A stretch of 64,000 bases of DNA, from NCBI RefSeq assembly GCF_040938485.1, contig NW_027270917.1:1364001-1428000 (forward strand), read 5' to 3'. The notes under the pieces are model-generated. The model was not told where the DNA came from and made no database searches. It saw nothing but the letters and a program-made list of their open reading frames with translations. Position 1 is the stretch's first letter. Each line of letters opens with the position of its first letter. This document shows positions 1-64,000 of the stretch, piece by piece. The translations under genes and the position numbers were made by a program. The DNA is from Diadema antillarum. Lineage: Eukaryota.

Positions 1-33
1 ACCGGCGCTATACAAGACTTCATCATCATCATC

Positions 34-36
<3 letters not shown>

Positions 37-69
<33 letters not shown>
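37..69. repeat. (TA)n microsatellite preceded by (CAT)n
   Basis: Direct reading of the sequence. Confidence 0.95.
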
Positions 70-72
<3 letters not shown>

Positions 73-155
73 TCGTTTTAAATCTAGCAAATTTACATTC
101 TAGCTTTAGCTGAGGAAAAGGCGAGTCTCATAGCACTCGGAATTCCGTCGCATAA

Positions 156-287
156 CTATTACTATTTTTTGTCCGACAACTTGTCGGACAAAATTTGCTT
201 TCAGCCAATCAGAGGCAAGGATTTCAGTAGCTTTTAACAGTTTGTCAGACGAAATATCTGACAAATTGCTTCATGAAATGCCCCCCA
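156..287. mobile_element. Partial PIF/Harbinger-like MITE (right end ...TTCATGAAATGCCCCC)
   Basis: Internal palindrome ttgtccgacaacttgtcggacaa. The right terminus resembles the TIR of the 58136-58274 element. No left TIR was found. Confidence 0.4.
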
Positions 288-294
288 TGGACGC

Positions 295-1440
295 GCGAGT
301 GAGCCGGAATTTGTATTTTTATTTCCGCGTCATCATCACGTTTTGTTCTTGATAAATTTTGGCGAGCGAGCGCAGCGAGCGAGCCGAAAATTTTTGTATT
401 TCAGCTTACAAAACATGGAACTCTTGTCATTTTTTGCTTATCAAATCTTACAATTCTAATCAAGATATAGTGACGGCCTTATAGATGACGATTTTTACCA
501 ACAAACTGAAGACTTGAAAAAATACTCTAAATTAGTACGAGTGAGTGAGCCGAAATTTGTACATTTCCTCGTCATCATCACGTTTTGTTCTTATCTCCTT
601 TTTGTTTTGATAAATTTTGGCGAGCGAGCCGAAAATTGTTGTATTTCAGCTTACAAAACATGGAACTCTTGTATTTTTTTGCTTATCAAATCTTACAATT
701 CTAATCAAGATATAATGACGGCCTTATAGATAACGATTTTTACCAACAAACTGAAGACTTGAAAAAATACTCTAAATTAGTACGAGCGAGTGAGCCGAAA
801 TTTGTACATGTCCGCGTCATCATCACGTTTTGTTCTTATCTCCTTTTTGTTTTGATAAATTTTGGCGAGCGAGCGCAGCGTGCGAGCCGAAAATTTTTGT
901 ATTTCAGCTTACAAAACATGGAACTCTTGTCATTTTTTGCTCATCAAATCTTACAATTCTAATCAAGATATAGTGACGGCCTTATAGATAACGATTTTTA
1001 CCAACAAACTGAGGACTTGAAGAAATACTCTAAATTAGTACGAGCGAGTGAGCCGAAATTTGTATATTTCCACGTCATCAGTACGTTTTGTTCTTATCTT
1101 GTTTGATTTTTTGTTGGCGCCCCCCCCCCCCCCGTATGTTCGAAACCGTTGGCGCCTTCTTTTGATCCAATTGATGGCGATCGCTTCAGAACGAAAGAAA
1201 TTGCAGCCGCTGCTCCGTGAAACATTTTGCCTGCTAAATATAAAATGACATGTGTGAACACAATAGACATTGTCATTTTGTCCGCGTCATCATCACATTT
1301 TGTTCTTACCTTCTTCTTCTATATGAAATTTAGAGAGCGAGCGCAGCGAGCGAGCCGAAAATTGTTGTATTTCAGCTTACATAACATGGAATTCTTGTGT
1401 GAACACAATAAACATTGTCATTTTGTCCGAGTCATCGTTA
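295..1440. repeat. Tandem array of ~245-258 bp units (3 full copies plus decayed partial copies)
   Basis: The anchor gagcc(g)gaa(a)tttgta recurs at about 301, 547, 792 and 1050, each followed by the same block (gagcgagcgcagcgagcgagccgaaaattttt...caaacatggaactctt...ctctaaattagtacgag). The ORFs at 514 and 759 are by-products. Confidence 0.9.
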
Positions 1441-2562
1441 TGTCTTGTTTTTATCTTTTTTTTATTTCGTTTTCTGCCCCCCCCCCCCCCCACCATTCTT
1501 CCTCCCCCCCCTTTCCGGTGAGTTTCTTCTTCTTCTTCTTTTCTTTTTTCTTTTCTTTTTCTTTTTTTCTTTTTTTTTTCTTCTTCGTTTTTTTTTTTTG
1601 CGCCCCCAAGGAGTGGCGCCCGGGGCACGTGCCCCCCTTGCCCCCCCCCCCTAGATACGCCACTGACCGGCTGTCATCATGATAACCGTGCTTCAAAAAA
1701 CAGGAGAAGTTCGAAAGATACAAATCGTTATACAAAATTTGCTCCCCTGCAGCTGAGTTAATTCTCTCATTCTCGGTTGACCGTGTTGGCTCAATGATAC
1801 TTGAAAGTGTATAGTCCTCCGTTTTTTGTGCATGTTTCTCACTCACCCTTGCGTTTCACAAGTTCTGTTTAGTGTCCAGCTCAGAATCGCTGACCGGCAG
1901 AATAAGTTTATTCACTCACGCTTGGGTGATAATTGTCAAACTTGAAGAATTTTGGGGTGGAATTCTTTCAGATTTTTTCAAATTATTTTTTTGGTAATTT
2001 TTTTCCACAGTCTAATATGTTTGTGCGTGTGTGTGTGTGGAAGGGGGGGGGGGGGGGGGAGAGAAGGAGTGCAGTCCCCTTGTTCCACGGCCCCCGCCAG
2101 TATTGTGCCCCTAGACAATCTTAAGGTGCTTTTCCCTCGTTGTTTAGTCATTCAAGGCAGCGTTTCATTAAACTGATTTTAAACAACGGATGTTTATGCA
2201 TGCTTACCAACATTCATTGATTTCTTATAATGTATCAACGAATATAGTATAATGCACGCATATTGATACATACAACGCAAGAAAATAAGAGGCCTGTATT
2301 CAGGCATGTACAGTCCTCACCTATTTGCACGTATGACCATGGTCGATTTCACTGGGAATAAATGTAACATTTTAGATTTCTTTAACTTTCTTATTCTGTG
2401 CCCGATGTCGAAGAGGTTACTTTCATTCTATTGAATGTACCCAGTATATAGATTTCGCTTGAAGATGGGGTTGAATTCTCTTTGATATTGTTTTAGGGGA
2501 TCTATCAAAGCATGGAGCTACAAAAGCAAGCATTATTTCTCACAGAGAAAGCACGGTAGAAT

Positions 2563-2930
2563 TTAAAGGAATGTAAGGTTCGGTTGAGATGGCTCCTCAG
2601 GTTTCCACCGTTTATGATGGAGATTTTTTAAAGATAATTGCGAAACCTCTTGTGAAATACGAAAGAGCATATAATTCTAAGTTTTTTTGTTGGTTCAAAA
2701 ACGGCTGGGATATCCAAAACAAATCGATTCTAATAAAAGATGGGACCCACCATTTATTAGGATCGCTTTGTTTCACTTTGTTTGTGGATGTCTCTGCCAT
2801 TTCAAAACCAATTTTCATCAAGTAAAGTTTGAATTCCTCTTACAATTGCATGCTTTTTAACATTTTACATTTCTAGGTATCTCGCAAAAAGTTAAAAGCT
2901 GCAGAATCCTCACCTATACCATCCCTTTAA
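2563..2930. mobile_element. TTAA-flanked non-autonomous DNA transposon (Kolobok-like termini TTAA-AGG...CCC/CCT-TTAA)
   Basis: Left end ttaaaggaatgtaaggttcggttgagatgg, right end cctataccatccctttaa, with an internal inverted segment. Related ends occur at 8172 (ttaaagggatggtatagttttggttgagatgggg) and 49345-49386 (its reverse complement). The superfamily assignment is inference. Confidence 0.6.
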
Positions 2931-4970
2931 TTTTGATGAAAGACCTTTGTATAATGCCGGTAGAAATCCATCTTTCTTTTTATCTACAATCTATGAGAAG
3001 CCCGGGATCGTTCCCAGCCATGTAATGCTGTACTAACCTTTGAGCTCAGTTACCTCTGATGCGCGAATATGGCATCCTTTATGGTTGTCCGCCAGACCAA
3101 ACAGTGCATAATAGAGTTGCACAGAGGTGTAAAACGAACATTGTGAGTTGCGTGACCATCCACTTGGTTATGACCGTATCTAAGCTATCACACGTATCAT
3201 TTCACAACGTTGAAACAGCTTCAAGCACAAAGTGCCATGAATTGTGTGCGAGTACAACTCTTTAAAGGCGTGTGAAAAAAGAGCAAACCATTCATTCCCC
3301 CACCCTGGGACAAACTCAGACTTCCAATCTATGTAAATCTTACAGACCTTTCCCTAATTTTGAAAAGATAAGGGAAAAAGATTAAAATTCATCCCTTAGT
3401 CACGTTTTGAGAGATGATTTAACAACTCAAATAATCACTCTCCTGTTAACAAGATATCATTGCTAGGTTATCATAAGAAATTTTTCAAAACACTTAACAG
3501 ACGGGATTAATCTTTGTTTTTGAATTCACCTAAAAATGATATTCTTATTTATCATGAGTGGTTGCGTTTAGTGCCTTTGTTCCGTTCAAACATGTGAAAC
3601 GATCATAACTTTGTCAATCGTTGGCAAATTTCCGACGTCCGACAAAATTTCTATCACTCGTCACTCTCCTCAAAAATTTAGATTCGGCAGAACAACTTCT
3701 CTAGAGACGTAAGCACCGGCAGAATTCAGGACTACGACAGTCGACGCCCTCGCTCACTCACTCGCAGTTAATGCTAATATAATATATGTAGTCGTATACA
3801 CATGATGGTGCATCAAATCCGTCTCCAATTTTGCTCATTTCTTCGACAATTTTGTTCGAGGCCAACTTTTTCGTGTTTTTTTAAAAATAGTAGTTTCCCT
3901 TTTTTATCACAGGCTACTCGAGGATATAATCAGAGAGCACTCACTCCGTCCTTTCGTGCGTAAAATCCATCGCAATTCACGTGATGATGGCGTATACAAC
4001 AGTCCACGACCTCTTGCTATGACCGACTGCTCCGAGACCGTGACAAAACAGCGGACCAGCTCTGGAGATGCTTCGCATGCCCCGTAACTGAGGACATAGG
4101 CTGGAAACTTCAGTGATACAGATTCGGACCATTTTTGCTCCCCATGAGGTAGGCCCTACTGCATTTATACATTGTATTCATTACGATATGGACGATGTCA
4201 ACTTTTGTACTCGTTTGTAGGACTGTATACTGGTCGTTATTAATGGCTTACTTTTTTAGAGTGAATATAAATTATTGTAGAGAAAAATCATTATAACATT
4301 AAAAAAAAAGTTTTTAAAAGACTTTTCCTTTCTCCCGTTTTCCAAGTTTTGCATTTTGCTGTACAGATTAATTTCCATCAACTGGTTGAACTCTTCTTGA
4401 TATTTGTTGTTTACATTTATAAGTCCTCGCAAGCTTTACAAAAGCAAATCTAAGAGTTCATTCTATAAATAACTGGGGCAGAATAGCAATGCGATTCATA
4501 TCGCTCTGAAGAGAAAAATTGGGTTTGAATGATTTTTCAAATTTCCGTAAATTGTTACCAAAAGTACATGTGAAATCATATGATGCTCGTCATGATTATT
4601 GTCCTGTTGTCAAAATCAATATGATGCTGTAGTCTATTGTCACCATTATTCTCAATATCAAAGCTAGGCTTGTTTTTTTTTATTCTCTCTCTCTCTCTCC
4701 TGTTCCTCCTTATAACAGAATGCCATAAAACTAAATCTGATGATGGCACTAGCATTTGATACGGAAAGCAGTCGACAGTTTGCATCCTATTGACGCTGAT
4801 CACATAACCACAGCCTGTGTTTGCATTGGCTTTCTTCACGACTCAACGCAAGGTGTCCGAATCTGCATCGCTGTTGACGAAAAGCAATGCCTCTGCCTGC
4901 TCTCTTCTGTGAGACGTCGATAAGAAAATAACATAAACTCCCTGCTGTGAAATCGTTTACTACTTTATAC

Positions 4971-7232
4971 ATGGTTCAGAGGACTCACACCATGTATTGC
5001 AAAGTGTCGCTTCCACAAATCTTAACGTCGGTGCTGCTCATGACCTTTGGTATGAGCACATGGGTGACCTTAAGTGGCATATGGGTGGAACTGCCACTCC
5101 TGACTAATTTCGGTATAGATGAAGGATACAAGATAGGGTCATATGTCATCGTCGTTACCCAAGGGGCTGTTATTGGTCCGCTGATATTTGTAGTCGTCCA
5201 GAGAGTGGTCCCGAAAGATTATCGCTTGGAGGTCCCAGTGATATATATCGTACTCGCTCTTGGGGCGGTCGGAAGTTTCCTCCTGATCTTCTTATGGGAC
5301 GACGATACCTTCTGGCCCCTGGATGGCTCTGACCACAGTACTGCTTTCTTGGTGCTGACGTTTTTCATATCTTTCGTTGACAGCACATCAAATCTTACAT
5401 TCATTGCCTTCGTTGAGGGCCTGAAGCAGAGCTACTTAAATCTATACTTTATAGGCGAGGGACTAAGCGCCATTCTCCCAAGTTTGATGGTGTTGATACA
5501 GGGCTCTGGAGCCGACGAAGAGTGCCTAGCAAATTCCACCTACCTGAATGTAACAGTTGACCCTGAAACCAACATCACTGTGATCCACAACTGCACAGAA
5601 TGGGTTGTGGGCATGGATCATGGCGAACGCTTTTCTCCCCAGATGTACTTTAGTTTCATATTCTCTCTTACAGCTATCAGTGCGGCGTCATTTTGTCTCC
5701 TTCGATGGATGCCAATCCTCCAAGGAGAGTACGAAATCATCAAACACAATGATACGGCAGATGAGAACCCGCGAAAATGCTGGTGTTGCTGTCTCACGTG
5801 CAATCCGTGCAATAAGGGCTGCCATACGAAAGATGAGGAATTTCCGATGGTTAGCCTCCGACACAGGGAACAACGTAAACTGGAGGGTGAAAGTATACTG
5901 AAAGGACGCGACAAAGAAGGAGCAGCAAAGACTCCCCACAATGGAAATAGCGGTTATAACTCCCTGGATCCTACCGGGCATTTTCCACGGAAGGCCTTAA
6001 GAACTTCCAGCTTAGACGATGCGGGAGAAGACAACGCCAGTGACAGCATGGAAGACAGCTCGCAGCAGTGTTCGTCAGATGCTGATGATGATAGACAACA
6101 CCTTACTGATTCGGTGAGCAAGACTCGTTCCTGTTCGGGAAGATACGCTTTTCTTTTCGTCACCCTGACAATTATAAGTGGGGCCACTTACGGATTTCTC
6201 CCGTCCATCGAGAGTTACTCGGCAGGTGCATACGGTGCGGACATATACCTCCTGGTCGCCACCTTCGCTGAGATGAGCGCACCAGTAGGGTTCCTGTTGG
6301 TGACGATCTATCCCACGAACAGCTATGTGGTTGTTGCCCTGACTTCCGCCGGTGGCATGATGGCGGGCTCGTATTGTATGGTGGCCGCCTTGCTTAGTCC
6401 TACGCCACCATTCCACGACCAATCTTTCGGAAAAGTATTTATCGTAAGTTGACATGAACTCTATGAAGTATTGTGATGACTGTCGTTTAGTTTTTCTTTC
6501 TTTTGTTGTTTAATTAGATAGTTGTCCATATTAAAGCGAGACTCCTTGGGTCATGGTTGCGTTTGAAACATATTATCACCTTCGATTACTTGCCCTTATT
6601 GTATGATCCATGAACTCCTCGGGTCTGGTGACATTTTAAGAATAGTTGCCGCTAGAATGCTTATTCTTCCGTTGTCAAAAATAAAGGTGTTTTTTTAATC
6701 AATAATATCATAATGAACTTGTATTGAGTATCGAGGGTAAAACCCTTCTGCAGTACTAAATCATTTATAAAAGAGTTCAGTAAAATTACTAGCCGACTTT
6801 GTTTGATATTGTTTGTGTGTGTGTGTGCAAAAACAGCCTGTAACACCACATCGCTGCACTTTTATTAGCAGATACATTCTATCCTGTATTAGTAATTATA
6901 TTTCAGAGATTATTGATCAAAATAATAATGGAAAATAATAACAGTTCGTCTGCTGTCGTTTGCTCGTTTTCTTCAATCAGCTTTTAGCGTGGATTCTTCA
7001 GGGTCTGTGCTTCTCTTACTGCCGGGCCACGATCGCCGGCATACTCCGAGCTGAAGAGGAGAGCCGCAAGCTGCTATTGTGGTTTGGCGGGTTCACCACG
7101 CTCGGGACTATGCTCGGAGCTTTCATCATGTTCCCGCTCGTGAGCATTCTGGGTGTCTTCACGGAGTACGTCCGAGATCCGTGCGCTGGCTTCCCTGCTT
7201 GCCTAGTGGTCGATCCCGACTTGATGACGTAG
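4971..7232 (+). CDS. SLC52A3: Riboflavin transporter, SLC52 family (RFVT/SLC52A3-like), ~574 aa, coding exons 4971-6443 and 6981-7232
   Basis: The N-terminus FGMSTWVTLSGIWVELPLL..EGYKIGSYVIVVTQGAVIGPL, the motifs SFVDSTSNLTF..F..YL..YFIGEGLSAILPSL..LIQG, ERFSP..YF and LPSIESYS..AYG, and the C-terminal LLWFGGFTTLGTMLGAFIMFPLV match the SLC52 family. Donor ATC|gtaagt at 6443 and acceptor ttcaatcag|CTT at 6981 are both phase 0; stop TAG 7230-7232. An alternative ATG lies at 4992. The paralog name is tentative in an invertebrate. Confidence 0.92.
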
Positions 7233-8171
7233 TAACCTACATCGTGTTTAACCCCGCGGAAATGAGGGAGAGGGGCGGGAATGGGGGTTGTCCTGGTGGT
7301 GTATTCTAGATTCACAAGAAGCAACTGGATTCCTTTTGTAGAAGCTACGAGGGATTAGATCGTTTATCAAGTAGGTGTTTCAGTTAGGTTTAAACTCTGT
7401 CTAACGCTGTTACCAAGAGCAATTACCAGATACATAGATAAATCAGATTCATCTTACATGTGTGAAAAATCAGTGGCAAAATACGATGACTAGAGAATAT
7501 TACGTAATGTTGTATACCATGGCAGTTTACATCGCATTCTCGTCTCTACTGGATCAAAGGTTTGGCGAAATATAAACGGATTCTTCTCTAATCACAATCT
7601 TAATACATGTATAACTTAACGGAGCTTTAGATTGGGCATAGCCAGTGCCTCGGCGGTGTGGAACATTTTATTTCCCAAGGGTTTATTTAGGGGTTATTTT
7701 TCTGCATCAAAATGTGACAACAGTGCTTTGAAGTTCCTCTCCCTTGACATTCCTTGGTGTACAATTATTTGGGGAATATTGATGTAATATATTGGGATAT
7801 TTTCATTGTTCGCGCGTGCTGTCTCGGTTATCAGGTTCGCCTTATTTCATTTAAACGGTGTATAAGATAAAAACGGTTCTAGATATGAATATAATGTGAA
7901 ATGCCAATGTTTACAACGATACCATTATGACGATTTATATGACGGGATTGCAAATACACTATGAGCATTTACTCTTAATAAATAAAAAAAAAACAGACCG
8001 AGCAGTTTAATAACCTATCTTGGGCCCATTTAACATCTACAGGCAGATAGAAAATTAGGAATGTCTATCACAACAAGTGTAATTTATTGAGGAGTGCAAC
8101 AACGTAGTATTATTTCAAATAGCAACCAATAGAGAACTGCCAGCATTTACTTGTTAAAATCACGGAGGGTG

Positions 8172-8470
8172 TTAAAGGGATGGTATAGTTTTGGTTGAGA
8201 TGGGGATTCATGTTTTAACTTTTTGCGAGATATAATCAGAAATCACTTATATGAAATATCAAAGATCATACAATTCTAAGAAGAATTAAAAGTTTATTTG
8301 TTGAAAAATCGGTTTTGAAATGGATGAGATATCCAAAAACAAAGTAAAACCAAGTGGTCCTAATAACAGAGGGGTCCGAACTTATGTATTATGAGGACCA
8401 CTTTGTTTTACTTAAATTTGGATAACTCATCCATTTCAAAACCGATCAAATTTGAATTAAGTTTTTGATA
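8172..8470. mobile_element. TTAA-flanked MITE, same family as 2563-2930 (right end decayed)
   Basis: Starts ttaaagggatggtatagttttggttgagatgggg. Internal inverted arms aaatcggttttgaaatggatgag...ctcatccatttcaaaaccgat. Confidence 0.55.
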
Positions 8471-11400
8471 TGTAAGAAAACAAACACCCTCATGTCTACT
8501 ATCAAAAAAAAAAACCAACGTATTGTACGCAATCCTTTACAAGGCGTGAAGTCGGCGCATCAGAAAGCACGATTATTTCAAAGTGCCAGTTTATAAGTGC
8601 AAAGTCAATGCCGTGATCCATCTAGTGTTTCATCATTAGTATGAGTCCCTATTAACTTAATCTGATAGTACTCTAATAACTTATTGGTGAATGATTGTTA
8701 TTGATTTAAGAAATGTTTTGATATCTATTATACATAAGTATACAGTTTACCTGAAGATGGAACACTGATTTGCTGTTCTCCTGTATGAGAAGCGGGATGT
8801 TACGCTGCAGTTAAGCCGGAATGACAATTGGAATAAAAAATTATAAAGGGTGGGCTTTGCCCATGGGTCTGAGCAACGAGTATACAAAATGGCTACCGAA
8901 TTCATGTGTTCCACTGAATTTCATATTTACATTATCACATTGTATTACATTATCAAATATTTATTCTTCTCAAGCTGCTTATTACTTGCCAGTCGGACAG
9001 AATACTATTTTAGTCTTTGATTTTCTTTTTTTTTCCTAATGTTCATTTCATTTGCATGAAACCATCATTTCCACTGCCATATGGTGTAAGTCTTGAGGTG
9101 TGATCGTGAAATATTATCATAGGTATGAAGTTGTAGTGCGTAGGGGATGCTTTTTTCAATTCATTCTAAACATTATGTACGCACATTTTATCAACGTCAG
9201 AGCACAAAGGAAAGGAAAAAAAAAGGTGATTATGCAATTTGCAGCGATTTTTCCGCTGATTTTCCTAGACCAGTTGAAACTACCAAGGGGGAATATTCTA
9301 AAAGTAAACATGTCGCCTTTGATAAAGTATGTCATGATATTCAACATGATTAAATCCAAAACTGGTATATTCCTTATACCAATCGCCAATAAATTCTCAA
9401 ACGCGTTGCCCTTAATAATGTTCACGTTGTGGAGTATCATGGGTCCATAATGATGATAGATCAGAGATAGATTGTTTATGCCTTAATATCATTGACATTA
9501 CATGTATACCATTAGCATATTTACCTCTGGTATGTTAACTTTTATCCAGCATTAAAACACTGTGTCATCAGGTTAAAGGAAAGATAATTGTGACGGTGTT
9601 CAGTAAAGTTACGAAGAGGTAGCTACTCATTGAGAGAATGGTTTGATAAAACGAACTTAAAAGTATCAGGTTAGTCAAGATTTTCAAAAACAAGTTTGGA
9701 AATACCACTGTCAACATTGACTACAAAGGTGTGGGGAAATGTAATTTGAGTGAAAATGTCAAGTCCGTTAAAAACTTAAATGGCTATAGTTATAGTCATG
9801 TAACAACATCGTTCTGGGCAAAGATATACCACCAAAATCACATTTTGTAGCCAATGAAACGGCTTCTTTTATTTCCTCTACACGATCCAAGTAATATTAG
9901 CGATTTGCGAGTTTTCAATATGTGTGTATGTGCTTATGTGTGTGTGTTTTTTCACTGATCAATTACATTAACTTTACTCTTTCTTCTAACTAATCTTCGC
10001 TGTTCGTATAGTCAACTCCTCCTTCACGACACTGCCAAAGCACAAAATTCATTGATAGATATGAGAACTATTGTAGGCCCCTATTTCACGACTGTAAAAG
10101 CATAATGCACGAAACAGGATACTGCCTTGTTGTCAGTTTGAATTTTATTAATGAATTTTGCTGCAACCCTTGCCGTTGTTCATGATATATCATATTTATG
10201 AAATTGAAGCATTGTTTAGTAATAGGGATGTCTGCGTACATTGGTTAACGTAATACGATTACTCCCGCCTTGGAATCCACGTGGTTACATAATCCTACAT
10301 TTCTTGACTCCACTGCGACAAAGCATGATCGTTTGCATGAGTTCTTCAACGATGAAATTTTGTAAATTGGGTGAAGGTGCAAGAAAATATATATTCAGAA
10401 AATAAAAATCGACATTCACAGGATGTTTTAGCAGATGGAAAGACAGTAAAACAAATGAACTATGAATCACCTTTAGTTTTCACACTGCGTTTTTGTTCTT
10501 TTTCTTTTCAGTTGTATTAACTATGACAAGGAGATTTATATTCCGCTGTGAATTTGATCATGCTTAAAATTAGTAAATTGTCAAACGCTAATTTCATTGT
10601 CCATTTGGGGTTTTAATTGCGGTCTAGTAGACAAGAAAGTCGAGCATAATAAAATGAATTTTAACTGACATCATATCGATTTTCTTGTAAATATGGGAGA
10701 AATCATTTGAACTTCATATAATAGAAAATATATATATACACCATGAACAATAAAATGCCGTGAAATCTCAACAATACGGTGTATGTGTTTTTTTCAATCA
10801 AATACTTTTTGTTTTTAAATCAGTTTTTGCATAAAACCTTAATGTATGATTCGTTTAGTGCATCATTGCTGTCTTCCAGGTTGCCAAATATGAAATTATG
10901 CAACTGATTGACAAAATTAGTTAATTCGTTCATCGATCTGAATTTGCTATGAAACCCCTCAAATGACTTTAAGAATGCGTGAAGATGGATCCTTTCGCAT
11001 GATACGTTTCAACGTGGACTTTTATGTCGTGTGTATAACCTAGTCTTGGCTTGGAAAAAATGTTGAACCATGAGTAGAACCTAGCCATGTTGCGTGTATA
11101 CCATTGAAGTGTTAAAGTACGCTGAATCAAACTAAAACAGCACAACGGAATTGTTGATGGTGTGGATGCAATACGACGCTGCATCCTGTCTGGAATCATA
11201 CCTGCCAAACTATGGAAAAGATCCTTGCCATATTAAAGCAAAGAAGTAAATTCGCAATGCGTGATTAATATCAATCTTAACACAAGGCTTCATTTTGTGA
11301 TCGGAAGAGTTCTGCTCTACAGCAACGTTTTGATAATGAGTACGAGGGCACATACTTCACACTTTATAGTTGGTAATACACAACAAATTCTGAGCACTTT

Positions 11401-11487
11401 AAGAAGAAATTTTGTTGAGAGATAAAAGATACAGCGCCGCCATCGTTCGGTCGTGATTGCCTAGACTAGACTAGACAGACAGACCCT

Positions 11488-11783
11488 CTAGTTATCCTGC
11501 CTCAGTTGAGACAGTACACCTTCGTCAGGCTGCTGGGTGCGGGGGCGGGCTTGGGCGGCGAAGTCGGATGGTGTGTGGATACCCAGATGGCGACGGGGGC
11601 CTGGGGCCTGCTCCATACGCGTGAAGTCGTCCTGACCGATTCTGTGATGGACGCAGGAAGAATACAAGAAGAAGACTAGCTCAGAGTATGAACTTGCACA
11701 AACAAAAAAGTTTCTTAGAACAGCGTGTCTGCCTGATGTTAATGTCCTTTCTCTGTCTCCCTCTATATCAGTGTGTGTGTGTT

Positions 11784-11822
<39 letters not shown>

Positions 11823-14800
11823 AGGGGGGGTGCCTTGTCTTGCCCCCTTGCCCCCCCTCTCTCTCTCTCTTTCTTCTAATCTTTCTCAATTTACTCTGGG
11901 TTAGGTCCGTTCAAATTTCCAGCTAACTTTGCAAAATGTTCTCGAGACCAAGACTGAATCCACTGCCACCTATACTTAGCCACTGTTTTCATATTACATG
12001 ACAAAATAAAGGTAATTTCATCCTTTATCCTAAAATCTATATCTATACAAACTCGCCGACTGATTTGGGATTTTACGTTGATAGTTTCGCCATCGATATT
12101 ATAGGATGGAGTCTTTTGTAGGTCAACCGTCACAATATTACAAACGTCTAATCGACGTTCAACGTCCAGACCTATATTTTAGCAGTAATTGTCTGTGCGG
12201 GAACGATGATAGCCAAAAGAGTGTAGCGATAATTGGCAAAAGGAAAAGTACGTTTACGTGTTACGTACCTGTTAGAAGACCAGTGGTCACCGCAGCTGTC
12301 CACGTCACTGGTCAGAATCCACGTGGTCTTCATGACCTCGACGCCGTTGCAGACGTGACAGAGACCAGTCCAGGCGGTGACCGACGTGCCGCCGTTCCAC
12401 AGGACGGAGAAACTGACCGTCTTTCGAGATCTGTCGGCGGACGTCCAGCCTGTAATTCGGCCAGGGATGGTCCCTTCATTGGCAATAAAGGAAGCAATGT
12501 TATTACCCAATTTTCAATACGAATCTACTGACAATGCTACGATTAATAACAGCTTGCCATACCGGGGGTACCTTATTGTACCATTATGCTCACGAAATGA
12601 CTGGAAATGGTCGTAACGTTGTTATTTTTTTCTTCTTCATATTGTTAATTCTATATTCGAGAATGGTATTTTTATTTGGAATTAGTTGATACACCGGTAC
12701 TCTGTTGCCGTTCAACGAAGGCGCAATTATGCTGTTTTTGGACCACGAACAGACGAAATAAATTCTGAATCATTAAAACAGAGCACGTGATAACAGAAAG
12801 AACATCAAAATGTCTAGCTTAAAGTAAAGGGAAAATGTTACTACATAATCCTCATGAATGAAGTATTTTGTACGCTAAATACGGTAAGAATTGCCCGCGA
12901 ACTAAAAAGTGAGCTGAATAGCTCAAATAGCTCTTTAACCTGTCTGTAACCATTATTCAAACATACGTTTTCATCATCAAACATTACAGATTTTAATTCG
13001 ACATTGCATTGATGTGATGCCTTTCAACGCTTTCCCCCGTGACATCTCTATAACGTCTCTTATGAAATCAATTTTAAAATAAAGCAAAGATCTTAGCCAA
13101 CATAACGGTCACTGAATATTACCAGCTGCTCCAAGTTTACGCTCAACGGCAGTCCTGAATTCTCCAGTCACGTGACCAGACGGCTCAATTTCGATGATCA
13201 TCTCAGAACCATGCCCGTTATACCATGTGCCACTGACATTGCAGGCTTTGTTAAGAAATAAATAAAAAAACACACACACACAATGAAAATCTGCGTAACT
13301 TTCTTCAAATGACTGATGTGTTGTTTCCACCACACGAGATAAATTCGTATTTGAAACTGGCTTCTCCCTGTAAAAACTAAAAACAACCCCTCCCCCCCCC
13401 TCCACACACACACAAATAAAGGTAAATTAAAAAAATCCAACGATGAATGGTATTCCAATTGAATTTCGATTATATTTGAACGGAACGCTTTTTTTTTCAC
13501 GGATCCGAATTCTATGAAATAACAATAATATTGCTTTCAGTCATAGATTAGAATATGATTTATGATTTCATCGTCTAAAAACTTCTCATTGTACTGTACA
13601 AAACATGACATTTTATGTTATGAGAAATCACTGGCAGGAATGCTAAAAAAGAAAGCTCATCCAAACGACGCTTAAAGGCAAAACATAGTTCTGGTACACC
13701 TGAAAAAATTGTCAATTTTCGCTCCAAAATGTACACGTATGCCCAAGAAATGTGTGGAATAACGCTGTAATAACAAGATATTCGTTGGGTAACAACGCAA
13801 ATGCGAAATATTAACCAAAAATCTTCGCATCTCAGAACTTTCCCGATCGGGGTCAGGCTAACTCGGACACAACTCGGCCTCACTTAGAATATGACGATCA
13901 TGAACTGCGTATAAATTGTCTGAAATAGGGCCGAGTTGTCCATGAGAGCGAGTAAACCTGGATCCTTCTGGAATAAATACCGACTTTTACTTTTGATCTC
14001 AAAATACTCCGAAACAACGCATCATCCCGGCAAATCGCGCCAGCCAGGTAAGTTTCTTGGTAGACTCTTTCAATATATTGCAAGCAAATATGAAATGGTG
14101 CAAGACGGGTTCTCAAACCCTTACCAGAACTATGTTTTCACTTGAACTCTTTTTTGTATGTGCTTAGAATGCCAATTAGCAAAGAAAACCCCGGGGTCAT
14201 CCCACGAGACCGACACCCACGAGTCATACAGCCTACGAGTTACTCAGTCCATGAGTTCGACACTAAAACAAAAACCCCATGAGTCTGACACTAGGCAAAC
14301 AAAACCCACGAGTTCGACACTAAGCTAAAAATAGATAAAAAAAATAATAACAGATACATACATAAATAAATGAATAAATAAAAATTAAAAATTGAGTTCA
14401 ACACAACATAATGGAAAAAGTGGATCACGAGTTCGACGTTCCATCACGGGGCTTAATGTATCGGTCTCGTGGCAGGGCCTTGCTCGTTTAGTGTCGAACT
14501 CATGGGCCTCCTTTGCTTAGTGTCGGACTCATGGACCATCTTTTTTCTAGTGTCGAACTCAATGGTTGCATGACTCCTGTGCTGTGTAACTAATTGTGGA
14601 CTGTATGACTCGTGGGCTGTGTGACTCGGCTGTATGATTCGTGGGTGTCGAACTCGTGACGTGCACCTGAAACCCCAATAGCGTTGTACACACTTTGCAT
14701 GGAATATTGTCTCTGAAACACAAAGGGTTGATTTCTTACTTGCCACTCCTTCGACTTGACCGTTATCCTCTGGTATCTGAAATGGAATATATGAATTTGT

Positions 14801-15285
14801 TGTGGTAACTACAGGTATATTTACTTCTCTTGATTTAGAAAAGAATGAGTAAAATATGCACTTCCTCTATAGTATCCGGGAGAATATATTTGATTGAACG
14901 GACTTTTTTATGCTATGCCTTCTTTTAGATAAAATCCCATGAATGGATCTATGTTAAGATTTGTAGGTGCTCACTGGTCTGGAAGGTGCAAAGCTGCACC
15001 CGAAAAGGTGCTACAGTTCCATGTGTCACGGGCAAAAGGTGCAAAGTTGAACCCATTTTTCTTACGAGTGTTAAATTGCATATGGGTTCAGTACGTGTAA
15101 AAGTCATCTCCTCGTACCTGATAGACGACGGTCTCCTGGAAGGCAACGCCGACATCCTGGCCACCACGATGTCCGTGGTGGCGGTGGTGGTGGGGATGGT
15201 GGTTGTCCTCGGAGTTACGAGGAGTGGTGACAAAGCCGCTCGAGCCGAAGACGAGCCCGACCAGCAGCAGTGTCCAGTTCAGCAT
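11488..15285 (-). CDS. Secreted avidin-family protein (fibropellin-type avidin domain, no EGF repeats), 256 aa. Coding exons (minus): 15285-15118, 14776-14740, 13967-13884, 13245-13123, 12473-12269, 11641-11488
   Basis: The spliced product is MLNWTLLLVGLVFGSSG (signal peptide)...HHPHHHRHHGH...TCNVSGTWYNGHGSEM...TGEFRTAV...TVSFSVLWNGGTSVTAWTGLCHVCNGVEVMKTTWILTSDVDSCGDHWSSNRIGQDDFTRMEQ...QDN*. All five introns are GT-AG with matching phases (0,1,1,1,2), giving 771 nt. The sequence aligns by eye to chicken avidin and to the CHxCxGxEV motif of sea-urchin fibropellin avidin domains. A strong acceptor 3 nt before the ATG (15288) implies an upstream 5' exon that I did not locate. Confidence 0.9.
11771..11820. 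repeat. (TG)n microsatellite in the last avidin intron
   Basis: Direct reading of the sequence. Confidence 0.9.
14193..14667. mobile_element. MITE-like element with modular inverted arms, in avidin intron 2
   Basis: The left arm has repeated gagttcgacact / gagtcatacagcc modules; the right arm has the inverted agtgtcgaactc / ggctgtatga(c/t)tc modules. The spacer is A-rich. Confidence 0.7.
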
Positions 15286-15513
15286 GATCTGGAAATGCAA
15301 AGAGATCGAACAGCGAGAGCGATAACGTCACGGTTCGTACATCCAAGGTGTGTGTGGTAACTCCTTGGTACATCCCCGATAGAACATGACCTAAACACAG
15401 ACCCACCCCCGTCCCACCAGAAAGGAAATACTAGTACATATCACAACAGCTATTCTTATGCTATTACATTGTTACCAACTGTGTGTTAATTATGACTATA
15501 ACGATTATACTAA

Positions 15514-15646
15514 NNNNNNNNNNNNNNNNNNNNNNNNNNNNNNNNNNNNNNNNNNNNNNNNNNNNNNNNNNNNNNNNNNNNNNNNNNNNNNNNNNNNNNN
15601 NNNNNNNNNNNNNNNNNNNNNNNNNNNNNNNNNNNNNNNNNNNNNN
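15514..15646. other. Assembly gap (133 N)
   Basis: Run of N characters. Confidence 1.
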
Positions 15647-16038
15647 CAAATTGCCCTACATCGACGTAAATAAGCACTGAATTGATTAGCATTTTAGTAG
15701 TAGCCATGATAAAAAAAATCAAGGGCGTACACACTCGAGCAGGATTCGAAACTTCAACCTCTTGATCTCCGGACAGGCGTCGTCTCCACTGGACCACCGA
15801 GCTTCCGCCCGACAGCAAATGTTGGTTCTAATCCTTATACAGGTATGTTATAGCATGCAGCGGGTACTGCGTAATTATTCAAATTCATGACATTCTTTCG
15901 TCGAGATGTTTTCATTGCAACTGATTGACAAATTGCCCTACATCGACGTAAATAAGCACTGAATTGATCAGTGTTTTGGTAGTAGCCATGATTTAAAAAA
16001 AAAAAATCATGGGCGTACACACTCGAGCAGGATTCGAA
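15647..16038 (-). mobile_element. tRNA-derived SINE plus a second, 5'-truncated tandem copy
   Basis: The minus strand reads GGCGGAAGCTCGGTGGTCCAGTGG (A-box-like)...GTTTCGAATCC (B-box-like) at about 15725-15812. 15647-15750 is duplicated at 15929-16038. There is no clean cloverleaf acceptor stem, so this is not a tRNA gene. Confidence 0.7.
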
Positions 16039-16384
16039 CGTATAGGTATAGACTATTGCAATTTTACCGTTCACAAACCTACCACAGCCATGTGTTGCAT
16101 GTTTCACACACCGGTATCTTTCATCAACATTGAAATGTTTTAAAAAAAAAAAGGTTCACGGGTGAAAATGTCAGTGTACGAAGAAATTTGTTGCAATGCA
16201 AAACAGTCGGAGGTCACGACATCAAAAATATTGTAACGTAGCAAACAGTCGGAAGTGTGGTGTAGGATAAAACCATCATAATAATTATTCCCTCTTCGCT
16301 ATATCACTAACTGACTAATATGCGTCAAATCTTAACTCTTTTATCCGTAAGTCTGATCGACTTTGAATATCTGTAGACGGGTCT

Positions 16385-16534
16385 AGGGCAACTACCCCCT
16401 GGGCAATAACCCCATACCCTTCCCCTGACCCTAACCTTAATCCTAAACCTAATCTTAACCCTAAACCTAATCCCAACCCTAATCTTTACTCTAATCTTAT
16501 CACCAACAAGTGTTTAGCCGGGGGTAATTGCCCT
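16385..16534. mobile_element. 150-bp MITE with 14-bp TIRs and a degenerate telomere-like (CCTAAC) core
   Basis: agggcaactacccc ... ggggtaattgccct (13/14 inverted match). The core has CCCTAA/CCTAAA/CCTAAT variants at about 16428-16500. Confidence 0.65.
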
Positions 16535-16758
16535 GATACACTCTAAATAGACTGACGCTCTATGTATCATTTTTTAAAGGTTTTTTCCTTTTTTCACGGC
16601 CCTTTATCATAGATCTAATGCCGCCATAAATGGACATCAAGTGTCAACTACCAGTTCTTAAAAGCAGCCACCTCTCAACGAACTTGTATATACTGTTCTA
16701 CACAATCCCATGCACGCTATGACTTCGAATGAAGGGGGAGGGCGGGGGGTGCTCACAT

Positions 16759-16850
16759 TTAACCCTTCCTGTGCCAGGGACTTTGGACAGTGTGCACAAT
16801 GCTATGGGGTTTTCTGTGCCAATCAGCACTCAGAGCACTCAAAGGGTTAA
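16759..16850. mobile_element. Tiny piggyBac-like MITE (TTAA-CCCTT...AAGGG-TTAA); degenerate relative at about 43269-43367
   Basis: TTAA at both ends with CCC/GGG termini. The internal cctgtgccagggact...atggggttttctgtgccaa..agcactc block is shared with 43278-43350. Confidence 0.65.
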
Positions 16851-19207
16851 AAAGTTTGATCGCATGCAAAACGGGTTCAACGCCATTTTGAAAATTTTAA
16901 AGTAAGGCCACCATCAGACAGAACAAAATAACTACAGTATCCGATGATACCTCACTTGTTGCAGAACAAAAACATTCTTGAAATTATACATATATATGAA
17001 CAAAGATGTCACATATTCTCTTCTTATTTTTTTTTTGTTCTTAGCAGTTTTAATCGCAAATATCTCAAATTGACAAGAATAGGGTTAACTCGCTTGTGAC
17101 GAAACATTTCGTTTTTACATGTTCATTCTCACTGGTTCAAATATTGTCTACTCCCTGATAATAGGGGAGAATATCCGCAAAAAAAAAGGAATATAAAATC
17201 AGAAGGATCAAGACTATAAATCTGCAAAAGTTTCCTATGTCAAGAACCAGCAATTAGAAAGTAATTTTAAAAACAAAAGAAAAGAGAGAGAGAGTGTGTC
17301 TGCCATCAGGAAGTGGACGAAAGGAGGAATTGCCGAGGTATAAGAGCAAAGGCACACAACAGAATTTCGACGGTTCTATCATATGAGGACTATAATGGCA
17401 ATACAGCAGCAGCAGCGGCCTGCGCGAGTCGTCTAAATTGGTGACAAATGGGAAAACTCGAATAAAAAAGAGGATTGGATCCCAGCTTTAAATTATTATT
17501 TTCCCTTTGAAATATATCGACAAACGGGGAATTTTTTCATGAAAGTATATTATGAACCCAGTTGAAGTAAGAACAGCTTATATACCGGAACATTGACTGC
17601 ATCAAAGGATCAAGAATTGAGGAACTTACGGAAGTTGGGGAGTTCGAGAGTGGATGAGGTAAGATGTCGGGAAAAAGGCAACTATATCAGGTTTTGAATG
17701 TTCATTCTCCTGGCTGTGTAATGTTTATTTTTACCGATAAAAAAGAAAACTTCCCATTTAAAGAAAAAAATGATTTGAAAATAAGCAGTAAGATCAGTAT
17801 AAGCGATCGATTATTGAAACTTTGTCAAGTATCATAAGAATTTGAGTGCGTGCCAATCTATATACCTCTATAAACTACAATGCTTTATAGATATGTCACG
17901 AATGAATCGAATCTCGCTTGCGTAAAATTCGTCGGGTAAAAACACCCAGTAGCACGAATACAGGAGGTGTTGTATGATTCATTATAAAATTGTGTTGGGT
18001 GATGTTTGCATCGGCGATAGCCTTGACACAGGTTTAGAGTAATTGATACAATAATTTTCGCAGAAAACGTGACTTAAGTACCACTATCATGGCGAAATAG
18101 ATGAGACGTAAGCTACTCAAGACTTGTTATAACTCCAGCAGTGCGTTTTGTTCTGATCACAACATGAGCACTATACCGTTTACTTAAATCTTCCCATGGT
18201 ATATAAGTCTGCACAGTCTCCACATAGACTGATCTTTTGTTACGTCCTCTCTTACTGCGAGATGCGCTTAGCAAGTGTCAAAGAAAAGGAGTGATTAACT
18301 ACGCAAGTACAGACTGAAATTGTAAGGTTAGGGTCAAAAGACAAGCTTTTGTTGACCTCACATAGACCACATTGAAGTGAGCGCGTTCCATCAAAACTAT
18401 AGTATAGTTAAACCACAATGGGCTTTTGGACTTGGTGCAGAACGTAGTAGACTGAACCATCTCAACGTGCTCCTTGAACTTAGAACAGGCACGGAGCAGG
18501 GAGGTGGGAAGAGACCCCCTCCCTGCACGGAGCTAGCCTTGAGGCTGTACTAATAGCTCCCTGTTAGAACCAGGGTTACAACTTCATGACAAGCATTACA
18601 AGTACATGTATATGTGTGTTGTGTAAGAGGAAGTCAGGGAAAAGAAGAGCACATAGCTATCCCAGGTCCCTGGTCTAGTTCTGGTAGTCGGAATCATTAT
18701 TAATTATGCAGTTTCAATGGTTGCAATACTGTGGAGCTACAAAACAACCCCAACATATAATTGACGATGTCCCACAAAACAATCAGACAGATAAAAACAA
18801 CATTATCAACTCGAAGTCAAACAAATAAAACATCACAACATCACAGCATTCATAGCCATTGCAGATTGAAACTATTAAACATACATGTGTATATCCCTTT
18901 GCTATCTCTCAATAATGAACAAAAAGTGCAGCAACGTATAGCAGTAAAAAAAAAGTAATGATCGAGAGCCATAAAGTGATATATGCTAGCTTATTTACTC
19001 GTTATGGGAGCAGGCAAAATAGTACTATTGTTCGATGATCAGAATGTCGTCGAACGTTTGTTCATATAGGAACAATACCTTAGCATAAGCCGAAGTCAAC
19101 TTCGGCAGAGTTCAAAGGAACTCGGTGCAATCAAATACGCTCACGTCTTTATGTTGCTTACTGTTAACTACGTTATATGATCGCATAACCTTGGCCTTTT
19201 CTCCCAG

Positions 19208-20306
19208 TTTACATTGAAGGATGGCAGAAAAAATTGTCCCTTTGAAGCGCTGATTTCTTATCGACATCCTCTTGAGCAGTTATCTGCGATTTACAGTTTA
19301 AAGATTGATAAACAATCACATATACCCGGGAAGCTGATTATTCGGTTGCCCTTTGTACCTCGTCATACAATCAAATCAGATGTTAGGACGAGATTTATTG
19401 ATGTAATAAAGATTCTCCTTCACTGGGCATTTGGAGGTCAGTTGACATGCTTTTCGAACAAATCATAAATTGCGCAACGTTTTGTCGAGTGACTATACCA
19501 ACTTTGACCGACGTATTTTCTAGTCAATTAAAGAAGTGGGATACTTCATTAGCCCCGTATTATAAAAGATAATTTGGCACACTATTACGAGAATATATAG
19601 CTTAGGATACTACCATGCGACATCATGATGATATAGGCATCATGCGTTGGCAAATGAAAGGCAGGGTTCGGGAAATCTAGACAACTAAAAAAGAACAAAA
19701 ACATACAGAAAACGGCGGTGTAAGGCAGGAATATATCCCATCATTATGCAAAGATGTTGCACGTAGTATTATCATAGGTCTTTTGAGTATAGAACGTGTG
19801 AACAACTTACTGACTATCCATACGAAGATAATAAGATCAAGTATGATCGCTTATCCAAGCCAACCGTTGGTGTTGTAGTATTGTTATATCAAAAATAATC
19901 GTAACACTGAGAAGGGAGATGTTCAAAAGGTATAAAGTAAGGAGAAAAACTTACCCGATTCATCTGGATTGATTTCAGAATTGGAGCTTTCTACAAGCGC
20001 GCTCTGTACTTCACAGGTAAAAAGCTGAAACACTGTCAAAGCTCCACCGGTAGAGTGTGGACCAGCTGCGATACCGATGGTTGCAAATACAATGGGCCTA
20101 ATTTGCACTTGGGACAGGAACTAAATGAGCATTGTATGTTAATCGGGCGTCTGTGTTATCGTTCATCGGTATTTGTACTTCAACTCTCGACACATAGCAC
20201 GATTGAACGGATGCCAAACAGTGCTTCTCGCGATCACACGGGGACCTCGGGGCAAAGCTTGTCTCGTATGACAAAGGCCGCGGGGGGTATTGTCCGGGGG
20301 TATTAG
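19208..20306 (+). CDS. Candidate coding exons of an unidentified gene, possibly ZU5-like (19208-19436; 20017-20133 or read-through to stop 20306)
   Basis: Strong acceptor ccttggccttttctcccag|TTT and donor GGAG|gtcagt bound a 229-nt open exon (FTLKDGRKNCPFEALISYRHPLEQLSAIYSLKIDKQSHIPGKLIIRLPFVPRH...). The next acceptor ctgtacttcacag|GT is phase-compatible. The ZU5 resemblance (xLSxIYSL...IPxxLIIRLPF) is by eye only. No start codon or complete model was established. Confidence 0.35.
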
Positions 20307-22763
20307 AACCAATGGGGGGGGGGGGGGGGGGGGGAGGGGGGCGTGACTTTGGACTTGGCCTGTATTAACATTGCTGCATTTACGATCAACCTTCTAAGAA
20401 AACAGGCACCTCAGAGTAGCACTGACGAACTGTGCAAAATAATCGATCGCCAATGGATATGGGAGACACAAGGGATGTGGATCATGCAGTCCAATGGTTT
20501 GCTGATGATGAAGAATTATGTTACGAAAATTGATTAGGCTATAGGCACCTGTTACGTTGAAATATACAAAGGGAAAGTGACATGGGGGGGGGACGGTGAA
20601 GGAGGGTGAAAGTGCATTCATGGAAGGAATGTTGCAAATGAGAGAATCAAATAGTGAAAGTACATAATGAGGGAAGCAGGGGAAGGGACTTGGGGGAGTA
20701 CATTCCCTCTCCATCTCCCTGCGGTGAATTGCGGTGACTTAGTAGTATGTTTTTGTTTTGTTTCTGTTTCTTTTGCTTATACCCTTAAGGACAAGAATTG
20801 TACACAATGTAATCTCAAGGTTATCTTCAAAGTAACATGCATAATCATGATGTCAATGAAAATGTACTGTCAGACTTACATTGAATTGATAACTTAATTT
20901 TCATCTCTAAAACGAAGCACAATCATCAAAATCGATCGGAAGTTTACAGCGATTGGGCAGAAACGCGAGGTGATATCTCTTGATATCGGCTATATCAAAT
21001 TATGCGATAGGGAGAATGGAGCAATGACATGTCTGCTTATCTCATCATTGCCATCACCGAGTAATCCACAGAACGATTGTGTCATGACTTTGTGACTGTT
21101 TGTCACGTGACTGGGAGGTGAGATAAAGGTCTACCTAATATTTCTTTGAATTTTTTTTTTTTACTTTAAAGGTATAAAGCCCTTTTGCAAACATCATGAC
21201 ATTTTGCATGATTAAAGAATAATGTCTCTGGACATCATGTATGTAATCCTGTGGTAATACACGATAGAGTTAAAAGCAGAAAGAAATGAAAATCTAACCT
21301 AATGTCACTCGAGATTATACCCTCCCTTTTTGTACTGAACATAACGATTGGATGTTTTCGGGGTCCGAATAAATTTATCGGAAGTCTAAAGTATAGTACA
21401 CTGTATTTATTCCCCCTATACCAGAAAGAAGTTTCCAATTTTATTGTTCTGAGGAAAGGTCTGAATTACTTCTCTCTATAATAAAGGTCCTATAGGCAGC
21501 TTATGAAACGAATCTCATTTTCAGGGTTACAAAAGGGACATACAAATTGGATTAGACAGCGTGAAATGTGTCAATGGTATACGTTAGCAGGTCTGCATGT
21601 TAGTATACTTCAATAAGCTCATGTAGGAGGAGTTACTTCCATCAAGAATATTAAATGCAGATGAAGCATATAACGTTTGCTGAATATGATACTGAGTGTT
21701 CAGACTGAGAAACTCCACGGATGATCCTAGACGCACACAGACGTCTAAATGTTGTTATGTCAAGATACCACCATTTTAAGACCTCAAGTTAGACTTCATT
21801 ACACTGACAATCACATTTTAGTGATGCTTGGTAAATATTCTAACATGTCTAATGCGAGTTTCGCCTGAGCTGTCGGTTTGTCCTTACTGATTTCATACTA
21901 CTTTTCTGTTGGGATGTTCCCTGTTTTTGACGATAAAGTATATAGGGCCTACATATTCTTAACCTGAAAAAATTAACATTTCAAAGCTGAAAGTCCTTCT
22001 CATTCGACCCCCCACACGGCACACACACATGAAAAGGAAGTAAGACATTCCACTCCAATCCAAATTTCCGTAAGTCAATTAAAGATTGACTGGTCTGTCA
22101 TTTCTATCTTATTGGTTATACTTTACGGTGGGAAATTCCCTTTCCACGGACAGACAGTATATGAGCATGTCAAACCGGAGAGGATAAACATCTTAACGAT
22201 CAAACAAGTTTCACTTAGTTTCTCTTGGCATCGTGCTTGGGACGCCAAGCTCTTCGACAACACATCGTCTTCACTTCCTGATACCTGGCACTTCATGCAT
22301 TCCCATCACTTCACTGCCATTCTGTCTGACGGTTTGACCTTTACCGATTTCGCACGACTTTTCGTTTGGCATGTTTGGGGGATTCCCTTCTGTCTTCAGT
22401 AAACTTCAAACCTGAAAAACAAAACAAAAGAAAAAAAAAACAGACTGTCCCTAAGCTGGATGTAGACTGGACTGTCTGGCTGTTTGCTGGCTCCCCCCCC
22501 CCCTTTTCATTGTCTTCTTTATTTTTTCTTGTTGTTATTTTTTTTCCGGTCGTAGTAGCGCAACATGCAAGTACTGTAGGCAAGGATAGGTACAGTCGTC
22601 AAACCAGACAAGACTGCTATGTTGATAAGACGTGAACCCTTTTTGTTACTATACATGTCTTAAACCACCGACATAATGAGTTACGTAACTCATAGGTGAG
22701 TACCAGTAATATTAGGAGAGCACATTAATCAGTTGTCAGTGAACGTTTGAGGAAAATCCGGGG

Positions 22764-25316
22764 TAGTCCACGAGCATTAGTTTTAACCTGGACATTTTTG
22801 GTAACAAGCTGATTTTTTCAGGATAGGTCCAGAAAAATGTCTGAAATAACATACTAAAAGTCCTCATAGATCTTCTTTGAGCGTTTTCCGCAACCCAAGA
22901 TGGCGTCCAAAATGGCCGCCATATCCAAAAATTTTTATAATTTTTCAACCAGAGAACCAAAATACAAAATTTAAATGTCTAAATATATGTTTTTAAGCAT
23001 GAAGAACTCATGCACGAAAGTACCGTAACCCAAGATGGCGTCCAAAATGGCCGCCATTTTCTGAAATTCTTATAACTTTTCAGCCAGGTAACCAAATACA
23101 AAATGTAAATGTCTAAATGTATGTTTTGAAGGATGAAGAACTCAATAAAATACATAGGCCTATTGAGAATTGTTGAAGCACGCAAGTACCGTAATCCAAG
23201 ATGGCGTCCAAAATGGCCGCCATTTCCTGATTTTTTTTTCTCATAATTTTGCGAGTAGATTTCAACTGTACACACCTGTAATGTCGAAATATACGTTTTG
23301 AGTCACAGTGAACCAATTATAATACTTATTCGGAGATTTTGAAACACAAATAAAGCATTTAAGCACTTTCAAAAATCCAAAATGGTGTCCAAAATGGCTG
23401 CCATTTCCTGTTTTTCTCATAACCCTGCAACTACGTAACCGCGATGCGCACTTAAATGTATAAGGAACCCAACAAAATACTTATTCAGTTATCATGAAGC
23501 ACGTAACTACAAATAAAACCACGTGAGTTCTTCGCGAAAACCAAATGTTGCGCAAAATGGCTGCCGTTTGTTTATCAAAAGACAAAGATATTCAACATAA
23601 TGTTCGAGATTCAACAACTCAGATGGTCCAGTGGAATATTTCTCTTAAATGTGCACTACATGGGTATAGGTTCGCTTGGATGCACCCCCCCCCCCCCTTG
23701 GGAAAAGGGGTGGCCTGTACAATCATTACTTTCCAAATATTCATCCTAAAGTATATGCACAAAAATGCAAAACGTCCCTCGCTCGATCCCTTTCCACAGA
23801 CTTTGTACACATTTGAGATTAACAAATTTCCGAATATGTCATCAAAAAGTGTGCACTAGATCTTTCACTTTCCATGAAAACATAACTTTTTGTTCCTTTT
23901 TTATCAAAACAAAAATTTAATATTTCACCAATAGGGTGCGTCAGATGTCTGAATATCAAGTCTGAAAATGCAAAATCTCCCTCATGTTGAGGGGAGGGGA
24001 TCCCCCTTCCACCCCCTACCATATATTGCCCATTTCCCTGAATACTACTTTTATATTTCGTACTCTTTGATGGAAACAATTCAATATCTTACCAAACGTT
24101 TGCTCTGGATGTTTCACTTTCGAGTGAAAAAAAAGACCCCTCGTGTGGGAGAGGAGTATTTCTCCTCTACGTACCAATGACTATGAGTGCCACATTCTCT
24201 GACTTCTATCTATAATGTAATTTTACCTAATCTACACGAAATGAATAAGATGATTTAGACACTTTGTTTTAAGGCGAAGCAATATACTGCAGCAAAGAGA
24301 TTCACTGTCATGTGATGAATTACACATTATTTTGTCGCACATGGAGACACTAATTGTCAACATTTATGTAGCACAGACATGAGAAAGAATTGTTGTTACT
24401 TCTTGAGTGATAATTGACAGTTTCAAATGGAACTCTTCTCATGCACTGTCATGGTAGACACCAAATGCGTTGGTAATAAAAAAGGGCTAGTACTAAATTT
24501 TCATTTCAAGTGATTGAGGTGAAGAAAATAGACCATGTGGTAAAAAGATCTAGTATTCTCTCTGTTTAGCAACAAATCTGATGGTGAAATGTTTTTCTCG
24601 TAACAATGACCCACTCCTTGAGTTGAACATCCAAAATGTTTTATTTGTATACAGTCCTTTACTCATAAGAACTATTTTTGAATAAAAGGTTTCTTATAAA
24701 CTACAGTATACTGACATTTATTTACATAATTTACATATTATCTTGATATGTATTTCATTGAGTTCTTTCTGTTTCGAAACATAGACACTTAAAGTTTGTA
24801 TTGGGTTGCCTATTTGAAAAAGAAATGGTGGCCATTTTGGATGCCATCTTGGATTACGGTACTTGTGTCCGTCAACATCTCTTAATATGTATTTATTGAG
24901 TACTTCATCCTTCAAAACATACATTTAGAAATTTAGATTTTGTATTTGGGTTACTTGGCTGGAAAGTTATAAGAATTTCAAAATATGGCGGCCATTTTGG
25001 ACGCCATCTTGGATTACCGTACTTGCGTGCGTTAAAATCTCTTGATATGCATTTAATTGAATTCTTCATACTTTAAAACGTAATGTTTAGACATTTAAAT
25101 TTTGTACTTTGGTTCTGTGGTTGAAAAGTTATAAGAATTTCTGGAAATGGCGGCCATTTTGGACTCCATCTTGGATTGCGGAAAACGCTCAAAGAGGATT
25201 TATGAGGACTTTTAGTATGTTATTCTAGACATTTTTCTGAACCTATCCTGAGAAAATCAGCTTGTTACCAAAAATATCCAGGTTTAAGCCTTTTTTGACC
25301 TAATGCTCTTGGACTC
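22764..25316. mobile_element. 2.55-kb non-autonomous foldback DNA transposon with ~600-bp modular TIRs and a 4-bp TSD (GGGG); Academ-like
   Basis: gggg|TAGTCCACGAGCATTAG...CTAATGCTCTTGGACTC|gggg. The arms are built from repeated caagatggcgtccaaaatggccgcc modules on the left and their inverses on the right. No transposase ORF. Confidence 0.8.
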
Positions 25317-27293
25317 GGGGAAAATCTGACAATCTGTACAAAAGTTATGAATCTTTAAAGTTTCGGTGCACGCATGGCTGAATAAGAAGACTACTACAGT
25401 TTGTGACGTCACGTATGAGGGACGGTTTGAATTTAGATAAATTCAGATGCATTTATTCCAGTAAGATCGCAAATACAGGGATGCATTGAGGCCTACATGG
25501 AACGTGACAGCTATGCAGTGATCTGATAAGGAGGACATGTCCCGAGAAGTTAACACAAACAGGAAATTTGTTACCATGGGATGCCCTGCTAACAGTGTGA
25601 ATAAAATTGATACAAGAATTACTAACACACACACCCACACACACACAAAAGATGAATATTATTGAAAAAGAAGAAAAAATTAACAATAACAAGGTACTTG
25701 TTCGAAAACTTCCCCAAAAGATTAAACAAAAAAAGTGTGCATGTATGTTTGTTTATCTTTCCCGGATCAACAATTCTTGAAGATCTTACTTTTAACAGTA
25801 CATTGATAACAGGTATTTCTTAAATCTACTTTTAAATACATTCATAGATGAGACACTGGTAACATGCAGTGGTAGTGAGTTCTACAGTTTTTTGGTCCAG
25901 TGAAACGAACATCATAATGGGGAGTGGTATGACATTGTTCTATGACTTGCAGAATGTAGACAAGCCGACGTTTGCAAATATCAAATTGCAGTAAAAGAAA
26001 CAAGGGAGGATGAGTGTACAATACAACATTTGCAAGACATTATTTTCATACAAAATGTGCCGGATTCTAAAATTAATACCATGTAATGCTTTTTGATACC
26101 TTTTCTCAACTTCTCTCTCTTATGTAATACTTCCAACTTAAATTTGAGTCTACATAAATCCCAAGGAACTTAGTGTACTCAACTATAGGCATTCTTACAC
26201 AATTCAAATTAATTTCAAGTTGCTACTTTAAAAATCGTGGAATCTACCTGCGATTAGTATCGTCTCCATAGAGAAAAAAAGAAAGCATATAGAAGATTTT
26301 ATTCTCAATGTCGTTGTATAAAATGAAGCAAGGAGCCCCGAAGAGAACCACGGGATTAAACTTGAAACAGATAATTTTAATTTAGTACATGGAAAGCGAT
26401 TTGAAAGATAACTAATGAACCATGGAATCAAAAGCAATTCCACGAATACAAAAGTGTCTAAATATTGATAAATAATACTGTGATTAGTATCAAAACCCTT
26501 ATTTGATAAATATATGAAAATGAAATCATAAAGGAGTTCTCTTTAAATGTATCTGCAATCTTATTTCACAGAGGCCATCGAGGTTGAGTACTTATTATAA
26601 AATCCAAACTGATTCCTATCAAAAATACCATTCTTATCTAGAAATGAAGAGTTTGTTAGTAAAAACTGATAAGTTCATATTTGCCAAATGGAGATATAAT
26701 TTGCGATTAAAGATCAAGGGAAGTAAAAAGAATAATAAGAAAATTTAACAAGAAAATGTTTGCTTCTTTTGACCATAACTTCAAAAATGTACCTCTATAT
26801 GTAGTGACCAATATATCATTTAAAAGGTATTATTTTGTACTTCATGACAGAGAGCGTATACTTCAAAATCTTCAAAAATGGACTTTGCGAACAAACTCTT
26901 CAAATGTTATCACCTTTTTATGAATAGGCCGCGTAATCCTTTCAAGTATCTTATATAGACAAAAATGAAGGAACCGAAATGGGGCGGTAATTACTTTCTT
27001 CGCTTTCGTCACCCTTTTTAAAGATCGGGGTGACTCTGGCAATTTTTAGTTTCTCGGGAAAAAACACCATTATTCACGGACAAATTAAGAATTACAAAGT
27101 GGTTCACTGATTTCATCAATGATACAATTAATGACATTAGGGCTAAAGTCTTCTAAACCTGGTGCTTTATTACTATTGAATAGTTTTTACTATACGTTGC
27201 ATATTTCTTGATATAAAGAAAATTTAACGAAAATTTAACAAAACTTTTTATGAAAAGTAGGGCCTACACATTCCCTCAACTTGTTACATATTA

Positions 27294-27478
27294 CAGTGGC
27301 CTCCCGTTATAACGAAGTCCTTGGGACCGGTTGTTTTCATTCGTTATATCGAAATTTCGTTATAATCGAACGAATAAATAATAAAAAACAAAGAGCGGAT
27401 AATGCTTCGGTATGAATTTTAACTTCATTGTGACCGGAATTTCGTTATAACCGTGTTCGCTGTAACGGGAGTGCACTG
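27294..27478. mobile_element. Tc1/mariner(pogo)-type MITE with TA TSD
   Basis: ta|CAGTGGCCTCCCGTTATAACGAA ... TTCGCTGTAACGGGAGTGCACTG|ta. Confidence 0.75.
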
Positions 27479-28609
27479 TATGTTAAGCGTGATATCATTC
27501 CCCCAGATTCCTGAAAGAGGTATTGTCAAGCGCTCTTTCATTGTGCTATAGGGCTTTAAAATGAGAATGATTGCTCTCTGGCTTTATTGAATTTTCTTTA
27601 TGGTCAGTCTTTGCATCGTTCTTCATACATGACGTCACAAGCTGCAGTAATCTTCTCATCCAGCTATGGCTGAACAAATGTAGAAATCCCCAATTTTTGA
27701 AAGGATTGTCCGATTAATTTAAACTTTCACTGATGCGGTCTACAATATTCCTGCATTCTCTCAATCCACACGTAGGCCTACATTTGGATTTCATACCCTA
27801 AAGCCTAAGGGTGGTATTCTGAAATCCTTCCTTTATAGGAAGAAATTTCTTCCCAAGTCAGGATTTTTTCCTTTGTATTCTGGAAATCTTCCTAATTTTC
27901 TTCCTAAGTCTGTTCCTTTAGAAGTTTTTTCCTAGACTTAGGAAGAAACTTAGGAAAGGGGCGGGGAGTATGCAAATGAGGGTGATAACTATGCAAATTT
28001 CTGACTTAGGAAGAATTTGGTACTCTAGAATGCATTTAGGAAAGAATTTTAGGAAAATATTTAGGAAAGCTTCGCCCATGTAAGTACTTAGGGCCCATAG
28101 GATTACACGCAGACTGGTCATGCAGGCAATGCATCACGGCCGCTCGTTCTTCTTGCACACCCTTTTGCAGGGAAAAGAAACATTCAATGATTGTGAGAGA
28201 CTTAGAATAACTTCTCTATCACCTGAAGAGTTCAAGAAGAACTGTCGTCTTCACCATACATGCATTCACGGTCGTCAGTACAGAGGCTCTAGGTAACATC
28301 CTAAAAGATGACGAAGGAATAGTTCGGCATAATCAGGATGCCAGAACAATTCCTGTAGATCTGCAGAAGGGCATTTATTGGCCTACGCAGAGAAACTAAT
28401 ATTGTTTTCTACACTTGCGTGCATCTTTGTACCTCAGGTAAAACAATTAACTTTGCACATTGTCTATAGGAAAGGACAGTCTAGATCACTGCCGTCATTA
28501 ATGGACATTACGATGGATGCCTTGGTGGACATGCGTGTGCGGAGAGAGCTGACTCGCGCTCGACTCTGGCAGGTGAAGTGTACGACCCTCATTGAGCCGA
28601 AGAGGTTTT

Positions 28610-28698
28610 GCACCCGGCCGGCCCGGCGCGGCGGCGGGGCGCGGCGAGGCGCGGCGGCGCGATCGAACCGCTGTAACATTAGTGCCGCCGACTGAAGG
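28610..28698 (+). promoter_or_regulatory. GC/CpG-rich stretch with GC-box-like motifs immediately 5' of the TANGO6 start codon (probable promoter/5' UTR)
   Basis: ccggccggcccggcgcggcggcggggcgcggcgaggcgcggcggcgcg stands out in an AT-rich background and ends about 40 nt before ATG 28699. The function is inferred. Confidence 0.45.
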
Positions 28699-31600
28699 AT
28701 GGCGAATCAAGCGATGTACACTGAAGGTGCCTATGATGACTTGGAAGCGATATTTCACGGAATTCAGCTTTTAACATCCCCATGTTCGACTTTTCCAGGT
28801 ATGTTTCCGTCTAAGATACTGTGAAAAAAAAATCCATCTTTCACGTACGGTCAGGAGAGGCTAGATATATACTGCCCGGTCTGTAAACACCACCGACAGT
28901 TGAACAGTCCCACGTATTCAAAATGATGGTTGTACTTCTATTCATTTTTAGATTATCTGACATATTAGTGCCTACAATTAGCCTACTAAGGAAACTGATT
29001 GATAAACAGTCACAGTGTGATAATAAGGCAAGAAAAGAAAAATCAAAGATATAAATTACTGAACAAATGAGTCATCTGAATCAACGGCATGGCACAGACT
29101 GATGAAAATGGTCTAGACCAGTCCGGGAAACCCGCTCATGAGGACCGCCCCCGCGTACGAGGATGGTCCCTCCTCATGAGGACCTCCCCCCGCCTCATGA
29201 GGCCCCCCGGGGAACGCCTCATGAGGCCCCCCATTCACTTCTTATTCATCTCACATCTGACGTATAAATTGTCGCAACTTTGCACGGTGATTTTTTGTTG
29301 CACACACATGTCCACTATCCATGATGAAAAGAAGAAAAAATCGAGTTTTAATCAACCGATGCAGAGCGCCCATCAAAACACGGGCGCCAGCGCGTTCGCA
29401 CAATGCAAGACTGCCGCACCTAGCGGCCTCATATCTCATCCGACTAAATATTTTCGATGCTTTTTTCTGCGGCTCTCACCTCTCCGCGCACGAATCAGCC
29501 TCGTGAAGCTGAAGTCTGACATCTTTTTACACAAATTCGTAACGAGAAAAATTAAATCAGTACTAACCTGATCTTGTCCATATATTCCAAATTACTATTC
29601 CACACTGATAGAGTAGGTGGGTAGATGACATACTCCAGTTTGTTAGCAAAATAATCACTTTGTAGGTATGACGAGTTCATTTTCTTCGTCAATTCCGCCC
29701 ACGATTCCGCCGCCCGCTTACCGTTTGGGCGCTTTCTCTGGAATCATCCCGCGACGCGACGTACGTCGCATCACATCACGCATCCAGCACATACCAGTCT
29801 GGTATGTGCTGGATGCGTGATGTGATGCGACGTACGTCGCGTCGCGGGATGATTCCAGAAAAAGCGCCCACACGGCGGAATCGTGGGCGGAATTGACGAA
29901 GAAAGTGAACTCGTCATACCTACAAAGTGATTATTTTGCTAACAAACTGGAGTATGTCATCTACCCACCTACTCTATCAGTGTGGAATAGTAATTTGGAA
30001 TATATGGACAAGATCAGGTTAGTACTGATTTAATTTTTCTCGTTACGAATTTGTGTAAAAAGATGTCAGACTTCAGCTTCACGAGGCTGATTCGTGCGCG
30101 GAGAGGTGAGAGCCGCAGAAAAAAGCATCGAAAATATTTAGTCGGATGAGGCCGCTAGGTGCGGCAGTCTTGCATTGTGCGAACGCGCTGGCGCCCGTGT
30201 TTTGATGGGCGCTCTGCATCGGTTGATTAAAACTCGATTTTTGAAAAAAAAACAGACAGGATTTTTTCTTCTTTTCATCATGGATAGTGGACATGTGTGT
30301 GTAACAAAAAATCACCGTGCAAAGTTGCGACAATTTATACGTCAGATGTGAGATGAATAAGAAGTGAATGGGGGGCCTCATGAGGCGTTCCCCGGGGGGC
30401 CTCATGAGGCGGGGGGAGGTCCTCATGAGGAGGGACCATCCTCGTACGCGGGGGCGGTCCTCATGAGCGGGTTTCCCGGACTGAGACCACATGGGTGTAG
30501 ATCTATGAAAGGGGGGTGGGGGGGGGGGGGGGGGGTCGTGAGGGTCGTAAATTTTCAAAGACAAAAGGTCCACCTTTTGTAAAAGACATTATTGTTTTTC
30601 GAGCGGGGTTTTTACCCTACTTACAACAGGAAAAAAAAAATGACCAGGTGATGTTCCAGCAAATTGTATTCTAGGAAGGTTGTACCGACTCAACAACTTT
30701 TTTTTAAATACAGTTTTCCACTTACCGATTCATGAACTTGTAAGTGACCAACAAGGTTTTACCACAAATTTTAACATAAATGGGTTTTTCTAAGTATGCC
30801 AAAAAAGTCACTTTTGCATGCACCAAATGGCCCAATTTTAAGATATAAACTTCAAAAACTCCCTACTGTGGGAGGGGGGAACCCTCCCCCCCCCCCCAGC
30901 TCGGTCGCTCCATTCCCTCGCAAAGGTAAAGGTCCAAAAATTGTGATTACGACCCCCCCCCCTCCCCCCCCCCCCCCCCCCCCCCCCCTTGAAAAAATCC
31001 TGGATTCACCCCTGGACCAAGACTAGAGTAGAGACTAAAGAATAAAGACTAAAGACTTCGACAAAAAGTGTTATTGATAAGTGTATGGCATGGGCGTGTT
31101 ATGGTCATCAGAGAATGAGCCGACTATTCTCATGTATTCAGTACCGGTTGTGAGTGATGTTCTAACATGATATCTAATTTACTGGTCATAGTGTAAGCTG
31201 TCTCCTCCATGAAGTCCTTGAGTGTGTTTTTTTACTGAGTACTAAACTTTTTGTTAATATGCCCAGGCACTTACAAAGAAAGTAACTGTATCATACATTC
31301 ACATGCCACCCTTTCTCATCAGCATCCACTCAGTTGAATCCTCTGAATTTGATCAGCTTGTAAAGTTACCCAGCCTATTCAGACATTTTCATGTAACTCT
31401 TTTCCAACAAGTATCCATTGTTGACACAATTATGGTAATTTCAATTCATTGGCAAAGAAAGTAAAAAACCCCAACCAAGGTTCAACCTCCCACGCCAAAA
31501 TTTGACCGCGCGCAAAAGCATAGGTTTCAACATGTAGCCCGCGTTCAAATTTTGGATGGTGTTGGCACAATTCAAGTTCAATGATTTTGCATATATGTGT

Positions 31601-34600
31601 CTTGTAAAGACAAATGAAAAAATGAGATAGGTCTAGACATTTTGTAATGAAAGACAGAGGTCCCATTTTCCACATTCCACTTGATTACAGGTCTTTTCTT
31701 AGGTGCCCACATGGACATGAAAGTGAATGATTGATGAAATTCTGTGGATATTGCCCAGTGCACGTTGTGTGTTTTGCTGTCACCTGTCTGGCATTAGTGA
31801 ACCGTAAAGACATTCTCTACCATTATGCTGGTGTACGGTAGTCAACAACACTGGCTTCAAGATTTGATACACTCACAGATTTGTTTTTTTAATAAGGTGT
31901 CCATATACTAAACATTTTCTTCTGTTATAATGAATTACAGTTGTTCCTTTTTTTTCAGGTTCAAAGGATGGCAACAATGTTGACTGGTTTGAGAAATCTC
32001 TTCTTGCCTCAATGGAGGCACTACACCAAGCTCTGAAGGATGATGGAGTCTTCAGACAGCCAACATTTGTTTTTGGAAAAGAGCAGTCCAGCCTGGAATC
32101 TTCCCTTTCCGCTAGTGCTGACCAGAAATGGACTTACGTTGAGCATTGCCTAACACTGCTGGAAAGTCTATCTCGCTGTCTGCATCACAGAGTGACCCTG
32201 CACGAGGGGGAGGTTAGGGATAGGACAAGTGACAAGGCGACGATGACCCCAAATAGGGCACCAGCCGCCTCCCCTGATGCCCTCAGCTTCACACAACAGA
32301 AACTCCTGTCATCACTCGCTCAGTTCATCATCTCTCTGGGCGTATGCCCGGCTCTTCTCCCGGGGGTGGGGCTCCCACTCAGCGTCAGGTCAGACATGGG
32401 GGCTGCCGTGCTGACTTTGGGGAAGCCAATCCCTTTCAAGGAGCGCCAGCGACGCCTGATGCGGGTGTTCAGAACTGTCCTGGTCTGCATCCAGCAGCCA
32501 GTGCTTGGTGGCTTTCTCCTGTCCAAACACCTGAACGATGTGCTGGCAATGGTGATGCAACTTGCCTGCTCAGAAGACATCCAGAGGACGATCAAGATAA
32601 GGAAGCCAGATGGTACCATAGTCAGTCCCACTATGAATGAAAACAAGGGTAGGTTTCTAAAAAAGAAAAAAAGATTATTTCTTTAACCTTCTGTCATTGA
32701 CTGTTTTTGCTGCATTCTTAGATTACAAATTAATTTCATTAATGTTATTTCCATGAAATTATTAATCTTGTTCTTGCAGTGCGGTAGAATATATAGACAT
32801 AGTTTCTGTGCTCGACAGATGACTTTATTATTGTTATGCCACATTTTTCCAGCAATGGTTTGCCTCCTCAAGACAGCCGGAGGTCACCAGTTGGGTAGTA
32901 ATATGTCAGATGAAGATGATTGCCTGGCAGACTAAACATTGTTACCTCTGAGAATAACACACTGCTTACTGTTCCTGCAAAGTATGTAAATCACTTGAAG
33001 GAAAGTGAAATACCTGAAAACTTCTTATCAGTGCCAACTGGTAGTTTAGGTGTGTACTGTAAATACAGCAAATGAATATATGCCTCAAATTTGTTGTATT
33101 TTCCTTGTTCTCAGTCTCAAGGGTGATCTGAATTTTACAAAGTTTTCTTCTGCCACTTTTACAAGAATACAATATGGTAAAGTCATCTACCACCATCTAA
33201 TGTGCATCAGTTTATGTTTAAGATGGAGTTAGTGAATAGTATTACTTAGGATACTGAGTGTTATGATATCCTACAAGAACCAGAGAGGTGGTGATTTTGT
33301 TCGAATACTATAAGCCTTTTGCCTTTTGCTGCTCTCACCTTTTAAGGTGTATTTGTTTTTTTGCGCAGCATTGTCGTCGGATGAGATCGACTTGGCCAGA
33401 CGAGAGCTGGAGCACCTGGTGCAGCGCCTCTACCAGCCGTCGGTGATGAAGGAGCTCCTGATGCTGCAGGGAGGAGGGAGTGGGAGCAGGAGCAGTAGCA
33501 GCAGCAATCCACTCCCTAAACCTCCCCAGTGGCTGAGGAAGCTGTGCGGCAGACTTCTCGTTGAGAGGATCATGGCCCCTAAGGGTGTGGCTCACTTCCT
33601 CCAGGGGGTCATGGACTTGGGAGGTGGGTGCTGACTCTTAACCCATTGAGGACGAGCTGATTTTGCAACAGTATGCAATTCCCATAGACACCTACCTGAG
33701 TATACTCAGAGCTAGTCTTCAACGGGTTAACCCTGGTATTGGTGTTTAAGAGTTCTCCACAGACATTGAGGCCAATGTCTGTGTACAGGTGCAATTGACT
33801 TTTGAAAAGTTTCTTACACCAAGTCGGGATTATCACAAAGCATGTGGGACATTCAATCCCATTTTCTTTTTGGATTTGAATTAGATACAAAAGGAATGTA
33901 TCAATATTTATGCCTAGAGTACATATAGGACTTACATTACTCTGCTTGTTGTCCCCGCCGAACGAGTTCGAGCAGGGGACTATGAAACGGGCTCTGTACG
34001 TGTGTGTGTCCGTGTGTCCGTCCGTGTGTCCGTCCGTCCGTGTGTCCGTGTGTCCGTCCGTGTGTGCGTCCGTGTGTGATCAAAATCTTCAATTTGCTAC
34101 TTCTCTGTCATTTATGAGCCAATTTTGATTCTGTTTGCTTTATATGATAGCACTACATGGGAGCTTTGAAACTTCTACACAGAATTTCAGTCGTGACCTT
34201 TGACCTTGACCTTTGACCTATATTGTACATTTTGCTACAAAATGCTACTCCTTCGCCATTTCTAACCCGATTTCGATTCCGTTTGCTTTATGTGATGGCA
34301 CTAGGTGAGGGCTTCAAAACTTCTACACAGAATTTTGACCTTTGACTTCTTTGACCTTTGACCTTGATTTTTGACCTGTATTGTACATTTTGCTACAAAA
34401 TGCTACTCCTTCGCCATTTCTAACCCGATTTCGATTCCGTTTGCTTTATATGATGGCACTAGGTGAGGGCTTCAAAACTTCTACACAGAATTTTGACCTT
34501 TGACTTCTTTGACCTTTGACCTTGATTTTTTGACCTATATTGTACATTTTGCTACAAAATGCTACTTCCGGCGGGGACATATATTACGCACCGCGTAATT

Positions 34601-47817: not shown

Positions 47818-48730
47818 AAAAAGAAAGGTAATCCAACTTTGGAGAGCTACTATTTCATAATTTTCAGCAATGGAGAGTGCAATGTTGGTTGTGAGGAAAG
47901 GGAAACTCTTCCTCTTTCCATTGAAACCTAATTATGTGGACAAATGTCATGCATGACTGAGCACATGAACTTTAATGACAGCAATGACAAATTGAACTTT
48001 TTCAGAGTTTGAGTGTTATCGTGAAGGAATGATGAATGTCTCACTGAATGGATGAGATCTGTCAGTGAAAGTCGTCAGATTAACAGGTAAGCCTGCACAT
48101 CAGCAGGTTTGTGTTTTTAGGGTTTCTTCTAACCTTTATGGTCCATAACCTTCAACATGGCCACACTGTCGATAACTTTGGTCACTACCACAAAGGCTAA
48201 CCCATTATCCATTTCTCTCTTCATATTCAAAACATGATTTGTCGCTGCGAGCTATGTGTTGAATATACAGGGGTATATAACGAAACCATTCAAACCATTA
48301 TTTCTCTTGTATACAGAGAAAAATGGACTGTGTGGGTTGGCCTCTGTGGGAGCGACCAAGTAGTTGTTGGAGAAGTGGCCATATTAAAGGTTATGGATCA
48401 TAAAATGTCAGATGAAATCTGAAACACAAACCCTAAACACAAACCTGCAGTCATGCAAGCTGGCCTATTTATTTGGCCACTTTCACTGACAGATCCCATC
48501 CCTTCAGTGAGACATTCATTGTTCCTCTATGTGACACTCCAAATTAAAAAAAAAAGTGCAATTTGTCATTGTCTTTAAAGTTCATGTGCTCAGTCATGCA
48601 TGACATTTTTCAACATAATTAGGTTTCAATGGAAAGAGGAAGAGTTCTTTCCTCAAAACTAACATTGTGCTCTCCATAGCTGACAATTATGAAATACTAG
48701 CTCCCTCCAAAGTCAGATTACGTTCTTCCT
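47818..48730. mobile_element. ~0.9-kb element with ~310-bp imperfect TIRs
   Basis: Left ctcttcctctttccattgaaacctaattatg..tgtcatgcatgactgagcacatgaacttta..gaatgtctcactgaa..atctgtcagtgaaagt is inverted at 48480-48700. Confidence 0.75.
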
Positions 48731-48860
48731 CTTTTTTTTTTTCATATGCACTGTATATACATATCTTGTTTACATAATATGATATATATTTTATGTGTAA
48801 TTATATATCTATACATAAAGAAGCGTGAGGTGTTTCATCAGTTTTTTAAAGATATACACT

Positions 48861-48862
<2 letters not shown>

Positions 48863-48909
<47 letters not shown>

Positions 48910-48910
48910 A
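48863..48910. repeat. (TA)n/(GATATA)n microsatellite
   Basis: Direct reading of the sequence. Confidence 0.9.
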
Positions 48911-49599
48911 TTTATGTGTTTTTGTATACATTGTGTCTGTCAAAGTATTCACACGCACATGCACACTTAACAAGAGGCATATCACAAAGATTTTTTTTGA
49001 CAGAGATTGTATCAACAAGAAGTTTATTTCATACTTTTGAGAAAAAAGACACACATTGTAAAAATGTTAAACAAGTGAATGCCATAGTTACAAAACATCT
49101 ATAGGTATTACCCTGAATTCCATAATGTTACATAATACATTGCCACAAGATGTAATGATTACAAGACTATGATTGATTAAGGTGTATGGAATCGCAGTAA
49201 AAAAAAATACCTGGAAAAAAAACAAGAACAAAAATTAACACACCTGGTACATGGCTGATATCAGCGTACAGTATATGAAATAGACTTTCATAGTAAGGTA
49301 TTGCAAGTACAATAAGGGTAACTAATTTGTGTAAGTAATTTAAGATCTGAATCCCCCATCTCAACCAAAACTATACCATCCCTTTAATCTTATTACTTCA
49401 GGCAACGATTCTCATAGTTTAGACAAGTTTGAAAGGTATTTTAAAATATTATCCACTGTAGTAAATTAAATGAAATCAATGTAGCACTTGAAGTTGAGGA
49501 ATTTTACCTGGCAAAAAAAATAATTATGAAATATATGATGTTTCAAAAACATAAGTGAAAAGACGGTCGTCTGAGAAACGGATGCTGTCCGGTTGATAT

Positions 49600-52500
49600 T
49601 TAGCAAGTCTTCTCCTCTTGACAAATGACCAAAAATAGCTTCTGCAGAAATATGGTCACGCTTTCTGAAACGGAAAAAAGAAGACAACGCATACACAAAA
49701 CATGGAAATGTAATATATTTTAAAAGCACTGATGCGTACTTACGGCAACATGGTGCTCTTCTGTGCTATATTGTGTAGCTGAAATATCAATAGATATTTA
49801 ACCAATTCATAGACAACATTGGGATACGATTATACATTTATATATAAATACAGCTAGCCATTCATCGGGATGTAGAATAGAAAACAGTTCATGAACTATT
49901 AAAACCTTATCCCTTGAGGAATGACTTCGGAAATTTCTAAAAATCTTCTGTTGCATTCATGGAACCCGCTTTAGCGTTGCAGTGATGAACAAAGCGTTGG
50001 GAAGGTAAGTCAAACAAAGGGTCAACTTGCACCAAATGAATGGGGGAAAAAATCCTTTCTCTTTCCAGCAGGGTTGTCATATTTCCTCGATTACATGGAC
50101 GTGGAAACGGTCTTGATGACTCTGCAAAAATAACGCTGTACTTTTGAATGGTTTCGTTATATATTTGAATAAGACAAAAAGATGTTTAAGAAGATTTTAT
50201 TTTTACCTGACATTCCGACAAGCCAAACTGGCTTGGTTTGCCACTTCACGCCTACCAGGTAGACGGGGATACCAGCGGCTGTTATAGCCAGACCTATCCC
50301 ACACTCCACGGGTGCCGAGTACAGCGACATGATCACAACGAACAAGGCGAAGCACGAAAATACGATTGGGATAACTACGGGAATCTGTAGTATAAAATAG
50401 ACCGAAATATTTGGCAAATTAATAAAGAATACAAAGGAAAGCAGAACAGAAACATCACTTAAAACATTAATAAAAGGCGGTAGCAGGTTTGAAAGGTGGC
50501 AAAATGCACGTGACTCGAGGTATGTCTGTCCTTAGACCAAATCTTCTGACGATAGATAATCAGCATCTTGGACACACCGATGGGTGTTATCTAATCAAGG
50601 ACTGAAAAGAAGGGTAACATCTTAATTACCATCTGCTCTCAAGTGGAAAAAAAACAAACAAACAACTATTATGGAGAATTTCCCTTCCAGAGTTTTGTGC
50701 AATCAAGTTTTGAGACTTGCTGGAGGTTTACCTACCATAATCAAGATTGAGTGATATTCGTTATTCCGAACATTTTGTGGCGTTAATATGCCAAGGTTCG
50801 TTATACCAAAGACGAAATAAGGTTCGTTATTCCGAAGGTTCGTTAATCCGAAAATGAAATAAGGGTTGTTATTCCGAAGGTTTGTTATTCCGAAGGTTCC
50901 TAAATCCGAAAATGAAATCAGGTTCGTTATTCCGAACAGTTGTGGCGTTATTCAGTGCTTCGTTATTCCGAAGGTTTGTAATTCTGAAGTTGAAATACAG
51001 TACGTCATTCCGAAGTTTCGTTAATCCGAAATGATATAACGTTCGTTAATTTGAAAATAAAGAAGAAAAAAAAAGTTCGTCATTCCGAAGGTGCATTAAT
51101 AATCCGAAAATGAAATAAGGTTCGTCAATCCGAAAATGCAAAGAAAGTGCGTACTAACAAACCTGAATTACGAACCTTATTTCGTTTTCGGAATTACCAA
51201 CCTTCAGAATTACAAACCTCAATATTTCATGGTCGGATTAATGAATATTTGGAATAACGAACCTTATTTCATTTTCGGAAGTACGAACATTCGGGATAAC
51301 GAATCTTCGGAATAACGAACTGTAACGATCAGATTACTTGCTGCAATTTAAGTTATATTGTATTCCTTCCCTCGACACGTTAACCAACTGCTTGGTGGAC
51401 TTCGATGTGTCACGGACATAATAAGTAGCATATGTCACACATGAAAGGCGGCAGATCCCGACGAGATTCTGAAATTCCCCAATACGTAACTTTCGATCAT
51501 GAGATCCTCGAGTTACATTATACAGGCGTGTGTACCTTAAACGGGCGTGGTGCGTCCGGGTGCTTCCAACGATGATAGGGAATAGTCGCTACGGCCAGAG
51601 CGATGAAGGCCCACCGAGAAAAGCTGACGAAGTTTAGGAGCTTGTACACATTGTCACTCGTCAGCATCAACAAGCAAATTGGCAACTACGTACAAATTAG
51701 AAGGAAATTAAATGTATATAATTATGCAATATGGTGAGGGGTGCATGTGTAGCGGCATTATCACAAACCTTGATTCTAAAACACATTGATCCTAGTACAT
51801 TCAGATCACTTTCTATAAGGACTGCGGCACAATCGCCAGTTTTTGATTGATTGATTAATTGATTGATTGATCGATTGATTGATCTGAATTTATTTCCACT
51901 TTGTGTTCACAAAAACAAAAATAATTCAAATCCGTATACCTTTGCACGTATATATACATTATACAGAGTATGTATACCAAAATGACATTAAAAAAAACCG
52001 AACTAAGACTGAAGCTCAAGACGCATTATGAGAAAGGGATGGGAAGAGAGGATAAGAAATAGAGGGAACAGACGAGACAAGTTGAGATAAGAGCGGATAA
52101 GAGGGGTCCATAGCACATGCAAAGCAATTGCCGAACACTATGTAATACGCTGTCACGGGCACACCAATTATTTGAAGTTGTGCATATATTTAGGTAGAAA
52201 CATTATAACCACAGCATATAACCATAGCATAATAACCATAGCTGGATGTAGAAACACAATCATGACGGCATGGTTTCTTTCCATAAAAACATTTAATCCC
52301 AAAGAGCTGCTTATGATTGGTAGAAACAGTTTGTTTTGTTTGTCTTGTCGGTTTTTTGTTACAGTAGACTTGAGCATCTTACAATACCATACAATGCAAT
52401 AACTGCATTTCAATAGCGCTCTTATTCCTAGTGGTCATTTGAAAATGTTTCTGTTACCATGGCAGCGGCGGCAGGCAGGGGGGAGTAACGTCGGATGTGG

Positions 52501-52670
52501 ATCATGGAGGCAATCTTAGGCAGGTGTCCTTCGCGGGATGCCACAAACAGCATCCTTCGCCAACAAGAGGGGGCGGGATAGGTGTTTGAACGGACACAAC
52601 GAGAAAACACGAAAATCGACGGTATACGCCTATGGCATTGTTACAGTATTATTGAACACAGTATATTTGG

Positions 52671-52718
<48 letters not shown>

Positions 52719-55700
52719 CCTATTTATATTTGTATTTATTAATCCCTTTTACTGACGTTTTCAACCGTACTATTTCGTCCTTTATTACTAGCAATCTTTT
52801 TCGTATCACAAAAGTAATGACATAAAACGACTTTGATTAAAAAAACAGTGAAAGTGATGGTGGTAATGATAATTTATGGTGATAATGAGAATTGATAATG
52901 TTGTTGATGATATTTGATGTAGTAGAAAGTTATTATTTCGATAACAATAATAAAAGTTATTATTTTGATAACAACAATAATTGTTATTTTATCATTGTCA
53001 TTGTAATGAAGATTATAAAAACAACAAAATAATTATGACAACTATGAAAATATTATGCCCTATATAAAGTCGGGCGTTGGCCCTATACACAATTAATTCT
53101 GTATTTTCAGCTATTCTGTTCCGTATCAATGCCCTTGGAAACGCAATACGGATGCTATTCATAATCATCAATATTATCAACATCTATTTTTATAACTATT
53201 GTTCTGATAATGATAATAATAATGGCATTAATAATAATAATAATAACGACGATGATGATGATTATTATCATTATAGTAAAGAGCGCTTGTCATTATCTGA
53301 CGATTATCTCAGCATTGAGTCACGTCCTCTCTTTCAACCCAGAGTCTACGACTCTAGCGGACAGTGGTGAGTAAAACATCTTGTCCATATAGACGAATGC
53401 GACTTTAAAACTTCACCACAATATGGGACTACGACTTTAGTGAAAGTCAGGAATAAAAGGACGATAACCAGCAAAAAACAAACAAACAAACTCTTACCGA
53501 GATGTTGAAAAAAGGCCGCCATTTAGGGATCCAATGCAAGATATCGAGACGCCAATGGGCAGGATCCACCAGAATGACCCCAGAACTCGTCGCCCGTAGT
53601 CCTGCAATACAACGTACATCCCAAATGTCAAATCGGGTTAATATAAATGCGATATATCGCCACATCAGGCTAATGTATGCGATACATCGCGATCAGAATC
53701 CAATGCGATTCATATCATTTCCAGACAAGTTGTACATTCTTCCGCTTGTCGTTCCAGCATCTAGCCTCTTCGGTAGGAATAGAAATTACTTTGACTTTGA
53801 TCTTTGAACTTTGACACGCAGAGCGTTCGCCTTCTCTTTCCTTCTGTGTCGATTTCTTTCTTTTCTCGATGATTGCACGCCGTCAGCGTCTGCTTGAACG
53901 TCGACTAACTTACTTTACTAGCTGGAGGAACCAATTCTAACTGCTGAATCAGTATTAATGTAGGAGCTATTAGATGTTATCATTGCAATGTAAACAAAAA
54001 TACCTTTATCCATTTATTTTAATAATTCACACCAAAAAAAAATCCAAAAAACTATCAAATTTGATGTGATTTCATATGTCAGTTTCCTTCTTGAGTTCAC
54101 GCACAAAACGAAACACTAAGATGCATCAATGAGAACGATATTATCCCATCACTGAAAATATTGTGAGGGTGACAATAACGCAGCAAGATCTACAACTTGA
54201 CGCATAATCATGTTTTGATAGAGGGAAGACGGGACCAAAAAGTTAACCTAATAAGAAAGATCAAAGTTTTATAGGCACAACAGTGAATATTTCTTTTTAA
54301 TCAAAATTTGATAAAGATTAAGGAAGGTATGAAATTGTGAATTTCCCTTGATTTTGCATAACACTTCTATAGTATGAACATGAAAATGAGTGATTCAATG
54401 ACGCCATAGCCTACAACTTGCCATATCATTTGGCCACATGAAATCTTAATTTTCCCGGTCTTTATTCAAACAAAATCATGTTCTAATCTCAGATTCCTAA
54501 ATATTTGACTGACAATTATTTTGGAGATACTCAGCCTGGGATATTGCATCATGTTTTACACTTTCATAGCAGAAAATGGAATTTTCGTCACTTCATTGAC
54601 CCCTTGTTGCTCAATGGACAATAATTATTGTGAGGTGATGACATCATTAGCTCGGTTATTTACAAGTTCAAATAAATTGTTCGAGAACAATTTTCGTTTT
54701 ACAAAGATTAGCAAAACTTTTGTAATTTCATAACCTATAGGTAATCTTTGTCCGATTTTGTTAAGATTACTTCACTGTTGTGCTTATACGACTGTGTTTT
54801 TTCTTAGATCAGACTGACTTTTAACTGGTAAGGGTGGCAATAATGGAGCAAAATGCAATTAAAGCTCATGTTTTATTATCGAGTATCAGTTTAATTATTA
54901 TTTCAATTGAATTAAATTCAAAGTACAAAGCATAAATTACACAAATCATGTTGTTTTATCAATATGTAAAAAAAAGATACCTAATGTAGTGGGGATCATA
55001 TTTTATAATAGCATAATATGTGCTATCTACACTCTGTGCAAATATATACGTGCAATACATGAGCAATATTGGATGTGCAATAATTATTATAATGTGCAAA
55101 ATAATGACAGCGGGGCATTGGTCCATTCTTACGACTGCAACGGCGTTGGACGAGAGGATCTCAATCGGAGAGAGAACAGCAAAGTAAGCCACGTTGGTCA
55201 GCGTGAAGAGACAAGACACAAGGAGGATTGATATGATCAGACCGTATGGAAGGGTCCTGTAGAGATGCAATCACTTACATCAGTGATGTAAATATGATTC
55301 ATTATTATACAGACATAGGGAACTCGAACATACACATGAGGACACACGTAAAAGAAGCAAACGTGTAAAACTTATATGTGCGAATTTTCTACAACCCATG
55401 CAGGGACGTCCACTATAAGATAAGTCGATTACACTAATGATGATGATGACGATGATGATGACAATGATACTAATGATGACGATGGTAATGATATTGATAA
55501 TTATAATAACAGTAATAAACATAACAATAATAAGTAATTCATAATGTGGTATTACTGATGACAATAATGATCATAATCATTATAATCATAATTAGTATAG
55601 TAGTATATCAGTGGTAATTACTGCAATAAAGATATTGCACACACACACACACACACACACACACAATAATTTGCAAAGACATGAGCACTCCTCACATTTA

Positions 55701-57945
55701 TCAATGCTATATAGTGTTCTCCTTCTACTTTAAGTTTTCGGGGCGTCGCACGTGCTGCCATTGTTTTTCTTTCTTCTTTTCGCCTCACTGCAAATGGCTG
55801 GTTAATCACTTCTGAATTGTTGGTACATTTTGGTCATTTTCCATGGCCTCCCCTTACATTTTCGAAGGGGCCGTATAATGTCGCAATCTATGTCAGTATA
55901 CCGCCATCACAGCAACCGCAATTTATGTGTGCAGCATGTGGTCTCTCTGTTCTTCTTTGAATGTACACAGTACATGTATTTGGGAAGAATCTTCTATACC
56001 CCCACGTATTCATTTCCTTTTTTTTCCCCCTGAGTTTGGTGCTAAGTTGTACCCATGCTCTCTTGTTCTTAACACTACATTTCTGTTGAGAGCTACGATA
56101 ATATGGTATTTCTCTATATACCATGGCATTTTGCATAGCTCAAAACTTTGATACATCGACCGCCATATTATTTTCCTAGTATTTTCTTGTATATCCAATC
56201 TGGATGTTATATGTCATCATGTTTTGTTATATTTCATGCTCTTTTTCATTGAGAAATACGAAATAAATTGAAATTGGTATTAAAATTGAAACAAAATTGA
56301 AATTCTCAACCATGAGAACAGAGAGTCACTTACCTGTTGATATTCACGATTTCCTCCGTGATCTGGGGTAAATATTGCCTGAATGGTGAGATGAAAATGA
56401 ACAATGATTACTACCCGTATATATATTATGTCCAATGATAATAATCAGGCAACTTACACAGTTTCCATTGGGTACCCAAGATTAAAAAATAGTAATAATA
56501 CAGTGACTTTGAACAGAATACAACAATATATCAAATTCATAGGTTGTTATAACACAATAGCAACATAAATCAGTGAATATTTACATACAGACATGGGAGT
56601 ACTAAGAAGACGATGATTAAATTATTTGAAATACGACTGTACATAGTGAACTTATTTTAAGGATATTAAAACCCAAAGAGCAGTGTGGGTTGAGTGAAAG
56701 CAGTAACGTTATAATAGTATAACACAGCAGTGAAAGTTTGAAGAAAATCGGACAATCTATGCAAAAATTATGAAATTTTGACATTTGATTGTTGTAATGA
56801 GTGGATAAGGAGACTACTAGAGTTGATGATGTCATGTGTGGACAACTTATATTAAATAAAAGAATAATTCCATAAAAATTGATTATTAATGAAAATTATA
56901 CATTCCATCAACTTGTTACTGACATAATATGTTATTAGGGGAATATTATTCCCCTGCTTCCTAAAAGAGATTAGTCAAGTGCTCTTTCATTGAGCTAGAA
57001 AAGTGAAGGTATGATGACTTTTCTTTACGTTGTCCACACATGATGTCATAAACCGAAATAGTCTCCTTATCCAGTCATTACGACACCAAAACTTTAAAAA
57101 TTCTTAACTTTTGATCCGATTGTCCAATTTTCCTCAAAATTTCACTGATGTGTTCTAATAATGTTTTTGCTTTCACTCAATCGACACTGCTCTTTGGGTT
57201 TTGGTTTCCTTTAAACTAAACTGCAAATTAGCATTTCGGGGTCTACGACAAGTGGGATGACTTATCAATCATAATACATAATGTATACCTTGGAAAAGAC
57301 GAGATAACCATGACCGACTATCCACCCCCAATATATTCACAAAATTAACTTGCACAAAATTTAAGCCAACAAAATGATGTCCCTTAATCTGGTCACACAA
57401 GAAGCGCAAGTCTTATCTCATGGTCTAAATTTGATGACACTAGGGCAATGGCGTAAAAAAAGCGATTGACTTACACAAAATGCGCAGTGTACTAGTATAT
57501 GAATTGATATAACTATAAGTCGCAGCCTGGTCAAAATATGAAGAAGTCAAGAAGAATATTTTTTCTTGACCTCTCCATACTTTGACTAGTTATTAGTCGA
57601 GAAGTCAAGAAGACAAGATCTCACAACTCGCCTTCTCCCTTTCTCGAACCCGAAAGGTCGAGGGTGGTCTGGTCTTTCTGGCCTTCTACAAAGGGCTATT
57701 GACAAGATTGAGAGAAAATGATCAAGAAGCTCGAAGTTTTCTCCTTCTTTGTGCTGCTAATATAGTATGTTGTTTATCTTCACTTTTCGTAAGGTGTTTT
57801 ACAAGTTCTCCATTTGTGACACCTGTCCGTTAAATCACTTACCATCCGGAATAAGCGAAGAGTGCATAGTAGACAGCGAGGGGAAGCTGAGAATATTCGA
57901 AGTTTGGCGAAGAGTCGAAGCTGTGCTCGAAGTTGGTCGTGCCAG
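49600..57945 (-). CDS. SLC7A11: SLC7 heteromeric amino-acid transporter light chain, xCT/SLC7A11-like; 3' part only. Exons (minus): 57945-57843, 56378-56334, 55256-55133, 53601-53498, 52554-52458, 51685-51536, 50384-50207, 49664-49600
   Basis: The spliced translation is AGTTNFEHSF..LAVYYALFAYSGWQYLPQITEEIVNINRTLPYGLIIS..TNVAYFAVLSPIEILSSNAVAVDYGRRVLGSFWWILPIGVSISCIGSLNGGLFSTSRMLFVASREGHLPKIASMIH..LLNFVSFSRWAFIALAVA..RPFKIP..MSLYSAP..GIGLAITAAGIPVY..FLQKLFLVICQEEKTC*. All junctions are GT-AG and in phase. LLNFxSFxRWxFIxLAVA and SLYSxP are closest to xCT from memory; the paralog name is tentative. Upstream exons were not found before position 64000. Confidence 0.88.
50757..51320. mobile_element. 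Modular foldback/MITE made of ~14-35-bp TTCGTTATTCCGAA subrepeats, in an SLC7 intron
   Basis: More than 10 copies of ttcgt(t/c)a(t/a)tccgaa on the left, with inverted ttcggaataacgaa copies on the right. Confidence 0.75.
52675..52714. repeat. (TA)n microsatellite; (ATN)n low-complexity tracts nearby at about 52850-53280 and 55430-55600
   Basis: Direct reading of the sequence. Confidence 0.9.
56657..57214. mobile_element. TTAA-flanked MITE with long imperfect TIRs (Kolobok-like)
   Basis: ttaagga..aaaacccaaagagcagtgt.. and ..acactgctctttgggttttggtttcctttaa. Inverted aaaatcggacaatc / attgtccaattttc modules. Confidence 0.65.
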
Positions 57946-58135
57946 CTGCAGTTTGTAGAATGTTCAATCAATGATTTGCATACTCATACACGCTATCATA
58001 GCCAATCAGGAGCACTGGAATGAGTCACGTGTGTGCTATTTTCTTAATCACATGCACCGATGTGCAAAAATGTGCACGCAGTGAAAAAGTATGATAGCAT
58101 AACACAATGGTGTGTTATATCCTATAGAACAGCAG

Positions 58136-58274
58136 GTGGGTGTTTCATCAACGTTTGTCAGCGCTGACAATTTCAGCAAAATCCTTGGTTTTGATTGGCT
58201 GATATGCTCTGGTCACTAACTGTTACTATGGTGATTCAAGTTGTCAGCGCTGACAACCGTTGATGAAACACCCC
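58136..58274. mobile_element. PIF/Harbinger-like MITE with CAG TSD
   Basis: cag|g(t)gggtgtttcatcaacgtttgtcagcgctgacaa ... ttgtcagcgctgacaaccgttgatgaaacacccc|cag. Confidence 0.75.
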
Positions 58275-59417
58275 CAGATTACCGATTGCTAGCGGTGTGC
58301 CATATCTGTGTAGTGTATTACGACAATGCTGTGTATAGAGAGCTACACGTTATGTGCGCGCAGCACACACGGCCGTACTCTAGATACTCAGTAGTTCATA
58401 GCCACCAATTAATGCGGCGTTCCCACGATTGGCTCCACAATTCAATTCGAGGTCTTAATCGTGAAGCAATTGTGATAATCTTAATCAGATCGTATCAACT
58501 GCGCATGTTGCACAAGATTGTAAATACCCTCGAGTGCTCTGAAATACTAGTATACAAATGATGCACAGGATAGAGTGCGTTAGTGTATTCGCCTCGTGCA
58601 TGTTTCACAATTGTAAATACCCTCGAGTGCACTGTACGCCTCTACTAACGCCACGAAATAATCCTGTGCATCATTTGTTTTATAAAATGGGTCGAAAATT
58701 CGAAAACTATCAGCATTTTTCAGCGTTTTTCACGTACCTTTGTGGGTCAAGACGTCCGAAGATGTTCGTCCCAAACATTTACGCACGTCGCACTCGGAAA
58801 TCCCGCACATTATGATGGGGGGTTGGGTTTCCGGACACTTAAGTTCCCGCATGAAAACTTACTTATTTTACATAGAATATGCACCCTTTACCTTAAAGAC
58901 TTGATATAGACTCCTAGGCCTACGAGACAACATACTCTGAAACGGCGTGAGAATTAACCTGCTAAATCGTTGGATTTGCCCTTCAAAGTGACTCCATGTA
59001 CGCGTCCGGTCCCACAACGCTTGGTCTACTGTACTGTACAAAGTGTACGTAAGTAGAGCTGTGATACGTACGCCACACATGTTATGCACAAGAAGGGAAG
59101 AAAGGCCGGCCAACCGGCCGGCAGCCCGAACTAGAAGTTGTTTACAGGATTGACAGCGCGTATGCATGCAATTCAAAGGAGCCGCCGCGCGCACAGACGA
59201 TCGGCAATAGGATTTAACACGCAGTGCAATGGGACTAGAATAAAGGAAGCACACGTGATTCATTTCAGCGCTTCCTATTGGCTACATTCTTGAACCCATT
59301 TTATAATCTCCACTAACGCACTCTCACCTGTTCTTTTGCATAGCAATGCATTGTCAACATTTTGTGATTATTATTCTGTAATTTTACAACTCCAGCATTC
59401 CCCTTCCTAGCTGCAAT

Positions 59418-59866
59418 CAGGGCCGTAACTATAAGCAAGGGCGGATCCAGGGGCCTGTCTTATAAAGACTTGCGATAGAAATCAATCACAAGTTTTGTGT
59501 GTGCTGCAATGCAAGTTGCGATTGATTTGGGGACTTGTGATTGATTTGAAGGCTTTATAAGACGGGGCCCAGGAATTCTGTAAAGGGGGGGGGGGGCCTG
59601 ACTAATATTTCTGATGCCACTTCCGGGTTTTATTTCATTGTTTATCTTTTTATTTCTTTTGTTTTTTACGAAAAATAAAGGGGGGCGTGCGTCGGTTGCG
59701 GCCCCCCCCCCCCCTCTGGATCCACCACTGTATAAGGGTTCGGGTTATTGCTCGGTATGTGTAAAATAACGGAACTGGACATAACGGAACATAAACTTGA
59801 ACTAAAAAGGTCAACTTTTTCTTATTCTGAACCCATCCTCTCATAAAAATCCTAGTTACGGGCCTG
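59418..59866. mobile_element. Three nested MITEs: outer CAGGGCCGTAACTA/TAGTTACGGGCCTG, middle GGCGGATCCAG/CTGGATCCACCACTG (59436-59730), inner Harbinger-like (59451-59569, CAG TSD)
   Basis: Three concentric TIR pairs are visible. The inner element splits the GGATCCAG-GAATT junction of the middle one. Confidence 0.65.
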
Positions 59867-60927
59867 GAAATTCACCCTTTTGTTTTCCTATTTCCACTTC
59901 GACTTTATTTTTGCGTCTTTGAATATGTCTTGCCTCCATAATTCTACTAGGGTAAAGTGGGGCAGTGGAACACTTAAGCCTTTATTATTTCGTAAATCAC
60001 ACACACAAAAAATAAAAATAAAACGCGCCAAGAAATATTCAAGCATCACAGTTTGACCATTAACACAATACAAATATGTGATATTGTCTTAGGTAAATAT
60101 TATTCATAATTAAGTTCAAGATTACACTTTAGTCATAACTACTCCATTGTCCCACTTGCCCCGACGTTATGGAGTAAGCGGAGCAGCATTGTACGCATAG
60201 GATTGTCTACACAAAATGAGAAAGGTGAAAGTACGCAGAACTGACAAAGTCACCAAGCCGTCCATTCATTAATACATGGGTTCCACTTACCCCAACCCCA
60301 TGGGGTTAGTGGAACAGGAAATGCTTTAATGCTGCAATTGATGGAATGTAACAGTTTTCTCCCCTAATTTTGACAGGTAATTGAATAGATAGCTCCCTGC
60401 AAGAAGTCTTGGTGAAAAAAGTAGCACCATAAACACGATAAATAATTTTTAAAACCAATTTTCAGTAGCGTGTGCATCTTTTCGATTTTCAAATTTACCG
60501 AACTGACGTCATGGTGTTATAGGGCACAAGATGCAATTTCTATGAGTAATTTAGTCAACAAAATTATCATTTTTTACTTAAGAAATAATCTTCTAAAGAC
60601 TAAAACGATTCTTTTCAGGAGTTGTCGGACTTGAAAACTTGTCACTGAAATATTTTGAAGAAAAATAACTACTAAAATGAGTCTGAATAAAACAAAGCAC
60701 TGACAGGAAGCTCTATATCATCTCGATGATGACGTTGCTCTCAACACGCCGTCGATCAATATTTCATCTCAGGAGAAAATGCCCGACATTTAACTAAAAG
60801 ATAAAGAAAGAAAAAAATCTACTTACGTTTTGTTGAATGTCTAGTTACCTGTTGTACAATCTTTCAATTACGACACAAAAATACGCTTTTTTAATCAAAA
60901 TAGGACACCAAACACTACCACGTCTTG

Positions 60928-62549
60928 GACCCCGTTTATGGTGCGAGGCTCGGCCGCGGCCGAGCCCACCTTCATTTCAGTGTAAACGCGCAAAAGGCCA
61001 AATGCGAGGCCAAAATTGGCCTCGCATTTTGGCCTCGCTCTGGAGGTGGTCTCGGCCTTTTCTTGGTGTAAACGCAAACTGAGACCCCGTTTACAGTGCG
61101 GGGCTGGGCCGAGCCCAGCCTCAATTGCGAGGCCGGGCCCCGCAATTTTGTCCGTTTACACTGACCCCGTTTACAGTGCGAGGCTCCGCCGCGGCTCGAC
61201 CGCGGCTCGGCCGCGGCCTTGCCCAGCCCCGCTTCAGTGTAAACGCGCAAAAGGCCAAATGCGAGGCCAAAATTGGTTTCGCATTTGGCCTCGCTTTGGA
61301 GGTGGTCTCGGCCAATCAAAATATTGAAAGGTTTGAATCAAAAGCGCGGCCGAGCCTGGCAGTGTAAACGGACAAAATTGCGGGGCCCGGCCTTGCAATT
61401 GAGGCTGGGCTCGGCCGCGGCTCGGCCCAGCCCCGCACCTGTAAACGGGGTCACTGCTGGGCTCGGCCGCGCTTTTGATTCAAACCTTTCAATATTTTGT
61501 CGTAGTGGCGCTCTGCTTGTAAACAAATGCAATTTAGTATTGTCTGGTTTCAGACCCTTTGCCAAATGAATTCCGTGGCGACGAAGTCGCCGTTCGGGCA
61601 AAGGCCTCTGCCGAAGGAAAGAATCCTTTGCAGGACAAAACCACCTTAAACTATACTAGTTTTCGACGTTGAGGGGGTTAATATCCTAAAAAGCGAAAGA
61701 TACAGGCAGAGGGTTTGGAAGCCAGACTAAAATTGGCCGCGCAATTGGCCGCGCATTTGGCCCAGTTTGCGTTTTATACACCAAGAAAAGGCCGGGCTCG
61801 GCCGCGGCTCGGCCGCGGCCGAGACCACCTCCAGAGCAAATGCGAGGCCAATTTTGGCCTCGCATTGGCCTTTTGCGCGTTTACACTGAAGCGGGGCTGG
61901 GCACGGCCGCGGCCGAGCCTCGCACTGTAAACGGGATCTTATCCACTGTTGTTCATAAAATAGACCCCGTTTACAGTGCGAGGCCGGGCTCAGCCGCTGC
62001 TCGGCCGCGGCCGAGCCCGGCCTCAATTGCGCGGCCGAGCCCCGCGATTTTGTCCGTTTACACTGCTGGGCTCGGCCGCGCTTTTAATTAAAACCTTTCA
62101 ATATGTTGTCGTAGTGGCGCTCTACTTGTAAACAAACGCAATTTGGTATTGTCTGGTTTTCAGACCCTTTGCCAACTGAATAACGTGGCGACGAAGTCGC
62201 CGTTCGGGCAAAGGCCTTTGTCGAAGGAAAAAATCCTTTGCAGGACAAAACCGCCTTAAACTATGCTAGTTTTCGACGTTGAGTGGGTTAATATCCTGAT
62301 TAGCGAAATAGTACAGGCAGAGGGTTTGGAAGCCAGACTACAATTGGCCGCGCATTTGGCCCAGTTAGCGTTTACACTGAGAAAAGGTCGGGCTCGGCCG
62401 CGGCCGAGCCGCGGCCGAGACCACCTCCAGAGCGAGGCCAAATGCGAGGCCAATTTGGGCCTCGCATTTGGCCTTTGCGAGTTTACACTGAAGCAGGGCT
62501 GGGCCGGGCCGCGGCTCGGCCGCGGCCGAACCTCGCACTGTAAACGGGG
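60928..62549. mobile_element. Cluster of four PIF/Harbinger-like MITEs with GACCCCGTTTACAGTG TIRs, one nested inside another
   Basis: Intact copy 61963-62549; copy 61083-61940 interrupted by an inverted, internally deleted copy 61163-61452 with an ACT TSD; truncated copy 60928-61080. The many short ORFs here are spurious products of GC-rich palindromes. Confidence 0.85.
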
Positions 62550-62884
62550 TCTTAGTTACAACGTAAAATCTTGGAGTGAGGCTGTATTTTTGACGATTTT
62601 AGCTCTGATAATTCCTAATTTTTGTCACAATGAAGGCATCCATTTTGTTTCTACGTAATTGTTTGTTCGTAAAAAAACTTTCACTCCACTAATGCCTTCT
62701 CCTAAACAATGTACGCACCCATAATCCTTCAAGTGTTCCACTTACCCCATTGTTCCAGGTATCCCACTTTACCCCTAGGTGTTACAAAAACATTTCCCAC
62801 ATTTGATCCCTAATAGTTCGAAAACTATACATCAGATAACACTGTCATTGATATAGTAATAGTGAAAAATGAGGTGATTTGAAT

Positions 62885-63460
62885 ATGAGAGCATGAATCA
62901 GTTTCATTAAATCCATGATGAATTTCAAAGTTAGGCTTAAGTTCCAGATTTGGGTCTCATTTGAACCCTCTGTACAAAATTGAACTTTACACAGGAAGCA
63001 GTGAAGTGTATGTGAGTGTGTGTTTATAATGACCCTGAACAATAGACATGAATACCACGAATAACACCTTTTCAGAGCTCCGCTGACTAGGTTTCTGGTC
63101 TCTCGCTCCAAGGCACATGAATGCTTTATTAATAATTCATGATTTATTAATAATTCATGATTAATTGCCCTGGGCACTGCTAGTCTGAATTCATGGTAAA
63201 TGGTAAAGTGCATACACATGAAAAAGTATGCACATGTTTTCATATGCTTGCAGCCTTGCAAACACTACTTTAGGATAAAAAAAGACTACGCTGTGATAGT
63301 GGAATTTCTCATGAATATTTAATAGAACATTCAAACCCTGGCCATTGTTCAGGACCATTCAAATTAAAGTTTTGTACAGAAGGTTGAAATTAGAGCAAAA
63401 TCTGAAACCTAACTTAAAAATAAATCTTGAATTTAACGAAACTAATTTATGCTTTCATTT
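62885..63460. mobile_element. Decayed MITE with ~110-bp inverted arms
   Basis: agttaggcttaagttccagatt..tttgaaccctctgtacaaaattgaactt is inverted at 63365-63440 (aagttttgtacagaaggttgaaa..aatctgaaacctaactt). Confidence 0.5.
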
Positions 63461-64000
63461 TTAAATTACCTCCTAAAAAATTGTACACTATTCGACTATT
63501 GCTCATTTCAATGTCAGTGTTATCTGATAAATAGTTATTTCTTATCTATTAATGATCCCAAGTGGGATTTTTTTTTAAATAATACCTAATACCTCCCTCC
63601 TCTCGTGTTTATCTTCATTATCTGCGGTATTTGTTCCAGTACACACAAAAAATAATGAATAAAATAATGTGAATTAACAAATAAACAAATCAATAAGCCA
63701 GTTCGGGGTTCCAGTTTGAGCATGAGCAGAAAAAGGTCCTTTGTACCAAGAGACAGGTTGGTTTTTAATTTCACTGAGATAAGCATCTGTAATGCTATGA
63801 TTATTCATGATGGAATCCTTATAAATGGTGCCTGCCAGTACATCCACCTGACAGCAAGCCTGGTATTTGGCAATGTTAACAGAAAAAGTTTGTTAATGTT
63901 TCAAAACAGCACAATGAAATAGATGCTTCCCAAAGTGTTTATTGACATAACAATTCTGGTTATTTCATCTACATAGGTTCATTCTTCGTTAGAATGCGAG

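Follow-up and report, generated by a model that had tools for sequence, protein, structure and literature searches.

Does the avidin-like gene of the sea urchin Diadema antillarum encode a stand-alone protein able to bind biotin, or is it related to the avidin domains of mosaic proteins such as fibropellin? According to Yanai 2005, as cited in PMC8033661, the avidin-like domain of fibropellin does not bind biotin and serves oligomerisation; strongavidin, a stand-alone avidin of sea urchins, is listed among the functionally 'verified avidins' (PMC8033661). An earlier note on this DNA had proposed a stand-alone avidin with a retained biotin pocket, and the reading of the gene as encoding such a putative secreted protein is supported because the Pfam match, the barrel model, the conservation of the pocket in orthologues, selection, transcripts and the grouping with strongavidin all agree. 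The minus-strand locus 19963-11488 is a real gene with six intact exons, and its 232-aa product is probably a secreted avidin of one domain, with biotin binding as its predicted function. The gene is already annotated at NCBI as protein-coding and 'avidin-like', and its kind is not new.

The coding sequence comprises 699 nt in six exons with GT-AG at all junctions, and its span of 8476 nt equals that of the gene in the NCBI genomic record GCA_040938485.1. The splice model (Table 1) is based on the sequence together with the NCBI model and orthologue transcripts; a search for RNA sequencing runs covering 11450-15350 listed none. In tblastn, exons 2-6 of the window, which is the whole 64-kb stretch of DNA analysed, were identical to the database protein P0093 ('avidin-like [Diadema antillarum]') within the bounds of each exon, and lower identities were reported where an alignment ran on into the intron; the 9-nt exon 1 was located by a pattern search. 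The six-exon model of the earlier note stands, with three further exons upstream of those encoding the avidin domain and GT-AG borders throughout. The note had placed the gene at 11600-13245. An avidin domain (PF01382) does lie there on the minus strand, in exons 4-6, but the bound at 11600 truncates exon 6, since this exon extends from 11641 to the stop codon.

Table 1. Coding exons of the Diadema avidin gene and other features of the locus (positions in the window)
Feature	Position	Strand	Description
Coding exon 1	19955..19963	-	ATG AAT CGG (Met-Asn-Arg), donor CGG|gtaagt; fits the 'MNR' start of P0093
Coding exon 2	15118..15288	-	Hydrophobic signal-peptide-like segment (IMLNWTLLLVGLVFGSSG; signal-peptide status judged from composition only), then His-rich HHPHHHRHHGH; tblastn identity to P0093
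Coding exon 3	14740..14776	-	37-nt linker exon (IPEDNGQVEGVA + 1 nt)
Coding exon 4	13123..13245	-	N-terminal third of the avidin domain: C4 equivalent, CNVS sequon, N12, S16, F33, T35, start of the L3,4 'GAAG' loop
Coding exon 5	12269..12473	-	Avidin core: W70, S75, T77, W79, C83, C155, W97, L99, C174 and W110 equivalents
Coding exon 6	11488..11641	-	Last barrel strand IGQDDFTRM (D118 equivalent), C-terminal tail (EQAPGPRRHLGIHTPSDF...EGVLSQLRQDN), stop TAG 11490-11488
Assembly gap	15514..15646		133 N, within intron 1
(GT)n/(CA)n microsatellite, then C/T-rich run	11770..11830		Within intron 5

Whole-protein analyses were performed with P0093, and the window exons were searched singly. The Pfam search suggested in the earlier note gave a whole-profile match of P0093 to the Avidin model PF01382 (112.3 bits, cut-off 24; residues 75-189, profile positions 1-116 of 116) and to no other Pfam domain, CUB and EGF modules being absent. 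Exon 4 alone matched profile positions 1-37 (E 1.1e-7), and streptavidin, avidin and zebavidin in the PDB; exon 5 alone matched positions 44-107 (E 1.1e-17), aligned with avidin and zebavidin, and was 100% identical to P0093 in tblastn. In a phmmer search of the PDB, P0093 matched zebavidin of Danio rerio (4bj8), the best match among natural single-domain avidins, at 4e-22, and avidin at 7e-18. The AlphaFold model has pLDDT above 90 over residues 71-210 and contains eight strands and a short helix (174-179), the tail being modelled with pLDDT 94-95 up to about residue 210. Zebavidin was also the top Foldseek match (target-normalised TM 0.91, rmsd 1.5-1.7 A, 42-44% identity), with values of 0.82-0.88 against avidin, AVR4 and xenavidin. 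According to this model, the Diadema product is one full-length eight-stranded avidin barrel, preceded by a signal-peptide-like N-terminus and a His-rich stretch and followed by a conserved C-terminal tail.

To map the biotin pocket, the 232-aa protein was aligned with chicken avidin in HMMER (4i60/1avd numbering), and this alignment reproduced every residue call of the earlier note, kept or changed. Retained are N12 (N82), S16 (S86), T35 (T104), W70 (W139), S75 (S144), T77 (T146), W97 (W165), L99 (L167) and W110 (W178), the last occupying the position of the inter-subunit tryptophan, while L14 is replaced by H84, Y33 by F102, F72/S73 by G141/G142, F79 by W148 and N118 by D186. The biotin-contact set N12, S16, Y33, T35, W70, S75, T77, F79, W97 and N118 reads N, S, F, T, W, S, T, W, W and D, the only non-conservative loss being the Tyr33 hydroxyl. 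Tryptophan at position 79 and aspartate at position 118 are common within avidins (PMC3811995), and avidin itself tolerates the Y33F replacement 'without severe loss' of affinity (PMC3029397). By the residue list of PMC3811995, the protein is identical to zebavidin at 14 of the 19 biotin-lining residues and avidin-like at one more. Conservation of the pocket extends to six echinoid orthologues and to asteroid relatives. Judged from these residues, the Diadema protein likely binds biotin. The authors of PMC8033661 warn that residues alone are an unreliable guide to binding.

Three points speak against binding, namely the loss of the Tyr33 hydroxyl, the histidine in place of avidin L14, and the altered carboxylate contacts of the L3,4 loop, where T38/A39/T40 of avidin and S39/T40 of zebavidin correspond to E/R/K. 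The confidently modelled C-terminal tail could also cover or occupy the pocket.

Zebavidin has the same 'AVE..GAAG' L3,4 loop as the Diadema protein, in which Ala43 and Ala44 replace Phe72 (PMC3811995), its W78 and D117 match residues of the Diadema protein, and a CNV(S/T)G sequon at the start of the domain is common to both. Zebavidin retains Tyr33 and Leu16, which are F and H in Diadema, and has no second cysteine pair, no His-rich segment and no long tail. On binding biotin it passes from dimer to tetramer, and its Kd has been measured at about 2-5 nM. Chicken avidin (1avd), with about 35% identity, has the same fold, the C4-C83 positions and nine classic contact residues in common with the Diadema protein, which is predicted to be a secreted glycoprotein like avidin itself. 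The Diadema protein differs by Y33F, L14H, F72/S73 to GG, F79W and N118D, by an L3,4 loop that is both longer and divergent, by its additional cysteines and by extensions at both termini. Two introns, one just ahead of the C4 codon and one at R114|V115, are placed as in the avidin gene of the fish Pangasianodon, the one vertebrate gene compared; the middle intron lies after GAAG in Diadema and within the L5,6 loop in Pangasianodon.

Orthologues of the Diadema gene occur in Strongylocentrotus and Lytechinus, and stand-alone relatives were found in asteroids, holothurians, crinoids and one hemichordate. The His-rich stretch and the C-terminal tail are conserved in the echinoid orthologues. The NCBI label of these orthologues, 'fibropellin-3-like', is a mislabel. 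Four intronless transcript contigs of about 1 kb from related echinoids contain a complete orthologous ORF with in-frame stops 5' of the start codon; the orthologue mRNAs are stand-alone. Purifying selection acts on the avidin exons, for which exon-by-exon comparison with two orthologues gave dN/dS of 0.08-0.39, values that are rough as dS is saturated.

The possibility that the locus is the C-terminal domain of a mosaic gene was ruled out for the 64-kb window, in which no EGF-like exon was found by a six-frame scan for the cysteine pattern or by tblastn with fibropellin-3 and hyalin. This result, together with the single Pfam domain of P0093, bears out the statement of the earlier note that the gene has no EGF repeats. 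For comparison, three fibropellin-type domains (P0042, P0073 and P0081) were taken from L. pictus fibropellin-3 (XP_054771358.1), S. purpuratus 'hyalin' (XP_030835760.1) and one crinoid protein. They share with the Diadema protein the Pfam domain, the four-cysteine pattern and the ambulacrarian branch, but belong to mosaics in which CUB and EGF repeats, or HYR repeats and EGF, precede the avidin domain; the Diadema gene lacks such modules. The statement of the earlier note that fibropellin lacks W70 and W110 proved correct for the three mosaic proteins, which have R/Q/R at W70 and K/R/K at W110. S16 is replaced by D in all three, and Y33 is changed in two.

In the phylogenetic tree, which the earlier note had proposed to build with fibropellins, the class containing the Diadema gene is sister to strongavidin (support 99/97), apart from a separate clade of fibropellin, hyalin and crinoid mosaic domains (100/99), inside which the Diadema protein is not placed. 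Strongavidin is the S. purpuratus 'avidin-related protein 4/5' (XP_030849314.1; its sequence is given in Additional file 2 of PMC8033661), and like the Diadema gene it encodes a stand-alone sea-urchin avidin domain. It aligns with P0093 at about 47% identity and retains W70, W97, W110 and D118; the S. purpuratus cluster representative P0012 has 60% identity to Diadema exon 5. The two genes agree in the intron that precedes the C4 codon and in that at the R114 equivalent, and the L3,4 loop also has an intron. Strongavidin differs from the Diadema protein in its long branch, in having Tyr33 but no Cys83, and in carrying GDAPPTP instead of the GAAG loop; its NCBI model shows no hydrophobic leader, no His-rich N-terminal segment and no C-terminal tail. 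As a one-to-one orthologue it was ruled out: strongavidin is a paralogue, because it branches outside the Diadema class (87/80), although within the joint clade (99/97), and S. purpuratus also has the closer 223-aa P0091, which sits in that class. A characterised orthologue, the case that the earlier note had set against its own proposal, was not found in the literature searched, where strongavidin was the only echinoderm avidin mentioned, and neither were binding, oligomer or expression data for the Diadema protein or its direct orthologues.

The main alternative to a biotin-binding protein is an avidin fold that does not bind biotin and acts, like fibropellin, as a secreted oligomerisation or extracellular-matrix module assembled via disulfides and the conserved tail. 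Fibropellin-type domains have in common with the Diadema protein the CHxC...C four-cysteine pattern and the 'TR.E...P' start of the tail, the orthologues are named after fibropellin-3 by NCBI, and Y33F, L14H and the altered L3,4 loop speak for this alternative, as does the oligomerising, non-binding fibropellin domain itself (Yanai 2005, as cited in PMC8033661). However, the W70R+W110K double mutation abolishes biotin binding of avidin (PMC8033661), and the Diadema protein keeps both tryptophans as well as N12, S16, T35, S75, T77, W97 and D118, all of them conserved in echinoid and asteroid relatives. Since Y33F is tolerated in avidin, and the tree groups the gene with strongavidin rather than with the fibropellin clade, this explanation is unlikely.

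It is distinctly improbable that the physiological ligand is something other than free biotin, such as a small hydrophobic or carboxylate compound, biotinylated peptides or, in an opsonin-like role, microbial surface molecules, with the His-rich segment adding metal- or pH-dependent binding. The amphioxus avidins, reported to be opsonins induced by bacteria (PMC8033661), the conservation of the His-rich stretch among echinoid orthologues and the basic R108/K109 in place of A39/T40 at the pocket mouth would agree with such a ligand, but the residues that recognise the ureido and thiophene rings are preserved in all essentials, and this would be difficult to account for if the ligand were neither biotin nor a very close analogue. 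Such a ligand would be compatible with biotin binding, the two not being exclusive. The search for RNA runs, which listed none, would agree with a silent or decaying copy whose open reading frame is kept by chance, but this is a highly improbable explanation, given six intact exons with canonical junctions, dN far below dS against two orthologues, complete transcribed orthologue mRNAs and the protein-coding status of the gene in the NCBI annotation.

In the preferred reading of a secreted, biotin-binding avidin, the product would undergo signal-peptide cleavage and N-glycosylation at the CNVS sequon, and the barrel would bind D-biotin much as zebavidin does. N82, S86, T104 and D186 would hold the ureido ring, F102 lacking the hydroxyl of Tyr33, and W139, W148 and W165 would pack the bicyclic ring together with W178 of the neighbouring subunit. 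S144, T146, L167 and the A112/A113 'GAAG' loop, in place of avidin Phe72, would line the valeryl chain. The expected affinity is high, at nanomolar level or better, yet lower than that of chicken avidin, and a dimer of dimers is the expected assembly. The probable role would be extracellular sequestration of biotin in antimicrobial or egg/larval defence, a role that has been suggested for avidins in general; the avidins of amphioxus respond when challenged with bacteria.

The cysteines may add a further feature to this assembly. The earlier note had noted a C4-C83-type pair and two extra cysteines that could form a second disulfide; the pair (C74/C152) and the extra C155 and C174 are present, but an intrachain second disulfide is contradicted by the model topology. 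In the AlphaFold model, C155 lies at the beta6-beta7 hairpin and C174 past the far end of the 12-residue strand beta7. The equivalents of C174, Ile106 of avidin and Leu105 of zebavidin, are residues of the 1-4 interface, and equivalents of C155 and C174 occur together in 44 of 75 family domains. If the model topology is right, an intrachain C155-C174 bond is impossible, and a bridge between subunits is more likely; C155-C174 is probably such a bridge, and it would most likely cross-link both subunits of the 1-4 structural dimer. A D86C+I106C inter-subunit bridge was reportedly engineered into avidin for stability, and this example, the topology of the model and the interface lists form the basis of the proposal. 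More tentatively, and with somewhat greater doubt than confidence, it may be suggested that the four-cysteine invertebrate avidins (the Diadema gene, its ambulacrarian relatives, annelid double-avidins and the fibropellin domain) are natural covalent dimers joined by C155-C174' across the 1-4 interface, that the tail FTR.E..PGPR....TP is a lid or interface element tuning the access of biotin, and that the slowly evolving Diadema gene is the closest living stand-in for a biotin-binding ancestor of the non-binding fibropellin oligomerisation domain.

A neighbour of the avidin gene is an SLC52 riboflavin-transporter gene. The idea of a cluster of vitamin-related genes was rejected, and the adjacency is regarded as a coincidence, because no SLC52 gene lies within 10 kb at the loci of L. 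variegatus and A. rubens.

What is known of the family is unchanged by this gene, strongavidin being already counted as verified and the Diadema gene already being named 'avidin-like'. Avidins are major tools of biotechnology, and their natural role is still debated. The Diadema gene stands for a conserved, slowly evolving stand-alone class, represented by this gene or close relatives in four echinoderm classes and one hemichordate, which databases mostly mislabel as 'fibropellin-like' and of which no member appears to be characterised in the literature searched. Its protein is a potential His-rich, tail-bearing addition to the avidin toolbox, and it bears on the question of biotin binding by the ancestor of the fibropellin domain and on a possible natural inter-subunit disulfide.

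The avidin gene lies on the minus strand, as found by reading both strands of positions 11000-14000 (see table). Its six coding exons total 699 nt, i.e. 232 codons and a stop, and all five introns follow the GT-AG rule, as in the six-exon model of an earlier note on this DNA. The region 11600-13245, which that note interpreted as a stand-alone avidin apparently retaining the biotin pocket, corresponds to the avidin domain itself and takes in exons 4 and 5 and the beginning of exon 6. When the stretches starting at 13243 and 12471 were searched separately, they matched Pfam Avidin (PF01382) with E values of 1.1e-7 (profile positions 1-37) and 1.1e-17 (positions 44-107), respectively, and they also matched PDB chains of avidin, zebavidin and streptavidin. 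These separate matches make the avidin assignment real, far beyond chance.

Coordinates of the avidin gene, its features and its neighbours
Feature	Position	Strand	Remarks
SLC52-type riboflavin transporter gene	4947-7232	+	567 aa, PF06237; NCBI-derived gene call
Third avidin-gene stretch, IGQDDFTRM...	from 11640 to TAG at 11490-11488	-	
Avidin ORF stretch TIPGRITGW...WILTSDVDSCGDHWSSN	12471-12271	-	clear avidin sequence in translation
Avidin ORF stretch CNVSGTWYNGHGSEMIIEIEPSGHVTGEFRTAVERKLGAA	13243-13124	-	clear avidin sequence in translation
N-glycosylation sequon C-N-V-S/T	13240-13232	-	opens avidin domain
Linker exon	14776-14740	-	37 nt
Exon with signal-peptide-like segment, then His-rich run	15288-15118	-	ATG context at 15285
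His-rich stretch	15165-15215	-	directly after predicted leader
Assembly gap	15514-15646		133 N, within intron 1
First coding exon, ATGAATCGG|gtaagt	19963-19955	-	9 nt; pattern search
TANGO6	about 28699 onward	+	PF25267, PF23565, PF10363; upstream neighbour

A phmmer search with exon 5 retrieved stand-alone proteins of 145-221 aa with 68-73% identity, the named one being Lytechinus ‘fibropellin-3-like’ (P0003), which as a query in turn retrieved P0093, ‘avidin-like [Diadema antillarum]’, of 232 aa. In tblastn, exons 2-6 of P0093 align to the window and are identical across each exon's own residues, with exon 5 at 100% and lower percentages elsewhere resulting from alignments that run into introns; exon 1 is below tblastn-alignable length. 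No second avidin copy was seen in the window by this search. The record encoding P0093 is contig JBFRCO010000029.1 of GCA_040938485.1, and its called gene of 8476 nt corresponds exactly to 19963-11488; the gene is thus already annotated. The exons of the window were searched singly, and P0093 represents the complete protein in analyses over its whole length.

Avidin is the sole Pfam domain of P0093 (112 bits, full profile), unlike the mosaic fibropellin-3 of L. pictus, which consists of CUB, seven EGF repeats and Avidin, and the S. purpuratus ‘hyalin’, which combines HYR repeats, EGF and Avidin. No EGF exons were found in the 64-kb window, either by a six-frame scan for Cys patterns or by tblastn with the fibropellin-3 and ‘hyalin’ mosaics, which bears out the earlier statement that EGF repeats are lacking. 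Orthologous ORFs (P0092 and P0084) are complete and intronless on four environmental contigs of ~1 kb each, which have untranslated sequence at both the 5' and the 3' end, with stop codons in frame just upstream of the MNKI/MNRM start. These contigs are transcripts of stand-alone genes from related echinoids, not from Diadema. The assemblies (L006-L009; JGI samples 3300032616, 3300032491 and 3300032734, and SRR9649869) suggest that genes of this kind may be expressed in planktonic stages of sea urchins, larvae or eggs. The 829-aa ‘hyalin’ (XP_030835760.1; P0073/P0100) has seven HYR repeats, two EGF domains and a C-terminal avidin-like domain in which Q replaces W70 and R replaces W110, and therefore represents a second type of sea-urchin extracellular mosaic, besides fibropellin, with a non-binding avidin module.

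Aligning the Diadema protein with chicken avidin in HMMER (numbered as in chains 4i60/1avd) reproduced all of the residues previously called by eye. Avidin residues N12, S16, T35, V37, W70, S75, T77, C83, W97, L99 and W110 correspond to N82, S86, T104, V106, W139, S144, T146, C152, W165, L167 and W178 of the Diadema protein, while L14, Y33, F72/S73, F79 and N118 are replaced by H84, F102, G141/G142, W148 and D186, respectively. Of the two main changes, Y33F is reported to be tolerated in avidin (PMC3029397), and invertebrate members of the family commonly have His at the L14 position. Of the 19 biotin-lining residues listed for zebavidin (PMC3811995), 14 are identical in the Diadema protein and one more is avidin-like; the changes from zebavidin are L16H, Y33F, S39R and T40K. 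The identical residues include Ala43/Ala44 of the ‘GAAG’ L3,4 loop, which in zebavidin fill the space of avidin Phe72 (PMC3811995), accounting for the absence of F72/S73. At the W70, W110 and S16 positions, mosaic domains of the fibropellin type carry R/Q/R, K/R/K and D, where Diadema has W, W and S; this agrees with the earlier note, according to which fibropellin lacks both tryptophans. In avidin, biotin binding is reportedly all but lost when W70R and W110K are combined (PMC8033661). Judged by these residues, the biotin pocket of the Diadema avidin is almost intact and zebavidin-like. The sequon opening the domain is common to echinoid orthologues, zebavidin and catfish avidins, while the site of chicken avidin is Asn17.

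An AlphaFold2 model of P0093, built from an alignment of 70 sequences, has pLDDT >90 at residues 71-210 and contains eight strands and a single short helix (174-179). Foldseek ranks zebavidin chains first (target-normalised TM 0.91, rmsd 1.5-1.7 A), followed by AVR4, xenavidin, avidin and streptavidin. Confident modelling up to ~residue 210 suggests that the C-terminal tail packs against the barrel. Model confidence is low over the first 70 residues, which hold the leader, His-rich run and linker. In Diadema, His accounts for 9/12 residues of the His-rich stretch, whose position but not sequence is kept in the N-termini of the echinoid orthologues (P0091, P0003, P0092 and P0084); strongavidin, a stand-alone avidin of S. 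purpuratus, and asteroid, crinoid and hemichordate relatives have none.

C74 and C152 match the avidin C4-C83 pair, as anticipated, but the second disulfide proposed between C155 and C174 is implausible within one chain. In the model C155 lies at the end of strand beta6, beside the 156-157 hairpin, and C174 begins the helix past the far end of the 12-residue beta7 (158-169), placing them most of the barrel's length apart. Avidin engineered with D86C+I106C by Nordlund et al. in 2003 reportedly forms 1-4 inter-subunit bridges. The equivalents of C174 are Ile106 of avidin, a 1-4 interface residue contacting Lys94 of the partner's beta7 (PMC1831776), and Leu105 of zebavidin, also at the 1-4 interface (PMC3811995). 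A reciprocal C155-C174' disulfide between subunits would be the more likely arrangement. Equivalents of both cysteines occur together in 44/75 family domains (Fisher p 1.6e-4, uncorrected for phylogeny). The pair is also present in fibropellin-type domains, where such a link would accord with the oligomerisation role reported for them.

The SLC52-type gene is the downstream neighbour, tail-to-tail ~4.2 kb past the avidin stop codon, which puts a B2 transporter beside a putative B7 binder. It was not found within 10 kb of the avidin loci in L. variegatus and A. rubens, so this adjacency is probably a coincidence. Upstream, TANGO6 is divergent, ~8.7 kb from avidin exon 1.

The echinoid orthologues comprise S. 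purpuratus XP_790505.1 (223 aa), L. pictus and L. variegatus proteins (221 aa) and two transcripts; each has the leader, a His-rich stretch and F33, as well as a tail of the form ...PGPR.H.G..TPSD...EGVLSQ. Wider stand-alone relatives occur in Asterias, Holothuria, Apostichopus, the crinoid Anneissia and the hemichordate Ptychodera. In Asterias rubens (LR699095.1, L004) two genes lie in tandem on the same strand with ~5.6 kb between them, at L004:10001-14299 (212 aa) and L004:19927-21534 (142 aa); the 142-aa protein is without Cys83 and the greater part of the tail, and strongavidin differs similarly from the long class. Double-avidin proteins of 329-416 aa (P0004, P0006-P0011) have two tandem domains with pocket residues mostly kept and the PGPR motif after the second; several carry a hydrophobic C-terminal segment resembling a membrane anchor, and the two looked up are annelid (Owenia fusiformis CAH1779432.1 and Ridgeia piscesae KAK2192235.1). 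A fish avidin gene shares with Diadema the intron that precedes the C4 codon and the one at R114|V115, while the middle intron differs. Compared exon by exon with the two transcript orthologues, the avidin exons have dN/dS of 0.08-0.39, rough values owing to saturated dS.

In a maximum-likelihood tree of 41 avidin domains the echinoid ~220-aa class is a clade (87/80), joined with strongavidin, on a long branch, at 99/97, and the domains from the fibropellin, ‘hyalin’ and crinoid mosaics make up a separate clade (100/99). Strongavidin (Additional file 2 of PMC8033661), which corresponds to XP_030849314.1, is a paralogue of the Diadema gene, not an orthologue, and is counted among 14 functionally verified avidins (PMC8033661). 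The Diadema avidin is not a new kind of protein: its gene already carries an annotation, it belongs to a well-known family, and one of its paralogues, from a sea urchin, already counts as a verified avidin. It is, as originally interpreted, a stand-alone avidin distinct from fibropellin, and probably secreted.
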